Source: a virus (lineage: Duplodnaviria > Heunggongvirae > Uroviricota > Caudoviricetes). From it: a DNA stretch of 30,282 nucleotides. Where the stretch lies: IMG/VR virus record IMGVR_UViG_2671181050_000003, one strand, 5' to 3'. Under the pieces are notes generated by a model. The model had not been told where the DNA came from. It saw nothing but the letters and a program-made list of their open reading frames with translations, and did no database searches. Positions 1 to 30,282 of this stretch are shown piece after piece. Within the stretch, counting starts at the first letter, position 1, and the number at the start of each line of letters is the position of its first letter. Both the position numbers and the translations under genes were made by a program.

Positions 1-348
1 AAGACGCGTCTGCGTTGACTTCCCGTAGTCCCATTTACGCCCATTGTGCTCAAACGTGTAGTTCGCCGCTTCCATCGAATTACGCCAGGCGTTGATCTCA
101 TTAATTTTCTGTTGTCTGGCTTTTTCCACCGCATCTTCCGGTTGAGTATACGGCGCGATTTGACCATATTGACCTGAGTTCAGTGCCTGCCAGAGTTCTT
201 TTCCATGAGGGGCTTCGTCCGTTGGTGTCGCCGTAAACGGAAGCCAGTCCGTCTCCTCCTCGTCAACTCCGGTGAGTTTCACCAGACAGTTGATACATCC
301 CTGCCTGGTATATACCGGATCCTTAACCGCACTGATCGCTATTATCAT
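1..348 (-). CDS. Tail fiber assembly protein (Tfa-like), N-terminal 116 codons; 3' end runs off the window
   Basis: Minus-strand ORF not in the supplied track because it has no in-window stop. ATG at 346-348 preceded by GAGGT, 11 nt downstream of the tail fiber stop. My translation MIIAISAVKDPVYTRQG...INAWRNSMEAANYTFEHNGRKWDYG resembles Tfa-type proteins and it sits where tfa follows a side tail fiber gene. Confidence 0.6.
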   Translation of the reverse strand, partial: MIIAISAVKDPVYTRQGCINCLVKLTGVDEEETDWLPFTATPTDEAPHGKELWQALNSGQYGQIAPYTQPEDAVEKARQQKINEINAWRNSMEAANYTFEHNGRKWDYGKSTQTRL

Positions 349-359
349 GCCGTACCTCG

Positions 360-2312
360 TTACGCTATCCGCTGGAAAAGAGTAATAAAGTTAAACATCG
401 AGTTCTTTCCTCCTTGCATTCCTTCTGGCATCAGATCAATATATGCGGCGGGTTTAAATGCCCGCCACACCCCCGGAATGTCCTCCTCCAGTTTCAAAAA
501 CCAGATTTGATTTGGTGTCGATGCGCCTGTTTGTGTTGTCTGTATTGAAATCAGATCAATGGAGCTACCCTGAATGTTTTCATATATCCCTGATGAAAAT
601 AAGCCTTCGCCGTCAGCATAGACAGAGGACACGCCAAAAACATAAGAACCAACCGCATATTTCCCGGTGGAAACATTGCCGTCCCTTCCGGCAACCCCCT
701 GTGGGCCTGCCGGGCCAGCTGGTCCCTGCGGACCTGCAGGTCCTGTATCACCTTTTTGACCCCGGGGTCCGGCTGGGCCTGCATCACCTTTGGGACCAGC
801 TGCACCAGCCGGTCCCCGTGGGCCTGCGGGCCCCACTGCTCCCGCAGGCCCACGGAGGCCCTGCTCACCTTTCGGACCTGTGGGACCTGCCGATCCTTGC
901 TCGCCCCTGTCACCTTTCGGTCCAGGTATGCTTTCTCCCGACGGGCGGGTTGTCGCAACCTCTTCTGCCTTCTGTTTCGCTGCCCTGGCCTCATCCATTG
1001 CCGCCTTCACAGCTTTCGGTGTGGCTGCCTTCGTTTCATCATCACTGTCCGTTGCGCTGCTTAACTGCACAATTCCCTTCTGTGCCGTCGTCGCATCTGC
1101 CACATTTGCTGCGCTGCCCGCCGGGCCTGGCTCCCCACGAGGTCCCTGAGGTCCAGCTTCGCCTCGTTCACCTTTCGGACCTGCCGGACCCGGTTCACCT
1201 CTCTCTCCGGCGGGGCCCTGTAATCCTTGCGGACCACGTTCCCCGGGTTCCCCTTTCGGCCCCGCAGGTCCGGTCTCACCGCGCTCTCCCTTTGCTCCTG
1301 CCGGCCCCGGCTCACCTCTCGGACCAGCATCCCCCTTTGGTCCCTGAGGCCCCCCCGGGTCTCCTTTTTCGCCTCTGGCCCCGGTTTCACCACGCGGCCC
1401 CATTGCTCCCTGTGGCCCGGTCGCACCACGTGGGCCAGATGGCCCTGTTGCGCCAGCTGGCCCCTGCACTCCCTGAGGTCCCCGTTCTCCTGTATCACCT
1501 TTCTGGCCCGGTATGCCCTGAGGTCCGCGCTCTCCCTGCTCACCTTTCTCCCCACGCGGACCCGCCGGACCTGTTTCACCACGAGGACCAGCATCACCTT
1601 TCGGCCCTGTATCGCCTTTAGGTCCTCGTGCATTCTCAGCCATACGTCTGGCTTCTTCAGCACTAACCGTAGCAGCCTCAGCACGTTTAAGAACGTCTCC
1701 GGCGGCTTCCTGAGCCACTCTGGCGGTTTCAGCATGTTGTCTGGCCTCTTTAGCGTCAGCTGCCGCTGCCTTTTCAGACTCACCTGCCCGGGTCGCCGCC
1801 TCTGCAGCCTCACTGGCTTTTTGTGCAGACTCCGTCGCTTTGCTTGTCGCAGCCTTCGCGCTTTCTGATGCAGTCTTCGCACTGGCAGCAGCGCTTTCCT
1901 TCGACTGTGAAGCCTGATTATTTTTCACCGCCGTGTCTTCGTTCAGACGACGAATCGTGGCAAGGTCATCCGCCACATTGTTCTGTATCTGCCGGAAATC
2001 TGTCAGCAGTTCTCCGGGTATGCTCACCTCAACAAGACTACGCCGTAACAGCATATTGAGCGTCACCGTACTTTCAGTCCCCTCAATACGCACACGTCCG
2101 TAGACAGCAGTCTTCCCTTTCACCGTCACAGAAACCGCATACTCCCCCGGCTCCAGCGTCATTCCGTAATATCCACCTTCACGGGTCACTGCTGACGCAC
2201 TGGTGCCGCTGAGCGCATCCGGTGAAACTGTCAGCGCCGTCAGGGTAATATTTGCGCCTGATATTGCCTCACCATCAGGAGATTTCAGCGTCCCCGAAAC
2301 AACAACACTCAC
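360..2312 (-). CDS. Tail fiber protein with collagen-like Gly-X-Y repeats (650 aa)
   Basis: Two long Gly-X-Y runs ([29 protein letters not shown]...) and an Ala/Lys/Ser/Glu-rich segment in the translation; start codon overlaps the upstream gene stop (ATGA); lies at the distal end of the structural module, followed by a Tfa-like gene. Confidence 0.8.
677..1628. repeat. Collagen-like Gly-X-Y coding repeats (two blocks) inside the tail fiber gene
   Basis: Periodic GC-rich triplet repeats; they generate the long spurious ORFs seen in other frames and on the opposite strand (458..1621, 1061..1882, 790..1149). Confidence 0.7.
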
Positions 2313-2959
2313 ATTCCACCTCCGTTAAACACCTTCTTGCGGGCAGACAATGCACTGTCTGCACCCTGTTTAATCCCGAGCTGCTCAACAAAACTCTGAT
2401 AATGTTGTGCTGCCAGTCCTGACTCTGCACCACCGGCTGCATCCTTGCTGAATGCACGAAACAACATCCAGTCAACCAGCGGGTTAACATAAGCCTCTTC
2501 CAGCGGTACAGGCGTGTCATCATCCTGCGTCAGAACATACACCGCCTCCGGAATGCGGCTGACCACAGCATCAACACTCACAGCCTCCTCCGGTGCCGGA
2601 AACAGCCAGAACACGCGCGGGGCAAGGTCACTGCTGATAAAGCATTCCGGTTTCCCCCTCAGCATGTGCCAGTCGGGATACTGTGCATCAAGCACCTCAC
2701 GGGATTGCGGTTTTATAGCACTACCATCGCTGAGGCATATCACGTCAAGAAGCTGTATTGCGCCATCAGGCAAAGTCTGACGTGCACCAGGAACACAATT
2801 CAGCGTCTCCAGACTTGCGCCTGCATCCGGCCTTGCCAGAATCACCGCCCGCACAGCATCATTGTAATAATCACACAGCTCAGCCAGAGGCCAGCGCACC
2901 ATCATCGGGTCAACCAGTTGCGTGTTCACTCGTCCGATGATTTCAGTAATCGTCGTCAT
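2309..2959 (-). CDS. Hypothetical virion structural protein (216 aa)
   Basis: Start and stop codons overlap neighbouring genes (translational coupling) between the head genes and the tail fiber; no motif recognised. Confidence 0.55.
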
Positions 2960-3564
2960 CAGTAAAACCTTTGTCTGCGGACAGGATTGCGGTATGAGGA
3001 GTACGGACTTGTCGCCAGTGTGTCGCGATATGCCCGACGGATACCCTCAGAAAACAGCACAGAGAAATACTGTGCGCGCGACGGGTCTGACCATGAAACC
3101 CCGGTCTGCATGAACAACCGTTCAAGCGCCCCTGCAGCCACTTCTTCAGACCATGCCCGCAGTTCATCCTGCACCTGACGGCTCCCTGCTTTCGGAGCAA
3201 CGGCATAAAGCACACTCACCTCTCCGGGCGAACAGGCAAAATGCATTACCCGCCCCGGGCGGATTTCCACATCCTGACCACCAACGCTAACCACAAAACT
3301 GTTCTCCGCTTCTGCAAGAGCAACCTGTTCTCTTTCCTGCGCCTGCTGTGCCTGCCGCAACTGCTCATCCTGTTGTTGCTTTTTGAGCACACCATCAAGC
3401 TCTTCATGACGAACCCAGACATCCGGAAAGGCCAGCAACTGCCAGGCAAGCGCGCTGTCAACATGCACCGGCTCAAGACGCGGAAACAGTGTACGACTGC
3501 CGGTAAGGGTATCCTTTTTCACGGGTTTGGGGCCGATATAGACAACGGCAATTTTCTCGCTCAT
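2959..3564 (-). CDS. Hypothetical virion structural protein (201 aa)
   Basis: GGGGAA ribosome-binding site upstream of the ATG; Gln-rich central coiled-coil-like segment; position in the structural operon. Confidence 0.55.
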   Translation of the reverse strand: MSEKIAVVYIGPKPVKKDTLTGSRTLFPRLEPVHVDSALAWQLLAFPDVWVRHEELDGVLKKQQQDEQLRQAQQAQEREQVALAEAENSFVVSVGGQDVEIRPGRVMHFACSPGEVSVLYAVAPKAGSRQVQDELRAWSEEVAAGALERLFMQTGVSWSDPSRAQYFSVLFSEGIRRAYRDTLATSPYSSYRNPVRRQRFY

Positions 3565-3578
3565 ATAATTCCCCGGAT

Positions 3579-3601
3579 AAAAAAGCCCGCATGACGCGGG
3601 C
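3579..3601 (-). terminator. Hairpin terminator between the 130-aa and 201-aa genes
   Basis: GCCCGC/GCGGGC stem followed by a T-run on the minus strand. Confidence 0.4.
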
Positions 3602-3614
3602 CGGAAGGTTTATA

Positions 3615-4007
3615 TCAGTATCCCACTACGGTATAACGCAGCAGAACATTCAGGGTACCGGTCGCAGCAGCTGTCTTAATGGTGACCGTAACCAGCTCTC
3701 CATCACTCTGTGTGGTGTACGGCTCCACTGGCACATATTTAGCAAAGCTGGCAGTTACTGCACCACTGTCACCAATGAGCTCATGCTTGCCAGATTTAAC
3801 GCTGACGGTCGCCGTACCACCAAGACCACCTTTTGAAATCAGTTGGATCCCATTAATGCGAACGCCAGTCGGCAGTGAGAGAAGATTAATAACGGTTTCC
3901 TGTTCGGCAGCATTCACTGTAAACACACCTTCTGCCACCGACTCATTACCATGCGTACCTGAATAAACCCGCTCACTCAGTGACGGAGCAAGGATAGTCT
4001 TTGCCAT
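3615..4007 (-). CDS. Hypothetical protein (130 aa), possibly a head decoration or accessory structural protein
   Basis: AGGAG ribosome-binding site; Thr/Val/Gly-rich beta-type composition; sits directly after the capsid gene and is bracketed by hairpin terminators on both sides. Confidence 0.55.
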   Translation of the reverse strand: MAKTILAPSLSERVYSGTHGNESVAEGVFTVNAAEQETVINLLSLPTGVRINGIQLISKGGLGGTATVSVKSGKHELIGDSGAVTASFAKYVPVEPYTTQSDGELVTVTIKTAAATGTLNVLLRYTVVGY

Positions 4008-4022
4008 AATTAATGACTCCTG

Positions 4023-4045
4023 AAAAAGCCGGGCGATAACCCGGC
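4023..4045 (-). terminator. Hairpin terminator downstream of the capsid gene
   Basis: GCCGGG/CCCGGC stem with a 6-nt loop followed by TTTTT on the minus strand. Confidence 0.45.
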
Positions 4046-4061
4046 ATGGGGAAAGGAAAAA

Positions 4062-5276
4062 TCACAGCTTCACTGCGGTATCAACGGCAATAACACCGTG
4101 ATCCTGCATCTTGCCGCTCTTCTCGGGGAAACGGATTTTTTTCAGACCGTTGATCCAGCTGATTGCTATCTCAGTACGGTTATCCATATCCGTTTTCTTC
4201 TCAACCATGTTGAAGTGGCCGCCGCCCTTCTGGCCGTACGCATTCGCCAGCGCCTGAGCCCCCAGCAGCATGGCACGGTCGATGTTGGTCTTGGCCTGCT
4301 TCTCCTCTGTGGTTGCTGCCATATCGTTTTTCGATACAAGGACCTTTGAGTCCTTATAGAAACGGATCGGCATCCCCGCATACTTACGGACCAGAATATT
4401 GCGCCACATCGCACATTCGCCTTTAAACAGCGGATGGTTAAAACCTTTTGAGCGGTTTACGGCACGCGTCATCATCTGGTTCCAGTCCTTGCCGGACGTG
4501 GAGGTGTACCAGTCATTCCACTGACGCGGCGTGACGTAGAGGACGTAATACGGATCTTCGCCATACAGCTCATCACCGGACAGGCGTACCGGTTGTAACG
4601 GATGAGCCATCTCGTCAATAAACAGTGAGAGATTATCGACCAGCGCAAGAGTGAACAGGTCAGACTGGTCAATACTCTCAAAACTCGTCGCATCCCCACC
4701 GAAAAAATGACGATCATGCGTCGGCGGCAGTACGTCGTTGATCATGATTTTTTTGAATTCAGGGTGATCTGCCGTTGGCAGAATGGTGTCATCAGCAACA
4801 AAATCACCGCGGGCACCGGCAAGATGCACTATCGCACACTGGTCCTGCAGGTCGTTAAAGTACGTACCCAGCAGCGTTCTGGCAGAGGATGCCAGGTTGA
4901 ACTTCGTACGCTGCTGGCTCATACGTCCGCCCGCATCCACCAGGTGACGGCCCTGATTAATTTTCAGGGAAAAATCAGCATGGCTGAGGTCTTCACCACG
5001 GCCTTCAACGCGCTCATCCCCCATCGTCGGACGTTTAGAGAGTTTGTGCATGATGCTGAACGTCACTTCATCACCGGCCTGTTTGTTGAGGTCCGTGATT
5101 CGCACAACCGGTGCACCGGCACTGGTCTGCTTCGTGCTTTTCTTGTCAGGCGAAACTGCTTTTGGTGCATCCTGCTGTTCAGTGAGTATATTCACCATTG
5201 AGCGGTTGCGGTTGGCAGCCGTGAAAAGCGCCACCTGATACAGCTTATTCGCCTGGGCTGTTGTTACTGTGGTCAT
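4062..5276 (-). CDS. Major capsid protein (404 aa), assigned by position
   Basis: A 404-aa ORF immediately after the scaffold-like gene in the terminase-portal-scaffold-capsid order, followed by a terminator; no sequence motif recognised. Confidence 0.65.
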   Translation of the reverse strand: MTTVTTAQANKLYQVALFTAANRNRSMVNILTEQQDAPKAVSPDKKSTKQTSAGAPVVRITDLNKQAGDEVTFSIMHKLSKRPTMGDERVEGRGEDLSHADFSLKINQGRHLVDAGGRMSQQRTKFNLASSARTLLGTYFNDLQDQCAIVHLAGARGDFVADDTILPTADHPEFKKIMINDVLPPTHDRHFFGGDATSFESIDQSDLFTLALVDNLSLFIDEMAHPLQPVRLSGDELYGEDPYYVLYVTPRQWNDWYTSTSGKDWNQMMTRAVNRSKGFNHPLFKGECAMWRNILVRKYAGMPIRFYKDSKVLVSKNDMAATTEEKQAKTNIDRAMLLGAQALANAYGQKGGGHFNMVEKKTDMDNRTEIAISWINGLKKIRFPEKSGKMQDHGVIAVDTAVKL

Positions 5277-5298
5277 TACGTCAGTACTCCTTCAGTGG

Positions 5299-6306
5299 TT
5301 ACCCGAGTTTTTCCAGAATCGCGTCAATTTCAGCGTCCGTCATGCCTCGCATGGCGGCTTCAATTTCGGTATGGGAAGCACCAAGTAACCGTTCAAAATT
5401 ATCACCGGTTCCGACGGAAGCCGTGTTGCCAAGCTCTGACGGGGAAGCAGGCACTGCCATCTCCCGTTCAGCGGCTTTCACTTTTTCTTCCGCCGTTTTC
5501 CGGATATCCGTGTTGTCTGCCTTGTCATCAGAAGGCGGCTCACTGGCTTCACCGAAAGCAAGCTGCGTACGGCGGGCCACTTCGGCGAAACGTTCAGTGA
5601 GCGGTTTGTCTTTCCATGCGGGGTCATTCTGGAGCTTCCCGTCGATGGATACGGCAACCGAGAAGCGATCCGGATCGGAGTTCTGCCACGTTTTCAGCAC
5701 CGGCACGGCATTCATCGCATCAAGAACCGGTGATAAATCCTCACCACCATGACCTTCTGCCTGCTGTGCTGATTGCTGAACACGGGACTGGAGATAGTTA
5801 TTTTTACGGATGAGCGAAGCCACCGCGTCACCAATTTCCGGATACATCTCCCTGATACGGGCAATCTTCTCATCAGAGATTTTTTCGTTTTCCGGTAACG
5901 GTGCGGGTTTCATACCGGCCTGGTGGATCTGAGACGTCAGCAGTTCAACCAGGCGTTTTTCTTCGGCTATCTGTCCCCGAAGAAGTGCGGCTTCCTGTTC
6001 GGCCCGCTGCTTACCGGAACGTTCAGCCTCAAGGACTTCATAGGGAATGACGTGTTTACCATCGCGGGTGAGCACACCCTTCGCCTCCGGCTCCTTCACG
6101 TCCTGCGTCTGCTCAGCACTGGCATCCGGCGTCGGTGCCGCAGTGTTATCGCCCGTCTGTGTCTGTGCTGCCTCATCCGCATGATTTTCTGTGGCGGCCT
6201 CTGTCACGCCGTCCTGTTCGTGACCGTCAATATCCACATCCCCAAGCCCTTCCAGCATTTTTTCCAGTTGTTCCGGGGTTTCTTCACCCGTAAATTCAAA
6301 ATCCAT
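5299..6306 (-). CDS. Scaffolding protein (335 aa)
   Basis: Highly acidic, Ala/Glu/Gln-rich helical protein between portal and capsid genes; GGAG ribosome-binding site. Confidence 0.6.
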   Translation of the reverse strand: MDFEFTGEETPEQLEKMLEGLGDVDIDGHEQDGVTEAATENHADEAAQTQTGDNTAAPTPDASAEQTQDVKEPEAKGVLTRDGKHVIPYEVLEAERSGKQRAEQEAALLRGQIAEEKRLVELLTSQIHQAGMKPAPLPENEKISDEKIARIREMYPEIGDAVASLIRKNNYLQSRVQQSAQQAEGHGGEDLSPVLDAMNAVPVLKTWQNSDPDRFSVAVSIDGKLQNDPAWKDKPLTERFAEVARRTQLAFGEASEPPSDDKADNTDIRKTAEEKVKAAEREMAVPASPSELGNTASVGTGDNFERLLGASHTEIEAAMRGMTDAEIDAILEKLG

Positions 6307-6418
6307 AAATAACTCCGCATGGTCTGTTTATCGGACAGATCCGAATGGTTGAGTAAATAAGGCTTATCGCTGCCCCCGCGAATAAGCGCACCGCTCCCGG
6401 AACGCTTATCTCCGGAAA

Positions 6419-6443
6419 CAAAAAACCCCGTACGATGACGGGG
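6419..6443 (-). terminator. Hairpin terminator between portal and scaffold genes
   Basis: CCCCGT/ACGGGG stem followed by TTTTTTGTTT on the minus strand. Confidence 0.4.
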
Positions 6444-6463
6444 TTCCGTTAAGTTCAGGATTT

Positions 6464-8608
6464 TCAGAGCGGCATTTCATGCATCCGCTGTTGTAGTGTA
6501 TGCAGCATCTGTTGCTGAAGAACTTCCTGCTCCTGTTCCATATTCTGTATGCCGGTAATGATTTCTGCCGTATGTGCCTGGTTAAGCGCATCCACATAAC
6601 GCTGTCCCTGTGCCGCGGCGACATCCCGTTGTGCGCCAGCATTATCCCGTTGCGCAGCCGCGCGTGCCCTGGCAGCTTCTGCTTCCAGTTTAGCCACCCG
6701 GCCTGTCATTTCGCGCATCTGAAGTTCTGCCTGCTGTTGCTCCAGCGCCTGCTGTTGTGCTGCCGCTTCCTGCTCTTCCGGAGTCATCTCATCCGGTGAT
6801 TTTGGCGTCCCCAGCGCCGCACGAATACGTTCGACAAATTCCTGTTTCTGCGGCACATCCAGAAGATTAACCCACAGATCGAGCACAACAGCCTGCACCT
6901 GAGGCGGCAGCCCCTGAATAACCTCTGACATTCTCTGTGCAAGCTGTGCCTTAAACGCCGGTGTCTGCTGAACAGGAGCCAGCGCAATATGTGTATTTAA
7001 CCTTGAAATATCATTGGTCAGTTCACCATTATCACCTTCAGCATTGAGGACAATGGTCTGGCGACGCTGACGATCATCGCGATTAATCACCACCGCATGA
7101 TTGCGCCGCTTTTTCAGGTCATCAAGAAGATAAGCGAGCAACAGCCTTCCCACCTGCTGGCAGGCAAACTGGTAGTTATCGTTGATTTCGGCAAGGGTTG
7201 TGGCTCCCTGCTCCACCAGGTTGCTGATCGCCACACCGGACGATGCATTTGAATCCTGCCCGAGAAATGCGGAATAAACCCCCATCGTGTCCTGGATAAG
7301 TTTTTCCGACTCCTGCATGACCTGAAACTGCTGGCTGGCAACCTGAAAATCCTGTTCAACCCGGAAAACATCAGCAACGCTTTTCTGATTTTTTCGGGCC
7401 GGATTCAGTTTAATAATGCCATCCGGACGCTCGATCTGCTCCATCAGCTCGTTGTCTGACAACTGGGTGGCATCCTCGTCCATAATCACGCGTTTGGCCT
7501 GAAGCAACCACGTCAGTTTTATACGACGAAAATTCACCTCATCCTGTGCCGGAATGGCCCGGGAAATCAGCCCGTAAGGCTCCCCGGTTTTATCCTTCCG
7601 GTATCCCCAGAAGGGAACCAGCGGGAACATCCCCTGCGGCGCACTGCAGGGGCGATCCACAATAAAGTGCGGTCCCACAAACCAGGCTTCACGAATACGA
7701 CTTACCCGCCCGACTCTCACCTGCACCCGCCCGGATGCCACAGCCACCGCATGCATCAGATTATTTTTATCAAAGGCCACCACCCGTCCATTACTGAGTT
7801 CAATCACCGGAAGACGCTCGAATGTACGGTAATAAACCACCTGAAGCAGCACACGACGGCGTTCACGCTGAAGCCATTCGTTCTGCTGTCGATCCCATGA
7901 CTGATACTCTTCCCATGCACTCATCAACGGACTGGGCTGGCCTTCAGTAACCGTGGTATCGACAAAACCACGCCAGTCATCAATGGCATAATCGATAACC
8001 TGAGCCATTCCCGGAAATGTGGCTTTTGCCTCATCGGTATCCATCCAGCGGCGGCGCATCAGCCAGCGGCAGTCACTTAAATCAGCCTCCCGGCTGAGCC
8101 AGTCCCAGAACACTTCATTCCGGCTGACAGTAGACACCTTAAACTCAGGCCCGAACGGATCGCTGTTCCGTCTGACCTCCACCCAGCTGAGCCCCGCTTT
8201 GATTTGTTCCGCATAGGCATCAGAACGGGCTTTATTCATATTTCCAAGGCGGCAAGCATCGGCAAATTCAGCATTAATAGCTTCAGCCAGTTTTTCTGTT
8301 TCATCATCAGGATCATCTGATATCACCAACAGATCAGTCCGCGTTTTGGCCTCCATACCCAGAACACCATCAACGGTAGGCGCGATGAGGTTATGGATGG
8401 TCATCGGCTGACCGCGATCTTTCAACACCTGGAGAACTTCCAGTGGCAACTGGTCACCATCGTAATACGCACAGGCCTTGTTTGCGGCATCGCGCCATTT
8501 AGGCTGACTGTCAATATCAGAACAAAGCGCCTGTAACTGGCGCTGAGAAAAACGCGGCGTGGCTCCGTTGTCGTTTTTCGTCGCCATGGTATTAGTTTCA
8601 TTTTTCAT
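6464..8608 (-). CDS. Portal protein (714 aa)
   Basis: Large ORF whose start overlaps the large terminase stop; size and position typical of a portal; Ala/Gln-rich C-terminal tail. Confidence 0.75.
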   Translation of the reverse strand: MKNETNTMATKNDNGATPRFSQRQLQALCSDIDSQPKWRDAANKACAYYDGDQLPLEVLQVLKDRGQPMTIHNLIAPTVDGVLGMEAKTRTDLLVISDDPDDETEKLAEAINAEFADACRLGNMNKARSDAYAEQIKAGLSWVEVRRNSDPFGPEFKVSTVSRNEVFWDWLSREADLSDCRWLMRRRWMDTDEAKATFPGMAQVIDYAIDDWRGFVDTTVTEGQPSPLMSAWEEYQSWDRQQNEWLQRERRRVLLQVVYYRTFERLPVIELSNGRVVAFDKNNLMHAVAVASGRVQVRVGRVSRIREAWFVGPHFIVDRPCSAPQGMFPLVPFWGYRKDKTGEPYGLISRAIPAQDEVNFRRIKLTWLLQAKRVIMDEDATQLSDNELMEQIERPDGIIKLNPARKNQKSVADVFRVEQDFQVASQQFQVMQESEKLIQDTMGVYSAFLGQDSNASSGVAISNLVEQGATTLAEINDNYQFACQQVGRLLLAYLLDDLKKRRNHAVVINRDDRQRRQTIVLNAEGDNGELTNDISRLNTHIALAPVQQTPAFKAQLAQRMSEVIQGLPPQVQAVVLDLWVNLLDVPQKQEFVERIRAALGTPKSPDEMTPEEQEAAAQQQALEQQQAELQMREMTGRVAKLEAEAARARAAAQRDNAGAQRDVAAAQGQRYVDALNQAHTAEIITGIQNMEQEQEVLQQQMLHTLQQRMHEMPL

Positions 8609-10314
8609 CAGTGAGCCATCCAGTGTGTGGTTCTGCGTTTATCCGTTTTCTGTTTTACCCTCACCAGCATTCTGGCGCGCATCTCCTGGGCAATCATGTA
8701 GCTCATAAGCTGATCATCAAAACAGCCTTCCTGTGCATTCATGGAGCCTTTCGCGTCATAAACGTAGGTGTTCATTTCTGATAATGTGCCCGACCAGCGG
8801 ATCCCCGACAGGCCGTTATTCAGCAGCGTTTTCATTCCCTCTGTCAGGACCGGTTTACTCTGGCGGGTTGTCAGCCAGCCAAGACGGGGCGTATCGTCGT
8901 CATATGCCTGGTCAAGGTGCTGTTCGTTGTAGATATAACGCGTCGGATAGAGTTCCCTGAGTTTCAGGATAACGGCATGTCCGTGATTGTTACGCTCCGG
9001 CCCCACAAACGCATTGTTGTACATACGGCAGACCTGCGCAATGAGATGAGCGAAAAGCTCCGCATCGAGATGACCAAACCAGTGAGCCACCTGCTCACCA
9101 TTACTGCATCTGATGATATCCAGCGATGAGCGGTCTCCGTGCTCCAGCCCCTCAGCGGTATCCGCTCCGCATACATACTCTTCATCCGGATCCGGCAGCT
9201 CCCAGACCAGCAGATAATTCATCAGCGTCCGGTGCTGTTCGGCTTTATTCCCGTCACGCAGAGACTGCGCTTTGGTCTTCGTTCCTGTAACCGGTTCAAT
9301 GTCATAAACAATCAGCGGTGGCGAACAGAATGACTCTGCCTGCAGCGTGCTTTCCGCACTGAACACCCGTCGTCCTGACGTCAGAAACGCCTCCTGTGGC
9401 GTTGAGGGAAATTCCTGCTTCATTTCCTCACGCTGTTCAGTTTCCTTGCAGATGTACCAGTGTTTCTGCTCATCGGTAAGCGTGATGTTCATTGCTTTTT
9501 CAACCGCAGAAAAATACGCTGTTTTTTCCCGTGACAGCTTAAGTCCGCTTTCCGGCACTCTGGCGCTGTATTTGAGATCCTGCCACCAGGCGTAAAAATG
9601 GAATTTATAATCCTGTGGCGTCAGCGCCAGCCCTGATGCAGTGATTTCCTGTGCCCGGTTACTCATCTCGTAAAAATCGCCACCCACACCTTCAGCAGTG
9701 GATTCATCAAAAATAATGCATTCATCAGAGACGGCATTAAGCGTACCGGTTCGCAGCTCTTTCGCCTTAGCCGGATATTTCGCGCAAATTTTGCCGTGTT
9801 CTGAGATATGCAGGCGCTGCACCGTACCTGAGCGAAATGAGGTTGCCACCTGAATACTCGAGCCGTGACCAAACAGGATATAGCCACCGCTGGCACCGCT
9901 ACGACGTTCAACGATGGTGAATGAGGCTCTCAGCCAGTCAGGGAGATGATCAAACGGTACAGCAATTTTTGTGCGGAAAATTTCACTGGCAGCCTGTTTA
10001 TCCTGAGCGACGATCCCGCATTTGAGATGCGGAATGAATAATGCCTGGTCGAGAAGATAAATATCAATGGCTGTGGAAAATCCCAGCTGGCGCGCTTTCA
10101 GGATAATGTTTTTATTATGCATGTTACGAAACAACTGACGTTGCGCCGGTCGCATTCTGAAGGTGACCAGTTCACCTTTTTCGTTCTGTATTTTGTAGAG
10201 ATGATTGAGGCGCCACCAGGGATTGCTCAGTTTTGTCATAATGAACAGACGTTGTTCGGTCTCAGTCATTTCTGCAGATTCATCACATCGCGGTTTATTC
10301 TTCCGGAATGTCAT
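8608..10314 (-). CDS. Terminase large subunit (568 aa)
   Basis: Size and position directly downstream of the small terminase gene with overlapping start; N-terminal ATPase-like region and C-terminal acidic nuclease-like region. Confidence 0.8.
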   Translation of the reverse strand: MTFRKNKPRCDESAEMTETEQRLFIMTKLSNPWWRLNHLYKIQNEKGELVTFRMRPAQRQLFRNMHNKNIILKARQLGFSTAIDIYLLDQALFIPHLKCGIVAQDKQAASEIFRTKIAVPFDHLPDWLRASFTIVERRSGASGGYILFGHGSSIQVATSFRSGTVQRLHISEHGKICAKYPAKAKELRTGTLNAVSDECIIFDESTAEGVGGDFYEMSNRAQEITASGLALTPQDYKFHFYAWWQDLKYSARVPESGLKLSREKTAYFSAVEKAMNITLTDEQKHWYICKETEQREEMKQEFPSTPQEAFLTSGRRVFSAESTLQAESFCSPPLIVYDIEPVTGTKTKAQSLRDGNKAEQHRTLMNYLLVWELPDPDEEYVCGADTAEGLEHGDRSSLDIIRCSNGEQVAHWFGHLDAELFAHLIAQVCRMYNNAFVGPERNNHGHAVILKLRELYPTRYIYNEQHLDQAYDDDTPRLGWLTTRQSKPVLTEGMKTLLNNGLSGIRWSGTLSEMNTYVYDAKGSMNAQEGCFDDQLMSYMIAQEMRARMLVRVKQKTDKRRTTHWMAH

Positions 10315-11101
10315 CCAGTCTCCCCGAATTACTCATTTCATGCAGCGATGACACGATGTCACTGACAGGCGTAACAACGCCCCGACGCTGGCTGGTCAGA
10401 ATATCGGTTTCCGCTCTGAGTTTATCTCTGGCAGCGTTGATTCTTTCCCGGTCAGCACGAAGTTTTGGTGCTGTTTCCGCCAGAACGTCCAGCGTCAGCA
10501 ATGAGCGTTCAATTGACTCGATACGGGCAATATTCCGGTCAAGAGCCTGTTCGGCTTTAAGTATTTTGTCGTACAGGGCAACACGGGTTTCCACGTCAGC
10601 CGCCTCTTTCAGGTCGGCGAACATTTTTTTCAGTGTTCCTGTTACTGAAAGTGCGCGGGCACGGGTGAACACCAGTTCATCGAACAGCACCATATCGGAC
10701 GCATCATCCATGAGGTTATCTGCCTCAAGATACTTCGCATATCCACGGTGTCTCACGGCGTGGGTGTTACGGTCGCTAAACCGGGCAACGGGGTGAGGAT
10801 TGCCCGATCTGCTGTTGCGTTTCGTTTCTGCCGAATTTGCGCAGTTTTTTTCAGAATTTTTTGCGCATTTTTCATCGTCGGAACCCGCGTCATTGCTGGG
10901 TTCTTCATCTGAGATGTCATGATCGATTTCATGATCGGTTTTATGATCGATTTCATGATCGATTTTGCCCATTTTTATACGGGTTCTGGCGGTGTTGTAA
11001 TTAATCTTTTTCTTACGGCACCACTCCAGTAATGTTATTCCCGTTTCGGCATGTTCGCGTCGGAATGCCTGCTCCAGTTTTTTCCAGTCCAGCTTTGCCA
11101 T
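10295..11101 (-). CDS. Terminase small subunit (268 aa) with an internal (E/K)(I/T)DH tandem repeat
   Basis: N-terminal DNA-binding-like region and C-terminal coiled coil; gene overlaps the large terminase start; first gene after the lysis cassette. Confidence 0.6.
   Translation of the reverse strand: MAKLDWKKLEQAFRREHAETGITLLEWCRKKKINYNTARTRIKMGKIDHEIDHKTDHEIDHDISDEEPSNDAGSDDEKCAKNSEKNCANSAETKRNSRSGNPHPVARFSDRNTHAVRHRGYAKYLEADNLMDDASDMVLFDELVFTRARALSVTGTLKKMFADLKEAADVETRVALYDKILKAEQALDRNIARIESIERSLLTLDVLAETAPKLRADRERINAARDKLRAETDILTSQRRGVVTPVSDIVSSLHEMSNSGRLDDIPEE
10919..10966. repeat. Four tandem 12-bp repeats (ATGATCGATTTC-like) inside the small terminase gene
   Basis: Read directly in the sequence; in-frame, encoding IDHEIDHKTDHEIDHD. 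Confidence 0.8.
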
Positions 11102-11402
11102 GTCACTTTCTGACGTCCTCTGTTAAAAACTGACGCATAATGACCGCTGTGATTTTTCAGAATTCACACAGCAGCGTCTTGTTTGATTGATATTTACACA
11201 ATATGGTTGTTTTATCCGGTTTCTTCCACCACCGCACCGGACAGGCGGCCATGCGGGAAAACGCTCACGTTACCTGAAAACGTGGAAAGCCCGGTGTGCA
11301 TCGTTTTTGATTATCCCCACACACTCGCGCAGGAGGTCCAGTGTCTGGCTGAGGTCTCTGTTAATGCGGGAATACTGCGACGATACGGCGCATCAGCAAA
11401 AC

Positions 11403-11870
11403 TTATTTCAGGCACTGAGTGCGGATATATTCCTGTGCCCCTTCCAGCTGCTTCTGCATCATCATCAACCGCTCTCTGAGGGTGAAATAATCCCGTTCAG
11501 CGGTGTCTGCCAGTCGGGGGCCGGTTGCATTATCCATGCCGGAGGTGCCGGTGGCTTCACGCACGGTACCGGAGCAGGTGGCGTTGATCCGCAGGCGCTT
11601 ACGACCAGCAGCAACATCAGCACGCAGAGTTTCATTTTCAGCTCTCGCATCGGCTAATTCCCTCGAGTATTTTGCATCGAGCGCAGCAACATCGCGCTGG
11701 CGCACCTGCATATCAGTAATGGTGGCGTTTGCCAGCTCCAGCTCTCTGGCTTTTTTATCGCGCTGCGCTTTGTAGGTGATGGCGTTATCGCGGTAATGGT
11801 CTGTTGCCAGCCACAGCGCACCACAGCCACCCGCCAGGACAATAATCACCACACACAGAACACGGCTCAT
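11403..11870 (-). CDS. Rz: Rz-like i-spanin (155 aa)
   Basis: N-terminal transmembrane segment, coiled-coil periplasmic domain, position after the endolysin, and a complete embedded +1-frame lipoprotein ORF. Confidence 0.8.
11465..11635 (-). CDS. Rz1: Rz1-like o-spanin lipoprotein, embedded in Rz in another frame
   Basis: [15 protein letters not shown] lipobox followed by a Pro-rich mature peptide; start taken at the internal Met of track ORF 11465..11650. Confidence 0.7.
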
Positions 11871-11877
11871 CTCTCTT

Positions 11878-12009
11878 TCACCCCACCAGTCCCGATAACG
11901 TCAGGACTCGCCAGGCGGTGGAAAAGAAAATGGCAACCAGCATTAGTGAAAATGAAATGCCGACAATTACACAGAGGATCTTCGCCAGCGTTATGAGTTT
12001 GTCTGACAT
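11878..12009 (-). CDS. Small single-pass membrane protein (43 aa)
   Basis: Internal ATG of track ORF 11878..12099 preceded by AAGGGAGG at ideal spacing; translation [30 protein letters not shown] is a clear transmembrane helix. Confidence 0.45.
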
Positions 12010-12023
12010 GCTTAATCCTCCCT

Positions 12024-12206
12024 TCACGATTTCAACGCAATGACCAGTTTTGCCAGCCCATACAGCATCGGGGACACAGCAACACCGACCGCCACCCACT
12101 TAATGGCAAAAGCCAGTGCTCTGCTGATGTCATCAGTTACAGGCGCTTTCAGTTCAAGGCCGTTTTTCATAGTCAACCTCAACAGAATTCGTTTATACTT
12201 TTCCAT
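12024..12206 (-). CDS. Small hypothetical protein (60 aa) with a C-terminal hydrophobic segment
   Basis: Internal ATG (MEKYKRILL...) of track ORF 12024..12239 preceded by AAGGGAGA; sits between endolysin and Rz. Confidence 0.4.
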   Translation of the reverse strand: MEKYKRILLRLTMKNGLELKAPVTDDISRALAFAIKWVAVGVAVSPMLYGLAKLVIALKS

Positions 12207-12236
12207 GTTCTCCCTTGCCTTATCCAAGGTCAGAAA

Positions 12237-12275
12237 CACAAAACCCCGCTTGCAGCCAACAAACGGGGTTTTTAC
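12237..12275. terminator. Bidirectional hairpin terminator inside the lysis cassette
   Basis: CCCCGCTTG/CAAACGGGG stem flanked by an A-run upstream and a T-run downstream, so it can act on either strand. Confidence 0.4.
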
Positions 12276-12362
12276 TTTTATTCACTTAGTTTTTGTCAGT
12301 TCGCAGGATTTCGTGTTATCCGTCCGTGTGAGCAAACCGCATTTTTCAGCAAAATATTCTGC

Positions 12363-12896
12363 TTATCTGTCAATTCCCCAGCACGCCAGCGCGCTCTCCT
12401 GGTCACGCCGCGATACCTGCCCGTAACAGTTATTTGAGCGATTCCGACAGTCCCTGCCGCCGTCATATATCCATCGGCGGATTTCAGCACATGCACCTTT
12501 CCGGTCTCCGGCGTTCAGTTTCCGGTAAAACGTTGAGGTGAAGCATTTCGAAGGCCCGATGTTGTACGGACAGAATGACGCGATGCCCGCTTTCTGCGGT
12601 TCAGTCAGTGGCACTCTGATGTTTTTCTCCACCCATGCCAGCGCCTTATCACGCTCAATGGCGTTAACCTGGTCGCATTTTTCCTTCGACAACTTCATGC
12701 CCGGGACGACAGGTTTGCCATCCACCATGATGGCACCACGGCAGATGGTCCAGATCCCCGCACCATCACGGTATGCCGTGGTGTGGTTACCTTCTTTTTC
12801 GTCAAGAAACTGGTCGATGATTTCAGGCGCAGAAGCACCTGCCGCAATCAGCGCCAGAACGGCTACCGATAAACCATAGTGGAGTTTCTGAGTCAC
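12363..12896 (-). CDS. R: SAR endolysin, phage lysozyme with T4-lysozyme-type catalytic triad (177 aa)
   Basis: N-terminal Gly/Ala-rich weakly hydrophobic segment (signal-arrest-release type), then E-x8-D-x5-T (EGNHTTAYRDGAGIWT); immediately downstream of a pinholin-like gene. Confidence 0.85.
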   Translation of the reverse strand: MTQKLHYGLSVAVLALIAAGASAPEIIDQFLDEKEGNHTTAYRDGAGIWTICRGAIMVDGKPVVPGMKLSKEKCDQVNAIERDKALAWVEKNIRVPLTEPQKAGIASFCPYNIGPSKCFTSTFYRKLNAGDRKGACAEIRRWIYDGGRDCRNRSNNCYGQVSRRDQESALACWGIDR

Positions 12897-12900
12897 CTAA

Positions 12901-13116
12901 TCACTCTCCCCGGGCAGCCTTGCGACGGTCCTCTTTAATTTTGAAATACAGATTCGTCAGGTATGTCAGGAACCCCAGACACAGGCTCCCCAAAACCCCG
13001 ATAGCAGCCCACTGTGACGGAGTAACCTGATCCAACCACTGTAGAAACCAGTAACCCGCACTGCCCGCAGAAGTACCATAGGCTATGCCCGTTGATATTT
13101 TTTCCATCTGATACAT
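12901..13116 (-). CDS. S: Class II holin of the phage 21 pinholin type (71 aa) with dual-start motif
   Basis: Translation [45 protein letters not shown]... closely matches my recollection of the phage 21 S pinholin; two transmembrane domains; Met1/Met4 dual starts. Confidence 0.85.
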
Positions 13117-13192
13117 ATCCCCGCCCCGACAGACCTGTGCTACCGGAAATAAAAAAGGCCATCAGTGTTTTACTGATGGCCCTGCCCCGCCG

Positions 13193-13483
13193 TTACAGCA
13201 TTGTGCCCGGTTCGGGTTGTGTGTCTGTCATATCCGTCACCGGTGACTCCGGCTGAATATCACCATTTTCCGTGGTGACATCTTCCGCCTGTGGTTCCGG
13301 AAGCAGTTCCGGGGATGGTTCCGGCTGTGCACCAAGCAATTCATCCAGAATTGAATCCACTTCTGCATCAAGACGCGCCTCAAGGTTCTGCCGAAGTTGC
13401 TGTTTCAGTGCGCTCCGGACTTCTTCAGAGCGCAGGACTTCCTTCACTGCCTCAGCAGTGACCAGCGATTTTATTTCTGACAT
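13193..13483 (-). CDS. Hypothetical acidic protein (96 aa)
   Basis: Start taken at the internal Met (MSEIKSLV...) of track ORF 13193..13657; Pro/Glu-rich C-terminus; weak ribosome-binding site. Confidence 0.35.
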   Translation of the reverse strand: MSEIKSLVTAEAVKEVLRSEEVRSALKQQLRQNLEARLDAEVDSILDELLGAQPEPSPELLPEPQAEDVTTENGDIQPESPVTDMTDTQPEPGTML

Positions 13484-13508
13484 AGGATTTTCTCGTTGAA
13501 AGGGGTTA

Positions 13509-13703
13509 TTAAGAAGGTTGTTCCGGAATGAGTGGGGCTTCTGTTTTTGCTCCGGCTGACTGAGTGGCGCTGATTTTCTCAGCGGCCCTTTTGTCAATCT
13601 GTCTGCGCCAGAAGTCGCGTACTGCCCTGTATCCACCCGAAAGCAGATACAACACACAGACCACCGTACAGAAGTACAGCATTAACTGGTTGATGAATGT
13701 CAT
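13509..13703 (-). CDS. Small hypothetical membrane protein (64 aa)
   Basis: One predicted transmembrane helix (LMLYFCTVVCVLYLLSGG); lies in the gap downstream of the esterase gene. Confidence 0.3.
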   Translation of the reverse strand: MTFINQLMLYFCTVVCVLYLLSGGYRAVRDFWRRQIDKRAAEKISATQSAGAKTEAPLIPEQPS

Positions 13704-13843
13704 GGTTTATTACCGTTACTGTTGACAATGAGAACTGTTTTCATTTAGAAATGATTGATGTCGAAAGCATCCTTTCGTTAGATTCTCCATTGGGATTACC
13801 TCCGCCAGTCTCCATTCCTGTTGCTGGCGGTTTTTTTCGTCTG

Positions 13844-15817
13844 TTATGCTGCTACGGCATTCACACCAACAGTAAGACTTTCAATCAGCACAGGGTAAGT
13901 TGCCGCATTTCCGGTAATATCCGTAATTGCCAGCGCGTTGGCCTCAAAGGCTGCATTCGTCCATCTGGTCAGCGTAAACGGTTTTCCTGCTGCATTATCA
14001 AGCACCGGCGTGACGTTCAGCGAGCCACCACCCGGGAAGCGGAAAGTCAGCGTGTGCCAGTCGTGATCGAACGGACCATAACTACCAAGCCGCTGTGATG
14101 TGGTGTTTGCATGATACATCACATTGATGTTTGTTTTATCAGTCTGCAGATAGAAGGCCGCAATATAACCCTCCTCTGATTCCGCTCCCGGCCATCCACT
14201 ACCGCGCCAGTAAATACCCGCAGAATATTGATTTGCAGAAGCATTGAGAGATACATCATCGGGGATTTTAAAGCGCAGCGTGATTTCACCGCCGTTATCG
14301 AACAGCTCCTTCCCCTTACCGGCATCAATTGCGTGCGATACTTTCCAGGTCTTTTTCTGTGCAAGACCATTTTCTGGTTTTTCAAGACGAAGGGCTTTTT
14401 TACCTGAACCACTGTCACTGACCAGCGTGTTTTTGACATCTGTCAGCGTCCAGCCCTGCGAAGCCAGATCGGCATTTTCCGCATTCGCATCATAAGCCAG
14501 CACTGACTGTATCTTTGTCGGGACAACGGATTCAGGCTGAGTATCGCCACTCTCCTGTGCTGGTTGCGATACGCCTCCGCCTGAAGAAACCGCGGCTTTT
14601 GTCACTTTCCCGGAAACAAAATCTGCCACTCTGCCCACATGCAGAAGAATGGCTGTTGCCAGACGGTCGGAAATAATTCCGCGACGCGCCCATGAACCAA
14701 AGTGGGTTTTACGATCGGATGTTGTCCAGCTCTTCGCATCCGTTCGTCCACCGGAACCATAATACCCGATAGCCGGAATATCCGGGTCTTCTGACGGTTC
14801 ATTGGTCCCGACTTTCTGACCATTGTCATCCATCATAAACGGCACAAAGAAGATATTTTTACCGGCTTTGGTTTTGTATGCGCCATAGACGGCATCGTAT
14901 TGCGCTGAATACGTCTCCTTCCAGTAGTACGTCGTGTCACCACAAATCCAGGGCACCAGAGAAGGAGAAGCACCAGCGCACTGACCGGATACTCCCGCCA
15001 GGTCAGAACGGTATTTTTCCACCATGGCATCAAACATGGCGGGCTGACTGGCGTACGCTCCCTGTTTTAAATCAAACTCGCCCTGCATCCAGACAACACA
15101 AAGCAGTATGTTTTTGGGGTTTGCCTTCAGCGCGGCCTGAGTGCGTGTCAGCAGGTCTTTATACAACGGCTTATCAACGCCCCATCGTTCAGATTTATCC
15201 GACGCTCCTGAACTTTCACTGAACGTTCCGTCAGCACCGGCTGTAAACGCAGAGCCACCACGACAGCACGGCACTAACAAAATACCCGCATTTTCCGGCA
15301 TAAAGGGCAACAGCTTTTTGGCAATATGCAATCCCTGTCCGACACACCCATACTGCTCTGCGCTGGCTTTCGGATGAGAAAAACGGCTCAAATCCTGCAC
15401 ATCATGCAGGCAGTGGTCCGCCGGAATGATGTCGTTATATGCACAGGCCGCACCACCCGGTGTCACCGTACTGCGACGCGCCAGCTGTTTAATACGCGGG
15501 TCCGGACGGTCATATGTCTCCGGCAGCGGCAGACCTTCACCATACGCCATGCCGTTTGACTGTCCGGCCAGCGCAATGACAAAGTAATATTCTGGTTCAA
15601 CAACAACAGTCCGGGTACCATCTCCCCCCGGTGAAACTACCGGAGAGGTCATATCCCCTTCAGCGACTATAGCCTGGATAAATTCAGCACCATAACCCGC
15701 GTTTGAGATAATCGGACTACCATAGGGTTGCCAGCCTTCCTTCAGTTTTTGCGTCAGTTTTCCTGCGAGGTCTGACGGCGATGATGCCCTGACCACGTCA
15801 TAGTGTTTAAATGCCAT
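13844..15817 (-). CDS. nanS: Prophage sialate O-acetylesterase, NanS-p-like (SASA/SGNH hydrolase, about 658 aa)
   Basis: GQSN(G)M esterase motif (ALAGQSNGMAYG) and a DUF1737-like N-terminus (MAFKHYDVV...); start taken at the internal ATG with a GGGAGG ribosome-binding site; located between the late regulatory region and the holin, as in EHEC lambdoid prophages. Confidence 0.75.
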   Translation of the reverse strand: MAFKHYDVVRASSPSDLAGKLTQKLKEGWQPYGSPIISNAGYGAEFIQAIVAEGDMTSPVVSPGGDGTRTVVVEPEYYFVIALAGQSNGMAYGEGLPLPETYDRPDPRIKQLARRSTVTPGGAACAYNDIIPADHCLHDVQDLSRFSHPKASAEQYGCVGQGLHIAKKLLPFMPENAGILLVPCCRGGSAFTAGADGTFSESSGASDKSERWGVDKPLYKDLLTRTQAALKANPKNILLCVVWMQGEFDLKQGAYASQPAMFDAMVEKYRSDLAGVSGQCAGASPSLVPWICGDTTYYWKETYSAQYDAVYGAYKTKAGKNIFFVPFMMDDNGQKVGTNEPSEDPDIPAIGYYGSGGRTDAKSWTTSDRKTHFGSWARRGIISDRLATAILLHVGRVADFVSGKVTKAAVSSGGGVSQPAQESGDTQPESVVPTKIQSVLAYDANAENADLASQGWTLTDVKNTLVSDSGSGKKALRLEKPENGLAQKKTWKVSHAIDAGKGKELFDNGGEITLRFKIPDDVSLNASANQYSAGIYWRGSGWPGAESEEGYIAAFYLQTDKTNINVMYHANTTSQRLGSYGPFDHDWHTLTFRFPGGGSLNVTPVLDNAAGKPFTLTRWTNAAFEANALAITDITGNAATYPVLIESLTVGVNAVAA

Positions 15818-16018
15818 TATTCCTCCCGGCAGGGATAGTGTATGCAATCAAGATAAGGTGCGGGCTGACGTCAGTCATGGACAAGGGTTCAGAAACAGGA
15901 GGATGACTACAGCCCGCAATACGAAAAAGACCATACAGTTGCGCAGAGTGATTACTATCAGGTATTATTCGCCAGCTGAAAATTGATCACTTCACGTTTT
16001 GTTGTTTATTCCTTGCCA

Positions 16019-16047
16019 CCCGCGCTTCCCGGCGCGGGCTTTTTTTT
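16019..16047 (+). terminator. Strong intrinsic terminator on the plus strand
   Basis: CCCGCGC/GCGCGGG stem followed by eight T; no plus-strand gene upstream. Confidence 0.5.
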
Positions 16048-16054
16048 ATCCAAC

Positions 16055-16300
16055 AAGAAAGCCCCTCCGGAGAGGGGCTGGAGAGTAGCGCTATGTACCG
16101 TTCATGCATGGTGCAGGGTGCCTCCCGGTGAGTTCAGTATCAGCACCTGAACCCGCACCAGAAAGGATAAGGGGTGTGACCAAACACCTGTCGCTGATAT
16201 GCCCCTCCGCACAGGGGGATTCACCATGCCATATTTTTTTAACAAACTTCCCGCTGGCCAGACAATAATCGCCAGCCTGAATTGTGAGTAACGTGGCATT
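16055..16300 (-). repeat. Repeat unit A of an ORF-free tandem family, ending in a hairpin terminator (16061..16079)
   Basis: Shares conserved blocks with unit B (aaagcccctccggagaggggctg, catggtgc.agggtgcctcccggt, gggggattcacca, atttttaacaaa, gccagacaat, aattgtgag). Confidence 0.6.
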
Positions 16301-16324
16301 TTACGGGAAAACTGTTTTCTGCAG

Positions 16325-16534
16325 TAAAAAGGCCCGCCGGAGCGAGCCTGGAAGGATAGCGGTCATGTGATGCCGGTTTCCCGGTAACTCAGCATCGGTA
16401 TCTGAGTCAACGTTTTCTCTACTGGGTCATTTCCGATACGTTCCGCCTTCCGGCAGACTTTCATCACGTCAGAAAATATAGCACCCTGAGTAACAGGACA
16501 GTACTCAGAATTCAGGAAACTGTGACACATCCTG
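16325..16534 (-). repeat. Diverged middle unit of the same family, with its own hairpin terminator (16330..16349)
   Basis: Opens with aaaggcccgccggagcgagcctgg...tagcggtcatg, parallel to the start of units A and B. Confidence 0.4.
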
Positions 16535-16790
16535 CACAGAAAAGCCCCTCCGGAGAGGGGCTGAAGTATAGCCTAATTTCTGTCTGTCGCATGGTGCCAG
16601 GTGCCTCCCGGTAAATTCAGCCTGGCTACTGAATTTGCATGTTCGCTGGATCATACACTTTGCCAGATGCCCCGCCGCTGAGGGGGATTCACCACGCGAT
16701 GCAATTTTTAACAAATTCTCCGGCAGCCAGACAATCATCAAGCTGTGGAATTGTGAGGTATTTAAAAATTTCGCAGCCTCTTGCCACCCG
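16535..16790 (-). repeat. Repeat unit B, ending in a hairpin terminator (16544..16561 plus T-run)
   Basis: See unit A; perfect GCCCCTC/GAGGGGC stem followed by TTTTCTGTG on the minus strand. Confidence 0.6.
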
Positions 16791-16876
16791 CTTTTCACAA
16801 AAATCGTATGTAGAAGGCCGCAGCGTAACTATCACTGATGAATTCAGGACACCCAGAGGCTACGGCTCAGTTTGGA

Positions 16877-16948
16877 TTGTGGCGGCCGGAATCGAACCAG
16901 CTCCCATCGGTGCGCTGCCGATTACAATACGCGCGGCGATCCGCTACA
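16877..16948 (-). pseudogene. tRNA-like element: canonical T-arm and acceptor stem, anticodon-like hairpin, non-canonical D-arm
   Basis: Minus strand reads tgtagcg...atcgg-cagcgca-ccgat-ggga-gctgg-ttcgatt-ccggc-cgccaca-a. The GGTTCGATTCC T-loop is exact and the acceptor pairs 6 of 7, but the D-arm does not fold, position 33 is not U and no CCA is encoded. Confidence 0.35.
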
Positions 16949-17080
16949 TGACTAGTATTTTCACAGTCGCCTGTCTGCTAGCTCGCCATTGAGCTTCACC
17001 ACAACGATAAGAGCACTGCGCACACCTTTCACCAATTCCACGAGGTCTGCGGGTTCAATGCTCTTACCTGTTGTGCAAAC

Positions 17081-17107
17081 AAAAAGCCCCGACATTTCTG
17101 CCGAGGC
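17081..17107 (-). terminator. Candidate tR'-like terminator about 100 nt downstream of the putative late promoter
   Basis: GCCTCG/CGGGGC stem (one G-U pair) followed by TTTTTGTTT on the minus strand. Confidence 0.35.
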
Positions 17108-17214
17108 CTTTACCTAATCTAGCCAGTATGCCGATCCTAAATATTATCGACGACCGAGGTAAATCAGGATTTCTCTTTCGCTTCTCAGTGCGCTTTTGCT
17201 CCGAGCATACACAA

Positions 17215-17243
17215 AACATACTACTTTCATTTCTCGAAAGCAA
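17215..17243 (-). promoter_or_regulatory. Candidate late promoter pR' (TTGCTT, 17-nt spacer, TATGTT) directly downstream of the Q-like gene
   Basis: Sigma-70-like hexamers read on the minus strand; expected position for pR' and the Q-utilisation site. Confidence 0.4.
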
Positions 17244-17267
17244 CGCATTTACAAAAAATATTTTGCA

Positions 17268-17894
17268 TCATCCAGCAATCACTAGAAGTTCTTTCTCCAA
17301 TTCTCGCTTCATTGCATAAAACATTTCTGAATCAAGGACCCTCTCGCACCACACGACCCGCCTCCGGCAATACTGAATATCAACTCCTGTTATCTGAGAA
17401 ATCATCCTGGCGATATCTTGCGTGCTGTCGCGATTGCAATATCGCCTAATAGCTACATCACGGACAGGGCTTTCACGATGAAAGGTCTCAACCATCACAC
17501 GTTCAACGAAAGCAGCATCATCGGATTCTTTGGCGAGAGCAATGATATTACCTGCCGATGACTGAGGGATGACCAGTTCTCGGGCTTTCTGATGGAGTTC
17601 ATCTCCACGTAGTCCGTCTTCTTCATACAGACGCATGACAACAGACTCAATCTGCTTAGCTTTGTCATCGCTCCACTGACTGCGAATCATCAGTCGCCCA
17701 ATAACGTTAATTGCACCACAAGGAGAATCATCACCAGCGTTAACATTTCCCCATACCTGTAGCATGTAGTGAACCCATGCTTTCTGACGAGAGTTAATGA
17801 TTTTCTTCGGATGCCTCCATATGCGGCGGAAATGAGCATCATTAATAAAGTTAACCATGCCGAATACTGGGGTTAGCCGCATCACAGCCCCCAT
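17268..17894 (-). CDS. Putative late antiterminator Q (208 aa), assigned by position
   Basis: Last gene of the nin region, immediately upstream of the candidate pR'/tR' and the late genes; four Cys residues; family not recognised from sequence. Confidence 0.4.
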   Translation of the reverse strand: MGAVMRLTPVFGMVNFINDAHFRRIWRHPKKIINSRQKAWVHYMLQVWGNVNAGDDSPCGAINVIGRLMIRSQWSDDKAKQIESVVMRLYEEDGLRGDELHQKARELVIPQSSAGNIIALAKESDDAAFVERVMVETFHRESPVRDVAIRRYCNRDSTQDIARMISQITGVDIQYCRRRVVWCERVLDSEMFYAMKRELEKELLVIAG

Positions 17895-18124
17895 CCTTTA
17901 CAATGACACCACACTTCAAACATTCGTTTCACAACTTCACGGCAGTAGAAACCGTCAGCATCACGTGTCAGGTCATAGCGATCTCCGTGCTTCAGTCTCA
18001 TATAGCATTCGAATAATCTGTTCATATACTCTTCGCCATGAACTCCGCTATTACGCTGCTCATGCGCTTTTCCAGACGACCTGAATAAAGCCATGCGTTC
18101 AGGCACCTGCTGAATATCACGCAT
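17882..18124 (-). CDS. Hypothetical protein (80 aa)
   Basis: Internal ATG of track ORF 17882..18229 preceded by AAGGGGA; overlaps the ninH stop and the Q start, consistent with translational coupling. Confidence 0.4.
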   Translation of the reverse strand: MRDIQQVPERMALFRSSGKAHEQRNSGVHGEEYMNRLFECYMRLKHGDRYDLTRDADGFYCREVVKRMFEVWCHCKGWGL

Positions 18125-18317
18125 CAGTAGCTTTCCCCTTATCCCATCCACGATGAACCATAAGGACACCGTTGACGACGGCGTGCCGTTTGCCTTCTTT
18201 ATCACCGACATATTTTCTGACCGTAGCACGATTACAGTTCAGTTTTCGTGAAACTTCAGTCATATTGCCTCGTGCCTGGATAAGCAATTCCGGTATTGTT
18301 TGAATTGTGGCGTTCAT
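18117..18317 (-). CDS. ninH: NinH-like small DNA-binding protein (66 aa)
   Basis: Translation MNATIQTIPELLIQARGNMTEVSRKLNCNRATVRKYVGDKEGKRHAVVNGVLMVHRGW matches my recollection of lambda NinH along its length. Confidence 0.8.
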   Translation of the reverse strand: MNATIQTIPELLIQARGNMTEVSRKLNCNRATVRKYVGDKEGKRHAVVNGVLMVHRGWDKGKATDA

Positions 18318-18676
18318 ATGTTCTCCAGTTCGGTGATTTTTATCCCCACTCTACCGCCAAGCACTTTCACGCCGCGAATTACGCGAATGTCATCGAATTG
18401 CACGTCGTCTTCCGCAAATCCGGCGTGGATAAGAGAGTCGAGTAAACCTTTCAGGATGTTATCGAGGTCGCGACGGCGGGAATCTGGTGGTTCAGCAATA
18501 ATTGTGATGCGAAGTCGTGATTTAGTGAAAATGTCTAATCTGAGTTGCCGGATGATTTGCTGTACGTCTTTTCGGTATTTCTGGCCTTTATCGCTGATGT
18601 AGTACTGGCTTCCCCGTCTTCGCCAGTAGGTATTCACCGTCGGCGGCCAGGGAAGCACAAACTCATATTCATTCAT
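18314..18676 (-). CDS. rusA: RusA-family Holliday junction resolvase (120 aa)
   Basis: LPWPP motif and DSRRRDLDN catalytic-region motif; position in the nin region. Confidence 0.85.
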   Translation of the reverse strand: MNEYEFVLPWPPTVNTYWRRRGSQYYISDKGQKYRKDVQQIIRQLRLDIFTKSRLRITIIAEPPDSRRRDLDNILKGLLDSLIHAGFAEDDVQFDDIRVIRGVKVLGGRVGIKITELENI

Positions 18677-18966
18677 GACTTAATCTTCCCCTCCTTCAGC
18701 AATATCGCCAGCGTCCTGATCACGCCTTCCAGGTGGTAAAGTCTGGCGTCGTTGTTGTCGAGAATGCGAGTACGGCGATCGATTTCATTATGGCAGTCAC
18801 TACAGGCCCATGCAGCCAACAGATCATCTGGCTTTGTTCCCGTTCCGCAAATTCCAGCCATTCGGTAATGCGCCAGAACTGTAGTTTCAGGGTTGCCATT
18901 GCATACGCCATAAATCCGTACCTGGCATTCTCTGCCGCGCGCTTCTTTGCGTAGGTTTGTCATCAT
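18673..18966 (-). CDS. DUF1364 / YbcO-like nin-region protein
   Basis: MTNLRKEARGRECQVR...CNGNPET...CSDCH Cys-rich pattern; start taken at the internal Met pair preceded by GAGGAA; the track's longer start at 19002 would overlap ninE. Confidence 0.6.
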   Translation of the reverse strand: MMTNLRKEARGRECQVRIYGVCNGNPETTVLAHYRMAGICGTGTKPDDLLAAWACSDCHNEIDRRTRILDNNDARLYHLEGVIRTLAILLKEGKIKS

Positions 18967-18986
18967 CTTATTCCTCATGCAGTAGG

Positions 18987-19178
18987 CTATCCGGAGTGAC
19001 AATTAAATCTTGCTCGACGCCTTAGCCACCGGATATCCCACAGGTGAGCCGTATAGTTGAAGGTTTTAACATCAGATTCTTTGGGGACTGGCCTGGGTTT
19101 ATTTCGGGAGCGTTTGGTTGGAAGGTAATTGCAGTTTTCACAGACGATATCGGTGATGCTTCGTCGCTGTCGTCTCAT
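18987..19178 (-). CDS. ninE: NinE-like protein (63 aa)
   Basis: [30 protein letters not shown]...[18 protein letters not shown] matches my recollection of NinE; start overlaps the ninB stop. Confidence 0.6.
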
Positions 19179-19585
19179 TCGTACCTCCTGTCGGTAAATC
19201 TGACACCCTGATCCACGGCCCAGGATGTTGTGTACTCAATCAGGCTTGCCATACGCTTCACGCTCATTTGCGCACTGCTTTCGCGGATATTGACGTATTC
19301 ACCTTCAAGACCTGGCAAAACATCAGCTTCCTGTTTTGTCGCCACGGCATGACCGCTGATTAACAAAACTTTCCACTGTTCTGGTTTTAGCCACCTGCCG
19401 CACCACTTAACCTGGCGGGATATATCAGCGACCATCGCGTGAAATTTTGCATTTTGAGCGAGATTACGCTTGTAATCGGTGATACGGATCGTAACGGGTT
19501 TGTCTTTATCGAGAGTTGTTGCAAGGATGGCGTTAATGGCGAATTGTTGCTGCTGCTTACTTCGGAGGAAGATAGTCTGGTTCAT
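19175..19585 (-). CDS. ninB: NinB-like recombination protein (136 aa)
   Basis: Similarity to lambda NinB (LDQNRK... versus [25 protein letters not shown]); synteny ninB-ninE. Confidence 0.75.
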
Positions 19586-19639
19586 TATTCCCTCTCACTG
19601 GATTTTCCCAACAAAAAAGGAGCCGAAGCTCCTTTAGTT

Positions 19640-20341
19640 TCAGAATTCAAATTGTCTTGCCCGCAGGCTTTTCAGCATTGGCATGGCCCGCTGGATAACG
19701 GAACTTGACATGTCGAGACGTGTTACCTCCCTTAGTAGCGCGTCTCTGTTCTTCGTCACCATGTAGATGGTCTCAAACGCAATGTCATACAGCTTGTTCG
19801 TGTATGAGGAGTTCAGCTCTTTCATTATGGGGTACAGCTGCTTGCTAAGGTCCTGGGCTTTTTCCATCCAGAGTTGCATGTAGCAAAGGAGGATGATTTC
19901 CTCGGCTGTGAATTGTGGCTGAATCTGCGGCTGCTGTTCGGTTGGTGCTGTTTTTCCCTGGCTGAAATAGCAGTCTTCCAGTTTTTCGAACACTTCCCAC
20001 GCCTGATCGGTTTCGAGCATTTTTGCGTGACGGGCTGCGCCGCGTTCTGTCCAGAGGATGAGGGAGCGAACATTGCGGGCGATTTTCACAGAGTAACTTT
20101 CTGTTACCTCGCGGCTAACAGACTCGCTTAAAGATAGTCTGTGCTTAAACTCACGTAGTTCATTCCCTTCCAACTTAAAGAAATGTTTTCCCTGTACAAA
20201 TCGCGCAGAGTTACGGGAAAAATTCATTTTTATATTGACTGTTTCAGTGCCATACAATTGCGCCAATAATTCTGTAGTAATTACGGGGATCTGGTTGTAG
20301 GCAATTGGGGAAAGAGTTTCAACGGAAATTTGAGTCGCCAT
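19640..20341 (-). CDS. Phage antirepressor / Roi-like DNA-binding protein (233 aa)
   Basis: N-terminal ORF6N/KilA-N-like segment (ELLAQLYGTE...NFSRNSARFVQGKHFFKLEG) plus a C-terminal helical domain; position between the replication and nin genes. Confidence 0.6.
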   Translation of the reverse strand: MATQISVETLSPIAYNQIPVITTELLAQLYGTETVNIKMNFSRNSARFVQGKHFFKLEGNELREFKHRLSLSESVSREVTESYSVKIARNVRSLILWTERGAARHAKMLETDQAWEVFEKLEDCYFSQGKTAPTEQQPQIQPQFTAEEIILLCYMQLWMEKAQDLSKQLYPIMKELNSSYTNKLYDIAFETIYMVTKNRDALLREVTRLDMSSSVIQRAMPMLKSLRARQFEF

Positions 20342-20609
20342 GACAACGCCCTCTGGTTGATGAATTTAACTATCACCACCGTCAGGTGCAAATCTTTGGG
20401 TGGTGAGACGTACAGGGTTTGCACTACCGGATCAACCAACCGGCGAGCCTTTCGGCTCCCCCATACGCCCCACCATAATTCAGATGTGCGTGTGCTTACG
20501 ACAACAAAAAACACGCTCGCGGCGTGTGTCTGTCGCGGTTGAATATCCGGGGTGCAAATCCCGACGCCAGATTTTGCTGGCGTGCGAAGAATATAATCCC
20601 GGATATGTG

Positions 20610-20638
20610 TTGTCGTCAACATACCTTGAATGTATATA
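20610..20638 (+). promoter_or_regulatory. Candidate sigma-70 promoter (TTGTCG, 17-nt spacer, TATATA) for the toxin-antitoxin operon
   Basis: Hexamers read directly; the predicted start site is only a few nt before the first candidate ATG, giving a leaderless or short-leader mRNA. Confidence 0.4.
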
Positions 20639-20649
20639 ACAAATTTGTT

Positions 20650-20991
20650 ATGTTTACTCTCATGAACTACATTATCGAATACTACAGTGACGAGGTTGAA
20701 GCTGAGATCCTTTCTCTTCCTGAGACCTTACAAGCCCGGTACATTCGGTACACGGAGAAAATGCGTATTTACGGAGCTAATCTTGGTTCCCCGCATACAG
20801 AGGCATTTGGCGACGGTTTGTTTGAAATCCGCCTTAAGGGCTCGGAAGGCATAGGGCGTGTTTTTTACTGCACGCTAAAAGGAAAGCGAATCATTATGTT
20901 GCATAGCTTTGTAAAGAAAACGCAAAAAACTCCACCTGCCGAGCTTAGAAAAGCTGAAACCAGAATGAAGGAGGTTAAGCATGACTGGTAA
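20650..20991 (+). CDS. RelE/ParE-superfamily toxin, Gp49-like / HigB-like (about 110 aa)
   Basis: MNYIIEYY...LPETLQARYIRYTEKMRIYGANLGSPH...FEIRLKG...RVFYCTLKGKRIIMLHSFVKKTQKTP fits my recollection of the Gp49-like toxin family; 3' end overlaps the antitoxin start by 11 nt; start is 20650 or 20662 (no ribosome-binding site at either). Confidence 0.7.
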   Translation: MFTLMNYIIEYYSDEVEAEILSLPETLQARYIRYTEKMRIYGANLGSPHTEAFGDGLFEIRLKGSEGIGRVFYCTLKGKRIIMLHSFVKKTQKTPPAELRKAETRMKEVKHDW

Positions 20992-21289
20992 ACGTACCCC
21001 ACCTACCATGACACACGATGAAATGGTAGAAAAAATGTTGTCTAACCCCGCAGTAAAAGCAGAATACGACGCCATCGCCGATGAATTCGCACTACTTGAT
21101 GAAATGCTGGCAGCACGAAAAGAAGCTGGCTTAACCCAGGCTGAAGTTGCTGAACGTATGGGAACAAAAGCGACTGCGATAACCAGAATGGAAAGCAATC
21201 TTGCATCAGGTACAAGCGGCCCATCATTTGCCACACTGAAAAAATTCGCCCGTGCTACAGGGAAAAAACTCCAGATCCGCTTCGTTTAA
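20981..21289 (+). CDS. XRE-family helix-turn-helix antitoxin, HigA-like (102 aa)
   Basis: AAGGAGG ribosome-binding site; helix-turn-helix GLTQAEVAERMGTKATAITRMES; toxin-first operon order as in higBA. Confidence 0.75.
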   Translation: MTGKRTPPTMTHDEMVEKMLSNPAVKAEYDAIADEFALLDEMLAARKEAGLTQAEVAERMGTKATAITRMESNLASGTSGPSFATLKKFARATGKKLQIRFV

Positions 21290-21301
21290 CTCTCCACTAC
21301 C

Positions 21302-21326
21302 GCGCCGTCATTCTGGCGGCGCTTTA
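21302..21326 (+). terminator. Weak hairpin after the antitoxin gene
   Basis: GCGCCG/CGGCGC stem with a 9-nt loop followed by TTTA; poor U-tract. Confidence 0.3.
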
Positions 21327-21343
21327 CCCCAGAGAAATATCAA

Positions 21344-21589
21344 TCACCGGATTACCACATCCCACTCCGGCTCCTGCCATCTCAAATCCGGTGAATCATT
21401 TCTCTCAGGAATAACCATTACGTCCTTTTCCCTTCGCTCCCTTTCTATCGCCATCACAGCCAATGCTGCAACCATGATGTATTTTTGTTCGTCGGTTCCT
21501 GTTTCATAACGACGCATGAGGGTAAACTCGGGGCGATCAGTAACCTCAATGATTTCGTTAATTTCTTTAATTTCGCGAGGAATATCCAT
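21344..21589 (-). CDS. Hypothetical protein (81 aa)
   Basis: ATG preceded by AAAGGAGA; fills the gap between the antitoxin and the zinc-ribbon gene; its start overlaps the plus-strand start at a CCATGG palindrome. Confidence 0.35.
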   Translation of the reverse strand: MDIPREIKEINEIIEVTDRPEFTLMRRYETGTDEQKYIMVAALAVMAIERERREKDVMVIPERNDSPDLRWQEPEWDVVIR

Positions 21590-22262
21590 GGGTTTAGTCT
21601 CCTTTGATATCACATGCCCGCACTGTTTAAAAGAGCGAGCTGTTATTGAGGCATTTGCCGAAAAACAAATTGAAAAAACACCTTTTTTTAACGTCGCTTT
21701 TGTATGCAGAAGTTGTCATCGAGGAGGTGTTGCTATTGTTGAAATCCCATCAGACCACTATCACGGTCCCATGGCGGAAAGCCAGAAAAAAGACCTCGAT
21801 ATTCTGATTTCAGGAAATAGCCAGTACCGTTTCCGCAAGATCTATCCTGTGGTCAAAAAAATTACCGCACCAGAATATACGCCCCCGGTTGCAGACCGTA
21901 CTTTTGTTGAGGCAAAAGAGGATTTACAGAGGAGGCGGTACGACACAGTGGTTATTCTTTGTCGCAGAGTCCTCGATATCTCCACGAAAAAACTGCTCGG
22001 CGATGAAGCAGGAAAAGAATCGCTGTCGCAACGTATTCAGATGATTTACAAAAAAGGCCTGATCACTGAACAGATGAAGGAATGGGCTCATATTGTACGA
22101 ATTGATGCCAATAAAGCAGTTCATACAGATGAAGTTTTCACACCAATTGAGGCAAGCCAGATCCTGAGTTTTACCGAAATGTTTTTAGTCTACGCCTTCA
22201 CTCTGCCTGCAATGGTGGAAGCCAGACGTGAACAAAAAAGATCAGATTCAGCCTCTATATGA
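21588..22262 (+). CDS. Zinc-ribbon protein with a DUF4145-like C-terminal helical domain (224 aa); candidate defense protein
   Basis: Start taken at MGLVSFDITCPHC with a GAGGAA ribosome-binding site. CPHC...CRSC four-Cys pattern at the N-terminus; C-terminal region (...IVRIDANKAVHTDEVFTPIEASQIL...) resembles DUF4145 as I recall it; opposite strand to flanking phage genes. Confidence 0.55.
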   Translation: MGLVSFDITCPHCLKERAVIEAFAEKQIEKTPFFNVAFVCRSCHRGGVAIVEIPSDHYHGPMAESQKKDLDILISGNSQYRFRKIYPVVKKITAPEYTPPVADRTFVEAKEDLQRRRYDTVVILCRRVLDISTKKLLGDEAGKESLSQRIQMIYKKGLITEQMKEWAHIVRIDANKAVHTDEVFTPIEASQILSFTEMFLVYAFTLPAMVEARREQKRSDSASI

Positions 22263-22294
22263 ATCACTTTTCTGAACACGTAAGCCCCCGTCAT

Positions 22295-22726
22295 TCACGA
22301 CGGGGAGAACATCAATCCCTCTGCACTCCCTCGCCAGAATGCCAGCACACGCTGCATCGTTTCGCTGTTACGGCACTCGCGACAAATTGTGTTGTAGCGT
22401 CTGTCGTAGCGCCGTATTTCCCCATCTGGTAATGCCCGGATAAGGTCTGGATCAACGACAACCGGTTTCTTCGACTTTGCCCTTGAGAGTTTTTTGCGGG
22501 CATTTTGCCAGTCCTTACGAGCCTGTTCAGACGGGAATACTCCGTAACCGGAATTGTAAACATCACCACTGGCGGCCAGCTCCATGCATAAACGACCGAC
22601 AGACGCATGACTGACACCAATTTCATCCGATAACTGCCGAATCGTGCCTCGTCCGTTAAGGCGTACGAATTCCACGATCAGCCCCTTAATTTTTTCCCGC
22701 TCTTCTGGTGTAAATGCTCTTGTCAT
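22295..22726 (-). CDS. Hypothetical DNA-binding protein, winged-helix-like (143 aa)
   Basis: GGAGGTG ribosome-binding site before the ATG (MTRAFTPEE...); the track's first codon is a GTG; early-right operon position after the replication genes. Confidence 0.5.
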   Translation of the reverse strand: MTRAFTPEEREKIKGLIVEFVRLNGRGTIRQLSDEIGVSHASVGRLCMELAASGDVYNSGYGVFPSEQARKDWQNARKKLSRAKSKKPVVVDPDLIRALPDGEIRRYDRRYNTICRECRNSETMQRVLAFWRGSAEGLMFSPS

Positions 22727-22741
22727 AAGCACCTCCGGAGA

Positions 22742-23512
22742 TCACTTTGTTGTCGGTGAATGAACCGGAATATCAGCAATCGAACTGAAAATATCCCGGT
22801 GTTTATTCAGCTCCCGCAGCGCGGCGCAGACTCGCTCCCACTTCTGAACATCACTTTTCGCCCTGCGCAGCGCCAGGTTTGCCCTGCGCAGGGACGGAAA
22901 AATCAGCTCATCTGCTTGCGTTTCGGTAAACGATGGCAACGACTGCACAATGTCCGCCACAGTTTCTGTTTTAATTTCTTCCTGTGTTGCGGCTTCCCGG
23001 ACTGGTAACGCAGCACCTGCTGGCTGAGGAAAGGCCTTACCATCACTTTCCGTTACCAGCGCGGCTTTCGGCTCTGCTGGTAAATTATCGCCCGGCATGC
23101 AGTAACGAAATTTACCGTTCTGATTAACGCGTGCCAGCCGCCCCGTTGCGGTTACCACCGCCAGCGTGGAAGCAACCTTGCGAGTACTGACACCGAACTT
23201 ACCCGCCAGTTCCTCACACGTTTTAGCCCCATCCTGACCGATAAACTCAATCATCATGTCTGCGGTAACTTTTGGAGCAACCTCTTCGGTTACCACATCC
23301 GGCGCTTCAGGTTGTAGTGCCTGCCCTTCGGTTACCCCGGCTTCACCTTCGACAGCCAGAAACCAGGTGTGACCCGTTTTATCAACAACGCCATTTTTTT
23401 TGAGCTCCCACAGTTCGTTGAGAACTTCTTCACGGCTGATATCAAGCCGCGCCGCCAGTTCAACAGAATTGGCTTTTCCCATCGCTTTCAGTGCATGCAA
23501 TACGGTTTCCAT
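22742..23512 (-). CDS. Hypothetical prophage protein with N-terminal winged-helix-like region (256 aa)
   Basis: Follows the DnaC-like gene in the same operon; family not firmly recognised. Confidence 0.5.
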
Positions 23513-23537
23513 CGAAAATTTACCTCGTCAAAAATTC

Positions 23538-24278
23538 TCACATACCCTGACGTCCAACGTTTGACCGCCAGCTCTCCCAGTTAAAATTCACCCAACGACC
23601 ACCATTCATGGTCATACGGTCCATCACCCGATCTCCGAGGAGTGTGCTCATCGCTGCGTGATTCAGGTTCGTCAGGATCCCGACCGTGCGCAGTGATGCC
23701 GTTCTGCGGTCGACGATCTGGTTCAGTATGACCTGCTCGTTGCGCGTATCCCGCTGCATGCCAATTTCATCAAGGACCAGAAGGTCAACTCCACAAAGCT
23801 CCTGTAAAAATTTTTCCCCGGACTGGCCGTTGTTGTAGCCGTCATGCAACACGCTCATGACATCGGACACGGTGACGATAATCACGCTTCTCCCCTTCGC
23901 CATCAGCCGATTGCCAATCGCTGCTGCCAGGTGATTTTTACCGGTACCAGGTTTACCGCTGAACACGAAGTTTGTACACCCGGTCATCAATTCATCGGCA
24001 ATGGATTTCGCCTGGCTCAGAGCATGGCGCTGACCGTCGTTCTGCACCCGGTAGTTCCCGAATGAGCACTTCCTGTGAAGCGGCTGGATGCCCGCACGGT
24101 TCAGGATTTTTTCAACCCGCACCTGATGATTCAGGCGGTTAATTTCCTCGCTGCGCTTACGGCCCTCAGCCAGTTGCCATTCCCGCCATTCGTCGGTCGT
24201 CCGGAACGGTGGAACCGCCCCCTGTGGTGCAAGTCTGCGAATACGTTCAAGAACCCCAACTGCCGCAATGTTTTTCAT
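23538..24278 (-). CDS. DnaC-like helicase loader (IstB-type AAA+ ATPase, 246 aa)
   Basis: Walker A GKPGTGKNHLAAA and Walker B LLVLDEIG; follows the replication initiator. Confidence 0.85.
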   Translation of the reverse strand: MKNIAAVGVLERIRRLAPQGAVPPFRTTDEWREWQLAEGRKRSEEINRLNHQVRVEKILNRAGIQPLHRKCSFGNYRVQNDGQRHALSQAKSIADELMTGCTNFVFSGKPGTGKNHLAAAIGNRLMAKGRSVIIVTVSDVMSVLHDGYNNGQSGEKFLQELCGVDLLVLDEIGMQRDTRNEQVILNQIVDRRTASLRTVGILTNLNHAAMSTLLGDRVMDRMTMNGGRWVNFNWESWRSNVGRQGM

Positions 24279-24284
24279 GACACG

Positions 24285-25247
24285 TCACCCCCTGAATCCC
24301 GGCGGTATTTCAGTGTCCGGTTCAGAAATGTGATTCACGCAACGCTGCGCAGGCGAACGCCCCAGGCGGATAACCAGTTCATCCCATTTTTCCCGGAGTT
24401 TTGCCGGACTCATGATGTTTTTTACCCAGAACGAATCCCGCTGGAGACGCCCAAACATTTCACAAATTTGTCTGTGAGTTCTGCCATCCAGCATCCGCAT
24501 TGTGCGAACGTCATTGGCCCATGCTGTCCAGTTGGGTTCTTTCGGTCTAGTGATCTCGCCATCATAGCTGGCCGCCTGCTCGTAAAGACTCACGATTCGT
24601 CCCCAGATCCACTGTGCGCACACCAAATCTTCCTGACTTCCCCACTGGCGTTTTTTCGCACTGAACACAACCGCGTCAGGGTGTCGGGTTAAAAAATCCT
24701 GTTCAGCCGTCTGCGGGTCCGGTTGCGAAGCGTCCGGACAAGAAGATCTTTTATCTGACGGATCAGGTTTTAATACTGACGGATCGGGGTCAATCATCGC
24801 CCCCCTAATCGGCAGTTTTTTATCAACAGTTGATCCATCAAAATTTGACGGGTCAACCGTTGAGGGGTCAATATTTGACGGGTCAACTGTTAACGGGTCA
24901 TTTTTTGCCGGGCTAATTTTTCTTTTCGGTTTATATGACTCACGCGCCGCCGCCGCAGCTGCTTCGAGTTTTTCCACATTAAGCCGATAGATATTGCTTA
25001 CATTACGCCCACCGACCTTACGCTCTTCCTTCGTCAGCCAGCCCTCTTTCGCCAGTTCTGCAATAGCCGATTTCACTGTGGATTCACTTCTTGCACCGAT
25101 CTGACGCCGGATAGTTTCAATGGCAGGCCATGACACGCCCTCGTCATTGCTGTAGTCTGCAAGACGGGCCATAACCGCCACCCTGGATAAGATCATGCCG
25201 GTGAAGGCGCACCCTTCCCAGACAAGACCATGAAGCTTGCTGCTCAT
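24285..25247 (-). CDS. Replication initiation protein (O-like), carrying the iteron array internally
   Basis: N-terminal helix-turn-helix region (WPAIETIRRQIGARSESTVKSAIAELAKEGWL), a repeat-encoded linker and a C-terminal domain; start taken at the ATG (MSSKLHG...) because the track's first codon is a GTG. Confidence 0.75.
   Translation of the reverse strand: MSSKLHGLVWEGCAFTGMILSRVAVMARLADYSNDEGVSWPAIETIRRQIGARSESTVKSAIAELAKEGWLTKEERKVGGRNVSNIYRLNVEKLEAAAAAARESYKPKRKISPAKNDPLTVDPSNIDPSTVDPSNFDGSTVDKKLPIRGAMIDPDPSVLKPDPSDKRSSCPDASQPDPQTAEQDFLTRHPDAVVFSAKKRQWGSQEDLVCAQWIWGRIVSLYEQAASYDGEITRPKEPNWTAWANDVRTMRMLDGRTHRQICEMFGRLQRDSFWVKNIMSPAKLREKWDELVIRLGRSPAQRCVNHISEPDTEIPPGFRG
24783..24910. repeat. 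Iteron-like direct repeats (GACGGGTCAA-type, at least four copies) inside the initiator gene, followed by an AT-rich stretch; candidate origin
   Basis: Read directly: cggggtcaat, gacgggtcaa, gaggggtcaat, gacgggtcaa, aacgggtcat, then ttttttgccgggctaatttttcttttcggtttatat; translated as DPLTVDPSNIDPSTVDPSNFDGSTVD. Confidence 0.55.
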
Positions 25248-25269
25248 AAAACCCCCGAACACCGTGCTT

Positions 25270-25695
25270 TTAGTGCATCACCACAGCATTCCCTGCCGGG
25301 CCGCCGCGATTCATCTGGTCATACAAAACAACCGCTGACGCAACAAAATCATCGACATCCTTCACCAGCCGATCCCTCCGTTCGACGATCTCACGGTAAT
25401 ATTCAGAACTGTGGCTGCGCATACGGGCCACTAGCAAAGGCGGCATCGCCTTTTCGATCGCCGGTAACAGAGCCTGCATTTTTTCAACAGCATCAGGGGT
25501 GTCTTTATCCAGCCAACGGAAAATTTTCTGGGTATTACGGGCCAGGGCTTCCGGATGGCTGTCGTCATACAGTTCCGGGAACGTCATTCCCAGCTCGAAA
25601 TACGCTTTGGTAATTTTCGCAGCCGGCACTTTTTCGCCGTCCGGATGCGCCCAGACATTCATCGCCATGCGGATGTGTTCATGCTTGATTTTCAT
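25270..25695 (-). CDS. YdaT-like protein (141 aa)
   Basis: N-terminus MKIKHEHI matches my recollection of the Rac prophage YdaT; AGGAG ribosome-binding site; immediately downstream of the Cro-like gene. Confidence 0.6.
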   Translation of the reverse strand: MKIKHEHIRMAMNVWAHPDGEKVPAAKITKAYFELGMTFPELYDDSHPEALARNTQKIFRWLDKDTPDAVEKMQALLPAIEKAMPPLLVARMRSHSSEYYREIVERRDRLVKDVDDFVASAVVLYDQMNRGGPAGNAVVMH

Positions 25696-25960
25696 GAATC
25701 AAGCTCCTAGAAAGTGGTTGTGTTAACGTTTTGGTATCTTCCAGCTCGGGCCAAATATTCATCCAATCAAAAGGCCTTAGTTGCTGACGTGTAACTTCAC
25801 CATTACTGGCTCGCTCAATAAGGACACATAACGATGCCCCTAACACTTGACCTTTACTCAATGCCTTTCTTAGATAACCGATGCTGGTACCACACTCGCA
25901 TGCAAACATACGCTGTTCATCTGACGAAAGAGAATTGAGAAATATTCTTAATTCTTCCAT
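25679..25960 (-). CDS. Cro-like / YdaS-family helix-turn-helix regulator (93 aa)
   Basis: AAGGAG ribosome-binding site; divergent from the repressor gene across an operator-rich intergenic region. Confidence 0.6.
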   Translation of the reverse strand: MEELRIFLNSLSSDEQRMFACECGTSIGYLRKALSKGQVLGASLCVLIERASNGEVTRQQLRPFDWMNIWPELEDTKTLTQPLSRSLIHENQA

Positions 25961-25989
25961 AGCTACTCCTTAGTAAACACAGCAAAGAA

Positions 25990-26067
25990 TACCTACAGGT
26001 AAACAAAAGTCAATACCCACAGGTTGTTTACCTTGCGGTAATCGCATCTATTATTTACCTATGGACA
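25990..26067. promoter_or_regulatory. Operator cluster: four TACC-N4-GGTA sites in the cro/repressor intergenic region (OR-like)
   Basis: tacctacaggta (25990), tacccacaggtt (26014), taccttgcggta (26029), tacctatggac (26056, overlapping the repressor ATG). Confidence 0.5.
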
Positions 26068-26480
26068 AATATGAATTTAGACGACAGCAACTCATCAAAA
26101 TTCGTGATGAGAAATGCGATGGTAAAGCGGTTAACGTGGCCAGAAAGATCGGGCGCGAGCCTTCTTATGTATCAAGAATGTTGTACCCAGAGGGGAAAAA
26201 GGGAAAAAAACGGATCGCTGATGATATGGTGGAGATTATCGAAGAGTCCTTTGGGTTACCCCGGGGATGGATGGATGGTATCGTTTCATCATCAACGAAC
26301 ACAGCCTCCAGTTATGAAACAAGGGTTCTAACGCCACGACAACGTATTTTTTTAGATCTCTTAGACGAACTGCCAGAAAGTGAAGCGGATAAATTATTAA
26401 AAACTCTTGAAGAGAAAAAACAGTATTACAATATGATCTACGAAGAAATCCGTAAAAAGAAAGCACAAAACACATCATAG
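26061..26480 (+). CDS. Prophage repressor (CI-like helix-turn-helix protein, 139 aa)
   Basis: Helix-turn-helix GKAVNVARKIGREPSYVSRM; divergent from the Cro-like gene; no ribosome-binding site before the ATG; operators on both sides. Confidence 0.65.
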   Translation: MDKYEFRRQQLIKIRDEKCDGKAVNVARKIGREPSYVSRMLYPEGKKGKKRIADDMVEIIEESFGLPRGWMDGIVSSSTNTASSYETRVLTPRQRIFLDLLDELPESEADKLLKTLEEKKQYYNMIYEEIRKKKAQNTS

Positions 26481-26522
26481 CTCACCAAACAACTAGTCAC
26501 CAGTTAAGACACCGCAAAAATT

Positions 26523-26559
26523 TACCCATGGGTATTTACTTTTTAAATACCTATGGGTA
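26523..26559. promoter_or_regulatory. Two palindromic operators downstream of the repressor gene (OL-like)
   Basis: TACCCATGGGTA (perfect 12-bp palindrome, 26523) and TACCTATGGGTA (26548), 25 bp apart. Confidence 0.45.
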
Positions 26560-26745
26560 TCCTTATTTTCATACCAACCCACCCCGCCCCACAGAATGCA
26601 GGGCAATACTTCGAGTTACCAGGCAGTGGTCAGGGGTTAAGTAGCCAGCCCGAGGCGTAAGAACATGACGGCAGGGTTCAACTTTAATAACTATGCAGCA
26701 GGTTTTTGTTCCGCTACCCCGGCGTTAAGGGGAAATGAGGTCAGC

Positions 26746-26901
26746 ATGGATACTATCGATCTTGGCAACAGCGAATCTCTGGTATGTGGCGTGTTCCCCA
26801 ACCAGGACGGTACGTTCACCGCGATGACGTATACCAAAAGCAAAACGTTTAAAACCGAAAATGGTGCCCGTCGCTGGCTGGAAAGAAACTCAGGTGAGTG
26901 A
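26746..26901 (+). CDS. Small protein, YdfA-like (51 aa)
   Basis: Internal ATG of track ORF 26665..26901 preceded by GAGGT; size and position match the first small gene of the Qin dicB operon. Confidence 0.5.
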   Translation: MDTIDLGNSESLVCGVFPNQDGTFTAMTYTKSKTFKTENGARRWLERNSGE

Positions 26902-26902
26902 T

Positions 26903-27031
26903 ATGGATTTCGACACAATCATGGAAAAGGCTTACGAAGAATACTTCGAAGGTCTTGCCGAAGGCGAAGAAGCTCTCAGCTTCAGTGAATTTAAACAGGC
27001 GCTTTCCAGTTCGGCAAAATCTAACGGCTGA
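26903..27031 (+). CDS. Small acidic protein, YdfB-like (42 aa)
   Basis: Not in the track (under 60 aa). ATG at 26903 preceded by AGGTGAG and starting 1 nt after the previous stop; MDFDTIMEKAYEEYFEGLAEGEEALSFSEFKQALSSSAKSNG. Confidence 0.45.
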   Translation: MDFDTIMEKAYEEYFEGLAEGEEALSFSEFKQALSSSAKSNG

Positions 27032-27060
27032 TAAGCGAAACAGCACCGCGAGGAATCAGT

Positions 27061-27279
27061 ATGCAGAAACGAGAACCCGTCATCATCGCGCCAGACTATA
27101 CCGATGATGAACTTTATGAGTGGATGCGCCAGAAAATTAATGCAGTGCAGGATCTGAAATGGGCCAATGAAGCCAGGACTAAGCAGGCTGAAAATCTGTC
27201 CGCTCTGGAGCAGGATATCACCAGGCTGGAAAAAGCAGCGGCATTAAGCATTGCCAGAATGGTTACATACCCACGTTAA
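27061..27279 (+). CDS. Small protein, YdfC-like (72 aa)
   Basis: Size and position in the early-left operon. Confidence 0.5.
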   Translation: MQKREPVIIAPDYTDDELYEWMRQKINAVQDLKWANEARTKQAENLSALEQDITRLEKAAALSIARMVTYPR

Positions 27280-27301
27280 TAGCTAACCAACGAGGCTAAT
27301 A

Positions 27302-27703
27302 ATGGAATTTAAAGATTTACCAATGCAATTCCAGGAAATGGCAGCGAATATAGTTCGTTCCCAACTGGCGACTCTTGACCTGAGTACCGTAGAAAAAGAA
27401 ACCATCGATACTATATCCGGTAACGTGCGTCGTGCCTTTATAGGTCTGTATGAAGAGAAGCGCCTATTCGGCGGACAGAATTCGCCTGAAAACAAGAATC
27501 AAGCAAATGATGAGAAGCTGAAACACATTATCGCCTTACTTTTGGAAGACGCAAAACGTCTACAGCAACTGGAACCAAATGCAGGCACAGAGGCCCGCAT
27601 TTGGATTGCCATGAAATCACTCAAATGTGAAAGCAGTGATTATTTCAAAACAACAATTAAAACTACTCAACTTTCGGGAGAGCTACTGAAGAAATTGCCA
27701 TAA
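27302..27703 (+). CDS. Hypothetical protein (133 aa), helical
   Basis: GAGG ribosome-binding site; 3' end overlaps the convergent minus-strand gene by about 40 nt. Confidence 0.5.
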   Translation: MEFKDLPMQFQEMAANIVRSQLATLDLSTVEKETIDTISGNVRRAFIGLYEEKRLFGGQNSPENKNQANDEKLKHIIALLLEDAKRLQQLEPNAGTEARIWIAMKSLKCESSDYFKTTIKTTQLSGELLKKLP

Positions 27704-27941
27704 GAGCACGGTCTTTCTCTTGTTCTGCAAGATGAGCATTAATACCTGGTATGGTTTTTTCAAATTTATCTATCTGTTGAATAACAACTTCGCGGTATAC
27801 GTTTGTTTTTGTACCACCAAGCGCAGCCGTTAATGCAGAAAGCATATTTAGTATCATATCAGTGCGATATGAAAGAATCCTGATAGCTTCATCTTGTTCT
27901 TCAATAATAGATTGCAGGGCCTCAATTTGCTTTTTATCCAT
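27663..27941 (-). CDS. Hypothetical protein (92 aa), helical
   Basis: Internal ATG (MDKKQIEAL...) preceded by AGGAGGG; convergent with and overlapping the 133-aa gene. Confidence 0.5.
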   Translation of the reverse strand: MDKKQIEALQSIIEEQDEAIRILSYRTDMILNMLSALTAALGGTKTNVYREVVIQQIDKFEKTIPGINAHLAEQEKDRALMAISSVALPKVE

Positions 27942-28276
27942 TTCACCCTCCTGAGGGTTGGTAATTAAGGAGTTCTCCACGGGTCAGGTGGAGTGCGTGC
28001 GCCGGACACGGGTGAGCATCCGGCACTGACAGCTTACTGAAAGGATATGTCCCTGAAAAGTCAGGGCATAACGCGAAAGCGCACGGCGAAATTGGTCTCT
28101 CTGTACGGTGTCGTTAAATTTAGTTCGACCGTGCGCTTCCGGTTGTGGCACTCCGCGAAATGGCGCGGCGGTAAGTATGGCTGGGGTTTCCTCCATTGCT
28201 CCAGAAAATGCACCGGGTTGTCAGGTTGACCATACGCTTAAGTGACAACCCCGCTACAACGCCCTCTGTTATCAAT

Positions 28277-28334
28277 TTTCTGGTGACATTTGGCGGTATC
28301 AGTTTTACTCCGTGACTGCTCTGCCGCCCTTTTT
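28277..28334 (+). ncRNA. dicF: DicF-like small RNA
   Basis: tttctggtgacatttggcggtatcagttttactccgtgactgctctgccgcccttttt matches the E. coli DicF sequence as I recall it with about one substitution; followed by dicB-like and ydfD-like genes as in Qin. Confidence 0.65.
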
Positions 28335-28512
28335 AAAGTGAATTTTGTGATGCGGTGAATGCGGCTATGCGCACGCGGAACAGTTAAAGCAGTAAGGCGG
28401 TATTTTACGGGCGTAACGAGCATCAACTAACCCGGCGTTAATTGTTAACTGGTTAACGTCACCTAGAGGCACCAGGCACTGCATCACAAAATTCATTGTT
28501 GAGGACGCGATA

Positions 28513-28701
28513 ATGGAAACGTTATTACCAAACGTTAATACGTCTGAAGGTTGTTTTGATATTGGTGTTCTGCTCAGTAACCGGGAGTTTACTGAAGATG
28601 CCATTAATATGAGGAAATATGAGCCTTATCTGCTCAATGATAATTCCATACTTTCCCGAATTGCTCTTCTTGAACTTGGTATTTTCGGAGAACGTCAATG
28701 A
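28513..28701 (+). CDS. dicB: DicB-like cell-division inhibitor (62 aa)
   Basis: N-terminus METLLPNVNTSEGCFDIG closely matches my recollection of DicB; GAGGA ribosome-binding site; immediately downstream of DicF. Confidence 0.6.
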   Translation: METLLPNVNTSEGCFDIGVLLSNREFTEDAINMRKYEPYLLNDNSILSRIALLELGIFGERQ

Positions 28702-28886
28702 CTTCAGCATTTGCACTGATGATGACGGTTTTTCTTATAACGGGTGAATCACAGAATGTGATTACCGGAATTTATGCAAGTAAAGAATCCTGCCTCCAGG
28801 CAAGAGACGAGCAAAAAATTTCTGGTGAATGCCTCCCGCTAAAAAAAGTATCGCTGTACCTGAATAACGAAACACCGGCTGGATAA
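28698..28886 (+). CDS. YdfD-like small protein with N-terminal hydrophobic segment (62 aa)
   Basis: GGAGA ribosome-binding site; start overlaps the dicB-like stop; N-terminal MTSAFALMMTVFLITG. Confidence 0.5.
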   Translation: MTSAFALMMTVFLITGESQNVITGIYASKESCLQARDEQKISGECLPLKKVSLYLNNETPAG

Positions 28887-28981
28887 CCCTCCAGCCATAT
28901 TAACACCATACCAACGGATTAAAAATGCCAGCAATGGCAGGGATTCGTTCACCCTGAAATCTGTAATGAGGTTAAAACAAA

Positions 28982-30282
28982 ATGAGTAAGGTCTTTATTT
29001 GCGCTGCTATTCCTGATGAACAGGCCATAAAAGAAGATAGCGCTGTTGCGGTGGCCACTGCCATTGAAGCTGGTGATGAGCGTCGCGCACGCGCAAAATT
29101 TCATTGGCAATTTCTGGAGCAATTCCCTGCAGCTCAGGACTGCGCTTATAAATTTATTGTCTGTGAGGATAAACCCGGCATACCCCGCCCTGCCCTCGAT
29201 TCCTGGGATGCTGAATATATGCAGGAAAACCGCTGGGATGAGGCGTCTGCTTCCTTTGTCCCGGTTGAGACTGAATCAGATCCGATGAACGTCACTTTTG
29301 ACAAGCTGGCCCCTGAAGTACAGAACGCTGTCATGGTTAAGTTCGACACATGTGAAAACATCACCGTTGATATGGTTATTAGCGCACAGGAATTGTTGCA
29401 GGAAGACATGGCAACATTCGACGGACATATCGTTGAAGCGTTGATGAAAATGCCAGAAGTTAACGCCATGTATCCGGAGCTTAAGTTGCACGCCATTGGG
29501 TGGGTTAAGCATAAATGTAAGCCTGGTGCCAAATGGCCCGAAATTCAGGCAGAGATGCGCATCTGGAAAAAACGTCGCGAAGGTGAACGCAAGGAAACCG
29601 GAAAATACACGTCTGTTATTGATCTCGCCCGCGCCAGAACCAATCAACAGCACAGTGAAAATTCAACAGGAAAAATCAGCCCGGTCATTGCTGCCATTCA
29701 TCGCGAATACAAGCAGACATGGAAAACACTGGATGACGAACTGGCCTACGCTCTCTGGCCTGGTGATGTGGATGCCGGAAACATTGACGGCAGCATCCAT
29801 CGCTGGGCAAAAAATGAAGTTATCGACAACGACCGCGAAGACTGGAAGCGTATCTCGGCATCAATGCGCAAACAGCCTGATGCCCTTCGCTACGACCGCC
29901 AAACTATTTTTGGCCTTGTCCGTGAGCGTCCGATCGACATTCACAAAGATCCCATAGCACTGAACAAATATATCTGCGAATACCTGACTACAAAGGGCGT
30001 GTTTGAAGATGAAGGAACAAATCAGAGCGCAACTGATACTCTCTCGTCGCCAGTACCAGAAACTGATGCAGTGGAAACGGCAATTCCGGACAACGAAAAA
30101 ACCGAATGCAAAGTGGAAGTCGAACCATCTGTAGAACGTGAGGGGCCGTTCTACTTCCTCTTCACCGACAAGGATGGCGAAAAATACGGTCGCGCAAACA
30201 AACTTTCTGGTCTGGATAAGGCACTGGCTGCTGGCGCCACTGAAATCACAAAAGAAGAATATTTTGCCCGAAAAAATGGCAC
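28982..30282 (+). CDS. Large early-left protein, N-terminal 433 codons; 3' end beyond the window (YdfE/RecE-position gene, product uncertain)
   Basis: Open frame from the ATG at 28982 (GAGGT ribosome-binding site) to the window edge with no stop; absent from the track because it is unterminated. Confidence 0.55.
   Translation, partial: MSKVFICAAIPDEQAIKEDSAVAVATAIEAGDERRARAKFHWQFLEQFPAAQDCAYKFIVCEDKPGIPRPALDSWDAEYMQENRWDEASASFVPVETESDPMNVTFDKLAPEVQNAVMVKFDTCENITVDMVISAQELLQEDMATFDGHIVEALMKMPEVNAMYPELKLHAIGWVKHKCKPGAKWPEIQAEMRIWKKRREGERKETGKYTSVIDLARARTNQQHSENSTGKISPVIAAIHREYKQTWKTLDDELAYALWPGDVDAGNIDGSIHRWAKNEVIDNDREDWKRISASMRKQPDALRYDRQTIFGLVRERPIDIHKDPIALNKYICEYLTTKGVFEDEGTNQSATDTLSSPVPETDAVETAIPDNEKTECKVEVEPSVEREGPFYFLFTDKDGEKYGRANKLSGLDKALAAGATEITKEEYFARKNG

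Follow-up and report, generated by a model that had tools for sequence, protein, structure and literature searches.

Several phages encode small membrane proteins in or beside their lysis cassettes, among them phage 21 S71, lambda S107, P1 LydB, P2 LysA and T4 RI, which shift the timing of lysis and are not required for it. The phage 21- and lambda-type antiholins are alternative start products of the holin gene. Induced E. coli cells need a lysis cassette of the type described below to release Shiga toxin and phage. Such a cassette is usually presented as a holin, an endolysin and Rz/Rz1 only (e.g. PMC8136144). Lcc6 of the Shewanella phage LambdaSo, a 65-aa single-pass protein that had no known family, is required for lysis by a pinholin and a SAR endolysin, and its authors raise the question of similar factors in other lambda-like phages (10.1101/2024.01.23.576932). 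The Mu releasin gp25 is a membrane-tethered, late protein that helps the SAR endolysin leave the membrane and also acts on heterologous SAR endolysins (PMC9239132). Lambdoid morons, at least as Juhala et al. (2000) are cited in PMC4104026, are expressed from the prophage and carry their own promoter upstream and their own terminator downstream. After Lcc6 and the Mu releasin, the field asks whether other lambdoid phages need small factors. The two small ORFs described here, henceforth referred to as ORF60 and ORF43, form a directly testable set for that question and are candidate overlooked lysis accessories in genetically tractable E. coli phages.

Organization of the lysis cassette

The DNA analysed, henceforth referred to as the window, is a stretch of 30,282 nucleotides from the tailed-phage record IMGVR_UViG_2671181050_000003. 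The lysis genes lie on its minus strand in the order pinholin-type holin, SAR-type lysozyme R, a leader of ~90 nt, a hairpin, ORF60, ORF43 and Rz/Rz1. The individual features are as follows.

12901..13116, minus strand: class II (phage 21 S-type) pinholin gene, 71 aa (Pfam Phage_holin_2_1, E = 5e-35; PHROG holin families)
12363..12896, minus strand: lysozyme R gene, 177 aa (Pfam Phage_lysozyme, E = 2e-25)
12273..12362, minus strand: conserved leader of ~90 nt that starts directly after the endolysin stop (aligned over 60 distinct E. coli and Salmonella sequences)
12240..12272, minus strand: stem-loop followed by UUUUGUGUUUCUG, intrinsic-terminator-like on the coding strand (terminator scan, folding)
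12207..12239, minus strand: post-hairpin leader with ribosome-binding site (CTGACCTTGGATAAGGCAAGGGAGAAC), conserved ahead of the first small ORF, whichever that is
12206..12024, minus strand: ORF60, a 60-aa peptide (MEKYK...ALKS; phrog_1115, E = 1e-42; RefSeq WP_021566721.1, "hypothetical protein")
12009..11878, minus strand: ORF43, a 43-aa single-pass peptide (MSDKL...GLVG; phrog_4906, E = 2.5e-27; RefSeq WP_001280930.1)
11403..11870, minus strand: Rz i-spanin gene, 155 aa (Pfam Phage_lysis, E = 7e-50; phrog_13)
11465..11650, minus strand: Rz1 o-spanin gene, 61 aa, embedded in Rz (Pfam Rz1, E = 3e-21)

The N-terminus of lysozyme R contains a weakly hydrophobic segment resembling a signal-anchor-release domain (LSVAVLALIAAGASAP, Kyte-Doolittle 1.95). 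The gap between R and Rz was computed as 492 nt, in agreement with the ~490 bp given in the initial annotation, which had also noted that lysis cassettes are normally contiguous. In related cassettes such as that of the K-12 prophage Qin, R and Rz (rrrQ and rzpQ) overlap and no ORF lies between them. The two small ORFs of 60 and 43 aa, each with the AAGGGAG ribosome-binding site and one hydrophobic helix ascribed to it, were all found on the minus strand.

The ATG of ORF60 is preceded by GCAAGGGAGAAC. The encoded peptide starts with a basic N-terminal helix (net +4), which a loop connects to a long hydrophobic helix at the C-terminus (AFAIKWVAVGVAVSPMLYGLAKLVIAL); residues 38-56 form a strongly hydrophobic 19-residue window (Kyte-Doolittle 1.88). 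An AlphaFold2 model places helices at residues 2-14 and 23-59 with a mean pLDDT of 75. The stop codon of ORF60 overlaps the ribosome-binding site of ORF43, whose ATG is preceded by GTGAAGGGAGGATTAAGC. The likewise strongly hydrophobic 19-residue window of ORF43 (residues 11-29, Kyte-Doolittle 2.87) is flanked by only 10-14 residues on either side. The stop codon of ORF43 precedes the Rz ATG by 7 nt (by 11 nt in one other ORF43 type, according to PGAP coordinates), and the last ORF43 codons make up the Rz ribosome-binding site. An apparent homology between the two peptides by hhalign was rejected as an artefact of a single ORF43-ORF60 fusion sequence in the alignment.

Coding status and distribution of the small genes

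Both ORFs show pN/pS values of ~0.3-0.5 in frame (0.33-0.54 for ORF60 and 0.40-0.54 for ORF43) compared to 0.9-1.5 in the other two frames. Salmonella homologues with 65-83% identity retain the reading frame, and ORF43 is 132 nt long in 73 of the 77 distinct R-Rz gaps. Both ORFs are annotated by PGAP. Since their length is conserved, pN/pS is low in frame only and the peptides match PHROG families, ORF60 and ORF43 are, on comparative evidence, genuine conserved protein-coding genes and not chance ORFs. The comparison with related prophage cassettes that the initial annotation had proposed came out in their favour, with frame, length and position all conserved.

The arrangement is common and is not peculiar to this prophage, its products already being listed as "hypothetical protein" in RefSeq. 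At least 80% of the segment is held by 990 of 5426 complete E. coli genomes, and hundreds of phages of E. coli and Salmonella, most Shiga-toxin phages among them, have the R-Rz slot filled likewise. The slot contains varying combinations of four single-helix peptide genes, namely ORF60, ORF43 and genes for a 45-aa and a 28-aa peptide, of which the latter two both end in IRWW. The peptides match PHROG families 1115/4493/3246, 4906 and 6632, where function is unassigned, and the 45-aa peptide has an in-frame pN/pS of 0.22. By these comparisons ORF60 and ORF43 appear as two members of a set of four interchangeable genes, a point missed by the initial annotation. The resulting unit is fixed in its order: endolysin stop, conserved 90-nt leader, stable hairpin, ribosome-binding site, small peptide gene or genes, and Rz/Rz1.

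A set of 108 loci was chosen solely by an 18-nt word of the leader. In ~100 of these, a hydrophobic small ORF ends just before Rz (the 28-aa gene in 37, ORF43 in ~41 and the 45-aa gene in ~23), and in every intact variant the last peptide gene stops 1, 7 or 11 nt before the Rz start. In nearly every cassette of this type, between one and four additional genes for small membrane peptides follow the conserved hairpin; some cassettes have a single small ORF between hairpin and Rz, and most phage records leave these genes without annotation. ORF43 was found in 276 phage records, mostly unannotated, including BP-4795, Min27, YYZ-2008 and P13374, and the 45-aa peptide in 46 records including H-19B. 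Frameshifted ORF43 genes or truncated genes for the 45-aa peptide occur at some loci.

The genes around the slot vary as well. In 933W-type phages ORF60 is replaced by an antirepressor gene while ORF43 remains adjoining Rz (ORF43 is present, for example, in the 933W-type locus L008). In Salmonella the ORF60 homologue immediately precedes Rz on its 5' side and is itself preceded by a phage-lysozyme gene, by a GH19 endolysin with a lambda-S-type holin, or by an antirepressor gene; ORF60 together with ORF43 was also found behind a GH108 endolysin.

Small proteins of K-12 (YnfQ, YnfR, YnfS and others) were considered and are positionally unrelated to the slot, the rrrQ-rzpQ junction of Qin being free of ORFs. 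Literature searches by peptide sequence, position and lysis terms returned no description of ORF60 or ORF43.

Conserved leader, hairpin and transcription signals

Judged from the alignments, the leader and the hairpin are conserved parts of the unit, which the initial annotation had overlooked as such. A patch of the leader at ~12322-12340 is hypervariable and often palindromic. The leader is also present behind a GH19 endolysin in Salmonella (locus L171). It matches no Rfam family, and Rfam scans of the whole window at the gathering threshold and of 11300-13300 at E values up to 10 returned nothing real at the locus. Two structural proposals for the leader were rejected: an RNAalifold consensus structure, in which mixed hairpin types were misaligned and showed little covariation, and an anti-terminator pairing, which was not convincing.

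The hairpin stem contains 14 pairs, 6 of them G-C, and its tail UUUUGUGUUUCUG has an interrupted U-run. Folded as minus-strand RNA, the hairpin reaches -21.6 kcal/mol (z = -3.3), and none of 200 shuffled sequences folds as well. Across 14 variants 97% of the pair cells are kept, two pairs showing compensatory changes between E. coli and Salmonella. The element had been described as a bidirectional hairpin terminator. On the coding strand this description holds, since a G+C-rich stem-loop is followed by a U-run on the transcribed strand, as in intrinsic terminators, and termination is predicted there from sequence. Read on the plus strand, the hairpin loses its G-U pairs and forms a weaker stem (-14.6 kcal/mol, z = -2.5); although a T-run (TTTTTACTTTTATT) follows, the terminator consensus scan called the minus strand only. 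An equivalent hairpin in 933W-type phages proved only partly true, as the 933W-type copy folds no better than shuffles; many of these phages carry GGCACCGTAATGGTGCC and a T-run at the hairpin position.

The first ORF behind the post-hairpin leader is ORF60 in the window and the 45-aa peptide gene in SPN3UB and Rac-SA53. The distance from hairpin to ORF60 is only ~30 nt, and a simple consensus scan detected no sigma-70-like promoter on the coding strand in 11000-13400. Because these ~30 nt contain no promoter-like site, expression of the small genes would depend on late read-through of the hairpin.

Comparison with described lysis factors and morons

ORF60 and ORF43 resemble Lcc6 in being very small single-helix inner-membrane proteins of a lambdoid phage that combines a pinholin and a SAR endolysin with Rz/Rz1. 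The Lcc6 gene is remote from the lysis genes and maps close to int/xis, whereas the two ORFs lie inside the cassette. Compared by description, Lcc6 has an N-terminal TM segment and a 43-aa cytoplasmic tail, while ORF60 has the opposite order and ORF43 nearly no soluble part. Lcc6 is also essential for lysis, whereas the peptides described here cannot be so in every phage, given that they are interchangeable and some are frameshifted.

Mu gp25 likewise has an accessory role and a membrane tether, and a few genes separate it from a SAR endolysin gene. It is a 99-aa N-out/C-in protein with a 73-aa acidic cytoplasmic domain assigned to DUF2730, whereas the four peptides have neither an acidic domain nor a DUF2730 match, and Mu has no holin whereas the cassette in the window does. 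The architecture also departs from that of a releasin, with a basic N-terminal part and a C-terminal helix in ORF60 and short flanks in ORF43. As for spanins, just 14 residues follow the TM segment of ORF43, and a lipobox is absent from both ORFs.

Antiholins and other holin modulators are similar in size, membrane location and position in the cassette, but no sequence relation to ORF60 or ORF43 was found. A Pfam scan of all four peptides (E up to 1) gave no holin family and no DUF2730, and ORF60 had no Pfam, NCBIfam or PADLOC match. The setting is nonetheless that of a holin or antiholin, with one hydrophobic helix per peptide, genes located between R and Rz, and probable late expression as judged from the upstream hairpin and the absence of a detected promoter.

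Morons share with the unit the insertion of extra DNA between genes that are adjacent in relatives, here the overlapping rrrQ/rzpQ pair of Qin, and a lower GC content; the late operon downstream of pR' tolerates insertions. They differ in their signals: in 11000-13400 of the window the only terminator-like hairpin detected lies upstream of the ORFs, no promoter was detected on the coding strand, and the downstream end abuts Rz and is fused to its translation signals.

Candidate role in lysis

Our preferred reading, to which we assign a rough probability of 0.4, is that ORF60 and ORF43 are expressed late and serve as accessory membrane peptides, modulating lysis and being coupled to Rz at the level of translation. 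It is favoured because expression would occur by read-through only, the last peptide gene abuts Rz, and the peptide genes keep company with Rz behind at least four endolysin types. Lcc6 and the Mu releasin set a precedent, as they show that lysis by SAR endolysins can require small single-pass proteins. The initial annotation had offered a lysis modulator, a small membrane toxin and superinfection-exclusion peptides without choosing among them. The description as small membrane peptides within a lysis cassette stands and the modulator is favoured; an exclusion or passenger role is possible, and the membrane toxin is almost unsupported.

In the proposed mechanism, RNA polymerase modified by Q at the late promoter would read through the hairpin and transcribe the peptide genes together with Rz/Rz1, while other transcripts would stop at the hairpin. 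The Rz ribosome-binding site (GGUGG) would pair with a CCACC-containing stretch in the preceding ORF, so that translation of the peptide would open translation of Rz. Such a pairing was predicted in the window and in all four other variants folded, with modest z-scores (-1.97 in the window, -2.4 and -2.6 for two of the variants, and no significance for the remaining two). Once in the inner membrane, the peptides may tune a membrane step of lysis, whether pinholin triggering, release of the tethered endolysin or the way the Rz transmembrane anchor behaves. Their role would be modulatory and dispensable, not that of core lysis factors, since lambda, which lyses without such ORFs, and K-12 Qin both lack them.

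A wider proposal is that the slot between hairpin and Rz represents an unrecognised class of lysis-cassette component. On this view interchangeable single-helix peptides, terminator-gated and spanin-coupled, would set the time or completeness of lysis by pinholin/SAR-endolysin cassettes and thus the release of Shiga toxin and phage, with shuffling of the genes tuning the timing. We regard this generalization as doubtful.

Alternative explanations

Low GC and shuffled gene combinations are typical of passenger DNA and speak against a lysis role. The main alternative, a tentative one, is that the ORFs encode moron-like passenger membrane proteins, the hairpin, ribosome-binding site and ORF travelling as a mobile cassette that enters between late genes and leaves them undisturbed. 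Its purpose would lie outside lysis: the product might exclude other phages, alter the host envelope, or mask a receptor and so keep progeny from being lost on debris. In Rac-SA53 the baseplate operon contains this cassette, made up of the hairpin, the CTGACCTTGAATAAGGCAAGG leader and the 45-aa peptide gene, and in SEN34 the 45-aa peptide is again encoded among baseplate genes. ORF60 relatives lie next to tail-fibre genes (loci L174, L176 and L177), and tandem ORF60 paralogues flanked by hairpins were observed beside tail-fibre and SASA-esterase genes. Given these tail-fibre and baseplate locations, the cassette is not confined to lysis modules. Gene combinations vary widely among otherwise near-identical cassettes, and neighbouring junctions of the cassette carry other cargo (antirepressor, YdfR, Bor and PerC). 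GC content is lower in ORF60 (0.475) and ORF43 (0.485) than in R (0.545) and Rz (0.56), a modest difference that is partly expected from hydrophobic codons. The families are also narrow: a profile search of 1.84 billion representatives yielded only 21 clusters, and a scan of the GTDB species representatives found no relatives.

Other observations fit a passenger role less well. The hairpin upstream and the lack of a detected promoter reverse the classic moron layout, which argues against expression in the lysogen. The Rz-adjoining slot is filled more regularly across the 108 loci than random cargo would lead one to expect, and ORF43 was observed only adjoining Rz or within the peptide array. 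Neither ORF matched a superinfection-exclusion or defence family in PADLOC (E up to 10) or Pfam. Were the genes passengers after all, they would still clearly exemplify how a compact cassette can insert between late genes while supplying the translation signals of the next gene.

The spacing to Rz, on which the preferred lysis reading partly rests, could also be read as evidence that the ORFs act mainly in cis, as translated leaders that supply Rz with ribosomes and open up the structure around its ribosome-binding site; the peptide would then be largely incidental, with its hydrophobicity a by-product of U-rich RNA. In all peptide types the final codons form the Rz ribosome-binding site (GGTGGGGTGA or GGTGGTGA), for which each ORF type offers a predicted pairing partner in an upstream CCACC stretch. 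The stop falls at one of the same three distances in every intact variant, and at least three peptide families without detectable sequence similarity share the position. We nevertheless consider this unlikely. Amino-acid sequences are under purifying selection, all four products are single-helix membrane peptides of conserved length, and the 45-aa peptide keeps 87% protein identity in a wholly different operon. ORF60 does not adjoin Rz in the window yet is equally conserved, and two of the five folded variants did not fold significantly better than shuffles.

A type I toxin-antitoxin-like arrangement, in which ORF60 or ORF43 would be a toxin checked by an antisense RNA starting at plus-strand 12170-12199 and ending at the hairpin, appears very improbable. 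The site (TAGTCA, 18 nt, TATACT) is the sole promoter-like sequence in 11000-13400, points at the hairpin and the T-run that follows it on the plus strand, and would give an RNA of ~75 nt covering the ORF60 ribosome-binding site, the product being a small hydrophobic peptide. However, shuffled sequences are expected to yield 2.0 such 9-of-12 matches by chance, more than the one observed, and the site lies within Lys-Tyr-Lys codons that are A/T-rich for coding reasons. Only the minus-strand hairpin was called a terminator, the plus-strand one being weaker; neither Rfam nor Pfam returned a toxin family; and the ORFs sit in an operon tightly spaced to Rz, unlike free-standing type I loci. The anti-sRNA and Pas sRNA sites of EHEC prophages were also considered and set aside, being positioned between esterase and holin genes or 3' of stx and not between R and Rz.

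That the ORFs are chance frames in a non-coding spacer, with the hairpin alone functional, is scarcely credible: they are very short, lack a Pfam or NCBIfam family and are missing from the annotation of many phage records, but the comparative data already contradict this reading, with frame and length conserved, pN/pS below 0.55 in frame only, strong ribosome-binding sites at the correct spacing, and an open frame in the Salmonella homologues.

Layout of the lysis cassette

The 492-nt gap between the lysozyme gene R and Rz contains a terminator-like hairpin followed by two small ORFs, ORF60 (60 aa) and ORF43 (43 aa), as the initial annotation had described. The lysis and terminase genes of the window are arranged as follows.

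13116..12901, minus: phage 21-type class II holin
12896..12363, minus: lysozyme R, N-terminal anchor weakly hydrophobic
12362..12273, minus: leader, the first element after R
12272..12240, minus: stem-loop, then UUUUGUGUUUCUG
Between stem-loop and ORF60, minus: short ribosome-binding-site leader
12206..12024, minus: ORF60
Between ORF60 and ORF43: 14-nt spacer; the ORF60 stop overlaps the ORF43 ribosome-binding site
12009..11878, minus: ORF43, ending 7 nt before the Rz ATG
11870..11403, minus: Rz
11650..11465, minus: Rz1, embedded in Rz
11101..10295, minus: terminase small subunit
10314..8608, minus: terminase large subunit

The AAGGGAG motif reported for both ribosome-binding sites was found in the sequence, and each peptide contains one hydrophobic helix, in agreement with the hydrophobic segments noted previously. 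ORF60 was modelled by AlphaFold2 as helix 2-14, a loop and helix 23-59 (mean pLDDT 75). The least secure word of the earlier description is "bidirectional": the hairpin is stable on the coding strand (-21.6 kcal/mol, z = -3.3), the only strand on which the scan called it terminator-like, and its plus-strand version is weaker but does have a T-run after it.

ORF60 and ORF43 are conserved genes

Both ORFs are genes, and RefSeq lists their products as hypothetical proteins (WP_021566721.1 for ORF60 and WP_001280930.1 for ORF43). Their PHROG matches are to families without an assigned function (phrog_1115/4493/3246 and phrog_4906, respectively), and Pfam, NCBIfam and PADLOC gave no match. Lack of conservation had been named as grounds for rejecting them; among distinct copies, the 132-nt length of ORF43 is kept in 73 of 77 gaps, and pN/pS is 0.33-0.54 in frame vs 0.9-1.5 in the other two frames. 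The frame is also intact in Salmonella homologues of ORF60 (65-83% identity), which retain the N-terminal KYxRI motif and thereby support the upstream ORF60 start codon. Both families are narrow, being confined to Escherichia, Shigella and Salmonella, with profile relatives in only 21 clusters among 1.84 billion representatives and no members among GTDB species representatives.

Combinations of small membrane-peptide genes

At least 80% of the segment is present in 990 of 5426 complete E. coli genomes. By tblastn, ORF43 was detected in 276 phage records, including BP-4795, Min27, YYZ-2008 and P13374, and is unannotated in most of them; it also occurs in a 933W-type locus.

Gene orders among 168 loci fetched through the ORF60 and ORF43 peptides
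holin-[YdfR]-R-ORF60-ORF43-Rz: about 100
holin-[YdfR]-R-antirepressor-ORF43-Rz: about 50
R-ORF60-(28-aa peptide)-Rz: a few
R-ORF43-Rz: a few
GH108 endolysin-ORF60-ORF43: one

In the GH108 locus (L006 1543-2064, E. coli MEI7BO1-21), the endolysin and two holin genes precede ORF60 and ORF43, and a 60-aa lipobox-containing ORF (phrog_7528) takes the place of Rz after ORF43. Two other loci (L019, L242) also have this lipoprotein ORF, there downstream of Rz.

H-19B, TL-2011c and many Stx1a and Stx2c phages have only the leader and hairpin in common with the window, and the ORF in the hairpin-to-Rz slot differs. That ORF codes for a 45-aa single-helix peptide (phrog_6632) and stops 1 nt short of Rz. 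This gene was found in 46 phage records, nearly all without annotation of the peptide; examples are phage Stx2_95 (L178 1981-2115), H-19B, TL-2011c and Salmonella phage SPN3UB (L180 1462-1599). SPN3UB carries an extra 38-aa hydrophobic ORF (L180 1190-1306) that overlaps the lysozyme gene end, upstream of the leader.

In a less biased census, loci were selected solely by an 18-nt word from the leader.

Slot contents among 120 census loci
ORF60-ORF43-Rz: 23
45-aa peptide-Rz: 21
ORF60-28-aa-Rz: about 17
antirepressor-ORF43-Rz: about 16
truncated 45-aa-ORF43-ORF60-28-aa-Rz: about 15
rarer forms: remainder

The window therefore shows one of the combinations into which four small membrane-peptide genes are shuffled. 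A hydrophobic small ORF ends just before Rz in ~100 of the 108 census loci with a recognisable Rz start, with a spacer of 1, 7 or 11 nt (PGAP coordinates). The peptide-gene slot is a real, common and conserved feature.

Hairpin, expression and possible coupling to Rz

E. coli and Salmonella differ by compensatory changes that preserve the hairpin: pairing holds in 97% of pair cells, two pairs are changed on both sides, and pair conservation exceeds that of shuffled and slid controls. The otherwise near-invariant 90-nt leader includes a hypervariable patch (~12322-12340, minus), which is a short palindrome in many relatives (CGTTGGCCAACG, GCGTGGCCACGC, TGGCGCCA) and non-palindromic in the window.

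The hairpin lies ~30 nt from the ORF60 start. No sigma-70-like site was found on the coding strand across 11000-13400 in the scan, and no convincing promoter was seen by eye in the leader. Since no promoter was seen after the hairpin, transcripts reaching ORF60, ORF43 and Rz/Rz1 would have to read through it. In the lambdoid late operon, Q-modified polymerase reads through terminators (lambda Q antitermination); such polymerase could pass this hairpin, so that ORF60, ORF43 and Rz/Rz1 would be transcribed late. The need for read-through points to expression with the lysis genes and against expression in the prophage state.

At the ORF43-Rz junction, the Rz ribosome-binding site GGUGGGGUGAAAGAGA is predicted to pair with UUUUCUUUUCCACC inside ORF43 (z = -1.97). 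Analogous pairing was predicted in all four other variants folded, with z of -2.4 and -2.6 in two and no significance in the other two. The folds suggest that Rz translation may be coupled to that of whichever small ORF precedes it, whose translation would open the way for Rz.

The peptide cassette with and without Rz

The Salmonella ORF60 homologue is found immediately 5' of Rz in three settings, where it follows a phage-lysozyme gene, an antirepressor gene or a GH19 endolysin gene, the last paired with a lambda-S-type holin. In the GH19 setting the 90-nt leader, hairpin and ribosome-binding-site leader are all there and homology begins at the endolysin stop, so leader and hairpin belong to the peptide-Rz unit and not to R.

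The cassette is mobile and also occurs outside lysis modules. In the baseplate operon of Rac-SA53 (L182 1380-1600), the hairpin, the ribosome-binding-site leader and the gene for the 45-aa peptide recur between baseplate genes; 7 nt separate the peptide gene from the gene after it, and the last codons of the peptide gene again supply GGTGGTGA. SEN34 carries the 45-aa peptide gene among baseplate genes at the equivalent position. ORF60 paralogues adjoin tail-fibre genes, sometimes in tandem, again with hairpins upstream.

Possible functions and relation to known systems

Our tentative reading, with a probability of about 0.4, is that ORF60 and ORF43 encode accessory membrane peptides which are made late, adjust one of the membrane steps of lysis and have their expression coupled to that of Rz. 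This is favored because the slot beside Rz is nearly always filled, ORF43 persists when its neighbor is swapped, the peptides stay with Rz after endolysins of at least four types, and the late, read-through expression logic fits. Lcc6 (10.1101/2024.01.23.576932) and Mu releasin (PMC9239132) provide precedent that small single-pass proteins can matter in lysis by signal-anchor-release (SAR) endolysins.

It is quite possible, if somewhat less probable, that the cassette is a mobile passenger whose function is unrelated to lysis; its baseplate and tail-fibre contexts, a GC content lower than that of flanking genes, the shuffled combinations and the absence of such ORFs from Qin (and, to our knowledge, from lambda) are consistent with this. 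That the ORFs serve purely in cis for coupling is unlikely, since the peptide sequences are under selection. A toxin-antitoxin pair of type I is very improbable: the reading draws on one promoter-like match, fewer than chance would give. Chance ORFs are contradicted.

In neither peptide were the sequence features that define spanins, holins, DUF2730 releasins or known exclusion proteins found, and Pfam and Rfam scans gave no match to a type I toxin family. They are like Lcc6, releasin and antiholins in kind, as small membrane proteins with a SAR-endolysin cassette, which does not imply membership. Like classic morons the genes are inserted between adjacent genes and differ modestly in composition from their neighbors, but the promoter and downstream terminator that a moron has of its own were not found. 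We class the arrangement as a lysis cassette that contains a read-through hairpin and a small membrane-peptide gene array fused to the spanin-gene translation signals. The setting is relevant to Shiga-toxin phage lysis; a recent survey of lysis cassettes in Stx phages (PMC8136144) lists only holin, endolysin and Rz/Rz1 as components, and our literature search found no paper describing ORF60 or ORF43.

Other features of the window

The holin-endolysin junction is another cargo site (L001, L003, L005, L178 and L179 among the relatives), containing YdfR/DUF1327 (114 aa), unrelated 186- or 330-aa ORFs, or nothing; in the window it is empty. The esterase-holin interval is a site of Pas and anti-sRNA genes in related prophages (bioRxiv 10.64898/2026.05.13.724894). 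The following were also observed.

13183..13155, minus: second terminator-like hairpin, immediately 5' of the holin gene
13703..13509, minus: hydrophobic 64-aa ORF, DUF1378-like by position in annotated relative L001
Within 13120-13843, minus, as are the two preceding features: DUF826-like ORF
16049-16258 and 16534-16727, minus: two STnc100 sRNA copies, separated by ~280 nt, on the 5' side of the esterase gene (130 and 139 bits vs gathering score 47)
20396-20480, minus: C4 antisense RNA, full-length Rfam match
20506-20583, minus: isrK, full-length Rfam match
28278-28329, plus: DicF, full-length Rfam match
10919-10970, minus: short tandem DNA repeat (gatcgatttcatgatcg...) in the terminase small subunit gene, encoding a DHEIDHKTDHEIDHD stretch near the N-terminus

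The DicF, isrK and C4 matches show that regulatory regions of a mosaic prophage, lambdoid or P4-like, fall within the window.

Follow-up and report, generated by a model that had tools for sequence, protein, structure and literature searches.

A divergent NanS-p-type sialate O-acetylesterase, probably virion-borne, in a toxin-free phi24B-type prophage

Described NanS-p proteins and related systems

NanS-p proteins are encoded by the Stx phages 933W (Z1466/L0105), phi24B (vb_24B_21, which is gp84) and VT2-Sakai (orf42), where the gene occupies a slot between the Q region with the small RNA STnc100 and the series DUF1378-DUF826-S-R-Rz. In phi24B, proteomics and cryo-EM are reported to show that gp84 is a virion protein decorating the capsid, with its DUF1737 domain and residue Tyr42 as anchor (bioRxiv 10.64898/2026.04.10.717836), a result that comes from one preprint on one phage. 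The protein is abundant in the virion and located on the capsid faces, not on the tail; gp84-type proteins form hexamers only on the face-centre hexons and are proteolytically shed (bioRxiv 10.64898/2026.04.10.717836).

The chromosomal NanS (YjhS; PDB 3PT5) shares the SGNH type II/SASA domain of these proteins, with a Ser-His dyad lacking Asp, an oxyanion-hole Gln and a QGE block III, and the roles of its catalytic residues have been described (PMC9063846, PMC9487903). It differs in being a single-domain protein of 326 aa that is encoded in the nanC-nanM-nanS operon and contains neither DUF1737 nor the C-terminal lectin domain.

T4 Hoc has likewise been proposed to combine display at hexon centres with an interaction with mucin glycans (comparison made in bioRxiv 10.64898/2026.04.10.717836). 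Hoc, however, is Ig-like, non-enzymatic and binds as a monomer, whereas gp84-type proteins are hexameric esterases that are shed. The haemagglutinin-esterases of influenza C and betacoronaviruses follow a similar logic, since a virion-displayed SGNH-fold sialate O-acetylesterase with a lectin module both binds and destroys O-acetyl sialic acid in mucus (PMC9063846). They are nevertheless envelope glycoproteins of eukaryotic viruses, of SGNH type I, in which the Ser-His-Asp triad is complete and the lectin domain inserted, and their likeness to the protein described below is an analogy, with no sequence relationship beyond the superfamily.

The window, i.e. the whole stretch of DNA analysed here (30,282 nucleotides; IMG/VR record IMGVR_UViG_2671181050_000003, Caudoviricetes), belongs to an stx-negative phi24B/933W-type podovirus prophage with nanS-p in its late operon. 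It shares with the Stx phages the position of nanS-p, the three-domain order of the protein, its catalytic and sugar-binding residues, its Tyr42 loop, and the capsid/packaging module at 90-97% identity. In contrast to the Stx phages, it lacks an stx operon, functional tRNAs and AsxR upstream of the gene; STnc100 is duplicated, Q is of an unrelated type, both linkers of the esterase are unrelated, and the allele occurs in commensal rather than EHEC backgrounds.

Gene and domain architecture

The nanS-p coding sequence extends over 13844..15817 on the minus strand and encodes 657 aa plus stop in a frame that is uninterrupted in the ORF list. By direct reading, the ATG at 15817 is preceded just 5' by the Shine-Dalgarno sequence GGGAGGA (15827-15821); an alternative TTG start would give a longer frame reaching 15847, while the RefSeq annotation uses the ATG. 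The RefSeq homologue, WP_016237845.1 ('SASA family carbohydrate esterase'), occupies the corresponding position in strain G6/7.

The earlier note had recognised this ORF as a NanS-p-type esterase with a GQSN motif and a DUF1737 N-terminus, and the searches agree. Pfam places DUF1737 (PF08410) at aa 3-53 over the full profile length (E=6.2e-17), SASA (PF03629) at aa 83-274 (E=1.4e-9; 38.3 bits versus a cutoff of 24.8) and DUF6645 (PF20350) at aa 508-618 (E=5.8e-27). The family phrog_143 matches the esterase over its full length (E=4.5e-299), and in the PDB, 3PT5 (NanS) matches aa 71-391 (E=3.3e-118) and 6YP6 (the NanS-p C-terminal domain) aa 437-653 (E=1.3e-43). A search of NCBIfam with the esterase returned no family, and a PDB search with the DUF1737 domain by itself returned no solved structure. 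The ORF is consequently assigned by these matches, which far exceed chance level, as a NanS-p-type sialate O-acetylesterase with the domain order DUF1737 / SASA / lectin-like DUF6645, divided as follows:

15647..15817, minus strand: DUF1737 N-terminal domain (aa 1-57; PF08410), a putative capsid-binding module
15596..15646, minus strand: linker 1 (aa 58-74), 23.5% identical to phi24B, with a G6 homopolymer at about 15624-15629
14645..15595, minus strand: SASA/SGNH type II esterase domain (aa 75-391; 3PT5, three-way alignment)
14510..14644, minus strand: linker 2 (aa 392-436), 31% identical to phi24B and 13 residues longer
13847..14509, minus strand: C-terminal lectin-like jelly-roll of the DUF6645 type (aa 437-657; 6YP6, PF20350), divergent

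The allele is a further member of a described enzyme family, in a described position, and is annotated by RefSeq as a SASA esterase. Its divergence is unevenly distributed: identity to phi24B gp84 is 58.6% overall, 77% in DUF1737 (aa 1-57 of both proteins), 73% in the catalytic domain and 48% in the C-terminal domain, which is 42-50% identical to all other body types sampled.

Active site and sugar-binding residues

In a three-way alignment with K-12 NanS (57.7% identity) and phi24B gp84, three blocks are invariant: G85-Q86-S87-N88 of block I (the GQSN motif, aa 85-88), C184-C-R-G187-G188-S of block II and W243-M-Q245-G246-E247 of block III, the (H)QGE motif as defined in PMC9487903. Gln86 and Ser87 map onto NanS Gln18 and Ser19, while His372 of block V, likewise invariant in all three proteins, aligns with NanS His301 and, as in NanS, is found without an Asp. 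The context of this histidine is RKTH in the window protein, whereas the NanS and NanS-p proteins known so far have RSSH, RASH or RPTH. Absence of the SGNH/SASA catalytic residues, which the earlier note had named as the point that would speak against its identification, is not observed, as all of them align with NanS. The residues of the NanS Ser-His dyad (Ser87, His372) and of the inverted oxyanion hole (Gln86, Gly187/188, Q245-G-E247) are present. In the C-terminal domain, the four aromatic residues of the sugar-binding site proposed for NanS-p (PMC10462455), which are Y510, Y515, Y540 and F611 in phi24B, have their counterparts in Y531, Y536, Y556 and F624.

Judged by these residues, the protein is intact and probably active. 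Ser87 would form an acyl-enzyme intermediate, leading to hydrolysis of the 9-O-acetyl ester of Neu5,9Ac2 and of O-acetylated mucin sialoglycans, and the C-terminal lectin domain would target the enzyme to glycans. Because identity to phi24B gp84 is limited overall and lower still in the lectin domain, substrate specificity could differ between the two proteins.

The region around nanS-p

The gene order in the window is Q-like gene, small RNAs, nanS-p, DUF1378, DUF826, S, R, Rz and terminase, and the whole stretch from nanS-p to the capsid genes, with the lysis, terminase and portal genes in between, is syntenic with phi24B (71-97% amino acid identity). Upstream of nanS-p, the following features were located:

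17268..17894, minus strand: Q-like late antiterminator candidate (RefSeq start 17882, 204 aa)
17074..17111, minus strand: tR'-like intrinsic terminator, a 13-bp hairpin followed by a U-run (RNA fold)
16877..17003, minus strand: tRNA-like remnant (disrupted or degenerate tRNA)
16534..16727, minus strand: STnc100 unit 1 (RF02076, 138.7 bits), with a terminator at 16562-16543 (terminator scan)
16323..16498, minus strand: degenerate third STnc100-like unit (Rfam, 30 bits; repeat family D1), with a terminator at 16349-16330 (terminator scan)
16049..16258, minus strand: STnc100 unit 2 (RF02076, 129.9 bits), with its own terminator at 16079-16060 (terminator scan)

The Q-like gene, which the earlier note had already taken for Q, matches phrog_753 ('anti-termination protein Q-like', E=3.5e-68). 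Its product returned no Pfam family, no similarity to the Q proteins of phi24B and VT2-Sakai, and only chance-level matches to ERp29 in a PDB sequence search; Pfam likewise returned nothing for its upstream neighbour or for the plus-strand ORF 16639-16992. With VT2-Sakai Q as tblastn query, no 933W-type Q was found, the sole signal being a 30-aa N-terminal Q remnant that overlaps the end of ninH. The tR'-like terminator follows the Q-like gene at a distance of about 160-190 nt, and the 148-nt leader has a z-score of -3.4 (RNA fold).

The space between Q and nanS-p had been described in the earlier note as free of toxin genes and filled by repeat units and a tRNA-like element. This description is borne out: the gap contains four intrinsic terminators, two STnc100 units, a third degenerate unit and a tRNA remnant, and tblastn with Stx2A and Stx2B over the whole window gave a best E of 1.6. 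Units 1 and 2 exceed the RF02076 gathering score of 47 over model positions 1-206, whereas the third unit is below this threshold and is not a member by the Rfam test. The tRNA-like remnant, with its 127 nt spread over a 71-position model, scores 26.5 bits against an Rfam tRNA gathering score of 29, and ARAGORN finds no tRNA and no tmRNA in the whole window. In phi24B and VT2-Sakai, STnc100 is also present, between stxB and nanS-p; AsxR, which follows STnc100 in Stx2 phages, gives no match in the window even at E<=1.

Two small conserved genes directly follow nanS-p and separate it from the holin gene (13193..13703); they are followed by the lysis cassette (11403..13116) and, further downstream, the capsid gene:

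13509-13703, minus strand: DUF1378 gene (Pfam), 90% identical to phi24B vb_24B_23
13193-13657, minus strand: DUF826 gene (Pfam), 71% identical to phi24B vb_24B_24
12901-13116, minus strand: P21-type holin S (Pfam)
12363-12896, minus strand: lysozyme R (Pfam)
11403-11870, minus strand: Rz (Pfam)
4065..5276, minus strand: phi24B-type major capsid protein (PF13252, Phage_capsid_3, E=4e-87), the presumed docking partner of DUF1737

S, R and Rz are 82-91% identical to their phi24B counterparts. The major capsid protein is 93.8% identical to phi24B vb_24B_29 over 404 aa, and the homologue of the cement protein vb_24B_28 is 90.1% identical to that of phi24B.

Probable late expression

STnc100 unit 2 is located immediately upstream of nanS-p, and a consensus promoter scan of the minus strand from 16060 to 15818, which could miss a weak or non-sigma-70 promoter, detected no sigma-70-like site between the last upstream terminator and the nanS-p ATG. 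Since an own sigma-70-like promoter was not found and four intrinsic terminators precede the gene, nanS-p reads as a Q-dependent late gene. A hand-picked candidate for the late promoter PR' is located at 17243-17215 (-35 TTGCTT, -10 TATGTT), with a weak consensus that fails the criteria of the scan, and a terminator-like site follows nanS-p downstream at 13183-13155 (terminator scan). Strong induction of nanS-p along with the late genes has been reported (PMC8065619, PMC10462455). Q would modify RNA polymerase at the late promoter and nanS-p would be transcribed only on induction; release of the enzyme at lysis would also provide usable Neu5Ac to surviving lysogens.

The strongest competing explanation is lysogenic conversion by a classical moron, in which NanS-p is a soluble cargo without virion role that is released by spontaneously lysing cells and converts Neu5,9Ac2 from mucin to catabolisable Neu5Ac, DUF1737 being irrelevant or otherwise used. 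NanS-p proteins encoded by prophages of EDL933 and O104:H4, alleles of non-Stx prophages among them, are active esterases, which support growth on Neu5,9Ac2 and remove O-acetyl groups from mucin glycans, to the benefit of the lysogen (PMC8065619, PMC10462455), and the host strains of the window allele are gut isolates. The missing promoter and the upstream terminators nevertheless argue against an autonomously expressed cargo gene, as does base composition, with a GC content of 0.50-0.52 over 13-16 kb (0.51 for nanS-p) versus 0.51-0.55 for the late and structural genes next to it, i.e. no compositional anomaly. The near-universal presence of nanS-p at this position in phi24B-type phages points in the same direction.

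Probable capsid display

The status of the phi24B orthologue as an abundant virion protein also stands against a pure cargo role, and the features that anchor gp84 are retained in the window protein. Tyr42 is conserved within a phi24B-type anchor loop, S-N-A-G-Y42-G-A-E-F, and the stretch A-G-Y42-G-A-E-F-I-Q is identical to phi24B. By homology with gp84, DUF1737 hexamers would plug the central hexons of the T=9 capsid via the Tyr42 loop, and the esterase would be displayed on the virion and later shed. SSP-containing linker motifs were conjectured to mediate autoproteolytic shedding (bioRxiv 10.64898/2026.04.10.717836); linker 1 of the window protein reads E-G-D-M-T-S-P-V-V-S-P where phi24B has S-I-S-S-P, and linker 2 contains no SSP. 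This lack of conservation weakens the processing detail, not the anchoring. Taken as a whole, nanS-p is likely to encode a virion-borne, mucus-modifying enzyme that is late-expressed and catalytically competent, instead of being an autonomously expressed moron, and a capsid-displayed enzyme is more likely than a free-standing cargo gene.

A virion location is also compatible with a role in adsorption, in which the esterase would deacetylate bacterial surface glycans (O-antigen or an O-acetylated polysialic acid capsule) and expose a receptor in the manner of deacetylating tailspikes, a possibility raised in a review (PMC8065619); the divergent lectin domain could then reflect a different glycan target. 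This role is improbable, as the phi24B protein decorates capsid faces, not the tail (bioRxiv 10.64898/2026.04.10.717836), chromosomal NanS, which shares 58% identity with the catalytic domain, acts best on free 9-O-acetyl Neu5Ac (PMC9487903), and the host strains have no known link to O-acetylated sialic capsules.

N-terminal subtypes and head modules

The DUF1737 loop subtype was compared with the head-gene module in 80 viral contigs of IMG/VR, which are not independent of each other. Loop type 1 occurs with a phi24B-type head at 6 of the 7 determinable loci, loop type 2 with HK97-fusion or lambda-type heads at all 15, and loop type 3 with a ClpP-capsid_4 head at all 6, leaving a single exception to the match (L056). 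At these loci, N-termini of only 58-71% identity are found on esterase bodies that share 97-99.7% identity. DUF1737 subtypes go with the head module; esterase bodies are swapped freely. Plain physical linkage is unlikely to be the whole explanation for this association, because it is the esterase body that shuffles, although its coding part is situated between that of the N-terminus and the head genes. Gene conversion among multiple nanS-p copies, which could produce the same pattern without functional coupling, is a live alternative.

These data bear on the moron reading in two ways. The head modules that accompany NanS-p are of at least four kinds, as would be expected for mobile cargo, but pure cargo does not predict a correspondence to the head module in the DUF1737 subtype and none in the enzyme body. 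With the evidence on promoter, composition, position and virion location, a classical moron appears rather unlikely. The pattern permits a broader, tentative proposal, which we regard as possible: DUF1737 may be an exchangeable adaptor with at least three loop subtypes matched to head modules and a swapped esterase-lectin payload, making NanS-p a modular capsid-displayed enzyme system. Under this modular-adaptor proposal, the window may represent a third, previously uncharacterised payload, with a lectin domain below 50% identity to the other alleles sampled, carried on the phi24B-type capsid (T=9) of a phage of commensal E. coli.

Distribution of the allele and lesions in relatives

The allele is rare, being present in 20 of 5,426 complete E. 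coli genomes, and megablast matched its C-terminal part in no genome beyond these 20. Identical proteins are encoded on several independent viral contigs (L007, L008, L012). The hosts are E. coli of commensal human, wastewater and ECOR origin and do not include EHEC. Where the earlier note saw a moron, a host-adaptation cargo typical of EHEC prophages, the family assignment stands; the moron label is less well supported, in view of the promoter scan, GC content, capsid role of phi24B gp84 and subtype-head pattern, and so is the link to EHEC, in view of the hosts.

Close relatives carry lesions. In phage PhiR5_2, linker 1 has G7 instead of the G6 of the window, and the gene is thereby broken into two ORFs. 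The annotation of strains G8 and SW070917 shows only a 'DUF6645 domain-containing protein', and a frameshift affects the neighbouring small terminase in strain G6/7. A literature search on the PhiR5_2/PhiR12 phages yielded nothing relevant. These lesions might suggest that nanS-p of the window is an inactive remnant in a defective prophage, but this reading is rejected as highly improbable, given the intact 657-aa frame with its good Shine-Dalgarno sequence, the complete set of catalytic and sugar-binding residues, the identical proteins on independent contigs and the full length of all flanking late and structural genes compared with phi24B.

Implications for lambdoid phages and their hosts

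In commensal E. coli, phi24B-type prophages that lack the toxin retain the full NanS-p module together with STnc100, here with a rare, divergent lectin domain; NanS-p is for this reason better regarded as a phage feature than as an EHEC feature. The domain-swap pattern provides independent genomic support for capsid anchoring by DUF1737 and suggests its extension to other head types. If the capsid-display reading is confirmed, nanS-p would no longer count as lysogenic-conversion cargo but as the gene of a mucus-modifying enzyme displayed on the virion, a reclassification that bears on the passage of Stx and related phages through gut mucus. If the modular reading is also true, mucus-directed virion enzymes would be a general property of lambdoid coliphages and not an accessory of EHEC virulence.

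Domain architecture and active site of the esterase

The nanS-p gene corresponds to a minus-strand ORF ending at 13844, the longest form of which starts from TTG 15847. The ATG at 15817 has GGGAGGA upstream (15827-15821), and RefSeq begins the E. coli G6/7 locus, 99.6% identical, at this codon (WP_016237845.1, 'SASA family carbohydrate esterase'). In its 657-aa product, three Pfam families exceed curated cut-offs:

Pfam domains of the nanS-p product
aa 3-53, minus strand, DUF1737 (E=6e-17)
aa 83-274, minus strand, SASA (E=1.4e-9)
aa 508-618, minus strand, DUF6645 (E=5.8e-27)

The product is covered end to end by phrog_143 (E=4.5e-299), and the structures of E. coli NanS/YjhS (3PT5) and of the C-terminal domain of phage phi24B NanS-p (6YP6) match aa 71-391 (E=3.3e-118) and aa 437-653 (E=1.3e-43), respectively; NCBIfam has no model for it. 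An earlier note, made from the sequence alone, had placed a NanS-p-type ORF with a DUF1737 N-terminus at 13844-15817; these coordinates are exact, and the Pfam, phrog_143 and PDB matches agree with the assignment.

Catalysis by NanS involves Ser19 and His301, with an oxyanion hole formed by Gln18 and a Gly, while the usual block V Asp is absent; the SASA family is defined by the block III (H)QGE motif (PMC9063846; PMC9487903). In a three-way alignment of the window protein, phi24B gp84 (vb_24B_21, the NanS-p of this Stx phage) and K-12 NanS, the residues Gln86-Ser87-Asn88 in A-G-Q-S-N, Gly187/Gly188 in C-C-R-G-G-S, Trp243-Met-Gln245-Gly-Glu247 and His372 in R-K-T-H are present and invariant, the last without an Asp, as in NanS. 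The catalytic SGNH/SASA residues, whose loss the earlier note would have taken as refutation, are thus all aligned. For the phi24B C-terminal domain, a role in carbohydrate binding has been proposed for four aromatics (Y510, Y515, Y540 and F611; PMC10462455), and these align with Y531, Y536, Y556 and F624. With catalytic and aromatic residues all kept, nothing points to an inactive copy.

Every feature of NanS-p proteins that can be tested in sequence was found, and nanS-p is an intact member of this family with a complete active site; the assignment of both is close to certain. From family knowledge, Ser87 would attack the 9-O-acetyl ester of Neu5,9Ac2, His372 would act as the base and the Gln86/Gly oxyanion hole would stabilise the intermediate.

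A G6 homopolymer at ~15624-15629 (minus-strand codons 63-65) falls exactly in linker 1, between DUF1737 and the esterase. The record of phage PhiR5_2 has G7 here and annotates two CDSs, one for DUF1737 only (73 aa) and one for the esterase (568 aa); either a sequencing error or slippage that uncouples anchor from enzyme could account for its G7.

Genomic setting and allele frequency

The window is a lambdoid prophage with a late and structural region collinear with that of phi24B:

Amino-acid identity to phi24B
DUF1378, 90%
DUF826, 71%
holin S, 82%
lysozyme R, 89%
Rz, 91%
small terminase, 93%
large terminase, 96%
portal, 97%
vb_24B_28 homologue, 90%
major capsid protein, 93.8%

The esterase shares just 58.6% identity overall with gp84 (DUF1737 77%, catalytic domain 73%, C-terminal domain 48%, linkers 23-31%). 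Compared with characterised NanS-p, it is ~41% divergent in sequence and carries a distinct lectin-domain variant. The nearest complete records are PhiR5_2 (99.5% over 5.3 kb) and 18 complete genomes of E. coli, isolated from human faeces, wastewater and the like. Among 5,426 complete genomes, 20 contain the full-length allele (at least 99% identity), and the part coding for the C-terminal domain has no megablast-level match beyond these 20; the N-terminal and catalytic coding parts match ~1,160 genomes at 71-82% (megablast). As NanS-p in non-Stx prophages has been documented before (PMC10462455) and the protein is present in RefSeq, the esterase represents an uncharacterised member of a described family.

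Within the late operon, a 12-bp terminator-like hairpin with a T-run (13155-13183, minus strand), located between DUF826 and the holin gene, divides the nanS-p-DUF1378-DUF826 block from the lysis cassette. Further Rfam matches above threshold are DicF (28278-28329, plus), isrK (20506-20583, minus) and C4 antisense RNA (20396-20480, minus); the latter two adjoin an antirepressor-like gene, an arrangement shared with phi24B and the second Stx2 phage compared, VT2-Sakai. Between the nin region and the genes for replication lies an inserted pair of a RelE/ParE-family toxin and an HTH antitoxin (~20631-21258, plus, after the L001 annotation), which the PhiR5_2 record names HigB/HigA.

The interval between the Q-like gene and nanS-p

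Features upstream of nanS-p
17268-17894, minus strand, gene at the Q position
~17111-17074, minus strand, intrinsic terminator (13-bp hairpin and U-run)
16877-17003, minus strand, tRNA-like stretch (Rfam 26.5 bits; gathering score 29)
16534-16727, minus strand, full-length STnc100 unit (Rfam RF02076, 138.7 bits)
16562-16543, minus strand, intrinsic terminator (terminator scan)
16323-16498, minus strand, degenerate third STnc100 unit (Rfam 30 bits)
16349-16330, minus strand, intrinsic terminator (terminator scan)
16049-16258, minus strand, full-length STnc100 unit (RF02076, 129.9 bits)
16079-16060, minus strand, intrinsic terminator (terminator scan)

The earlier note had described this interval as free of toxin genes and filled by repeat units and a tRNA-like element. 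Indeed, tblastn with Stx2A and Stx2B detected no stx in the window (best hit E=1.6), the repeats are STnc100 units, and the element is the sub-threshold Rfam tRNA match. This match retains a GGTTCGATTCC T-arm, and ARAGORN found no tRNA in the window; its 127 nt, spread over a 71-position model, indicate a disrupted tRNA, probably what is left of the tRNA cluster located between Q and stx in Stx phages.

phi24B and VT2-Sakai each have a single STnc100 in the stxB-nanS-p interval, with the antisense sRNA AsxR coming after it; a position downstream of stx2 has been described already (PMC12370729). STnc100 thus keeps its linkage to nanS-p, and what the window lacks is only the part with toxin, tRNA and AsxR. 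The STnc100 units are arranged in tandem, ~210-270 nt apart, each ending with its own terminator hairpin. In a recent preprint, related prophage sRNAs are not tandemly duplicated, and the array may be unusual. AsxR gave no match even at E<=1, and a strong plus-strand terminator hairpin (16019-16038; 8 bp, 7 GC, then T8) occupies the place that AsxR has in Stx2 phages, so that a different antisense transcript may end there.

The gene at the Q position matches phrog_753 'anti-termination protein Q-like' (E=3.5e-68), has no Pfam or NCBIfam family, is 'hypothetical' in RefSeq and resembles neither the phi24B Q nor that of VT2-Sakai. Upstream, overlapping the end of ninH, 18074-18169 encodes a 30-aa remnant of a 933W-type Q N-terminus (50% identity, E=8e-5). 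The remnant and the Q-like gene suggest that the whole Q-tRNAs-stx block was replaced by recombination. Unlike characterised NanS-p loci, the upstream region is stx-free and tRNA-free, has STnc100 in duplicate and carries a Q-like gene of unrelated type.

Probable late expression and proposed capsid display

All four intrinsic terminators lie on the coding strand, and a scan of this strand from the last of them to the nanS-p ATG found no sigma-70-like promoter. The gene lies inside the late operon, downstream of these terminators, and Q-mediated antitermination would turn it on upon induction. Strong induction of nanS-p alongside late genes has been reported (PMC8065619; PMC10462455), and Q-dependent late expression is likely here.

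A 2026 preprint on phi24B reports gp84 as one of its most abundant virion proteins, with DUF1737 hexamers that dock in the central hexon of every T=9 capsid face via a Tyr42-bearing loop and with proteolysis later releasing the enzyme (bioRxiv 10.64898/2026.04.10.717836). Both testable features of this decoration are present in the window: the anchor loop A-G-Y42-G-A-E-F-I-Q is identical to that of phi24B, and the cognate capsid protein is the 93.8% identical homologue. The SSP linker motifs tentatively proposed for gp84 autoprocessing (bioRxiv 10.64898/2026.04.10.717836) are not kept, and a PDB sequence search found no solved DUF1737 structure for direct comparison. Capsid display of this allele is slightly favoured.

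The classical view, adopted in the earlier note, regards the esterase as a moron, an autonomous accessory gene serving lysogenic conversion. It is consistent with the finding that prophages of EDL933 and O104:H4, non-Stx ones among them, encode active NanS-p enzymes that let lysogens grow on Neu5,9Ac2 (PMC8065619; PMC10462455). However, no promoter of its own was found for nanS-p, and the gene shows no compositional anomaly, its GC content of ~0.51 resembling that of neighbouring genes. Family and context as first described therefore stand, while the moron label is doubtful. Family and active site, Q-dependent late expression and capsid display, taken together, form a fairly probable reading.

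DUF1737 subtypes and head modules

NanS-p occurs in 341 phage-collection records, against only ~190 with the phi24B-type capsid protein (at least 80% identity), and is thus not confined to such capsids. The Stx1a siphovirus LC567823 combines NanS-p with an HK97-type protease-capsid fusion, and its DUF1737 reads A-I-T-P-Y-T-L-M-Q without the G-Y-G loop. DUF1737 loops of 80 NanS-p loci from IMG/VR, with 10-kb flanks, were sorted into three subtypes, and the head and packaging module was classed only for loci with enough flank:

DUF1737 loop subtypes and associated head modules
Subtype 1, AGYGAEF: phi24B-type head in 6 loci, HK97-fusion in 1 (L056)
Subtype 2, TPYTLMQ: HK97-fusion in 6 loci, lambda gpA/gpB/gpC-type in 9
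Subtype 3, TDDGAAL: gpA-like terminase with ClpP-Phage_capsid_4 fusion in 6/6

Among loci L013-L086, subtype 3 (S-S-Y-T-D-D-G-A-A-L-I-Q; e.g. L015, L016 and L067) occurs with one head module only, comprising a 670-aa gpA-like terminase, a 500-aa lambda-family portal and a 706-aa ClpP-Phage_capsid_4 fusion. In L041 and L042, nanS-p is truncated to 77 aa, DUF1737 alone.

Among the determinable loci, whose contigs are non-independent and include one exception to the pattern (L056), subtypes 2 and 3 never occur with a phi24B-type head. The esterase bodies (catalytic and C-terminal domains) of L011, L013 and L015 are 99.0-99.7% identical, while their N-termini, of subtypes 1, 2 and 3, share just 65-71%; in L063, L067 and L078, N-termini are 58-64% and bodies 97-99% identical. 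Clustering of bodies that share at least 93% identity gave one body type that combines type 1 with head A, type 2 with head B and type 3 with head D in different loci. These comparisons support, although not conclusively, a free exchange of the esterase body with an N-terminus that follows the head.

Alternatively, internal gene conversion among the several nanS-p copies of a genome could have homogenised the bodies and left lineage-specific flanks. Simple physical linkage does not account for the pattern, because the body separates the segment coding for the N-terminus from the head genes, yet it is the N-terminus that follows the head. If confirmed, this adaptor-swap pattern would generalise the capsid-display model, which is the chief source of interest here.

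Follow-up and report, generated by a model that had tools for sequence, protein, structure and literature searches.

Organization of the locus

The window, a 30,282-nt stretch of DNA (IMGVR_UViG_2671181050_000003), derives from a lambdoid E. coli prophage, and its positions 15850-17270 show 100% identity to both E. coli G1/2 and the inducible phage PhiR5_2. The late genes on the minus strand follow the order Q-like gene, sRNA array, SASA/nanS esterase gene, and holin and lysozyme genes (Table 1). Since PHROG 753 is the sole match of the Q-like protein, which has no Pfam match and is labeled hypothetical by PGAP/RefSeq, this antiterminator is a poorly described Q type. The esterase gene product is named SASA family carbohydrate esterase by PGAP. 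The phrog_753 match and the SASA domain matches bear out the initial annotation, which had placed the array between Q and nanS.

Table 1 Positions of the array units, their flanking genes, and other small RNA loci and ORFs in the window.
Feature	Position	Strand	Details
Q-like antitermination protein gene	17268..17894	-	208 aa; phrog_753 'anti-termination protein Q-like', E 3.5e-68
Late-operon leader with tR'-like intrinsic terminator	~17230-17075 (17075..17212)	-	Directly downstream of Q-like gene
Unit B, STnc100-family sRNA gene	16534..16765	-	Rfam match 16727-16534
Unit B distal conserved box	TTAAAT 16765-16760; CTCACAATTC 16757-16748	-	Box alignment
Unit B proximal promoter-like elements	TTGTCT 16734-16729; TG-T-TAAAAA 16713-16705	-	Promoter alignment
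Unit B terminator	Stem 16562-16543; U-rich tail 16542-16535	-	Terminator scan
Unit C, diverged STnc100-like sRNA gene	16323..16498	-	Rfam sub-threshold match 16498-16323
Unit C extended -10	TGCTATATT 16483-16475	-	Promoter alignment
Unit C predicted RNA	~16469 to 16325	-	~145 nt
Unit C terminator	Stem 16349-16330, then UUUUU	-	Terminator scan
Unit A, STnc100-family sRNA gene	16049..16303	-	Rfam match 16258-16049
Unit A distal elements	TAAAAT 16303-16298; box CTCACAATTC 16288-16279	-	
Unit A proximal elements	TTGTCT 16265-16260; TG-T-TAAAAA 16244-16236	-	
Unit A terminator	Stem 16079-16060, tail UUCUUGUU	-	Terminator scan
Convergent sRNA candidate abutting unit A	15975..16047	+	TTGCGC 15939-15944, TATTAT 15963-15968 (18-nt gap); terminator 16019-16038, then T8
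nanS-type SASA sialate O-acetylesterase gene	13844..15847	-	Pfam DUF1737, SASA, DUF6645; downstream of array
Second sRNA candidate, between nanS and DUF1378/holin genes	13722-13837	+	TTGACA 13722-13727, 17 nt, TTAGAA; RNA ~81 nt
C4 antisense RNA and adjacent IsrK	20396-20583	-	Rfam
DicF	28278-28329	+	Rfam
ORF, 65 aa	16102..16299		
ORF, 55 aa	16363..16530	-	In unit C
ORF, 97 aa	16505..16798		

Three units lie head to tail at 16049-16800 (-) in the order B-C-A, and each has at its 3' end a GC-rich hairpin with an 8-bp stem and, after it, a U-rich run. The repeat finder returned this hairpin as a three-copy family at 16053, 16323, and 16536, and six G-C pairs are present in each stem. A GC-rich hairpin and a U tract on the transcribed strand, the features of an intrinsic terminator, were thus found in all three units, in agreement with the minus-strand hairpins that had been noticed earlier. 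Terminator-like sites are concentrated in this part of the prophage (12 in 15500-18000, against 2.2 ± 1.5 in shuffled sequences). Short, interrupted U tracts (UUCUUGUU, UUUCUGUG) follow the stems of A and B, which may make these two units weak in termination and in Hfq binding. Units A and B share blocks of 32-52 nt with 75-88% identity, and the spacing of these blocks varies from 468 to 483 nt, indicating that they are separated by indels, as the initial annotation had described.

Three more Rfam sRNAs reach or exceed their gathering scores, namely C4 antisense RNA (74 bits), the adjoining IsrK (75 bits), and DicF (77 bits), and the known or candidate small RNAs in the window number at least eight. 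ARAGORN at default settings finds no tRNA genes in the window. A degenerate tRNA-Arg-like relic is located at 16877-16948 (-); it scores 26.5 bits against the Rfam tRNA model (cut-off 29) and is returned by ARAGORN only with relaxed thresholds. In the related prophages L005, L006, and L010, real tRNA-Arg and tRNA-Ile genes lie between the antiterminator gene and the STnc100 units.

Assignment of the units to the STnc100 family

Units A and B match the full model (1-206) of Rfam RF02076 STnc100 with 129.9 bits (E 1.5e-28) and 138.7 bits (E 8e-31), respectively, and both pass the curated gathering score of 47 bits. Unit C also matches the model over its full length, but with 30.0 bits (E 2.7e-4 in a permissive 1.5-kb search). 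Since this value lies under the gathering score, unit C is classed as a diverged relative and not as an Rfam-level STnc100 member, which fits the earlier view of a diverged third unit in the middle.

STnc100 is a known multi-copy prophage sRNA. In strain EDL933, eleven copies are transcribed without induction, and one was confirmed by Northern blot (PMC5331693). The STnc100 copy downstream of stx2B in strain Sakai overlaps the Hfq-crosslinked EcOnc27 (PMC12711010; PMC4104026). EcOnc27 was identified by Hfq crosslinking (CRAC), gives Northern bands of ~235/247 nt, and is destabilized without hfq (PMC4104026), and its published probe sequence matches an STnc100-type unit. RpoD binding has been illustrated at Salmonella STnc100 promoters (PMC10794520). 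EPEC encodes PasD1 and PasD2, which are Hfq-dependent and have mapped targets (PMC8550237), and a 2026 preprint (Zhu, Shabalina and Storz) relates STnc100 to these two sRNAs, whose genes lie, like the array, between Q and the sialate esterase gene. PasD2 itself scores 41 bits against RF02076. In recent papers, the relatives EcOnc27/sRNA103 were tied to virulence-gene transcript levels, and sequence features overlapping predicted STnc100 served as predictors of clinical outcome, in neither case through direct tests of STnc100. We found no validated target for any STnc100 proper.

Units A and B share their fold, terminator, and position in the prophage late region with STnc100/EcOnc27 of E. coli O157:H7, and EcOnc27 is likewise convergent to a short opposite-strand sRNA. 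The difference lies in the layout: the literature searched describes multiple dispersed copies, whereas the window contains three head-to-tail copies, of which the middle one is below the threshold and lacks the core motifs. The scaffold and the site between Q and the sialate esterase gene are also shared with PasD1/PasD2 of EPEC E2348/69 (Pearl Mizrahi et al. 2021), which are characterized by Hfq dependence and a seed in the linker before the terminator. However, PasD2 is only 57-64% identical to A, B, and C, the PasD copies are reported as dispersed and not tandem, and the PasD seed UGUGAG is absent from the three window linkers on the RNA strand. The low identity to PasD2 and the linkers without UGUGAG speak against an assignment of the units as PasD sRNAs.

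The invariant 5' box CUCACAA of the E. coli-type STnc100 units (16279-16288 and 16748-16757) is perfectly complementary to the PasD seed region UUGUGAG (~1792-1798 in the PasD2 locus L004) and equals the CUCACA motif of PasD targets. If the 5' box is transcribed, STnc100 RNAs may be targets or sponges of PasD, although the complementarity may also be a coincidence.

STnc100/EcOnc27/PasD membership, together with the conserved promoter elements and the covariation described below, supports the initial annotation in its proposal of repeated small-RNA genes. The comparison with Rfam and the covariance folding that it had suggested gave STnc100 matches, sub-threshold in unit C, and the family fold in all three units.

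Conserved fold and near-invariant core

The family set was collected from annotated genomes and 120 IMG/VR contigs, in which units were located by nhmmer, and the units were reduced to 79 clusters. Of these, 70 representatives were aligned with MAFFT; the alignment was not fitted to any structure and has a mean column identity of 35%. The consensus fold consists of a closing helix, hairpin 1, a 3-bp base helix, hairpin 3, and hairpin 4. Across the 70 representatives, the predicted pairs form in 92.2% of cells, compared with 40-45% when the partners are slid, and both sides change in 21 of the 30 pairs, including all nine of hairpin 3. The covariation score of 0.365 is far above that of slid partners (at most 0.096) and was reached by none of 500 shuffles; a smaller sequence set agrees with this result.

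In MFE predictions, A, B, and C each adopt the family architecture, in which the closing helix encloses the hairpins and is followed by a single-stranded linker and the terminator. Each predicted RNA would comprise a long-range closing helix around three to four hairpins, a single-stranded linker of 17-26 nt, and a terminator hairpin with a U tail. The thermodynamic z-scores are modest (-0.8 to -2.8, the extremes being those of unit A and unit B, respectively), and predicted thermodynamic stability alone is weak evidence for the units.

Two core segments, GUGGUGAAUCCCCCUnnGCGGnGGGGC and UCACCGGGAGGCACCCGGCACCA, are at least 90% invariant across the 70 representatives. The core motifs GGUGAAUCCCCCU..GCGG.GGGGC and CCGGGAGGCACCCGG are present in A and B, and unit C has GAUGAAAGUCUGCCGGAAGGCGG and CCGGGAAACCGG at the corresponding positions. 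The near-invariant core suggests a function beyond that of a pairing scaffold, such as the binding of a partner. A 14-nt motif proved too short for a scan of genome contigs: chance matches in unrelated phyla made up most of its 120 hits, and nhmmer confirmed seven of the loci, four of them titled Kosakonia, Enterobacter, Atlantibacter, and Raoultella.

Promoter elements and 5' ends

When the family is aligned at the closing helix, TTGACA-like and TAAAnT hexamers 17 nt apart become visible, ending ~5 nt before the helix, and they are seen even in subfamilies without other common upstream sequence. Unit C carries the extended -10 TGCTATATT at this position. The corresponding elements of A and B are TTGTCT-18-TAAAAA with TG in front. 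A consensus promoter scan detected no minus-strand promoter in the array region at the scan threshold.

The E. coli-type units possess a strongly conserved TTAAAT-NN-CTCACAATTCAG box ~60 nt farther upstream, which occurs in varied contexts, and the CACAAUUC box is a 5' element of the units. This distal box and the size of EcOnc27 (235-247 nt) favor a distal start of A and B, while a proximal start is favored by the distant subfamilies and by PasD2, whose RIL-seq fragments begin at GCAUGGUG. Read from these elements, the 5' ends are ambiguous and would lie at ~16230 or ~16291 in unit A and at ~16699 or ~16753 in unit B. For a candidate 7-bp leader hairpin lying between the CTCACAATTC box and the scaffold, considered as a sign of a distal start, 84% of cells are paired, compared with 31-50% for slid partners, and its covariation is no better than that of shuffles, 117 of 500 of which match it.

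The plus strand carries a conserved promoter-like site, TTAACA-16-GACAAT, facing the promoter regions of units A and B at 16239-16266 and 16708-16735 (+). A 12-nt exact repeat, CTTGCCACCCGC, is found both upstream of unit B (16780-16796) and in the plus-strand sRNA candidate next to unit A (16012-16028). The plus-strand site and the repeat may be relics of a duplicated module of convergent sRNA pairs, although the similarity is weak and not convincing.

Plus-strand small RNA candidates

The plus-strand candidate that abuts unit A ends in the strongest plus-strand terminator of the scan. Its sequence is nearly the same as that of the EPEC Hfq RIL-seq candidate E2348C_1409.E2348C_1408.IGR, and this element adjoins STnc100 in L005 and L010 as well. 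An identity as AsxR, suggested by the position in an Stx2a phage, or as AgvB was rejected: the published sequences differ, Rfam gives no AsxR or AgvB match even at E up to 10, and the conserved ~42-nt 3' region that marks these two sRNAs (AGUAUCUCAUGCNAUUGCCCGAACCCAYUCGGGC) is not present in the candidate.

The second plus-strand candidate has the terminator CCGCCAG...CTGGCGG followed by T7 (13802-13837). It has the position and orientation of PasA/PasC in EPEC and is conserved in the Stx2a phage L010. A search for the PasA seed region with up to 3 mismatches gave no match, and the alignment shows just a loosely related element in the PasA position.

Late leader and serial terminators

The tR'-like hairpin of the late-operon leader (~17107-17080) is followed by UUUUUGUUUG, and the leader fold has a predicted energy of -48.6 kcal/mol (z = -3.8). 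The sequence right after this hairpin is the same as that after the annotated Tr' of HK75. The stretch 16772-17085 (-) shows 91-93% identity to the region downstream of Tr' in HK75, many Salmonella phages, and P22-like phages. The array units start ~300 nt farther downstream than the leader and have no sequence in common with it. They resemble a lambda-type late leader (pR'-tR', 6S RNA) in strand, neighborhood, and the possession of an intrinsic terminator of the kind read through by Q-modified polymerase, but the leader at 17212-17075 is a distinct element that does not resemble the units in sequence.

Between the Q-like gene and nanS, polymerase on the late strand meets four intrinsic terminators in series, those of the three units and tR'. 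These terminators would plausibly stop transcription from the sRNA promoters and Q-less transcription from pR' before nanS and the lysis genes, and upon induction Q-modified polymerase would plausibly read through the array terminators. Such a Q dependence of nanS and lysis gene expression, which the initial annotation had proposed, would be expected from established lambdoid biology combined with four terminators in series.

Distribution and mosaic history of the arrays

The B-C-A order is also present in ATCC 11775, strain 2D, phage vB_EcoS-733R4, and at least eight IMG/VR contigs. The flanks of these arrays vary, with tRNA genes, nanS present or absent, and other antiterminators. Same-strand arrays of 2-4 units occur in 21 of 120 IMG/VR loci, and STnc100 units are found elsewhere downstream of stx2B or of tRNA genes and also as single copies. 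Conservation of the units in related prophages, on which the initial annotation had made its proposal depend, is therefore wide.

Within the array, the paralogues are 57-70% identical (A vs B 70%, A vs C 57%), whereas their counterparts elsewhere reach 91-99%. The single-copy unit of phage PhiR12_2_star (L008) shows 91% identity to unit A, and the unit at the same position in L007 shows 95% identity to unit B. One allele is seen at position B in L005 and at position A in L007. The low identity among paralogues compared with that among counterparts, together with the position-swapped allele, indicates that the array is old and mosaic and did not arise by recent duplication.

Our search of the literature naming STnc100 returned no description of tandem STnc100 arrays, and the preprint of Zhu, Shabalina and Storz (2026) stresses the non-tandem placement of the Pas copies. 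In OmrA/OmrB and PrrF1/PrrF2, too, paralogous sRNA genes lie side by side under separate promoters and terminators, with some parts common and others differing. These are tandemly duplicated pairs of the core genome and are unrelated in sequence to the present units, whereas the array resides on a mobile prophage, and the allele that occupies a given position varies from prophage to prophage.

Alternative explanations

The four serial terminators would also suit units that act mainly in cis, as a serial-terminator cassette or a duplicated late leader enforcing Q dependence, with the RNAs as by-products. In Stx phages, the early-terminated late leader itself yields an sRNA, which counts in favor of this explanation. 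The true leader and tR' are, however, a separate element at 17212-17075, and the units also sit by stx2B, by tRNA genes, or singly in other phages, so that the duplicated late-leader element offered as an option in the initial annotation is not upheld. A terminator needs ~30 nt, yet ~150 nt upstream of each hairpin are conserved and covary. The units have promoter elements of their own, and their homologues are abundant Hfq-bound RNAs in uninduced lysogens. We consider a mainly cis-acting role very unlikely. A still more remote explanation is that the region encodes small proteins from its ORFs of 65, 55, and 97 aa. The 55-aa ORF matches PHROG 23557 (E 2e-45) and appears as a hypothetical protein in several phage records, and some EDL933 copies of STnc100 reportedly carry ribosome footprints (PMC5331693). 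On the other hand, none of the three ORFs has a Pfam match, and the covariation pattern is of the RNA type. The 55-aa ORF has no start codon in the other allele, and its substitutions are spread 8/10/9 over the codon positions. The 65-aa ORF, which had earlier been judged probably non-coding, does exist, but it has no visible Shine-Dalgarno sequence upstream of its ATG and no Pfam or PHROG match, and its frame is cut short at differing points in homologous units, with frame-shifting indels. Protein coding is thus extremely improbable, and PHROG 23557, whose function is unknown, probably represents repeated miscalls over the sRNA gene of unit C.

Two further explanations concern the RNAs themselves. 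Unit C could be a decaying pseudogene copy, with only A and B functional: its score of 30 bits falls short of the gathering score of 47, only two alleles are known, and it departs from the near-invariant family segments GUGGUGAAUCCCCCU..GCGG.GGGGC and UCACCGGGAGGCACCCGGCACCA of hairpins 1 and 4. Nevertheless, all helices of unit C are maintained, with compensatory changes against A and B, as in the closing helix, which is GUGAUG/CAUCAC in unit C and CAUGGUG/CACCAUG in A and B. Among the three units, the -10 (TGCTATATT) and the U tract of unit C are the best. Its two alleles, 100% and ~86% identical, occur in 673 of 5426 complete E. coli genomes (~12%); the RNA body is almost unchanged between them while the spacer upstream of the -10 has diverged, and the allele differences keep hairpin 1 paired, including a switch from U-A to C-G. 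In every intact array examined, unit C lies between the B-position and A-position units. Decay of unit C seems unlikely on this evidence, and we hold with moderate confidence that unit C represents a functional diverged branch rather than a pseudogene. The other explanation is that the scaffold mainly binds protein, with CsrA joining or replacing Hfq, and that the array serves as a protein sponge or guide RNA rather than as three seed-pairing sRNAs. The invariance of GUGGUGAAUCCCCCUnnGCGGnGGGGC and UCACCGGGAGGCACCCGGCACCA, at least 90% against a mean column identity of 35%, exceeds the needs of pairing, and each unit contains 2-4 GGA motifs, several of them at hairpin loops. In CsrA RIL-seq of EPEC, the pair of the yjbJ 3'UTR and PasD2 is the top chimera with ~20% of chimeric reads (bioRxiv 10.64898/2026.08.12.744399). 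This support is indirect and is drawn from a single preprint about PasD2, an sRNA that departs from the core motifs; moreover, the GGA of hairpin 1 does not hold a fixed position (GCGGNGGGG), the invariant motifs are missing from unit C, and Hfq dependence is documented for EcOnc27 and PasD (PMC4104026, PMC8550237). A primarily protein-binding scaffold of this kind is quite unlikely in our judgment, although the CsrA and Hfq readings are compatible and not mutually exclusive.

Proposed function and implications

We conclude that the array most probably consists of three paralogous STnc100-family sRNA genes with their own promoters and terminators, whose RNAs would bind Hfq and act through putative linker seeds, at a moron site between the late promoter/tR' and nanS. 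Each unit would be transcribed on the minus strand from its own putative sigma-70 promoter to its own intrinsic terminator. By homology with EcOnc27 and PasD, the RNAs would bind Hfq through the terminator and U tail, and base pairing in trans may proceed through the linker, where the mapped seed of PasD lies. The three linkers are all C/U-rich and differ from one another, suggesting three pairing specificities on one scaffold.

A more speculative extension, to which we assign a low probability, is that the STnc100 scaffold is a dedicated CsrA and Hfq platform with a swappable linker guide, that the arrays are assembled by recombination at the core, and that unit C has switched its partner. 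If so, lysogens would gain a modular, horizontally exchangeable set of post-transcriptional regulators.

The sRNA family is known, and the array opens no new kind of biology. The additions made here are minor and comprise the diverged unit C, which is missed by Rfam, and a tandem mosaic layout that is common but, as far as we found, undescribed. About one in eight complete E. coli genomes carries a three-gene sRNA cassette, including the unit C type that escapes Rfam, and RefSeq leaves the stretch empty or fills it with hypothetical proteins. Once the array is recognized, several spurious ORFs can be discarded, and with them one PHROG family. The slot that the array occupies in lambdoid prophages is where Shiga toxin genes are carried, and the mosaic arrays offer a simple system for sRNA seed diversification on a fixed scaffold.

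Follow-up and report, generated by a model that had tools for sequence, protein, structure and literature searches.

We describe here a tRNA-like element (TLE) of 127 nt, encoded on the minus strand at positions 17003-16877 of a Caudoviricetes virus sequence (IMG/VR record IMGVR_UViG_2671181050_000003; the whole stretch of 30,282 nucleotides is referred to as the window). Judged by comparison of its copies, the TLE is a tRNA-shaped RNA with an additional fifth arm, strongly conserved, and its structure is under strong purifying selection rather than decayed. It is most likely a non-decoding tRNA mimic, cut from phage transcripts by host tRNA processing and RNase III. The explanation taken as a whole, in which the TLE belongs to a new family of functional tRNA-like RNA genes that do not decode, and its product is excised, dimerises and acts in trans, has in our estimation about an even chance of being correct. 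A previous reading of the letters alone (the sequence-only reading) had reported a tRNA-like element at 16877-16948; the element is real, although this interval covers only the 3' two-thirds of the 127-base RNA.

Extent and fold of the element

The boundaries of the TLE, from the 5' end of the acceptor stem to the discriminator A, were set by alignment to the Rfam tRNA model (RF00005; 26.5 bits, E 0.0045 over 17003-16877) and by a match to a covariance model built from its relatives (CM R1), and in Skate-like phages homology to the TLE stops exactly at 16877. The window copy scores 137.5 bits with CM R1 and ordinary tRNAs reach at most 29 bits, a gap that places the TLE far above chance. All four tRNA arms are present with standard dimensions. 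In the Rfam alignment and by RNAalifold, the acceptor strands UGUGGUG (17003-16997) and CGCCACA (16884-16878) form 7 bp, six Watson-Crick and one G.U, and are followed by the discriminator A at 16877 and no CCA. The D-arm GCUC-AAUGGC-GAGC, whose loop GG is invariant in the alignments of relatives, lies at 16994-16981, the anticodon-like arm AUCGG-CAGCGCA-CCGAU (A33, 'anticodon' GCG, C37) at 16922-16906, and the T-arm GCUGG-UUCGAUU-CCGGC, with one G.U pair, at 16901-16885. The region from the D-arm to the variable loop takes up 74 nt in place of 18, and the copies measure 126-128 nt in total, compared with approximately 73-93 nt for an ordinary cloverleaf.

The sequence-only reading had correctly recognised the T-arm, the 5-bp AUCGG/CCGAU stem around the 7-nt CAGCGCA loop, the absence of U at position 33, the lack of an encoded CCA with the 3' end at 16877, and the tRNA-related and non-canonical nature of the element, in which tRNA arms are combined with non-canonical core positions. 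Its 5' boundary at 16948 was placed 55 nt too far in; the supposed acceptor strand TGTAGCG (16948-16942) is part of another hairpin, in a stretch that is not conserved in relatives, and the D-arm, said not to fold, is canonical in the Rfam alignment. Folding energies give little guidance to this structure, as the z-scores of the minimum free energy (MFE) are +0.8 for the original 72-nt interval and -0.95 for the 127 nt alone; single-sequence folding misses the cloverleaf, and only comparative analysis recovers it.

The fifth arm (55 nt, 16978-16924, minus strand) was placed between the D-arm and the anticodon-like arm by the RNAalifold consensus. From its base, the arm is built of a 4-bp helix GCAG/UUGU, then an internal loop ACA / GCGCGUA, then a long hairpin GGCGACUGU...GCGGAUCGCC. 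The GCGCGUA on the 3' side of this loop (16934-16928) is single-stranded and near-invariant in the alignments, and might touch the CGC within the 7-nt loop. This CGC and the GCG of the junction, which would form a candidate pseudoknot, are both invariant save for a few variants, which show no covariation.

Conservation and covariation

RNAalifold recovers the five-arm cloverleaf unguided from the alignment of relatives. In a set of 65 distinct copies, pairing holds in 96.7% of pair cells, and 16 of 32 pairs show double (compensatory) changes; none of 500 shuffles matched the observed pairing and compensation, and slid controls gave at most 4. The family is narrow (phages of Enterobacteriaceae, at least 90% identical in large parts), so that the power of the statistics is limited and the shuffle comparison may be inflated. 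Every helix carries compensatory changes save the D stem, which is invariant. They are found at acceptor pairs 1:72, 3:70, 5:68 and 6:67, at two pairs of the T-stem, in all three helix segments of the fifth arm, and in the middle pair of the anticodon-like stem (C-G to U-A or A-U), to which copies of the L150 type add a further G-C to A-U change. Pair cells contain 155 G.U and 22 A.C combinations, which indicates a constraint on the RNA of the minus strand, that is, the TLE strand. The identity of the extra arm falls to approximately 70% among copies, length differences of 1 nt separate even close relatives, and 78 distinct sequence variants keep an identical architecture across unrelated genomic contexts.

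These observations bear directly on the proposal that a tRNA gene decayed into the element, a pseudogene, or that recombination or integration at such a gene left it behind; decay and recombination had been suggested by the sequence-only reading. Such an origin would account for the failure of tRNA finders and for the non-canonical core, and the region is indeed a recombination-prone mosaic in which different phages carry different inserts between the same flanks. The covariation effectively refutes this reading, which we regard as very improbable: the divergence of the extra arm shows that the alignment is not a single recent clone, the full 127-nt unit is found whole in unrelated genomic contexts, the TLE is a copy of no host or 933W tRNA, and no integrase or att site adjoins it in the window.

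The 18-nt apical loop of the fifth arm contains a self-complementary hexamer, ACUAGU at 16956-16951, which we propose as the site of kissing-loop dimerisation. All 157 copies keep this hexamer self-complementary, through six variants (ACUAGU, UCUAGA, UCUGGA, UCGCGA, UCCGGA and ACCGGU). Scans of IMG/VR for copies that break the self-complementarity found no violating copy, and scans of hexamer positions 3 and 4 returned only complementary or wobble pairs. The variation largely follows a few clades, with approximately 3-4 changes within clades, and hence represents few independent events. The conservation of the hexamer nevertheless suggests, at the level of sequence, that the TLE forms a kissing-loop homodimer. 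The nearest parallels are kissing-loop dimerisation sites such as the HIV-1 DIS and the loop-loop multimerisation of the phi29 pRNA, the shared features being a 6-nt self-complementary sequence within a purine-flanked hairpin loop and its retained self-complementarity through lineage changes; unlike DIS-type kissing loops, the TLE loop is of 18 nt rather than 9 nt and sits in a tRNA-like context, and its dimer is a prediction. Five of the six hexamers are also DNA palindromes (SpeI, XbaI, NruI, BspEI and AgeI sites), as would be expected of a palindromic protein-binding or restriction-type site, and some GenBank/RefSeq records lay 'hypothetical protein' or 'polyubiquitin-A' ORFs across the TLE, as if the opposite strand encoded a small protein. 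We find either alternative hardly credible. UCUGGA, present in 22 copies, is self-complementary only by G.U pairs, which places the constraint on the hexamer at the RNA level; the 155:22 excess of G.U over A.C speaks against both alternatives, and no reading frame would survive the 1-nt indels that separate close relatives.

Detection by RNA finders and decoding capacity

ARAGORN found no tRNA gene and no tmRNA in the whole window, and returned nothing for the intact element when given the isolated 127 nt, including in relaxed and pseudogene modes. Its intron mode proposed a 'tRNA-Thr', which we rejected as implausible since the 45-nt intron would lie within the anticodon stem. When 57 nt (16979-16923, the 55-nt fifth arm plus the preceding/adjacent linker base) were removed in silico, ARAGORN in default mode called a tRNA-Arg(gcg). 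No family of Rfam 15 exceeded its threshold, the tRNA model falling short with 26.5 bits where its gathering score is 29; tRNA was the only match of the window element, even when E values as high as 10 were admitted, and seven other TLE loci matched no family at threshold. The silence of ARAGORN and the sub-threshold Rfam score, which might be taken to deny the element any tRNA character, are thus due to the fifth arm and not to decay. In RefSeq, the TLE is unannotated in 163 E. coli genomes. Our literature search found no description of it, although a catalogue of approximately 10,000 candidate viral RNAs (PMC10690425) may contain it.

The kinship with the prophage tRNAs ileZ, argN and argO that had been envisaged for the element is not borne out. 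Alignment with these genes of 933W shows only the universal tRNA positions in common, and ileZ scores 29 bits with the TLE covariance model, compared with approximately 140 for family members. Comparison with the tRNAs of the examined loci and E. coli argQ gave no specific relative, the best identity (46/71, with argQ) being the usual background level. Of the 17 positions of the anticodon arm, 12 agree with E. coli tRNA-Arg(ACG).

This resemblance, the tRNA-Arg(gcg) call after removal of the arm, the loop variants GCG and UCG at positions 34-36, which are both Arg anticodons as a decoding tRNA would show, and the occupation by the TLE of the phage tRNA slot and of tRNA arrays would all fit a genuine aminoacylatable tRNA, probably tRNA-Arg, that supplements decoding like ileZ, argN and argO. 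We consider this improbable. A8, A33 and C37 are fixed across the copies where tRNAs have U8, the near-universal U33 and a purine at 37, and the TLE lacks A20, which is the major determinant for ArgRS in E. coli. The discriminator is A, C or U depending on the copy, the window copy encodes no CCA, and an RNA of 127 nt with a fifth arm at its hinge would clash with the usual L-shape; the element is, moreover, below threshold in Rfam and silent in ARAGORN. On account of A33, C37, A8, the variable discriminator, and the missing A20 and CCA, the TLE would be unable to read codons; C35, G36, C37 and A38 are invariant in the alignment. The -1:73 pair covaries, alternating among copies between G-C and A-U. 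We do not interpret it as a HisRS-type G-1:C73 identity element, as G-1:C73 is seen only in some of the copies in N leaders; the A:U or U:A pairs of other copies lead us to read it as an extension of the helix.

In summary of the likeness to canonical tRNA (RF00005), the 7-bp acceptor, the GG-containing D-arm, the UUCGAUU T-arm, the 5-bp/7-nt anticodon-type arm and the placement of the gene (within tRNA arrays, ahead of terminators or in the tRNA slot of the late leader) are shared, whereas the 55-nt arm between the D and anticodon arms and the core and 3'-end deviations set the TLE apart.

Genomic settings

In the window, the order read along the minus strand is a Q-like late antiterminator gene (17268-17894; phrog_753, E 3.5e-68), a terminator-like hairpin with a U-run of the tR' type (17109-17077, from sequence and MFE fold), the TLE, two copies of STnc100 and a NanS-p-like esterase gene. 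The TLE, approximately 75 nt past the tR'-type hairpin and between Q and the lysis region, is therefore placed in the Q-dependent late leader; the annotation of HK75 has pR' and Tr' at the equivalent place. The expectation that it occupies the prophage tRNA slot between Q/PR' and the lysis genes is upheld by the Q-like ORF, by the tRNA genes that adjoin it in relatives, and by the tRNA-gene slot described at the start of the late operon of P22-like phages (PMC8022706). The ileZ-argN-argO genes of 933W Stx phages and the late-operon tRNAs of P22-like phages share this slot, which begins after Q/PR'/tR' and is followed by the lysis genes or the NanS-p esterase, and the tRNA-Arg(UCU) and tRNA-Met/Ile(CAU) genes that follow the TLE in relatives are of the same kinds as ileZ-argN-argO; the TLE differs from them in sequence and in being read as non-decoding.

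Upstream of the TLE, the MFE fold contains a long hairpin (H0, 17075-17000, minus strand) with arms CACAACAGGUAAGAGCAUUG (17075-17056) and CAGUGCUCUUAUCGUUGUG (17018-17000), the latter reaching 4 nt into the 5' strand of the acceptor. The 5' arm of H0 precedes the TLE, or the body that replaces it, at 78 loci, including those of lambda, Sasha and Skate-like phages. The window copy shares the lambda late-leader scaffold. The 3' arm holds a boxA-like UGCUCUUA at 17015-17008 that is identical to the rrn and lambda boxA core. We do not claim it as a Nus site, as it is buried in the H0 helix and is absent from copies of the N-leader and L089 types.

Of 5426 complete E. coli genomes, 163 carry the TLE, and it is present as well in HK75, in Salmonella phages resembling Skate, seszw and Akira, and in prophages of Klebsiella and Enterobacter. 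PhiR5_2 is 100% identical to the window in this region. A scan of genome contigs yielded only 4 species representatives with the TLE, one of them probably mis-binned, and a scan of metagenomes added variants, but neither new hexamer types nor hosts from outside the enterobacterial, gut and food setting. The TLE has no co-occurring gene for a partner protein. The copies occupy four settings, namely the late leader after Q, arrays of real tRNA genes, a position behind a promoter of their own and the tip of the lambda-type N-leader stem. In relatives of the second kind, the TLE directly adjoins genes for tRNA-Arg(UCU) and tRNA-Met/Ile(CAU); in L150, tRNA-Arg(UCU) begins 8 nt past the TLE and is followed by tRNA-Met(CAU), and in Akira (L057) a tRNA lies approximately 100 nt downstream. 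In a Skate-like phage, a TTGACA-17-TAGATT promoter precedes the TLE, which is antisense to structural genes, and in the L089/L146 group a strong intrinsic terminator begins 11 nt past it.

The fourth setting is best seen in L087, whose flanks are identical to the PL-nutL-N leader of lambda. Its nutL, small hairpin, lower stem (GCUUUGGGGUGUG / CACACCACCAAAGC) and N ribosome binding site (RBS) are those of the large stem between nutL and the N RBS in lambda, and the fold is the same up to the apical body, where the TLE replaces the apical approximately 105 nt of lambda on the same long stem. The unconstrained MFE fold of L087 runs from boxB through the long stem into the full cloverleaf (z = -4.8), and in the N-leader copies the TLE stands immediately upstream of the N RBS. 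The window copy differs from these in belonging to the late leader, and for the N-leader copies cleavage by RNase III is a prediction. Lambda, HK629, Sasha and KlebP_265 carry unrelated bodies on the same closing stem, and L121 carries a second, different tRNA-like cassette on the same kind of stem.

These arrangements raise the alternative that the TLE acts in cis as 'tRNA punctuation', its fold nucleating the leader stem and attracting RNase P or RNase III, whose cuts would sever the 5' regulatory leader (nutL with N-Nus, or PR'/tR') from the downstream mRNA and leave an excised RNA without function. The position at the stem tip just before the N RBS, and again in the late leader, accords with this view, as does the constant presence, in the sequence upstream, of a stretch with which the 5' strand of the acceptor could pair instead. 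The unrelated bodies on the same stems, to which the cassette of L121 adds, favour a cis role, since the slot may need only some folded RNA. The lambda N leader is highly structured and linked to N autoregulation (PMC5725501). We nevertheless hold this alternative to be unlikely, although it is the rival that we take most seriously, because it leaves unexplained the near-invariant loops CAGCGCA and GCGCGUA and the conserved hexamer, as well as those copies that have their own promoter antisense to their neighbours, are bracketed by terminators or lie within tRNA arrays.

Proposed model

We propose that the TLE is instead a non-decoding tRNA mimic made by a series of interlinked steps. In the window, its transcription would be that of the Q-antiterminated late leader, in which it lies directly beyond tR'. 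The RNA keeps the 'top half' of a tRNA, a 7-bp acceptor stacked on the T-arm with a D/T-loop elbow, together with a tRNA-Arg-like anticodon arm, and its 55-nt arm emerges from the hinge where the D-stem meets the anticodon stem. Maturation would be tRNA-like, RNase P cutting the 5' end and trimming shaping the 3' end. In those copies whose acceptor helix is lengthened by leader and trailer, as in the lambda-type N leader, RNase III would probably make the cuts, and this enzyme reportedly cleaves in the N leader of lambda itself. The released RNA of approximately 127 nt would then pair with a second copy via the hexamer at the tip of its fifth arm, as the covariation suggests. Acting in trans, the product might, speculatively, bind or titrate a host factor that recognises tRNA; an anticodon-loop nuclease of anti-phage defence and a tRNA-Arg-specific enzyme are candidate targets.

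The re-use of the acceptor/T/D top half by non-decoding RNAs is familiar from the bacterial Y RNA YrlA, from tmRNA and from the eukaryotic processing signal mascRNA/MALAT1, and the top half of such tRNA mimics engages tRNA-recognising enzymes such as RNase P, the CCA-adding enzyme and modification enzymes. The TLE is distinct from each of them. YrlA is circularly permuted, ends in a Ro-binding stem and is linked to rsr, whereas the TLE ends at the acceptor stem and is hence not permuted, and Rfam gave no match to YrlA even with E values as high as 10 admitted; tmRNA possesses a messenger domain and a G3.U70 pair; and mascRNA has neither an extra arm nor a dimerisation loop. The TLE may represent a class of its own, that of a five-armed kissing-loop homodimer carried as cargo on the stems of the lambdoid N leader and late leader, processed by RNase III and RNase P, or in tRNA arrays, and acting in trans as a decoy or inhibitor. 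We offer this reading as a doubtful, tentative one.

If our interpretation is correct, an RNA gene that tRNA finders and Rfam have missed lies unannotated in many phages and prophages of enterobacteria, and the TLE would represent a new architecture of tRNA mimic, five-armed and probably dimeric. The N-leader stem and the late leader, two classic parts of lambda biology, would then appear as interchangeable platforms from which cargo RNAs are launched. Defence systems that cleave tRNAs are countered by phage tRNAs, and a conserved look-alike that does not decode is therefore a candidate anti-defence or host-takeover RNA.

Fold and boundaries of the element

The minus strand of the window encodes a selected five-arm tRNA-like structure of 127 nt (17003-16877). 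Its 3' half had been read correctly from sequence alone: the minus-strand reading bears out the T-arm GCUGG-UUCGAUU-CCGGC (16901-16885), the 5-bp stem AUCGG/CCGAU with the 7-nt loop CAGCGCA (16922-16906), A instead of U at position 33 and the missing CCA after the discriminator at 16877. The proposed acceptor 5' strand with one mismatch, TGTAGCG (16948-16942), is a chance complement that sits within a different hairpin, and the D-arm appeared not to fold because this 5' boundary was wrong. Once the boundary is moved out, the 5' half consists of the acceptor strand UGUGGUG, then AA and a canonical D-arm, GCUC-AAUGGC-GAGC; the acceptor is a 7-bp helix, UGUGGUG/CGCCACA, with one G.U pair. A fifth arm of 55 nt (16978-16924, minus strand) separates the D-arm from the anticodon-like arm; it has a 4-bp helix at its base, then an internal loop (ACA / GCGCGUA) and a hairpin of about 10 bp with an 18-nt apical loop. 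Single-sequence folding did not recover the cloverleaf, and comparative analysis did. The tRNA finders bear out the tRNA likeness in part: ARAGORN found 0 tRNAs in the window, and the Rfam tRNA model gave a sub-threshold match (26.5 bits vs a threshold of 29, E 0.0045), which spans 17003-16877 and not 16948-16877. After in-silico removal of 57 nt, counted as the fifth arm plus one adjacent linker base, ARAGORN at default settings reports an ordinary tRNA-Arg(gcg).

The element is probably non-decoding. A8, A33 and C37 are fixed among copies, where tRNAs have U8, U33 and a purine at 37, and the discriminator varies (A, C or U). The final base of the D-loop is C, so the element lacks A20, on which recognition by E. 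coli ArgRS chiefly depends. The same A33, C37, A8, variable discriminator and lack of A20 count against a real tRNA-Arg carrying an odd arm, which we consider highly improbable. Alignment also overturns the suggested kinship with ileZ/argN/argO of 933W, with which universal positions alone are in common; the best identity to the compared tRNAs (46/71, E. coli argQ) is at background level. The anticodon-like arm matches argQ at 12 of 17 positions, and this hints at a possible origin from tRNA-Arg.

Conservation and covariation

The 127-nt unit is about 90-94% identical in HK75 and other lambdoid phages, in P22-like E. coli podophages and in the Salmonella siphophages Skate, seszw and Akira, which are unrelated. 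Pattern scans yielded 83 and then at least 120 IMG/VR loci, with further copies on 63 metagenome contigs and in Klebsiella, Enterobacter and Superficieibacter genomes; 78 distinct sequence variants were collected. One E. coli-type copy with lambda-like flanks is found in a 'Cellvibrionaceae' MAG (JAUVQU010000080.1), probably a mis-binned enterobacterial phage contig.

From 24 diverse copies, RNAalifold recovered the five-arm cloverleaf unaided, with compensatory changes at 13 of 32 pairs. Under a covariance model built from this set, members reach 128-153 bits against no more than 29 bits for real tRNAs, and the window has one copy. Among 65 distinct copies, 96.7% of pair cells are paired, both-sided changes occur at 16 of the 32 pairs, and 0 of 500 shuffles reach any of five measures, a statistic that may be inflated, the family being narrow and its members closely related. 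The model-derived alignment favours the structure of the model. That the covariation signal is nonetheless real is argued by RNAalifold, which is independent of it, and by the controls with slid 3' partners, in which pairing falls to 27-46% and double-change pairs to at most 4. G.U cells far outnumber A.C cells (155 vs 22) and copies differ in length by 1-nt indels (126-128 nt), which shows that the constraint acts on the RNA of the minus strand and effectively excludes DNA-site and protein-coding readings. Conservation and covariation contradict the sequence-only reading of a decayed tRNA, and the covariation statistics effectively exclude a pseudogene or recombination scar. On comparative grounds, the element is almost certainly a functional structured RNA.

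The centre of the fifth-arm apical loop holds a hexamer, ACUAGU in the window (16956-16951, minus strand), that is self-complementary in 157 of 157 copies. Six variants occur, namely ACUAGU (87 copies), UCUAGA (23), UCUGGA (22), UCGCGA (19), UCCGGA (4) and ACCGGU (2). UCUGGA is self-complementary only via two G.U pairs, and the constraint is therefore at the RNA level. Several changes are double substitutions within a clade, for instance central UA to CG. Directed IMG/VR scans found no outer-pair violators, and those for a non-U third or non-A fourth base returned complementary or wobble combinations only. Since the hexamer cannot pair with itself inside one hairpin loop, a loop-loop (kissing) homodimer is the simplest reading, with predicted duplex energies of -3.6 to -8.7 kcal/mol. 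Judging from covariation that comprises few independent events, the element is probably dimeric through the hexamer.

Genomic settings

The element behaves in genomes like a tRNA gene, is placed on lambda-type leader stems and keeps its loop self-complementary. In the window it lies in the late leader, which is predicted to be Q-antiterminated. On the minus strand, a Q-like antiterminator gene (17894-17268; phrog_753, E 3.5e-68) is followed by a terminator-like hairpin (about 17109-17077), a long hairpin termed H0 (17075-17000), the element, a tandem pair of STnc100 sRNAs (16534-16727 and 16049-16258; 138.7 and 129.9 bits), both directly downstream in the same leader, and a 667-aa NanS-p-like esterase ORF (13844-15847; DUF1737, SASA esterase domain, DUF6645). 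As the sequence-only reading had supposed, lambdoid prophages keep tRNA genes in this slot. Stx phages have ileZ-argN-argO there, and P22-like phages carry tRNA genes there too (PMC8022706). NanS-p-type sialate O-acetylesterase is the gene after stx in Stx phages, and the late region has the Stx-phage layout without stx and without tRNAs. Further known prophage regulatory RNAs of the window are the antisense RNA C4 and, beside it, the Hfq-binding RNA isrK, at 20396-20480 (-) and 20506-20583 (-), and DicF RNA at 28278-28329 (+).

In 35 of 111 distinct contexts the element occupies an N-leader, with an N-like antiterminator gene (phrog_271) 20-30 nt downstream. In one such locus, L087, whose N is lambda N, the PL, nutL boxA/boxB, small hairpin, lower stem GCUUUGGGGUGUG / CACACCACCAAAGC and N ribosome-binding site are identical to those of lambda, and the lambda apical body of about 105 nt is swapped for the element. 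In an unconstrained MFE fold this leader forms boxB and the long stem, topped by the full five-arm cloverleaf (z = -4.8); the lambda leader shares the stem, and its top is different. The pair -1:73, just outside the acceptor stem, covaries, with G-C and A-U forms in different copies. Locus L121 has a second, different tRNA-like cassette of 71 nt (8704-8774 (+)) on the same kind of stem, with the 127-nt element some 150 nt downstream; the cassette's acceptor GGUGUGG/CCACACC is followed in register by ACCA, its T-arm is perfect and its D and anticodon arms are poor, and ARAGORN calls it tRNA-Ser(tga).

Other copies lie among tRNA genes or stand alone. In L150-type phages, tRNA-Arg(UCU) follows the element after 8 nt and then tRNA-Met/Ile(CAU), and Akira has a tRNA about 100 nt downstream. 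Genes for tRNAs Arg-UCU, Met/Ile-CAU and Ser-GCU immediately adjoin the element (L150 795-951 (-); Akira, L057, 12372-12448 (+)). In Skate-like phages the element is antisense to the flanking structural genes, downstream of a TTGACA-17-TAGATT promoter, and in the L089/L146 group one terminator precedes it and a strong intrinsic terminator begins 11 nt past it.

Lambda, HK629 and Sasha share with the window H0, a 7-bp closing stem (UGUGCUG/CAGCACA in lambda vs UGUGGUG/CGCCACA in the window) and the trailer CACAAYCCAAAC, and the bodies inside the stem differ among these phages. Because the same scaffold encloses different bodies, the element counts as one cassette among several that are exchangeable on conserved leader stems. 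The conserved hairpin H0, with arms ACAACAGGUAAGAGCA / UGCUCUUWYCGUUGU, precedes the element, or the alternative body found in its place, in 78 loci, among them the window, lambda (44790-44870 region, L164), Sasha (L148), the Skate-like L001 and KlebP_265 (L147 1773-2023 (+)), where tRNA genes adjoin the scaffold of H0 and closing stem and the element is missing. The 3' arm of H0, which includes a boxA-like UGCUCUUA, shares bases with the acceptor 5' strand, and H0 would therefore compete with acceptor-stem formation. The N-leader and late leader of lambda (L163/L164) have the same closing stems as L087 and the window, around bodies that are unrelated or possibly degenerate; the late-leader body and the fifth arm have the short strings ACAGGCG..UCAU..CGCCGC in common. 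These features point to an exchange of cassettes, or to the deletion of a tRNA-like element once present there.

Known families and annotation

Even at E up to 10, no Rfam 15 family besides tRNA matched the element region, and in seven other loci no family exceeded its own threshold. Of 5426 complete E. coli genomes, 163 carry the element, all without RefSeq annotation of it. Phage records are blank over it, or have spurious ORFs or a 'tRNA-Ser' fragment of 58 nt (PQ186186.1 21833-21890); such labels, which include 'polyubiquitin-A' and antisense 'hypothetical protein' ORFs (ON470589/ON470594, PV340546 19872-20204, several RefSeq E. coli), are probably artefacts. Our literature search found no published description; the element may be listed in a bulk catalogue of candidate RNAs from viruses.

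Proposed mechanism

We propose that the host tRNA-processing machinery would cut the element from longer phage transcripts, with RNase P acting at U1 and trimming at the 3' end, and that RNase III would cut where leader-trailer pairing is predicted to lengthen the acceptor helix. The lambda N-leader stem is reportedly an RNase III site, a finding credited to Kameyama 1991 and Wilson 2002. This leader is highly structured and takes part in N autoregulation (PMC5725501). Excision is predicted and seems likely. The main alternative, a purely cis-acting processing or folding module, accounts for the leader positions and exchangeable bodies but leaves the invariant loops, the self-complementary hexamer, and the stand-alone and tRNA-array copies unexplained, and we consider it rather unlikely. 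If excised, the product may dimerise through the hexamer, as predicted. The element resembles the few tRNA mimics that do not decode (YrlA, tmRNA, mascRNA), without being a member of any. Speculatively, the dimer might work in trans by mimicking a tRNA and so keeping a host factor that recognises tRNAs occupied, and such a decoy role is put forward only tentatively.

Follow-up and report, generated by a model that had tools for sequence, protein, structure and literature searches.

Tad toxins (COG4679/DUF891), which include N15 gp49, are RelE-like proteins paired with Xre antitoxins (PMC2701414). In HigB modules with a GP49 domain, the toxin gene comes first, and the promoter is repressed by HigA with HigB as corepressor (PMC5906591). 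According to the accounts given in PMC2701414 and PMC5906591, stabilizing activity was shown by Dziewit et al. (2007) for pAMI2 tad-ata, N15 gp49/gp48, and SXT s045/s044.

The window analyzed here is the whole stretch of 30,282 nucleotides. The opposite-strand insert in the nin region of its lambda-like (Stx-phage-like) prophage is very probably a type II toxin-antitoxin (TA) cassette of the Gp49/Tad-Ata ("reverse-order HigBA") kind. A Gp49/HigB-like toxin and an Xre-type antitoxin form a real but ordinary two-gene cassette, reversed in the early region. The original prediction had placed a plus-strand pair at 20610–21326, and the two open reading frames were present there:

20662–20991, plus strand: toxin gene, 109 aa, Gp49/Tad/HigB-like with a RelE fold (PF05973, phrog_2523, 6af3_A, AF2/Foldseek)
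20981–21289, plus strand: antitoxin gene, 102 aa, with an Xre/HTH_3 domain at residues ~44–98 (HTH_3, phrog_1373, 6af3_B)
20968–20974, plus strand: antitoxin Shine-Dalgarno sequence AAGGAGG, read from the sequence, within the toxin 3' end and 6 nt before ATG 20981

The toxin matched the Gp49/DUF891 profile PF05973 far beyond chance (E 5.2e-27, 94.2 bits, cut-off 23.9, profile positions 2–90 of 90). It also matched phrog_2523, a family listed as 'unknown function' in PHROGs, over its full length (E 2.6e-42). The antitoxin, whose reading frame overlaps that of the toxin by 11 nt, matched HTH_3 (E 3.6e-11, 43 bits, cut-off 23) and phrog_1373 (E 2.7e-36). At the sequence level, the sole PDB match of the toxin was 6af3_A (HigB, E 7e-5), and the antitoxin matched the partner chain 6af3_B (HigA, E 1.4e-3). 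The two proteins thus corresponded to both chains of one solved HigBA complex, 6AF3. A RelE-fold Gp49/HigB-like toxin with an overlapping XRE antitoxin had been proposed, together with a family search of both proteins. Both gave significant Pfam hits, and PF05973, HTH_3, the 6AF3 chains, and the AF2 model with Foldseek agreed on this assignment.

The pair was also conserved as a unit. An antitoxin homologue lay immediately 3' of the toxin on the same strand in 79 of 80 distant genome loci, the single exception being a locus that ended at the contig end. The N-terminal segment of the antitoxin diverged in step with the toxin. The toxin homologues formed 2354 clusters and occurred in many chromosomal contexts outside prophages, across phyla. 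In the NCBIfam search, all hits stayed below threshold (TIGR02683 reached 21.9 bits vs a cut-off of 62.85) and pointed no further than to generic RelE/ParE and HTH families. Neither protein matched a listed system component of PADLOC-DB 2.0 over its full length; the antitoxin gave generic HTH matches (capH, RmrA) at E 2.5e-5 or weaker.

The cassette type is already known, and the locus is one more copy of a widespread annotated Gp49/Xre pair. Public records name the pair HigB/HigA in phage PhiR5_2 and RelE/ParE family toxin in RefSeq, and near-identical copies with such annotation are found in public E. coli and phage genomes. The finding alone is of small weight; the family has experimentally studied members in N15, SXT, pAMI2, A. 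baumannii, M. tuberculosis, and S. pneumoniae.

The boundaries were determined from relatives that have the same flanks but other cassettes. Two features mark the ends:

20602–20621, no strand assigned: left cassette junction, 20 bp, with the inverted repeat TGTTG-TCGT-CAACA at 20608–20621 (blastn against the loci)
21302–21322, plus strand: GC-rich hairpin with a 9-bp stem (21302–21310/21314–21322) and the loop UUC, followed by UUUA (RNA fold)

The left junction stretch is common to prophages with this or other cassettes; its identity was 100% in L001, L002, and L005 (POCJ13) and 95% in L006. In blastn, the homology of L003 and L004 stopped at 20621, and that of POCJ13 started at 20602. On the right side, homology to prophages with other cassettes resumed at 21296, and the homology of L006 stopped at 21322. 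An autonomous insert at 20610–21326 had been predicted, and the ends given by relatives (20602/20621 and 21296/21322) are almost exactly the same. As expected of a moron, the cassette is a discrete replaceable insert in collinear phages, with flanks common up to 20621 and from 21296. Its candidate control signals are a conserved promoter-like architecture and a stable hairpin whose U-tail is weak. At 99.86%, the identity of the cassette to its G1/2 and PhiR5_2 counterparts exceeded that of the surrounding 4 kb (95–96%). Its GC content was 43–45%, compared with 47–52% in the flanks, which is a weak signal.

A hairpin downstream of the pair had been anticipated, and the 9-bp stem was stable. The fold of 21287–21335 had −19.1 kcal/mol and z = −4.6, and none of 200 shuffles was as stable. 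The terminator scan did not call the hairpin at 21302–21322, because it demands at least five T's in the tail and only three U's follow the stem. The hairpin marks the 3' end of the cassette and the right junction, where it may act as a weak terminator or as a 3' stabilizer.

The same slot holds different TA cassettes in other E. coli prophages. E. coli 2014C-3338 carries a PF05015-like HigB/HigA pair there as an alternative cassette, and other prophages have orphan antitoxins and a 71-bp antitoxin remnant. In Stx-like prophages of E. coli, this slot, which lies behind the isrK-C4-antirepressor unit, is occupied by at least four different TA cassettes. This variable slot bears on prophage stability and on Stx phage typing. 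In the literature searched, no paper on this TA slot of the nin region was found.

The biological role is the least certain part of the interpretation. Addiction-type persistence, by which the cassette would stabilize itself and its prophage segment, is most likely, on an analogy with relatives of at most 43% identity. Anti-phage abortive infection is possible as an additional effect. That anti-phage defence, by abortive infection or superinfection exclusion, is instead the main function seems unlikely, though less so than the other rival readings. An incoming second phage would then lower the level of the labile antitoxin or stop host transcription, and the freed mRNase would abort the infection. 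An accessory slot that exchanges different TA cassettes is a pattern typical of defence hot spots, and the validated defence system PD-lambda-2 includes a HigB-like toxin (bioRxiv 10.1101/2022.05.12.491691). The toxin core matched the C-terminal part of the PADLOC NsnC model (E 4.9e-8); however, this match covered 51 residues (positions 233–283 of a 293-position model) and thus a partial domain only. Phage-plating data for the toxin subfamily were not found in the literature searched, and the spread of the toxin family through many non-prophage chromosomal contexts across phyla also argues against defence as the main role.

The control region upstream of the toxin gene contained the following elements:

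20626–20631, plus strand: candidate −35 element TTGAAT of the TA promoter, with TTG at a fixed position in 73–77% of 67 aligned distant loci
20649–20654, plus strand: candidate −10 element TATGTT, with TGn before it at 20646–20648 (T 100%, A 100%, and final T 97% in 67 loci)
20636–20651, no strand assigned: perfect 16-bp palindrome ATAACAAATTTGTTAT, candidate operator of the Xre antitoxin, read from the sequence, covering the promoter spacer and the first positions of the −10 element

TTGAAT stands 17 nt upstream of the conserved −10 element and is kept in L005 and L006; the promoter as a whole was conserved in 67 of 81 loci. From TATGTT to the A of the toxin ATG the distance is 7 nt, and an SD-like 4-mer upstream of the toxin start was present in none of 81 loci. 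TAAC-N6-GTTA occurred in 67 of the 81 loci, in hosts from Sodalis and Edwardsiella to Nitrospira and Gallionella, and ended 10–11 nt before the toxin start codon in 58 of these 67. The longer form TAACA-N4-TGTTA lay over the spacer and the −10 element, likewise in 67 of 81. A different promoter, TTGTCG (20610–20615)-17-TATATA (20633–20638), had been predicted. Its hexamers are present, but TATATA is replaced by CATATA in POCJ13 and FDAARGOS_943. The hexamer spacing in these two diverged cassette copies varies (24 and 20 nt, respectively), so this promoter was rejected. The leaderless or short-leader toxin mRNA predicted with it was supported, with TTGAAT-17-TATGTT as its promoter. Given the 7 nt between its −10 element and the toxin ATG, the bicistronic, toxin-first transcript is predicted to be leaderless or nearly so. 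The start codon was GTG in 34 of 81 homologues, which would fit strictly leaderless enterobacterial translation less comfortably, and a very short leader appears equally possible. RNA structure at the toxin 5' end (20640–20700) did not go beyond chance (z +0.42).

The inverted repeat TGTTGTCGTCAACA (20608–20621) was considered as a second antitoxin operator and rejected; its half-sites are arranged opposite to those of the main palindrome. Its conservation extends to prophages with unrelated cassettes, which assigns it to the junction and the isrK promoter.

A working model of the cassette can be proposed. A sigma-70-type promoter, TTGAAT-17-(TGn)TATGTT, would transcribe a toxin-first bicistronic mRNA on which the toxin has no Shine-Dalgarno sequence. 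The strong AAGGAGG in the toxin 3' end, kept in L005 and L006, would drive antitoxin translation and should favor antitoxin excess. By analogy with characterized relatives, a dimer of the Xre antitoxin, with the toxin as corepressor, would bind ATAACAAATTTGTTAT and autorepress the operon, and the N-terminal part of the antitoxin would neutralize the toxin. Three features are conserved in Proteobacteria, Nitrospirota, and Acidobacteriota: a TTG-17-TAnnnT promoter, a TAACA-N4-TGTTA candidate operator, and a toxin start without an SD sequence 6–7 nt after the −10 element. This control region offers a directly testable model for low toxin translation in a toxin-first operon.

The cassette promoter is close to a second regulatory unit on the minus strand:

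20590–20619, minus strand: isrK-C4-antirepressor promoter (PisrK), TTGACG-18-TATATT, a neighbor outside the cassette (promoter scan 10/12)
20506–20583, minus strand: neighboring isrK-like sRNA, with a terminator at 20511–20527 plus a T-run (Rfam RF01394, 75.4 bits vs gathering 50)
20396–20480, minus strand: neighboring C4-like antisense RNA (Rfam RF01695, 74.4 bits vs gathering 45)
19640–20341, minus strand: neighboring antirepressor gene (ORF6N and P22_AR_C)

The start predicted from the isrK promoter falls on 20583, the first position of the isrK match, and the isrK-like sRNA and C4-like RNA (20396–20583) lead into the antirepressor gene. The antirepressor is therefore more than a passenger of the operon: an isrK/C4 RNA leader and a promoter of its own precede it, back-to-back with the cassette. 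The predicted opposite orientation of the pair to the early-right/nin region held, with antirepressor and replication genes on the minus strand. The description of the flanking genes as all minus-strand was inexact, because the pair is separated from the replication genes by another plus-strand gene, DUF4145 (21588–22262).

It is improbable that the cassette is functionally coupled to the isrK-C4-antirepressor switch, such that promoter occupancy, or antisense read-through from pR at induction, in one modulates the other. The −35 elements of PisrK (20614–20619) and of the cassette (20626–20631) are 6 bp apart and back-to-back, and all cassettes seen in the slot abut the same junction inside PisrK. 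In POCJ13, a 20-bp PisrK fragment travels with the cassette though isrK is absent. This evidence is positional, however; the same TA family, promoter, and operator occur in dozens of unrelated contexts without isrK, and the operator lies ~17 bp beyond the PisrK −35. The broader proposal, that the slot behind the isrK promoter is a dedicated exchange site for TA cassettes in Stx-like lambdoid prophages and that the TA promoter is also physically coupled to the induction switch, is quite improbable; the 6-bp distance between the −35 elements makes such coupling conceivable. If this were true, TA status would bias antirepressor expression, or antisense silencing of the cassette by antiterminated pR read-through at induction would release the toxin; the TA module would then be tied to the lysis-lysogeny decision.

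The integrity of the toxin gene was examined from its start codon onward. The in-frame upstream codons GTG at 20524 (155 aa) and ATG at 20650 (113 aa) were tried as toxin starts and judged less likely, because homologues are mostly 107–111 aa long. The codons between 20650 and 20662 are not conserved, and transcription is predicted to begin downstream of both alternative starts. Seven residues were invariant among 34 aligned homologues (H45, R57, K59, R66, H81, K85, and K86). All of them are kept here, and a dN/dS of 0.13–0.14 indicated purifying selection on the toxin.

These data make it very improbable that the module has decayed or been domesticated and lacks toxin activity, with its HTH protein serving solely in phage regulation and its upstream reading frame inert. 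Signs of decay are found in relatives: PhiR5_2 has ATA where the toxin ATG stands, so that some carriers may have an inactivated toxin or be able to dispense with it. The toxin reading frame is annotated in a shortened form in the POCJ13 and O170:H18 records, and the orphan antitoxins and the antitoxin remnant in the slot of other prophages point the same way. In this prophage, however, the toxin frame is intact and of full length, with the complete invariant set and under purifying selection.

The AF2 model of the toxin had a pLDDT of 85.7 and a pTM of 0.79. Its best Foldseek matches in the PDB were all HigB, HigB1, or RelE (TM <=0.77). For S. pneumoniae HigB and for M. tuberculosis HigB1, whose structure on the ribosome (7NBU) was among the matches, TM was 0.74–0.77 and E 1e-5 to 8e-7. 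The match to P. vulgaris HigB was weak (E 0.065–0.16, TM ~0.5). The canonical HigB profile PF05015 did not match the toxin, PF05973 being the only Pfam family at E <= 0.01. No ParE match was obtained for the toxin in Pfam or among PDB sequences, and the fold matches to ParE2 had E ~0.1 and TM 0.40–0.48. RelE-type RNases have a characteristic invariant His/Arg/Lys set. That the toxin is a ParE-like gyrase poison and not an mRNA endonuclease, as the generic RefSeq name 'RelE/ParE family toxin' and the ParE2 chains in the Foldseek list might suggest, is hardly credible against the far better HigB/HigB1 matches, HigB as the only PDB match by sequence, and an invariant residue set of the RelE type. 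The fold match to 7NBU and the invariant residues suggest that the free toxin would share the ribosome-dependent mRNA endonuclease activity of M. tuberculosis HigB1.

The Tad-Ata modules of pAMI2, N15, and SXT are among the closest known systems. They share with the cassette the toxin family (COG4679/DUF891/PF05973), a toxin gene placed before an Xre-HTH antitoxin gene, and location on a temperate phage or mobile element. N15 gp49 was 42.9% identical to the toxin over residues 15–105 (E 4e-15). In contrast, the toxin here belongs to another subfamily (phrog_2523, at most 43% identical), and its carrier is an integrated lambdoid prophage, with the cassette in the nin region, instead of a plasmid-prophage or an ICE. 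Stabilization was demonstrated for the pAMI2, N15, and SXT modules, whereas for this cassette it is predicted by analogy.

S. pneumoniae HigBA (6AF3/6AF4) is by sequence the best solved-structure relative of both partners, and its toxin also matches in fold. It differs in its Gram-positive host and chromosomal locus, and identity over the structural alignment was 19–20%. M. tuberculosis HigB1 (Rv1955; 7AWK, and 7NBU on the ribosome) shares the RelE-type fold and provides the model for ribosome-dependent mRNA cleavage. Its identity was ~18–19%, and it is part of a three-part toxin-antitoxin-chaperone system, whereas there is no SecB-like chaperone gene here.

In A. baumannii HigBA2 of plasmid pAB120, too, the toxin has a GP49 domain and its gene precedes that of an Xre antitoxin. 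That antitoxin represses the operon promoter with the toxin as corepressor (PMC5906591), as is predicted for the cassette here. Unlike the present cassette, HigBA2 is plasmid-borne, with ~20% identity to Tad-type toxins, and PMC5906591 describes neither a leaderless start nor the palindrome ATAACAAATTTGTTAT. Canonical HigBA (Rts1, E. coli K-12; PF05015-type) also has the toxin first, an Xre-HTH antitoxin, and a toxin fold of the RelE superfamily; it differs by the PF05015 profile and by the weak fold match of P. vulgaris HigB.

Type II TA modules are also found in the early regions of other lambdoid prophages. relBE-hokD of the K-12 Qin prophage is a proposed region stabilizer, and its toxin and antitoxin families differ from those of the cassette. 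paaR2-paaA2-parE2 of CP-933P is likewise proposed to stabilize its prophage region (PMC8630535). It belongs to other TA families, sits in the immunity region, and needs a separate repressor, whereas the cassette here has its own HTH antitoxin.

The cassette belongs to a lambda-like, Stx-phage-like prophage, whose early-right/nin region forms the window and reads along the minus strand. The genes were arranged as follows:

26061-26480, plus strand, repressor side
25679-25960, minus strand, cro-like
25270-25695, minus strand, cII-like
24285-25262, minus strand, O-like
23538-24278, minus strand, DnaC/IstB-like
22742-23512, minus strand, DUF1627
22295-22732, minus strand, DUF977
20981-21289, plus strand, antitoxin (Pfam HTH_3, E 3.6e-11)
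20662-20991, plus strand, toxin (Pfam Gp49, PF05973, E 5.2e-27; 94 bits, cut-off 23.9)
19640-20341, minus strand, antirepressor (ORF6N and P22_AR_C)
19175-19585, minus strand, NinB
18673-19002, minus strand, YbcO
18314-18676, minus strand, RusA

The DUF977 and antirepressor genes flank the two overlapping plus-strand ORFs. The original prediction of a Gp49-type toxin and an XRE partner was correct at the positions given, with profile matches far beyond chance. A DUF4145 gene (21588-22262) is a second plus-strand gene between the pair and the replication genes. It belongs to phrog_1305 and has a weak PADLOC match to PD-T7-4 (E 0.002). This gene and a hypothetical 81-aa ORF (21344-21589, minus strand; phrog_8371) are annotated as divergent genes in relatives. 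Because the two start codons overlap, forming CATG (21587-21590), there is no room for promoters between them; perhaps only one of the two is a true gene, or each has its promoter inside the other. Two tandem minus-strand copies of the sRNA STnc100 (16049-16258 and 16534-16727; 130 and 139 bits) lie between the late-regulator genes and a SASA-family esterase gene (13844-15847). DicF antisense RNA was found on the left-operon side (28278-28329, plus strand, 77 bits), and no tRNA genes were found across the whole window.

The sole solved sequence relative of the toxin was chain A (HigB) of the Streptococcus pneumoniae HigBA complex 6AF3 (E 7e-5), and the best solved relative of the antitoxin was chain B (HigA) of the same complex (E 1.4e-3). 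The AlphaFold2 model of the toxin, built from 34 homologues, had a pLDDT of 85.7 and a pTM of 0.79, with a strand, two helices, a four-stranded sheet, and a C-terminal helix. A Foldseek search of the PDB with this model gave S. pneumoniae HigB first (E about 1e-6), then Mycobacterium tuberculosis HigB1/Rv1955, including the ribosome-bound 7NBU (TM 0.74-0.77 for both), and then RelE, YafQ, YoeB, and others. Matches to the ParE2 fold were far weaker (E ~0.1, TM 0.40-0.48). H45, R57, K59, R66, H81, K85, and K86 were invariant across 34 aligned toxins. The dN/dS of the toxin gene was 0.13-0.14 against two diverged E. coli/Shigella alleles. Toxin homologues formed 2354 clusters at E <= 1e-3, mostly of 107-111 aa.

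Conservation of the pair was investigated in 80 distant loci, taken as contigs from one genome per species and ranging from Sodalis and Edwardsiella to Gallionella, Nitrospira, and Acidobacteriota. An antitoxin homologue lay directly downstream of the toxin on the same strand in 79 of them; the contig of the remaining one ends there. Gp49/DUF891/COG4679 toxins are the RelE-like "Tad" toxins of Tad-Ata modules, partnered with Xre-HTH antitoxins (PMC2701414). GP49-domain modules are toxin-first in every studied case, and in Acinetobacter baumannii the promoter is repressed by HigA with HigB as corepressor (PMC5906591). By its sequence, the pair is a type II Gp49/Xre module, for which we infer toxicity, neutralization, and RNase activity.

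The hexamers TTGTCG (20610-15) and TATATA (20633-38) of the original prediction were present with 17-nt spacing. The spacing was 24 nt in Shigella phage POCJ13 and 20 nt in E. coli FDAARGOS_943, and TATATA was CATATA in both of these diverged copies, so this promoter was not supported. Sequences upstream of the toxin were aligned for the window and the 80 distant loci (81 in total). TAAC-N6-GTTA occurred in 67/81 and ended 10-11 nt before the toxin start in 58 of the 67. The consensus anchored on this palindrome was TTG (73-77%), 17 nt, and TAttaT (T 100%, A 100%, final T 97%), with the toxin ATG or GTG starting 6-7 nt after the -10-like hexamer. An SD-like 4-mer at -18 to -4 before the toxin start was found in none of the 81 loci. 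The corresponding plus-strand elements in the window were:

20626-31, candidate -35, TTGAAT
20636-51, palindrome, ATAACAAATTTGTTAT
20646-48, extended -10, TGn
20649-54, candidate -10, TATGTT
20655-61, spacer of 7 nt from -10 to start
20662, toxin start, ATG

Comparison of the 81 loci thus supports the predicted toxin mRNA with no leader or a very short one, but with another promoter as its source. For the antitoxin operator, the palindrome is the natural candidate. GTG was the start codon in 34/81 toxin genes, at the predicted transcription start. If these transcripts really lack a leader, leaderless translation starting at GUG would be frequent in the Gp49/Xre family outside enterobacteria. 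The antitoxin has a strong SD (AAGGAGG, 20968-74) inside the toxin 3' end, 6 nt before its ATG, which should make antitoxin the more abundant product of each transcript. A hairpin with a 9-bp GC stem (21302-10/21314-22) and a UUC loop follows the antitoxin stop (segment 21287-21335, -19.1 kcal/mol, z -4.6). With just UUU after the stem, it could act as a weak intrinsic terminator at most.

Two RNAs occupy the 300-bp "intergenic" DNA that separates the cassette from the antirepressor and includes the antirepressor lead-in. The minus-strand features were:

20619-20590, PisrK, the isrK promoter, TTGACG-18-TATATT (10/12 match)
20506-20583, isrK-like sRNA (Rfam, 75 bits, gathering score 50)
20527-20511 plus T-run, canonical isrK terminator
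20396-20480, C4-like antisense RNA (Rfam, 74 bits, gathering score 45)

isrK is an Hfq-binding sRNA, and the predicted start of PisrK transcription is its first base. The arrangement resembles the Gifsy-1 PisrK-isrK-orf45-anrP unit, where the antirepressor is expressed from the isrK promoter (PMC4825925), and also P1 immI. The antirepressor, predicted to belong to the early-right operon, is indeed on the minus strand, but its own promoter, leader RNAs, and Gifsy-1-like arrangement make it a regulated unit of its own rather than a mere passenger of the pR operon. The PisrK -35 (20614-19) lies back-to-back with the cassette -35, 6 bp away. No functional role was found for this proximity, and in many contexts that lack isrK the Gp49/Xre family retains its promoter and operator.

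E. coli G1/2 and phage PhiR5_2 were collinear with window 19000-23000 at 95-96%, and the cassette was 720/721 identical. Homology started at 20602 in POCJ13 and stopped at 21322 in FDAARGOS_943; prophages with other cassettes shared the left flank as far as 20621 and the right flank again from 21296. These limits define a unit of about 20602/20621 to 21296/21322, essentially the predicted extent of 20610-21326. Of 5426 complete E. coli genomes, about 23 carried a copy covering at least 80% of a 1.1-kb query, as did 5 phage records. PhiR5_2 is an inducible phage in which the sole difference across the 721-bp cassette replaces the toxin ATG (20662-20664) with ATA, and GenBank consequently annotates a truncated "HigB". 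This allele may be toxin-null with the antitoxin retained.

Against POCJ13 and FDAARGOS_943, the toxin and the first ~20 antitoxin codons (20981-21045, ~65 nt) were 69-77% identical, with a sharp step to 90-96% identity over the remainder of the antitoxin gene (21046-21289), which contains the HTH. This mosaic fits a toxin-binding antitoxin N-terminus co-varying with its toxin. It suggests that recombination swaps the toxin and antitoxin N-terminus and retains one DNA-binding domain and operator.

The slot behind PisrK holds at least four cassette types in E. coli Stx-like prophages:

Gp49/Xre, window 20602-20621 to 21296-21322
HigB/HigA, E. coli 2014C-3338 (PF05015-type RelE/ParE-family toxin, HigA-family antitoxin)
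ParD, hypothetical protein, and orphan HigA, E. coli 2013C-4282 (Stx1a)
RelE fragment and HTH protein, then Doc and HokD, O104:H4 HUSEC2011

Equivalent slot positions are 5220-6250 in locus L003, 2860-3500 in L087, and 3862-4650 in L088. By flank homology, one Stx2a phage, the one examined among 20 listed that share its match pattern, carries a cassette like that of 2013C-4282; other O157 records have ParD and a hypothetical protein beneath the match. A 71-bp remnant of the window antitoxin 3' end (21221-21291, 95.8%) inside ParD/HigA-type slots points to repeated cassette replacement. No empty slot was found among the E. coli Stx-like prophages compared.

Homology and the conserved control region predict, with high confidence, an autorepressed toxin-first operon whose SD-less toxin would be a RelE-type mRNase partnered by the Xre antitoxin. 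The preferred reading of its biological role is addiction-type persistence. Related N15, SXT, and pAMI2 modules stabilize their carrier replicons, according to work cited in PMC2701414 and PMC5906591, and a ParE module inside another prophage has been proposed to guard the region around it against rearrangement (PMC8630535). Anti-phage abortive infection is a plausible alternative, since HigB-like toxins are present in PD-lambda-2 and the cassette sits in an exchangeable prophage slot, but the PADLOC match was just partial, to an NsnC domain.

The leaderless promoter/operator design and the slot behind PisrK, of which no description was found in the searchable literature, are modest additions. 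The pair itself is known and ordinary, since its family has characterized members. Near-identical proteins are annotated "toxin HigB / antitoxin HigA" in the PhiR5_2 record, and "type II toxin-antitoxin system RelE/ParE family toxin" and "helix-turn-helix domain-containing protein" in RefSeq. Phage N15 gp49, after which the Pfam family is named, shares 42.9% identity with the toxin (E 4e-15).

Follow-up and report, generated by a model that had tools for sequence, protein, structure and literature searches.

A prophage-borne protein remotely related to RAZR and its divergent small partner gene

Whether a gene that runs against the phage operons around it serves anti-phage defence, and whether it does so on its own, is the question raised by one locus in a 30,282-nucleotide stretch of Caudoviricetes DNA (IMG/VR record IMGVR_UViG_2671181050_000003; the whole stretch is called the window below). 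The gene encodes a 224-amino acid (aa) protein that the initial annotation took for a candidate single-gene defence, belonging to no system it could name and lying beside a toxin-antitoxin pair in a small defence hotspot at 20.6-22.3 kb. The features of the locus are listed in Table 1.

Table 1. Features of the locus, with positions counted from the first nucleotide of the window.
Feature	Position	Strand	Basis or remark
Gp49/RelE-type toxin	20662-20991	+	Upstream neighbour
HTH antitoxin	20981-21289	+	Upstream neighbour
Partner gene, 81 aa, divergent from the HEPN gene	21344-21589	-	Stop included; phrog_8371, RefSeq, coding signature, AF2
Start-codon overlap CATG, 2 nt	21587-21590		Sequence
Gene of the 224-aa zinc-ribbon and DUF4145/HEPN protein (RAZR-like)	21588-22262	+	Stop included; ORF/translation, RefSeq, Pfam, PHROG, AF2
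Zinc-ribbon domain, aa 1-55, four beta-strands	21588-21752	+	Cys conservation, model, profile matches
Family-specific insert, aa 56-85	21753-21842	+	Model secondary structure; outside RAZR alignments
Proline-rich linker, aa 86-99	21843-21884	+	Aligns with RAZR linker
HEPN/DUF4145 RNase domain (predicted), aa 100-224	21885-22259	+	Predicted catalytic R171, H179
GC-rich hairpin, 7 bp (CCCCGTC-N6-GACGGGG)	22286-22305		In the 32-nt gap between convergent stop codons

The 224-aa protein and its parts

The open reading frame was recovered at exactly the coordinates first proposed for it, from an ATG at 21588 to a stop codon at 22260-22262 on the plus strand, with a GAGG Shine-Dalgarno sequence 7 nt 5' of the ATG. 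The start is placed here and not at an upstream ATG at 21516 because the homologs have the N-terminus MG(L/I)L.... A strict scan 5' of 21588 returned no sigma-70-like promoter. The protein is recorded in RefSeq as WP_032144013.1 ('DUF4145 domain-containing protein') and matches phrog_1305 over its full length (E=1e-63); an NCBIfam search gave no match. The DUF4145 domain, as first proposed, was confirmed by Pfam (PF13643, aa 118-197, E=3.9e-9, with 36.9 bits where the gathering score is 23.1), and the AF2 model of the protein has a pLDDT of 88.6. The hairpin beyond the stop codon folds at -14.9 kcal/mol, but with an unexceptional z of -1.56 and no U-tract, and was not called by a terminator scan; it might at best be a bidirectional terminator.

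The four-cysteine pattern noted at the N-terminus, CPHC...CRSC, proved to be a conserved zinc-binding signature. Its residues C10 and C13 (codons at 21615 and 21624) and C40 and C43 (21705 and 21714) show no variation among 32 close homologs and are kept almost universally by 128 distant homologs, and the AF2 model places knuckle loops among strands at residues 4-8, 18-27, 33-40, and 46-52. Profile searches give weak matches to RPB9/RPA12/TFIIS ribbons, including 1QYP, which also served as comparator for the zinc ribbon of RAZR (PMC13017515). The insert that follows, modelled with a helix at 61-68 and a strand at 81-86, is the most variable segment, its column identity of 0.14 being the lowest of the broad alignment. 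In the linker P87 is invariant, and P95 and P99 are conserved in at least 90% of sequences. The C-terminal part has the alpha-helical HEPN fold, and the closest solved folds include the HEPN-MNT toxins 5YEP and 7AE2. The codons of its predicted catalytic dyad lie at 22098-22100 (R171) and 22122-22124 (H179), with N175 between them; R171, N175, and H179 are kept in 120, 125, and 127 of 129 sequences, respectively. The spacing of arginine and histidine is R-x7-H, equal to that of RAZR, the canonical spacing being Rx4-6H. In 128 representatives that share about 30% identity, purifying selection acts on the four cysteines, the linker prolines, and the R/N/H residues.

Relation to RAZR

The closest characterised relative of the protein is RAZR (ring-activated zinc-finger RNase), formerly PD-T7-4, of E. 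coli UMB1727 (PDB 9Y9C/9Y6U; Zhang et al., Nature 2026, PMC13017515). Experiments established that the zinc-finger domain of RAZR senses ring-shaped phage proteins and that its HEPN domain cleaves single-stranded RNA, leading to abortive infection, with R146 and H154 being catalytic and essential for defence. A role for the conserved linker was described, RAZR is reported to vary most in its zinc-finger domain, and the protein, which is sufficient alone from its native promoter, stays inactive until phage proteins trigger it (PMC13017515).

When a broad profile of the family was searched against the PDB, RAZR chain 9y9c_OA was the top match (E=3.5e-7, two collinear segments), and hhalign joined family and RAZR across linker and HEPN with 97.8% probability (E=1.2e-12, 123 columns). 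R171 and H179 align exactly with R146 and H154 of RAZR, and the family linker aligns with RAZR residues 64-79. The two zinc ribbons were not aligned by hhalign; a ribbon alignment to RAZR reached 7.8 bits, driven by the CxxC knuckles (C16/C19 and C49/C52 in RAZR). The breadth of the profile was needed because the single sequence and a narrow profile fell short: phmmer with the 224-aa protein found nothing in the PDB even at E<=10, and the narrow profile found 9Y9C at E=0.096 only. The PADLOC model of PD-T7-4 (PDLC04109) matches 18 of 32 family members, at best with 2.8e-7, while the 224-aa protein itself scores E=0.0022 (15.5 bits) over model positions 64-158 of 211, with no significant full-length match. 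Pairwise similarity to RAZR is limited to about 40 aa, and 9Y9C was absent among the best 50 Foldseek matches listed. At the level of sequence profiles, then, homology to RAZR is remote but real. The initial impression that no named system could be recognised is understandable in that RAZR is reached by profile methods only, but RAZR has the same architecture.

The two proteins share the order of their parts (Cys4 zinc ribbon, proline-containing linker, DUF4145/HEPN), their size (219 aa in RAZR), and a ribbon region more variable than the rest. They differ in that identity over HEPN is about 24%, and because alignment of the ribbons is confined to the CxxC knuckles and about 30 additional aa are inserted between ribbon and linker in the 224-aa protein, the latter is assigned to a large sister family and not to RAZR proper. 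Clustered at 50% identity, this family counts 3,384 clusters at E<=1e-3, and 211 of these reach E<=1e-30. The setting differs as well: RAZR^Ec lies downstream of an integrase, co-oriented with it and without a small partner, whereas members of the 224-aa family are counter-oriented in prophages and usually stand head-to-head with a small gene, which is absent from the RAZR-clade loci examined. The dimer-dimer salt-bridge residues of RAZR, D179/D180/R184, are not conserved, aligning by hhalign to V201/Y202/L206, so that the ring/oligomer mechanism may not carry over. These positions vary even within the RAZR clade, and the mismatch is weak evidence against membership in it.

Because the protein is a remote homolog of an experimentally validated abortive-infection RNase, defence remains the best reading of the gene, as first proposed. 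By analogy with RAZR, the Cys4 zinc ribbon is probably a sensor of a phage protein.

Other defence systems built on HEPN domains were also compared. DS-38 (WP_001313577.1, DefensePredictor) is a validated E. coli defence with HEPN and zinc-finger parts that has been compared with PD-T7-4 (Science 2026, PMC13092281). Its identity with the 224-aa protein was rejected: DS-38 has 366 aa, with an N-terminal HEPN domain and multiple zinc fingers at aa 206-364, the opposite order. DUF4145/HEPN effectors in defence further include BxaP (PMC10799925), Ishtar (bioRxiv 2026.07.06.735840), HepS (PDB 9OIK), and RnlA/LsoA with T4 Dmd (PDB 5HY3), the last of these being a small phage protein, annotated as a T4 phage antitoxin, whose structure was solved together with that of the HEPN toxin LsoA to which it is bound. 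These effectors carry other partner domains in other architectures; an N-terminal zinc ribbon and a head-to-head small gene are missing from all of them. Assignment to the HEPN-MNT type II toxin-antitoxin systems was likewise rejected, as the locus has no MNT neighbour and its RelE/HTH pair is a module apart.

The divergent partner gene and the prophage setting

The minus-strand gene of 81 aa (21347-21589 without its stop codon) lies between the toxin-antitoxin pair and the 224-aa gene, which are therefore not direct neighbours as initially described. Its product (WP_001624507.1) has a conserved three-helix core of about 55 aa and a disordered tail and matches phrog_8371 over its full length (E=7e-56). 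The reading frame carries a coding signature (0.38/0.30/0.57 at codon positions 1/2/3). The core was modelled by AF2 at a pLDDT of 85-91 from a shallow alignment, and searches gave no recognisable family and no informative fold match for the protein. At the CATG junction the Shine-Dalgarno sequence of each gene lies inside the first codons of the other.

Of 66 distinct family loci, 40 have a partner homolog of about 60-80 aa upstream, and the reciprocal test of pairing gave 47/55. The CATG register is kept in 32 of the 40 paired loci, including those of Paraburkholderia, Gilliamella, and Tatumella; a minus-strand Shine-Dalgarno-like motif occurs in codons 2-7 in 18/31 paired loci vs 4/35 unpaired ones. 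The paired cassette is both conserved and mobile, being found in Enterobacterales, Gilliamella, Photorhabdus, and Paraburkholderia and at differing genome positions in different phages. The degree to which partners have diverged parallels that of the HEPN core (rho 0.82), not that of the adjacent zinc ribbon (rho 0.46). Pairing is not obligatory, since 26 of the 66 relatives, mostly of a clade of about 210 aa, have no partner and some E. coli phages (phiSTEC1589-type) keep the partner where the predicted RNase gene is missing. E. coli genome counts for the pair (37 vs 48 by megablast) suggested a looser linkage; in part this was artefactual, since RNase-gene alleles that had diverged escaped megablast. 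The conserved head-to-head partner is a new feature, and with it the 'single-gene' part of the original proposal becomes doubtful.

The reading favoured here, at a probability of about 0.6, is that a RAZR-like sensor-RNase is paired with a small off-switch partner and acts by abortive infection upon superinfection. Alternatively, the small gene could be unrelated to a true single-gene RAZR-type defence and carried along by linkage. That RAZR works alone, that the partnerless clade exists, and that phiSTEC1589-type phages hold the small gene by itself are in keeping with this reading, but it is an unlikely one: the pair recurs across the four host groups at different phage positions, the 2-nt overlap is fixed in most paired loci, and linkage predicts that the divergence of the small protein would follow the adjacent ribbon, not the distal HEPN core.

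HEPN toxins are frequent in toxin-antitoxin systems, and the two genes might instead form an addiction module (HEPN toxin and small antitoxin) whose function is to stabilise the prophage and not primarily to ward off phages. The HEPN-MNT toxins among the closest folds, the very existence of a small partner gene, and the classical toxin-antitoxin pairs beside the cassette, seen in Photorhabdus as well as in the window, would suit such a module. It is nonetheless improbable, since divergent genes form no operon and the usual layout for co-transcription and autoregulation is missing, the partner is not of MNT type, and the 26 partnerless relatives keep their catalytic residues, which ill fits a constitutively active toxin; RAZR, for its part, is inactive before its trigger. 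The RelE/HTH pair of the window is missing from the loci of most relatives and is a separate, separable module that does not make up one system with the 224-aa gene.

The phage genes flanking the locus (DUF977/Ren-like, DUF1627, DnaC-like, and O; Ant and NinB) are on the minus strand, in agreement with the orientation first reported. Relatives of the 224-aa gene were found on 104 IMG/VR contigs. Prophage surroundings are seen directly, and the flanking coding sequence is mostly on the opposite strand in 66/66 loci (median 84%). The gene is thus a counter-oriented accessory gene ('moron') of prophages. Nucleic-acid binding is common among zinc ribbons, the PHROG label reads 'DNA binding protein', and the gene is phage-borne, yet a role in the lytic programme (host RNA degradation, takeover, or regulation) or as a nucleic-acid-binding regulator is very improbable given this consistent counter-orientation, a conserved R-x7-H dyad that points to catalysis, a defence RNase as closest characterised relative, and the standing of the PHROG label as an annotation only.

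A proposed mechanism and its significance

Under the preferred reading of a sensor-RNase with an off-switch, the lysogen would express the RNase gene from the strand opposite the phage lytic operons, and R171 and H179 would form a composite RNase site once HEPN domains dimerise. Upon superinfection, an assembly made of phage protein would activate the RNase, and cleavage of RNA would stop translation and bring about abortive infection, as for RAZR. The partner, co-oriented with the lytic operon, would most likely be an off-switch that spares the prophage's own lytic cycle, whether as a protein inhibitor of the RNase, by antisense or transcriptional interference over the shared 5' ends, or both.

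A precedent for such an arrangement is Tha/Ith (Rostol et al., Nat Microbiol 2024, PMC11087260), in which phage structural proteins trigger a defensive HEPN RNase encoded by Staphylococcus aureus prophages. Ith, of 66 aa, is encoded by an overlapping gene on the opposite strand, and its product together with antisense transcription switches off Tha at induction (PMC11087260). In both systems an overlapping opposite-strand gene of about 60-80 aa accompanies a prophage HEPN gene, and by analogy with Ith the partner may be inhibitory. However, Tha is without a zinc ribbon and has the motif Rx4H, and tha and ith are convergent with a 3' overlap (in 80alpha), whereas the pair in the window is divergent with its 2-nt start overlap. 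Homology was rejected, as Tha-1 and Ith-1 score 2.0 and -0.8 bits against the respective family profiles. BstA/aba, comprising a Gram-negative prophage abortive-infection protein and a self-immunity element in its locus, offers a second parallel (Owen et al., Cell Host Microbe 2021, PMC8585504). An element of the same locus that spares the prophage's own lytic cycle would be common to both; the effectors are unrelated, and the self-immunity element of BstA is described as a DNA element, whereas the candidate here is a protein-coding gene.

A more far-reaching version, held only tentatively, would see a mobile two-gene immunity cassette with exclusive expression of its genes and an inhibitor made from lytic read-through, a Gram-negative, non-homologous reinvention of the Tha/Ith principle. 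With the starts overlapping and each ribosome-binding site embedded in the opposite gene, only one of the two genes could be expressed at a time: lysogenic transcription would turn the sensor-RNase on, and lytic read-through would silence it and yield the cognate inhibitor, sparing the prophage its own defence. In that case the zinc ribbon might be a specificity module that can be exchanged, set between an inhibitor and a HEPN core that evolve together.

If the favoured reading of a RAZR-like sensor-RNase with its off-switch is true, RAZR-type sensing by a zinc ribbon joined to a HEPN RNase extends to a large and diverse sister family, which current detection models largely miss and whose zinc ribbons probably sense different phage proteins. 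The cassette is also a clean example of divergent genes with overlapping starts, usable for the study of reciprocal antisense control. The partner may, as it stands, also supply an inhibitor of a RAZR-like RNase. How prophage abortive infection avoids killing its own phage is a question to which Tha/Ith and BstA/aba have so far supplied the answers; the conserved head-to-head partner described here would provide a genetically tractable E. coli system in which to address it, for which a lysogen of phage PhiR5_2 (deposited host MG1655) is suited.

The predicted RNase gene and its relation to RAZR

The plus-strand gene proposed in the initial annotation is real and its coordinates are exact, in agreement with RefSeq; a Shine-Dalgarno sequence, GAGG, is found 7 nt 5' of the ATG. 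The four-cysteine pattern noticed there is present in the protein as C10/C13 (CPHC) and C40/C43 (CRSC), and the DUF4145 domain proposed there is a match to Pfam PF13643 at residues 118-197 (E=3.9e-9), where 36.9 bits clears the gathering score of 23.1. The profile phrog_1305, labeled 'DNA binding protein' in PHROGs, covers the whole protein (E=1e-63). An NCBIfam search gave no match, and PADLOC returned only a weak match to PD-T7-4 (E=0.0022, residues 85-183). The four cysteines, P87/P95/P99, R171, N175, and H179 are near-universal in a set of 128 representatives whose median identity to the window protein is 30%. The AF2 model is confident except for one stretch with pLDDT below 50, the loop between the catalytic Arg and His (window 22101-22124, residues 172-179), which may represent an activation-linked conformational switch or else simple model uncertainty.

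Features around the RNase gene in the window
Feature	Position	Strand	Description
Toxin-antitoxin (TA) pair	20662-21289	+	Gp49/RelE-type toxin (PF05973, E=5e-27) and HTH_3 antitoxin
Small partner gene	overlaps 5' end of RNase gene	-	89-aa ORF; RefSeq product 81 aa, WP_001624507.1
RNase gene	ATG 21588 to stop 22262	+	224-aa ORF; RefSeq WP_032144013.1 is the same ORF

The anti-phage system PD-T7-4 has been renamed RAZR, 'ring-activated zinc-finger RNase' (Zhang et al., Nature 2026, PMC13017515). RAZR begins with a Cys4 zinc ribbon, called the zinc-finger domain (ZFD), which a conserved linker joins to a C-terminal DUF4145 domain, a divergent HEPN RNase in which R146 and H154 are essential (PMC13017515). 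It forms a 24-mer around ring-shaped phage proteins, its triggers being Gp77 of SECphi27 and the portals of T3, T7, and SECphi18, and the assembled protein cleaves single-stranded RNA non-specifically, resulting in translation stop and abortive infection (PMC13017515). Specificity is set by the ZFD, the most variable part of the protein (PMC13017515). This is the architecture that the initial annotation had described without recognizing it as a named system.

The E. coli protein, RAZR^Ec (219 aa), was rebuilt from two database fragments, with the published residues V21, AGN68-70, Q140, R146, H154, and D179/D180/R184 all correctly placed. BLASTP aligned it with only 40 residues of the window protein, around the active site (35% identity), and a single-sequence PDB search with the window protein gave no match. 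A profile of 32 close homologs reached the RAZR chain 9y9c_OA only at E=0.096, already pairing R171/H179 with RAZR R146/H154. Exhaustive profile searching revealed membership of a large family, with 3,384 clusters (50% identity) at E<=1e-3 and 211 at E<=1e-30, most matches spanning end to end. With a profile of 115 representatives, 9y9c_OA is the top PDB match (E=3.5e-7, 33.3 bits), in two collinear segments: one is the ribbon (7.8 bits), where the two CxxC knuckles are both aligned, and the other is formed by the linker and HEPN domain together (22.9 bits). In a profile-profile comparison, a RAZR-clade alignment matched at a probability of 97.8% (E=1.2e-12) and 24% identity; the 123 columns pair window residues 85-212 with RAZR 64-190. 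The 115-representative profile also weakly matches zinc ribbons of RPB9, RPA12, and TFIIS, among them 1QYP, which the RAZR authors had used for comparison (PMC13017515).

The window protein thus shares with RAZR its architecture, a homologous linker and HEPN domain, and the catalytic dyad. It differs in a deeply divergent zinc ribbon, an extra insert of ~30 aa, replacement of the oligomer-interface residues D179/D180/R184 by V201/Y202/L206, and an only partial and weak match to the PD-T7-4 detection model. We place it in a sister family of RAZR rather than in RAZR proper. Most database relatives of the RAZR HEPN domain are only 146-169 aa long (P0084-P0203) and begin at the linker (MIxP...) or have one CxxC knuckle, so DUF4145 proteins with no zinc finger or with a half-ribbon appear common, unless truncated by gene callers. 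One family member, the 417-aa protein P0259, has its zinc-ribbon and HEPN unit at residues 200-411, behind an N-terminal extension of ~200 aa. DefensePredictor DS-38 ('HEPN and zinc-finger') is a different protein, of 366 aa, with HEPN N-terminal and zinc fingers C-terminal.

A small gene in head-to-head arrangement

The start codons of the RNase gene and of the gene for WP_001624507.1 overlap by 2 nt, in the sequence 5'-CATG-3' (21587-21590). The small protein is matched end to end by phrog_8371 (E=7e-56), and tblastn across all collected loci located homologs (32-52% identity, E down to 3e-12) in many distant phages, where they lie immediately 5' of the RNase gene and point away from it. The partner is present at 40 of 66 distinct family loci, in the exact CATG register at 32 of these; the 26 loci without it are mostly from a clade of ~210-aa proteins. 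A reciprocal search, with the small protein as sole query, returned 55 viral contigs, 47 of them with a family member, the eight exceptions being one E. coli lineage like phiSTEC1589-Stx1c with another gene in the slot. In phiSTEC1589-Stx1c (L002:4303-5105) the RNase gene is absent, and beside the small gene are a 166-aa hypothetical gene (-) and a possible 96-aa ORF (+). The RNase gene is rare in E. coli, found by megablast in 37 of 5,426 complete genomes and always chromosomal, against 48 for the small gene; this gap is partly artefact, because strain JNEC-KY176 carries the small gene (95% nucleotide identity) adjoining a divergent RNase allele that escaped megablast.

The small ORF is protein-coding, as judged from pairwise differences of 0.38/0.30/0.57 at codon positions 1/2/3. 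A three-helix bundle is modeled with confidence for its conserved core of ~55 aa, and the tail is disordered; searches gave no Pfam family, no PDB sequence match, and no informative fold match. The Shine-Dalgarno of each gene sits inside the first codons of the other, and therefore the two mRNAs must be antisense across their 5' ends. A minus-strand Shine-Dalgarno-like motif in RNase codons 2-7 occurs at 18 of 31 paired and 4 of 35 unpaired loci. RAZR-clade loci hold no homolog of the small protein; the RAZR^Ec gene differs in lying 3' of an integrase and co-oriented with it.

The location of the pair differs from phage to phage. In the window it lies between lambda-P-type replication genes on one side and NinB/DUF1367 on the other; in Photorhabdus its neighbors are genes for holin, lysozyme, and a ParE-HTH pair; in Gilliamella they are SSB and YqaJ; and in Paraburkholderia the region also holds a YqaJ-family protein gene. 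The cassette therefore moves as a unit, and this mobility, together with the conserved register, argues against mere linkage of the small gene to the RNase gene. Divergence of the partner follows that of the distal HEPN core (rho 0.82) far more closely than that of the physically adjacent zinc ribbon (rho 0.46). Two E. coli RNase alleles (P0002 and the window protein) are 95% identical over the last 39 aa (the C-terminal helix) and 78% over the ribbon, but 50-63% over the stretch in between (insert, linker, and HEPN core), a mosaic that suggests recombination inside the gene. Taken together, these patterns point to independent exchange or diversification of the protein's sensor end.

The ~210-aa clade (N-terminus MAMLSID...; L005, L013, L085, and ~20 other loci) stays counter-oriented without the partner; at the loci examined it adjoins terminase small-subunit sequences (L005/L006, L013), with a lysis cassette on the other side at L005/L006. 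Symbiopectobacterium sp. RP has an intact cassette on contig 2 (L009) and, on contig 1 (L022-L026), at least five remnants with the partner gene and only the first 19-27 RNase codons, apparently left by prophage copies that have decayed in this symbiont's genome.

Prophage setting and orientation

The RNase-gene region is 100% identical in the lambdoid Escherichia phage PhiR5_2, with ~98% identical copies in Shigella Stx phages 75/02 and POCJ13. At least 104 IMG/VR viral contigs carry family relatives, which are also present in genomes of Enterobacter, Tatumella, Rosenbergiella, Photorhabdus, Gilliamella, Citrobacter, Symbiopectobacterium, Sphingomonas, Paraburkholderia, a Lysobacterales bacterium, and a Zoogloeaceae bacterium. 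As first reported, the gene runs opposite to the phage operon, with O, DnaC-like, DUF1627, DUF977 ... Ant, and NinB all on the other strand. The homolog is likewise alone on its strand against all neighboring phage genes in Pantoea, Enterobacter, and Paraburkholderia prophages; most flanking coding sequence is on the opposite strand at every one of 66 de-duplicated loci (median 84%), and both nearest neighbors are counter-oriented at 41 of 67. Prophage accessory genes ('morons') are typically counter-oriented in this way, which would be in keeping with expression in the lysogen. Both the orientation and the conserved catalytic dyad oppose a lytic-cycle or regulatory role for the product.

A strict promoter scan found no sigma-70 consensus 5' of the RNase gene. 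Of the sigma-70-like sites in the region, the best is TTGACG-18-TATATT (20590-20619, minus strand; 10/12 matches), which faces leftward towards the anti-repressor gene (19640-20341), within a gap that also precedes the toxin gene. The TA pair lies 5' of the RNase gene and is also counter-oriented to the phage operon. Its slot varies in sister phages, with a different two-gene pair (+) in phiSTEC1589 and an extra HigA gene in E. coli JNEC-KY176; TA adjacency recurs in Photorhabdus, where the ParE-HTH pair is next to the cassette (L015:6844-7526).

A possible defence mechanism and a possible off-switch

The window thus encodes a zinc-ribbon HEPN protein with a conserved RAZR-type dyad; its gene is prophage-borne, runs counter to its surroundings, and has a small conserved gene as its partner. 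By analogy with RAZR (PMC13017515), the ribbon would sense a phage-made protein assembly, the HEPN domains would form composite RNase sites, and activation would lead to RNA cleavage and aborted infection. The partner gene points the same way as the lytic operon, so that early-operon read-through would produce antisense across the entire RNase gene and then small-gene translation. This makes the partner a good candidate for switching the RNase off when the prophage is induced, whether its protein inhibits the enzyme, its transcription interferes with that of the RNase gene or yields antisense RNA, or both routes operate. The same logic has been demonstrated for Tha/Ith of S. aureus prophages, in which a HEPN RNase triggered by tail proteins is inhibited by the 66-aa product of an overlapping antisense gene (PMC11087260), although the genes are convergent there and divergent here, and a test for homology of Tha/Ith to the RNase gene and small partner found none. 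BstA/aba is a further case of cognate self-immunity (PMC8585504), and in PDB 5HY3 the HEPN toxin LsoA is complexed with a small phage protein, T4 Dmd, annotated as antitoxin. An addiction module is opposed by the divergent layout and by partner-less relatives with intact active sites.

The defence role first suggested for the protein is retained as the best reading, with a named relative in RAZR, but a single-gene system it probably is not, given the conserved head-to-head partner. In E. coli S1-CAM-02-A (NZ_CP145707.1; L168:3001-4630) the RNase gene is broken by an IS3-family element directly 3' of the truncated ORF; the nucleotide match stops at base 375 out of 675. Its small partner gene is undamaged, so the strain is a natural knockout that could be set against intact lysogens. 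The effector is a distant relative of RAZR, and what is new is its conserved head-to-head pairing with a small gene, an arrangement not described for RAZR.

Follow-up and report, generated by a model that had tools for sequence, protein, structure and literature searches.

The window analysed here is a stretch of 30,282 nucleotides from a Caudoviricetes virus (IMG/VR record IMGVR_UViG_2671181050_000003), and within it two genes on opposite strands begin head to head on a common CATG. The plus-strand gene encodes a protein with an N-terminal zinc ribbon and a DUF4145/HEPN domain, and the minus-strand gene encodes a small protein. The features of the locus are as follows, with positions counted in the window:

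20761-21289, plus strand: higB/higA-like toxin-antitoxin pair (Gp49/RelE-type toxin and HTH antitoxin; Pfam Gp49, HTH_3)
21302-21322, plus strand: GC-rich hairpin of 9 bp, -19 kcal/mol in context, just past the stops of the small ORF and higA
21344-21589, minus strand: small protein gene, 81 aa, ATG at 21589-21587
21577-21582, plus strand: Shine-Dalgarno sequence GAGGAA of the DUF4145 gene, within small-ORF codons 3-5 (I-P-R)
21586-21591: CCATGG palindrome, with the CATG core common to both starts at 21587-21590
21588-22262, plus strand: zinc-ribbon DUF4145/HEPN gene, 224 aa, ATG at 21588-21590
21605-21598, minus strand: Shine-Dalgarno sequence AAAGGAGA of the small ORF, within DUF4145-gene codons 4-6 (V-S-F)
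22286-22305, plus strand: second hairpin, with a 7-bp stem (CCCCGTC/GACGGGG), just past the DUF4145 stop
22295-22732, minus strand: DUF977 ('Ren-like'/LygF) gene (Pfam PF06163), the early-operon gene immediately upstream

The region from 21200 to 22300 (1,101 bases queried) matches Escherichia phage PhiR5_2 at 100% and Shigella phage 75/02 Stx at 98.5% identity, both of which are lambdoid. The RefSeq entry for 75/02 Stx lists the two ORFs as gp19 and gp20, overlapping by 2 nt as they do here, and the PhiR5_2 record gives the small ORF as 57 aa only. The phage's early-right operon runs on the minus strand of the window and comprises cro, cII, O, a DnaC-like gene, DUF1627 and DUF977, with an antirepressor gene and ninB further on. 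The small ORF shares the orientation of this operon. Two inserts in the operon lie on the opposite strand, namely the DUF4145 gene and the higBA-like pair, and the latter is convergent on the small ORF. Any transcript of DUF977 that reaches the small ORF must therefore traverse the DUF4145 gene in antisense. The hairpin beyond the small ORF contains CCGTCATTC, is followed by just three U residues on the plus strand, and is kept alongside the small ORF in all E. coli-lineage variants. The hairpin beyond the DUF4145 gene also carries CCGTCATTC and overlaps the DUF977 stop codon.

The initial annotation had placed overlapping, head-to-head start codons within a single CCATGG, and the coordinates bear this out: the ATG codons begin at 21588 on the plus strand and at 21589 on the minus strand, and they have 2 nt in common. 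The ribosome-binding sites that it had assigned to the two ORFs were also found, with GAGGAA lying 5 nt from the ATG of the DUF4145 gene and AAAGGAGA lying 8 nt from that of the small gene. Each Shine-Dalgarno sequence sits within the first six codons of the partner gene, and there is no intergenic DNA between the two genes at all. Other starts were considered for both ORFs and rejected. An in-frame extension of the plus-strand ORF to 248 aa (ATG at 21516) is not conserved, and all homologues begin with MG at the CATG. The 89-aa GTG extension of the small ORF and its 57-aa version starting at Met25 are likewise not conserved, and homologues of the small protein start at the CATG. In a single sequence this geometry proves nothing, since 9 of the 121 CATG sites in the window open frames of at least 60 aa from their ATGs on both strands. 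The overlap goes beyond chance because the related loci, without exception, keep an intact small ORF at the CATG.

These related loci number 68, this being the set that carries the 5′ end of this DUF4145 subfamily, and they comprise 39 distinct sequences ranging from E. coli to Paraburkholderia. Loci in Cronobacter, Yersinia and Morganella have the small gene head to head with a DUF4145 gene on a common CATG, and a scan of IMG/VR yielded 60 further loci. A scan of GTDB genomes returned one real locus (Enterobacter), together with two archaeal matches of 17 residues each that were judged spurious. In every one of the 68 loci the small ORF is intact (54-93 aa) and its start lies exactly 1 nt away from that of the DUF4145 gene; the CATG is invariant in all of them (39 distinct junction sequences). 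In a Paraburkholderia prophage where the DUF4145 protein is 36% identical, the same arrangement is seen with a recognisable 60-aa homologue of the small protein. The full CCATGG occurs only in the E. coli lineage; since the other lineages read CCATGA/T/C or GCATGA, the palindrome is incidental and it is the CATG that does not change. Equivalents of the DUF4145 Shine-Dalgarno sequence in other lineages take the form of GGGA/GGAG complements in small-ORF codons 2-5, and those of the small ORF are of the GAGG/GAGA type in most other lineages, some of them weak.

All related loci lie in early regions of lambdoid or other prophages. The 2 kb upstream are co-oriented with the small gene in 39 of the 39 distinct loci, and in the same 39 the DUF4145 gene alone runs antisense within a co-directional early phage operon, with the small gene being the first operon gene after it. 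The flanking genes vary and include DUF977, Roi, BRO-N, lambda-P-like or DnaB-like replication genes and YqaJ-type recombination genes. Because they differ so widely, the DUF4145 gene and the small gene must move as a unit. Related prophages from at least eight genera of bacteria retain this exact arrangement, which indicates a functional two-gene unit and not an artefact of annotation.

The plus-strand protein carries a DUF4145 domain (Pfam, E 3.9e-9), and DUF4145 is a member of the HEPN superfamily (PMC3710099). Its N-terminal Cys4 zinc ribbon is formed by C10, C13, C40 and C43, which are invariant in alignments A4 and A5, and R171 and H179 of the DUF4145 domain are invariant in 28 homologues. 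The confident AlphaFold model of the protein (pLDDT 88.8) has beta strands at residues 4-52, and a HEPN fold for the C-terminal domain is supported by structure matches, with HEPN toxins among the best. The nearest known counterpart is PD-T7-4, or RAZR, a ring-activated zinc-finger and DUF4145/HEPN RNase that acts by abortive infection (PMC13017515; PDB 9Y9C/9Y6U). RAZR becomes active when it assembles around ring proteins of phages, portals among them, it is a single-gene system that is not toxic on its own, and its hypervariable zinc-finger domain sets the specificity of the trigger (PMC13017515).

The two proteins are alike in their Cys4 zinc ribbon, for which the profile matches of ours are weak ones to RPB9/1QYP, as in the RAZR paper, in their C-terminal DUF4145/HEPN domain, and in their length of about 210-225 aa. 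In the profile alignment to 9y9c, CRIVGNQAVH of RAZR falls on VRIDANKAVH of the window protein, so that the catalytic R-x7-H pair R146/H154 aligns with R171/H179 at the same spacing. In our family, too, it is the zinc finger that is hypervariable when set against the HEPN domain, with mean p-distances of 0.51 and 0.32 respectively. In many pairs of homologues the zinc finger differs by 47-67% and the HEPN domain by only 5-18%, with the small protein nearly identical. The sequence similarity itself is marginal, however, with a weak match to the PADLOC PD-T7-4 model (E 0.0022) and E 0.1-1.2 for the profile match to RAZR chain 9Y9C. A phmmer search of the PDB with the plus-strand protein gave no matches, and RAZR is not among the top fold matches of its model. 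Because of the marginal profile match and the absence of RAZR from the top folds, we do not file the gene as RAZR proper; by its predicted architecture the protein is RAZR-like. The loci also differ in that RAZR has a native promoter in about 200 bp of upstream DNA, whereas here the upstream non-coding DNA is zero, and in that a conserved small gene starts here on the same CATG; for the window protein, defence activity and ring activation are putative. The most likely role of the plus-strand protein, as judged from its sequence, is that of an abortive-infection RNase guarding the lysogen. In a separate search, the HEPN segment of RAZR gave matches in Streptococcus and Vibrio phages.

The small protein belongs to an unnamed PHROGs family (phrog_8371, E 6.8e-56) and has no match in Pfam or PADLOC. 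A word-indexed search recovered only its close E. coli relatives. Exhaustive HMMER searching added three distant homologues of 43-52% identity (Cronobacter, Yersinia, Morganella), and a profile search brought together 47 protein clusters (alignment A3) from Escherichia, Yersinia, Cronobacter, Morganella, Proteus, Arsenophonus, Serratia and phage metagenomes; overall the family ranges over Enterobacterales and Paraburkholderia. Its members have a conserved core of about 55 residues, DRPEFTLMQRYE...QK...ALIGKLIE..R, also given as DRPEFTLMxRYE...QK...ALIG..IE..R. In the AlphaFold model, residues 1-55 (pLDDT above 90) form three helices and are followed by a variable, disordered tail. The best match of this model in a Foldseek search of the PDB had an E value of 4.6, and no fold was assigned. 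Searches by Pfam, PADLOC and PDB fold placed the protein in no known antitoxin family (such as MNT for HEPN toxins). Net charge and pI are not consistently acidic or basic across the family, and for this reason no inference of protein or DNA binding is drawn from them.

Conservation and codon substitution in the 81-aa ORF across related prophages both point to selection at the protein level. Among close E. coli variants there are 10 synonymous and 17 non-synonymous changes (omega ~0.44); these 27 changes are too few to decide the matter, and we therefore relied on comparisons between lineages. These show saturation at synonymous sites, with pS at 0.74-0.9 and pN at about 0.35. Across 233 pairs with 0.1 < dS < 2 the median omega is 0.30, and the lowest pairs reach 0.06. 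Constraint is concentrated in codons 18-30, where pN/pS is 0.17, as against about 0.9 in the tail. Conserved residues such as DRPEF are encoded by different codons in each lineage, which excludes conservation of the DNA merely as a promoter or leader. The suggestion in the initial annotation that one of the two ORFs is not real is thus refuted by the 47-cluster family, the median omega and the confident three-helix model. Taken together, these analyses indicate that both genes of the pair are real.

The association of the two genes has limits. One E. coli lineage has the small ORF without a DUF4145 gene, as a variant of 83-85 aa, the 85-aa form of which is present in 170 contigs. This orphan variant keeps the residues NIPLEIKE, and its homology with the window ends at the start codon; some of the copies are frameshifted or truncated. 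Conversely, a 212-aa subgroup of DUF4145 proteins encoded in the late regions of phages of Enterobacter and Klebsiella has no small partner, nor does the DUF4145 homologue of Burkholderia phage phi644-2, which has an ordinary divergent spacer of 92 nt. Given these partner-less groups, the small gene is an accessory of one clade that is not universally required. Where the two genes do occur together, the divergence of the small protein correlates more closely with that of the HEPN domain (r 0.86) than with that of the physically adjacent zinc-finger domain (r 0.64). This co-variation would fit a small protein that contacts the conserved nuclease domain, but may just reflect different evolutionary rates.

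What might this arrangement mean for expression? Because intergenic DNA is absent, each promoter must lie inside or beyond the partner gene. Sigma-70 and terminator scans, together with relaxed sigma-70 scans within 300 nt in 39 lineages, found no positionally conserved promoter for either gene; a weak sigma-70-like site 151 nt upstream of the small ORF was seen in the E. coli lineage. Because the Shine-Dalgarno sequences sit in the partner's codons, an mRNA that expresses either gene carries a perfect complement of the initiation region of the other. Moreover, transcription of the early operon as far as the small ORF runs antisense through the whole DUF4145 gene. As the most likely consequence we suggest that in the lysogen, with the early operon repressed, the DUF4145 defence gene would be on and the small gene off. 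In the lineage of the window, transcripts of higBA that run on through the weak hairpin at 21302-21322 could serve to express the DUF4145 gene. Once the prophage is induced, strong transcription of the early operon would silence the DUF4145 gene through polymerase collision, double-stranded RNA and masking of its ribosome-binding site, and the same transcription would yield the small protein. This protein may plausibly neutralise defence protein made beforehand, sparing the phage from aborting its own lytic growth.

A portal is made by every tailed prophage. RAZR is triggered by the phage portal and other ring proteins (PMC13017515), and since the prophage itself makes such portal-like rings, one that carries a RAZR-type gene would need protection from it. 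The small gene is a candidate for this self-immunity by its position, orientation and co-inheritance. Expression timing, antisense silencing, defence activity and the antidote role are all parts of the scheme that we infer. The full model, in which a two-gene module shows excludon-like, mutually exclusive expression and the small protein confers self-immunity, has in our judgement about an even chance of being right. The antidote role taken by itself is tentative, and orphan small ORFs fit poorly with a pure antidote, although some copies are frameshifted. Further points against the model are that RAZR acts as a single gene and is not toxic by itself (PMC13017515), that some DUF4145 relatives lack the partner, that the sequence similarity to RAZR is weak, that the scans found no conserved promoter, and that the family and fold searches gave no match hinting at an inhibitor. 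Rather doubtful, too, is the strictest form of the idea, in which the small protein is a dedicated self-immunity factor against RAZR-like proteins, made from the early lytic operon, and the CATG overlap, where a few dozen base pairs hold both ribosome-binding sites as complements, is an obligate RNA-level toggle that gives RNase or antidote, never both. Regarding the initial annotation, which had offered antisense regulation as its alternative to a false ORF, this part stands as a reading that fits the geometry and orientation; antisense regulation or interference agrees with all of our findings, namely the lack of intergenic DNA, the complementary ribosome-binding regions and the lone antisense gene. 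Its premise that both genes are transcribed at the same time is probably wrong, as the orientation of the genes suggests expression in different states of the life cycle.

Several known systems resemble parts of this scheme. An excludon consists of divergent genes with overlapping 5′ transcripts and mutually exclusive expression (PMC12288877). The present genes are divergent neighbours at all 68 loci, and from the geometry their transcripts are predicted to overlap in antisense. The expected result is interference in transcription and duplexes sensitive to RNase III, so that only one of the two genes would be on at a time. Classical excludons, in contrast, have separate starts and long UTRs that overlap; here the overlap is between the coding starts, the ribosome-binding sites lie within partner codons, and the transcripts are deduced from sequence. 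Prophage defence combined with self-immunity is exemplified by Rex/Ren of lambda and SieB/Esc of P22. Another prophage defence with cognate self-immunity is BstA/aba (PMC8585504). As in these three systems, an abortive-infection gene of a prophage (here predicted) stands next to an element, in its locus or beside it, that would let the phage complete its own lytic growth, and the small gene occupies a ren-like position between the replication genes and ninB. However, aba is a DNA element inside bstA whereas our candidate is a protein gene, Esc is an internal translation product of sieB, and Ren is unrelated in sequence to the small protein. HEPN-MNT toxin-antitoxin systems of type II/VII (PDB 7AE2, 5YEP) likewise set a HEPN-fold RNase beside a small partner gene. 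The partner in our locus is no MNT nucleotidyltransferase, has no antitoxin-family similarity and lies on the opposite strand, so that it is not co-transcribed; with genes on opposite strands and overlapping starts, the pair lacks the co-transcription that marks type II toxin-antitoxin systems.

Other explanations deserve consideration. Both genes could be real and co-inherited as a moron block, with an overlap that has no regulatory role and a small protein whose function is unrelated to DUF4145. The overlap would then persist solely because insertions or deletions at the junction would cost a start codon or a Shine-Dalgarno spacing. The two starts share AT and each Shine-Dalgarno sequence lies in partner codons, so such a junction could not drift without loss of function, and this account is also at ease with the orphan small ORFs, with the DUF4145 relatives that have no partner and with scans that found no promoter or regulatory motif. 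It is less at ease with the fact that all homologues of the small protein that were found, apart from those of the recent E. coli orphan lineage, pair with a DUF4145 gene, and do so despite completely different flanks, where an unrelated gene would be expected alone or with other neighbours. Neither does it explain why the divergence of the small protein tracks the HEPN domain across the intervening hypervariable zinc-finger segment, and the two initiation regions are physically complementary wherever both RNAs are present. We consider such a frozen accident possible but unlikely.

The small protein could instead assist the defence, as its regulator, chaperone or co-sensor, and have its own promoter in the lysogen, which would make the locus a divergent two-gene system. 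Many defence systems are multi-gene, and the strict co-occurrence and co-divergence of the two genes, as well as the weak sigma-70-like site in the E. coli lineage, would suit this reading. Yet cooperating partners are normally co-transcribed, and here the small gene always follows the orientation of the early lytic operon with the defence gene always antisense to it; moreover, no promoter upstream of the small ORF is conserved across lineages, DUF4145 relatives do without the partner, and RAZR works as a single gene (PMC13017515). A positive role therefore seems improbable to us. Finally, that the 81-aa ORF is no gene, but an incidental open frame in the promoter or 5′ leader of the DUF4145 gene or in an antisense RNA, can be set aside almost entirely: one phage record annotates just the 57-aa version, the DUF4145 promoter must lie somewhere in this DNA, and close E. 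coli variants give a weak signal and include frameshifts, but saturated synonymous sites beside conserved amino acids, DRPEF written in different codons, intact ORFs at every paired locus, a confident AlphaFold model and the 47 clusters recovered by profile search all argue for a protein.

We return to the reading in which the pair combines defence with self-immunity. HEPN defence genes carried by prophages, excludons and elements of self-immunity are each known already. In the searchable literature we found no description of the small-protein family or of its invariant start overlap with a RAZR-like gene. The characterisation of zinc-finger HEPN RNases of the RAZR type is recent; it presents them as immune proteins that act from a single gene and respond to phage ring proteins, and the words prophage, temperate and lysogen are absent from the RAZR paper (PMC13017515). 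For annotation, the locus means that short ORFs overlapping the start of an opposite-strand neighbour should not be dropped automatically, as illustrated by the deposited record that gives 57 aa. If our model is true, the small protein would be a natural inhibitor or regulator of this class of nuclease, the locus would provide a clean model of start-overlap excludon control, and a lone antisense gene in a phage operon with a CATG-sharing partner would become a search signature for pairs of defence and self-immunity genes. Should the toggle reading hold as well, the small protein would be the first natural inhibitor of a RAZR-type HEPN nuclease, and the pair would represent a previously undescribed class, the prophage 'defence plus self-immunity excludon'. 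The locus thereby offers a concrete and testable answer to the question of how a prophage with a RAZR-type gene may avoid killing itself when it builds its portal.

Between some phages the zinc-finger domain of the DUF4145 protein differs by 47-67%, while the HEPN domain differs by 5-18% and the 81-aa small protein encoded head-to-head with it by 0-7%. This was seen when residues 1-60 and 100-215 of DUF4145 homologues were compared separately (for example, locus L070 with L072, and L061 with L063-L066). In the DNA, the zinc-finger-coding segment sits between the segments encoding the small protein and the HEPN domain. Based on these sequence comparisons, the zinc-finger domain behaves like an exchangeable cassette.

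The small ORF has also been kept where its partner is missing. One E. coli lineage lacks the DUF4145 gene and retains the small ORF (L003, phage phiSTEC1589-Stx1c, 3046-3303; L006, L010-L013 and L039-L046). This orphan encodes 83-85 aa from a GTG start, with new N-terminal residues, and keeps NIPLEIKE, whose codons were once anti-SD. Frameshifts cut some orphan copies to 48, 70 or 71 aa, perhaps because constraint was relaxed once the partner was lost. Another variant, at loci L008 and L009, carries a 15-nt in-frame tandem duplication (GAAAGGGAGCGGATG) that inserts ERERM, lengthening helix 3 and giving a small protein of 86 aa. In phiSTEC1589-Stx1c, a different divergent ORF of 96 aa (MDKKLNQARW...; L003 3304-3727) stands where the DUF4145 gene would be. 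Between this ORF and the small one lies an ordinary spacer of 133 nt with two hairpins, and the 96-aa ORF overlaps a minus-strand gene annotated at 166 aa.

Other DUF4145 relatives occupy different settings. A 212-aa subgroup of this zinc-ribbon-DUF4145 family shows 43-47% identity (L083-L085, 3001-3639; L089, Klebsiella phage 2b LV-2017) and lies antisense in the late region, with lysis genes on one side and terminase on the other; it lacks a small partner gene. In some Enterobacter prophages, the gene of this subgroup adjoins an apparent terminase small-subunit fragment. The P2-like Escherichia phage Cartapus has a more distant DUF4145 gene (L090 162-860; 26% identity) next to its cos site and portal gene. 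Streptococcus Javan prophages and one Vibrio phage carry closer relatives of RAZR proper, with 44-52% identity across the HEPN part (homologue matches H71-H79).

Each end of the two-gene module is marked by a GC-rich hairpin:

21302-21322, directly past the small-ORF stop
22286-22305, directly past the DUF4145-gene stop

Both contain CCGTCATTC, which has no further copy in the 30-kb window; at least two copies arose in 4 of 100 shuffles. Both accompany the module in E. coli-lineage phages despite differing neighbours, and other genera lack them. RNA 3′-end stabilisers, weak terminators and recombination boundaries are all candidate roles.

At lower coordinates in the window lies a set of minus-strand features, the three RNA elements being Rfam matches:

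20619-20590 (-), sigma-70-like site, TTGACG-18-TATATT
20544-20596 (-), a1/b1 target of C4 antisense RNA
20506-20583 (-), isrK sRNA, 75 bits
20396-20480 (-), C4 antisense RNA, 74 bits
20341-19640 (-), ORF6N antirepressor gene

The antirepressor gene is downstream of all three RNA elements, and together with 20396-20619 it constitutes a P1/P7-type C4-ant immunity module. A 155-aa ORF with a GTG start (20524-20991, +) that runs over this module is over-extended; the HigB start is elsewhere annotated at 20761.

Without exception in the E. coli lineage, a convergent toxin-antitoxin module comes next after the small ORF (20761-21289 in the window; L005, L006, L008 and L010-L012), and sometimes there are two in tandem. 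Its type varies among Gp49/RelE-HTH, HigB-HigA and TumE-HVO_A0114. Since these modules change, the region from the replication genes to ninB behaves as a defence/addiction hotspot.

Follow-up and report, generated by a model that had tools for sequence, protein, structure and literature searches.

Why should a phage replication initiator carry, between its DNA-binding domain and its C-terminal domain, a linker composed of nearly repeated pentapeptides? The question arises for a lambdoid E. coli prophage, a DNA stretch of 30,282 nt that is called the window throughout. An earlier, sequence-only reading of this stretch had interpreted the DNA encoding the linker (24783-24930) as replication origin iterons, followed by an AT-rich stretch and embedded in an O-like initiator gene, as in phage lambda. 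The analyses described here make it highly likely that the replication origin of this prophage indeed lies inside its own initiator gene, and, judging from the comparison of related loci, the repeats very probably represent binding sites within a lambda-style origin.

The initiator gene, its neighbors and its repeat array

The O-like initiator gene is located on the minus strand at 24285..25247 and encodes 320 aa from the ATG at 25247, which is the start annotated in RefSeq; in the list of open reading frames, it extends to a GTG at 25262. RefSeq names the product only as a 'helix-turn-helix domain-containing protein', and the match to PHROG 391 ('replication initiation O-like') has an E value of 2e-115. 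Directly downstream, also on the minus strand, is the gene of a DnaC-like helicase loader (23538..24278) that matches NCBIfam PRK12377 with 494 bits, DnaC PRK07952 with 311 bits, PHROG 50, and Pfam IstB_IS21. The complete order on the minus strand is a pR-like promoter candidate (25986..26013), a cro/YdaS-like gene (25679-25960), a cII/YdaT-like gene (25270-25695), the initiator gene, the loader gene, and then genes encoding DUF1627 and DUF977, with a repressor-like gene diverging on the plus strand. The promoter candidate scored 9/12 in a consensus scan in which the number of matches was at the chance level, and it was placed by gene order only; it is a candidate for driving the cro-like, ydaT/cII-like, initiator, and loader genes, with transcription passing through the origin. 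The partner of the initiator is thus of the DnaC-like/IstB-like type and not of the lambda P type.

The initiator consists of an N-domain and a C-domain of different affinities. The C-terminal domain (aa 182-300; 24348..24704, minus strand) is lambda-O-like, with 39% identity over 119 aa to residues 171-277 of lambda O in a BLASTP comparison (E=5e-26; a tblastn search against lambda gave further evidence). The N-terminal domain (aa 1-100; 24948..25247, minus strand) is a winged-helix/HTH_36 DNA-binding domain and the presumed reader of the iterons. It matches Pfam PF13730 (HTH_36) with 27.8 bits at a cutoff of 25, and its identity across 24 aligned relatives is 55-77%. A comparison of the N-domain family profile with lambda O aa 1-138 detected no relationship (hhalign probability 0.1), and TIGR01610 (phage_O_Nterm), which lambda O matches at E=5e-39, was not found in the window initiator. 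The single-sequence AlphaFold model of aa 1-105, with a pLDDT of 57, was of insufficient quality for confirming the fold. Thus, the designation as an O-like initiator holds with respect to PHROG 391 and the C-domain, whereas the N-domain is not of the lambda O type. The protein ends in the tail ...SEPDTEIPPGFRG (24288..24350, minus strand), which resembles the C-terminus of host DnaT: phmmer matched it to the PDB chains 2ru8, 6aep, and 9zbt at E values of about 0.01, and NCBIfam DnaT matched at E=0.004. The SEPDTEIPPGFRG tail is also present on Rac YdaU and on relatives in which the downstream gene is not a DnaC-like loader.

Between the two domains, at aa 117-141, lies the iteron array (24825..24901, unstranded), which contains five 12-bp dyad-symmetric cores of the form TTGA-SSSS-TCAA with an exact 15-bp period. 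The cores are TTGATCCATCAA at 24830-24841, TTGACGGGTCAA at 24845-24856, TTGAGGGGTCAA at 24860-24871, again TTGACGGGTCAA at 24875-24886, and TTAACGGGTCAT at 24890-24901. Two repeat tools agree on this structure. Tandem Repeats Finder detected 5.2 copies of a 15-bp period at 24823-24900 and at 24844-24921, together with a 30-bp super-period with 82-84% matches, and a repeat search identified five in-register copies at intervals of 15/15/15/15 bp. With up to two mismatches allowed, TTGACGGGTCAA has 10 matches in the 30-kb window, compared with 3.06 expected, and none of 100 shuffles reached 10; seven of the 10 matches represent the five phased sites, those at 24845 and 24875 being counted on both strands. 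The degenerate pattern TTGASSSSTCAA likewise finds the five phased sites, versus seven scattered matches elsewhere in the window. Within the iteron, 10 of the 12 positions of TTGAC-CC-GTCAA are palindromic, which amounts to an internal dyad symmetry, and the resulting dyad site, TTGACCCGTCAA, is the presumed target of a dimer of the initiator N-domain. The sense-strand sequence of the units is GAC CCG TCA AAT ATT or similar, and the encoded peptide is DPLTVDPSNIDPSTVDPSNFDGSTV, that is, DPLTV-DPSNI-DPSTV-DPSNF-DGSTV. Both the direct repeats at a spacing of roughly 15 bp and the repetitive peptide that they encode had been recognized correctly, coordinates included, in the sequence-only reading.

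The array is accompanied by several weaker elements. On its N-terminal side, a degenerate extra unit with the sense sequence AGCCCGGCAAAAAAT (aa 112-116) is in register with the array but has only a weak core match; its full 15 bp occupy 24900-24914, of which 24902..24914 extend beyond the core and the last two bases fall under the core at 24890-24901. On the other side, a degenerate last unit with an A-tract (24810..24824, sense GATAAAAAACTGCCG) contributes to the 31-mer of lowest stability in the region (24816-24846), and an iteron-like half element (24786..24794, sense ATTGACCCC) abuts the first of the GATC boxes described below.

Nucleotide-level constraint and covariation among relatives

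Repeats in a coding sequence can be maintained for the sake of the DNA or of the peptide, and relatives of the window initiator bear on this distinction. The sample comprised 80 loci whose products have a homologous N-domain with 53-74% identity, taken from a species-representative collection of genomes, plus four phage records, and covered Erwinia, Mixta, Edwardsiella, Morganella, Kluyvera, Enterobacter, Kosakonia, Yersinia, Providencia, Proteus, Rahnella, and other genera. The diversity came from this genome scan; a scan of viral contigs yielded only N-domains that were 100% identical and of no use for the analysis of covariation. The sampled loci have diverged across several families of Enterobacterales. 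The N-domain is immediately followed by an in-frame 15-bp array in all analyzable relatives (78 distinct sequences, Enterobacterales), mostly with 4-5 copies and with a range from 3 to 9.

For the counts of codons, the units were defined from the protein only, which gave 299 units in 66 distinct arrays; an earlier count with units defined on the DNA was partly circular, and the protein-only definition produced the same result. The serine at position 3 is encoded by TCA in 265 of the 299 units (89%), as opposed to 26% of the serine codons in the remainder of these genes, the lysine codon is AAA in 208 of 208 units (68% in the rest of the genes), and the aspartate codon is GAC in 81% of the units (42% in the rest), with the reservation that these statistics take the units to be independent despite the phylogenetic relatedness of the loci, so that P-values overstate independence. 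The central codon 2 varies freely and encodes 12 different amino acids. Two fourfold-degenerate sites within one and the same unit behave in contrary fashion: any base may occupy the third position of codon 2, whereas only A or G is found at that of codon 3. In the subtype to which the window belongs (type A), codon 3 ends in A in 33 of 33 cases, although the encoded residue is S, P, or L. Furthermore, one 12-mer is used in either orientation in the relatives, as TTGACCCCTCAA and as TTGAGGGGTCAA, so that a single DNA site encodes either Asp-Pro (DP) or Glu-Gly (EG). These comparisons demonstrate selection on individual nucleotides of the dyad-symmetric site and not on the peptide alone, a pattern that is predicted for the binding site of a dimeric protein but not for a linker that matters only as a peptide.

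The opposite explanation is that the repeat matters only in the protein, as a flexible or oligomerising low-complexity (DPSxx)n linker that arose by replication slippage; the likeness of the DNA units would then be a by-product of recent duplication or gene conversion, and the origin would be located elsewhere. Several features are in keeping with such a linker: the units are in frame, the Pro/Ser/Asp-rich peptide is typical of linkers, and copy numbers from 3 to 9 among relatives are expected from slippage. However, homogenization would equalize whole units, yet codon 2 differs between the units of one locus. In addition, the order of the unit variants is conserved between genera, so that the units must be old, and the combination of a varied codon 2 with a conserved order indicates that the pattern does not stem from recent homogenization. 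A protein-only role also leaves unaccounted for that nucleotides are fixed across genera, synonymous ones included, as seen in the TCA and AAA codons, and that in type A arrays the DNA site is preserved or inverted even where the residues change (S/P/L, DP/EG). All in all, we consider it very improbable that the repeat serves the protein only. The reverse dependence is more plausible: the sites lie in the linker between two protein domains, and the requirement at the DNA level would dictate the odd peptide (DPSNI/DPSTV)n. Interpreting the array as an origin would thus account for the repetitive linker.

The arrays of the relatives fall into two types. Type A, found in the window and in the loci L008-L015, has units of the form (A/G)TT GAC CCN TCA A.., equivalent to TTGA-SSSS-TCAA, and type B, found in most other relatives, has units of the form TCT GAC NNN TCA AAA, equivalent to CTGAC-NNN-TCAAAA. 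The N-domains differ as well: compared with type B, the type A domain contains a one-residue insertion in the turn of the HTH motif (GA[RK]S.. versus GA-G..) and has different wing residues. The type of the N-domain tracks the subtype of the iterons, A occurring with TTGA-SSSS-TCAA and B with CTGAC-NNN-TCAAAA. A further case is mEp460, in which the region of the C-domain is 86% identical to the window at the nucleotide level up to position 24752, just past GATC box 2, the N-domain is unrelated to that of the window, and a different 12-bp repeat is present at the domain junction. In many relatives, the same N-domain and array are joined to another C-domain (the 'ITDQAKQVL.HLN' type). Because the N-domain and the array are found on different C-domains, the N-domain, the iterons, and the GATC boxes act as one recombining unit; in these alignments, they behave as an exchangeable specificity module with a recombination boundary at about 24752. 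An exchangeable unit of initiator N-domain and origin is the classical lambdoid picture, known from hybrid work with lambda, phi80, and P22 (see also PMC8022706).

The covariation also bears on the idea that the repeats are bound by another factor, such as a host factor, the prophage repressor, or the cII-like protein, and form a regulatory or partition-like element and not an origin. We infer the identity of the binding protein, which leaves some room for this idea, and one DnaA-box-like 9-mer, TTTTCCACA, is present at 24970-24978, 50 bp from the array. Yet DnaA-box matches occur at the chance level (2 found versus 2.75 expected), and the repeat changes together with the N-domain of the initiator even where the C-domain is identical and the neighbors are similar. 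Moreover, the iteron motif was not found in the immunity/operator region near 26000, and a consensus scan identified neither a promoter nor a terminator inside the array. Binding of a factor other than the initiator as the function of the repeats is therefore hard to reconcile with these data and has very little probability in our judgment. The preferred interpretation, the lambda-like arrangement of an origin within the initiator gene, is supported by the position of the array at the domain junction, by its conservation at the DNA level, and by the covariation of repeat and N-domain. All the computational tests applied to this interpretation had a favorable outcome.

AT-rich flanks, GATC boxes and a putative mode of initiation

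The stability of the helix was scanned in 31-mers across the 2.1-kb region of the initiator and loader genes. The least stable 31-mer is 24816-24846 (77% AT, z=3.11), followed by 24913-24943 (z=3.07) and 24745-24775 (68% AT, z=2.78), and all three lie beside the array or overlap it. Applied to lambda as a control, the script placed its top 31-mer at 39131-39161 (O residues 149-159; 81% AT, z=3.56), in the known AT-rich region, so that the control worked. The AT-rich stretches of the window, with 68-77% AT and z values of about 3, are thus weaker than that of lambda (81%, z=3.56). Because such stretches are present on both sides of the array, either side is a candidate melting site. The AT-rich stretch noted in the sequence-only reading is real (71% AT at about 24898-24943, unstranded; z=3.07), but it is located on the N-terminal side of the array, opposite to the side used in lambda. 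The element that is conserved in the family is found on the other side, at 24745-24790, much of its length outside the interval originally delimited, and it contains two invariant Dam GATC boxes.

This C-terminal, lambda-like side comprises an AT-rich segment at 24740..24775 (unstranded, GC 0.325) with the GATC boxes. Box 1 (24771..24785, aa 155-159) has the sense sequence GATCCGTCAGTATTA (GATCCGTCAGTA..) with the Dam site at 24782-24785, box 2 (24750..24764, aa 162-166) has the sense sequence GATCCGTCAGATAAA with the Dam site at 24761-24764, and a third GATC, within AGATCT, is found at 24745-24748. The boxes are present in essentially every member of the family. GAT encodes the aspartate of box 1 in all of the 78 distinct members, with hardly any variation in the core, GATCC(G/A)T(C/T)A, and it encodes the aspartate of box 2 in all of 59 members. 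As aspartate is always encoded by GAT in both boxes, the Dam GATC site is fixed through synonymous choice. In the neighboring iteron-like FDPSES box, aspartate is encoded by GAC in 34 of 34 cases, and the array also prefers GAC. Four GATC sites occur within 24745-24835, compared with a density of 3.07 per kb across the window, and the GATC segment and the iterons have CCGTCA in common. The GATC-bearing segment on the C-terminal side is the likelier unwinding and loading region, or it may provide auxiliary sites for the initiator.

From these elements and by analogy with lambda, we infer the binding by the initiator, the melting of DNA, the recruitment of the loader, and the activity of the origin as follows. 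Dimers of the N-terminal winged-helix domain would bind five or six 12-bp TTGA-SSSS-TCAA sites that are 15 bp apart. The resulting nucleoprotein complex would strain and open the neighboring AT-rich stretch, most likely at 24745-24790 on the C-terminal side. The lambda-O-like C-domain and the DnaT-like tail would then recruit the DnaC-like loader of the phage together with host DnaB. With a 15-bp period, equal to about 1.4 turns, dimers on adjacent 12-bp sites would face almost opposite sides of the helix, so that the geometry of the lambda O-some is unlikely to be copied.

The GATC cluster in the AT-rich candidate unwinding region is also reminiscent of the Dam-controlled origins oriC and P1 oriR. 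It is conceivable, although we consider it rather unlikely, that firing is gated by Dam methylation and SeqA via the two invariant GATCC(G/A)TCAG boxes, as in oriC and P1 oriR, and that the alternately oriented dyads packed at 15 bp form a complex unlike the lambda O-some. If so, the origins of this widespread family of prophages in enterobacteria would couple a lambda-type O-some to the methylation clock of the host. The two invariant Dam sites are the one aspect that could raise the significance of the locus.

Comparison with known origins and distribution of the locus

The closest model is ori-lambda, whose iterons are annotated in J02459 at 39034-39118, corresponding to O residues 117-145. 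The order of the elements is the same and their numbering is close: iterons, AT-rich region, and C-domain are located at aa 117-141, aa 152-168 (with the GATC boxes), and from aa 182 onwards in the window, and at aa 117-145, aa 149-159, and from aa 171 onwards (the start of the homology) in lambda. Both systems have dyad-symmetric iterons inside the initiator gene at the junction of the N-domain and the C-domain, with an AT-rich stretch just downstream, typically 4-5 copies of the iteron, and homologous C-domains; in both, the gene lies downstream of cro and cII analogues and is followed by the loader gene. The differences concern the N-domain, which is HTH_36 and not phage_O_Nterm, the loader, which is DnaC-like and not P, and the sites, which are 12 bp long with a 15-bp period, whereas the four lambda iterons are 18-19 bp long with a period of 20-24 bp. 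In addition, the window initiator ends in a DnaT-like tail, and its AT-rich segment is less AT-rich and contains the invariant GATC boxes. The window origin would thus work like ori-lambda but stand outside the strict lambda O/P set, given that its N-domain and its loader are of other types. In plasmid iteron origins (RepA/pi/RepE), iterons of 17-22 bp are spaced by about two turns and are located outside the rep gene, usually together with DnaA boxes; the window differs in its 12-bp sites, its 15-bp period, its position inside the gene, and a number of DnaA-box matches at the chance level.

Origins inside O-like genes are routinely predicted from repeats by annotators (PMC8022706; PMC7466680). 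According to Casjens and co-workers, gene 18 contains four repeats of about 20 bp in P22, and in phage L, six 11-bp repeats led to the prediction of an origin (PMC8022706). Each of the two phages possesses a repeat set of its own within an O-like gene, and, as in the window, the origin was inferred from the repeats, but repeats and initiator N-domains are different and the partner is a DnaB-type helicase (gp12) (PMC8022706). The O proteins of Stx phages, with six-iteron origins, have been studied biochemically (PMC7466680); they share with the family described here the variation of iteron number in an origin inside a lambdoid O gene, but have true lambda-type O N-domains and iterons and a P-type loader. 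The 'Eru' paper on Stx phages does not mention iterons.

The combination of an HTH_36 N-domain with a DnaT_C motif beside a helicase-loader gene had been noted before, for DopC and its phage relatives (Brezellec et al. 2017, PMC5509034). No iteron-like sequences were reported for the domesticated dopC locus (PMC5509034), whereas the phage version in the window has a clear array. The ydaU-ydaV region of Rac (oriJ) is similar in its organization: a ydaS-like gene, a ydaT-like gene, the initiator gene, the DnaC-like ydaV, and ydaW/DUF1627, as well as the IPPGFRG tail and repeats in the middle of the gene. However, YdaU has a DUF1376 N-domain and 14-bp repeats (AAGCAGATGTTCAA). Rac YdaU/oriJ was considered as a homologue of the window initiator and rejected, given the DUF1376 N-domain and a C-terminal tail as the only part in common.

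The arrangement as such is ordinary for phages of this kind, and, as origins inside O-like genes are textbook lambdoid biology, no concept is changed. The family itself does not seem to have been described: in the searchable literature, we found no description of iterons of the form TGAC-N3-TCA with a 15-bp period, or of their GATC boxes. With the origin and its recognition sequence known, annotators of prophages could mark the origin. Furthermore, the origin reading defines an exchangeable replication-specificity module, consisting of N-domain, iterons, and GATC boxes, and the compact pair of ori and initiator is a possible replicon.

The distribution of the locus bears on a final possibility, namely, that the prophage is cryptic, the origin has decayed, and the array is a disused relic. 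Defectiveness is common among the lambdoid prophages of E. coli, the exonuclease gene next to the locus is frameshifted in the identical CE10 prophage, and each flank of the array includes one degenerate unit. For individual prophages, a decayed relic is possible. As a general explanation, it conflicts with the intact open reading frames of both initiator and loader in the window, with cores that deviate from the family consensus by only 0-2 mismatches, and with the conservation of the gene, which shows at least 99% identity in 1091 genome records, the array being kept in alleles of 91% and 97% identity. Decay of the origin is accordingly a most unlikely account of the array, and a retained lambda-style origin is preferred.

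At least 80% of the initiator gene is present in 1514 of 5426 complete E. coli genomes, that is, in more than a quarter. The match in K-12 is the truncated yfdO of CPS-53 and does not belong to Rac. The initiator gene is 100% identical in strain CE10 and in hundreds of other genomes, and the CE10 prophage with the identical initiator has its integrase gene at the end, beside ompW.

GATC boxes and the DnaA-box-like match

On the C-terminal side of the iteron array, in an AT-rich segment (window 24745-24790), lie two boxes, GATCC(G/A)TCAG(T/A)(A/T), that are invariant across the initiator family. The Asp codon of both boxes is always GAT, which gives each a Dam site, and the window has four GATC sites inside 91 bp. 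These features suggest that the origin is under methylation or SeqA control or, alternatively, that the boxes are auxiliary initiator sites. The initiator gene also contains a lone DnaA-box-like 9-mer, TTTTCCACA (window 24970-24978, plus strand), 50 bp off the array; across the whole window, such matches are at chance level (2 observed versus 2.75 expected).

Iterons and N-terminal domains among relatives

The iteron arrays have grown to 9 units in Edwardsiella anguillarum (L012:2501-3541) and in Providencia (L056), and therefore iteron copy number is plastic within the initiator family. The E. anguillarum array is organized as a 45-bp super-repeat, with DPPNI-DPPTV-EGLTV occurring three times. 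The initiator of phage mEp460 has the C-domain in common with that of the window, the two being 86% identical in nucleotide sequence as far as window 24752, whereas the N-domains are unrelated; at the junction, mEp460 carries 2.8 copies of a 12-bp repeat, ACAGAGAATACA (L004:1834-1867). The mEp460 initiator is a natural swap of domain and iteron. In the Rac gene ydaU of E. coli K-12 (DUF1376; L168:2972-3063), a 14-mer resembling AAGCAGATGTTCAA is present mid-gene in four copies, spaced 33, 33 and 12 bp. These copies are candidate oriJ iterons, in the same relative position as those of the window. In the K-12 element CPS-53/KpLE1, the gene beside yfdN (L007:1424-2131) belongs to type B of this initiator family, the N-domain/iteron subtype other than that of the window, and has lost its N-terminus; annotated as a truncated helix-turn-helix pseudogene, it is known as yfdO.

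The initiator tail

The final 21 residues of the initiator, AQRCVNHISEPDTEIPPGFRG (window 24288-24350, minus strand), resemble the extreme C-terminus of the host DnaT, or primosomal protein I (PDB 2ru8, 6aep and 9zbt). Rac YdaU also finishes with this tail, as do relatives bearing another C-domain, and the tail explains the 'Primosomal protein I' annotations. In E. coli, dnaT is located immediately upstream of dnaC, and the window initiator likewise precedes a DnaC-like gene. Its C-terminal tail may act as a recruiting peptide for the loader or the helicase, or be a relic of co-acquisition.

Difference from the CE10 prophage

A 248-aa ORF occupies window 21516-22262 (plus strand); at this place the CE10 prophage, collinear in other respects, carries queH on the minus strand. 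This is a local cargo difference between prophages that are near-identical elsewhere.
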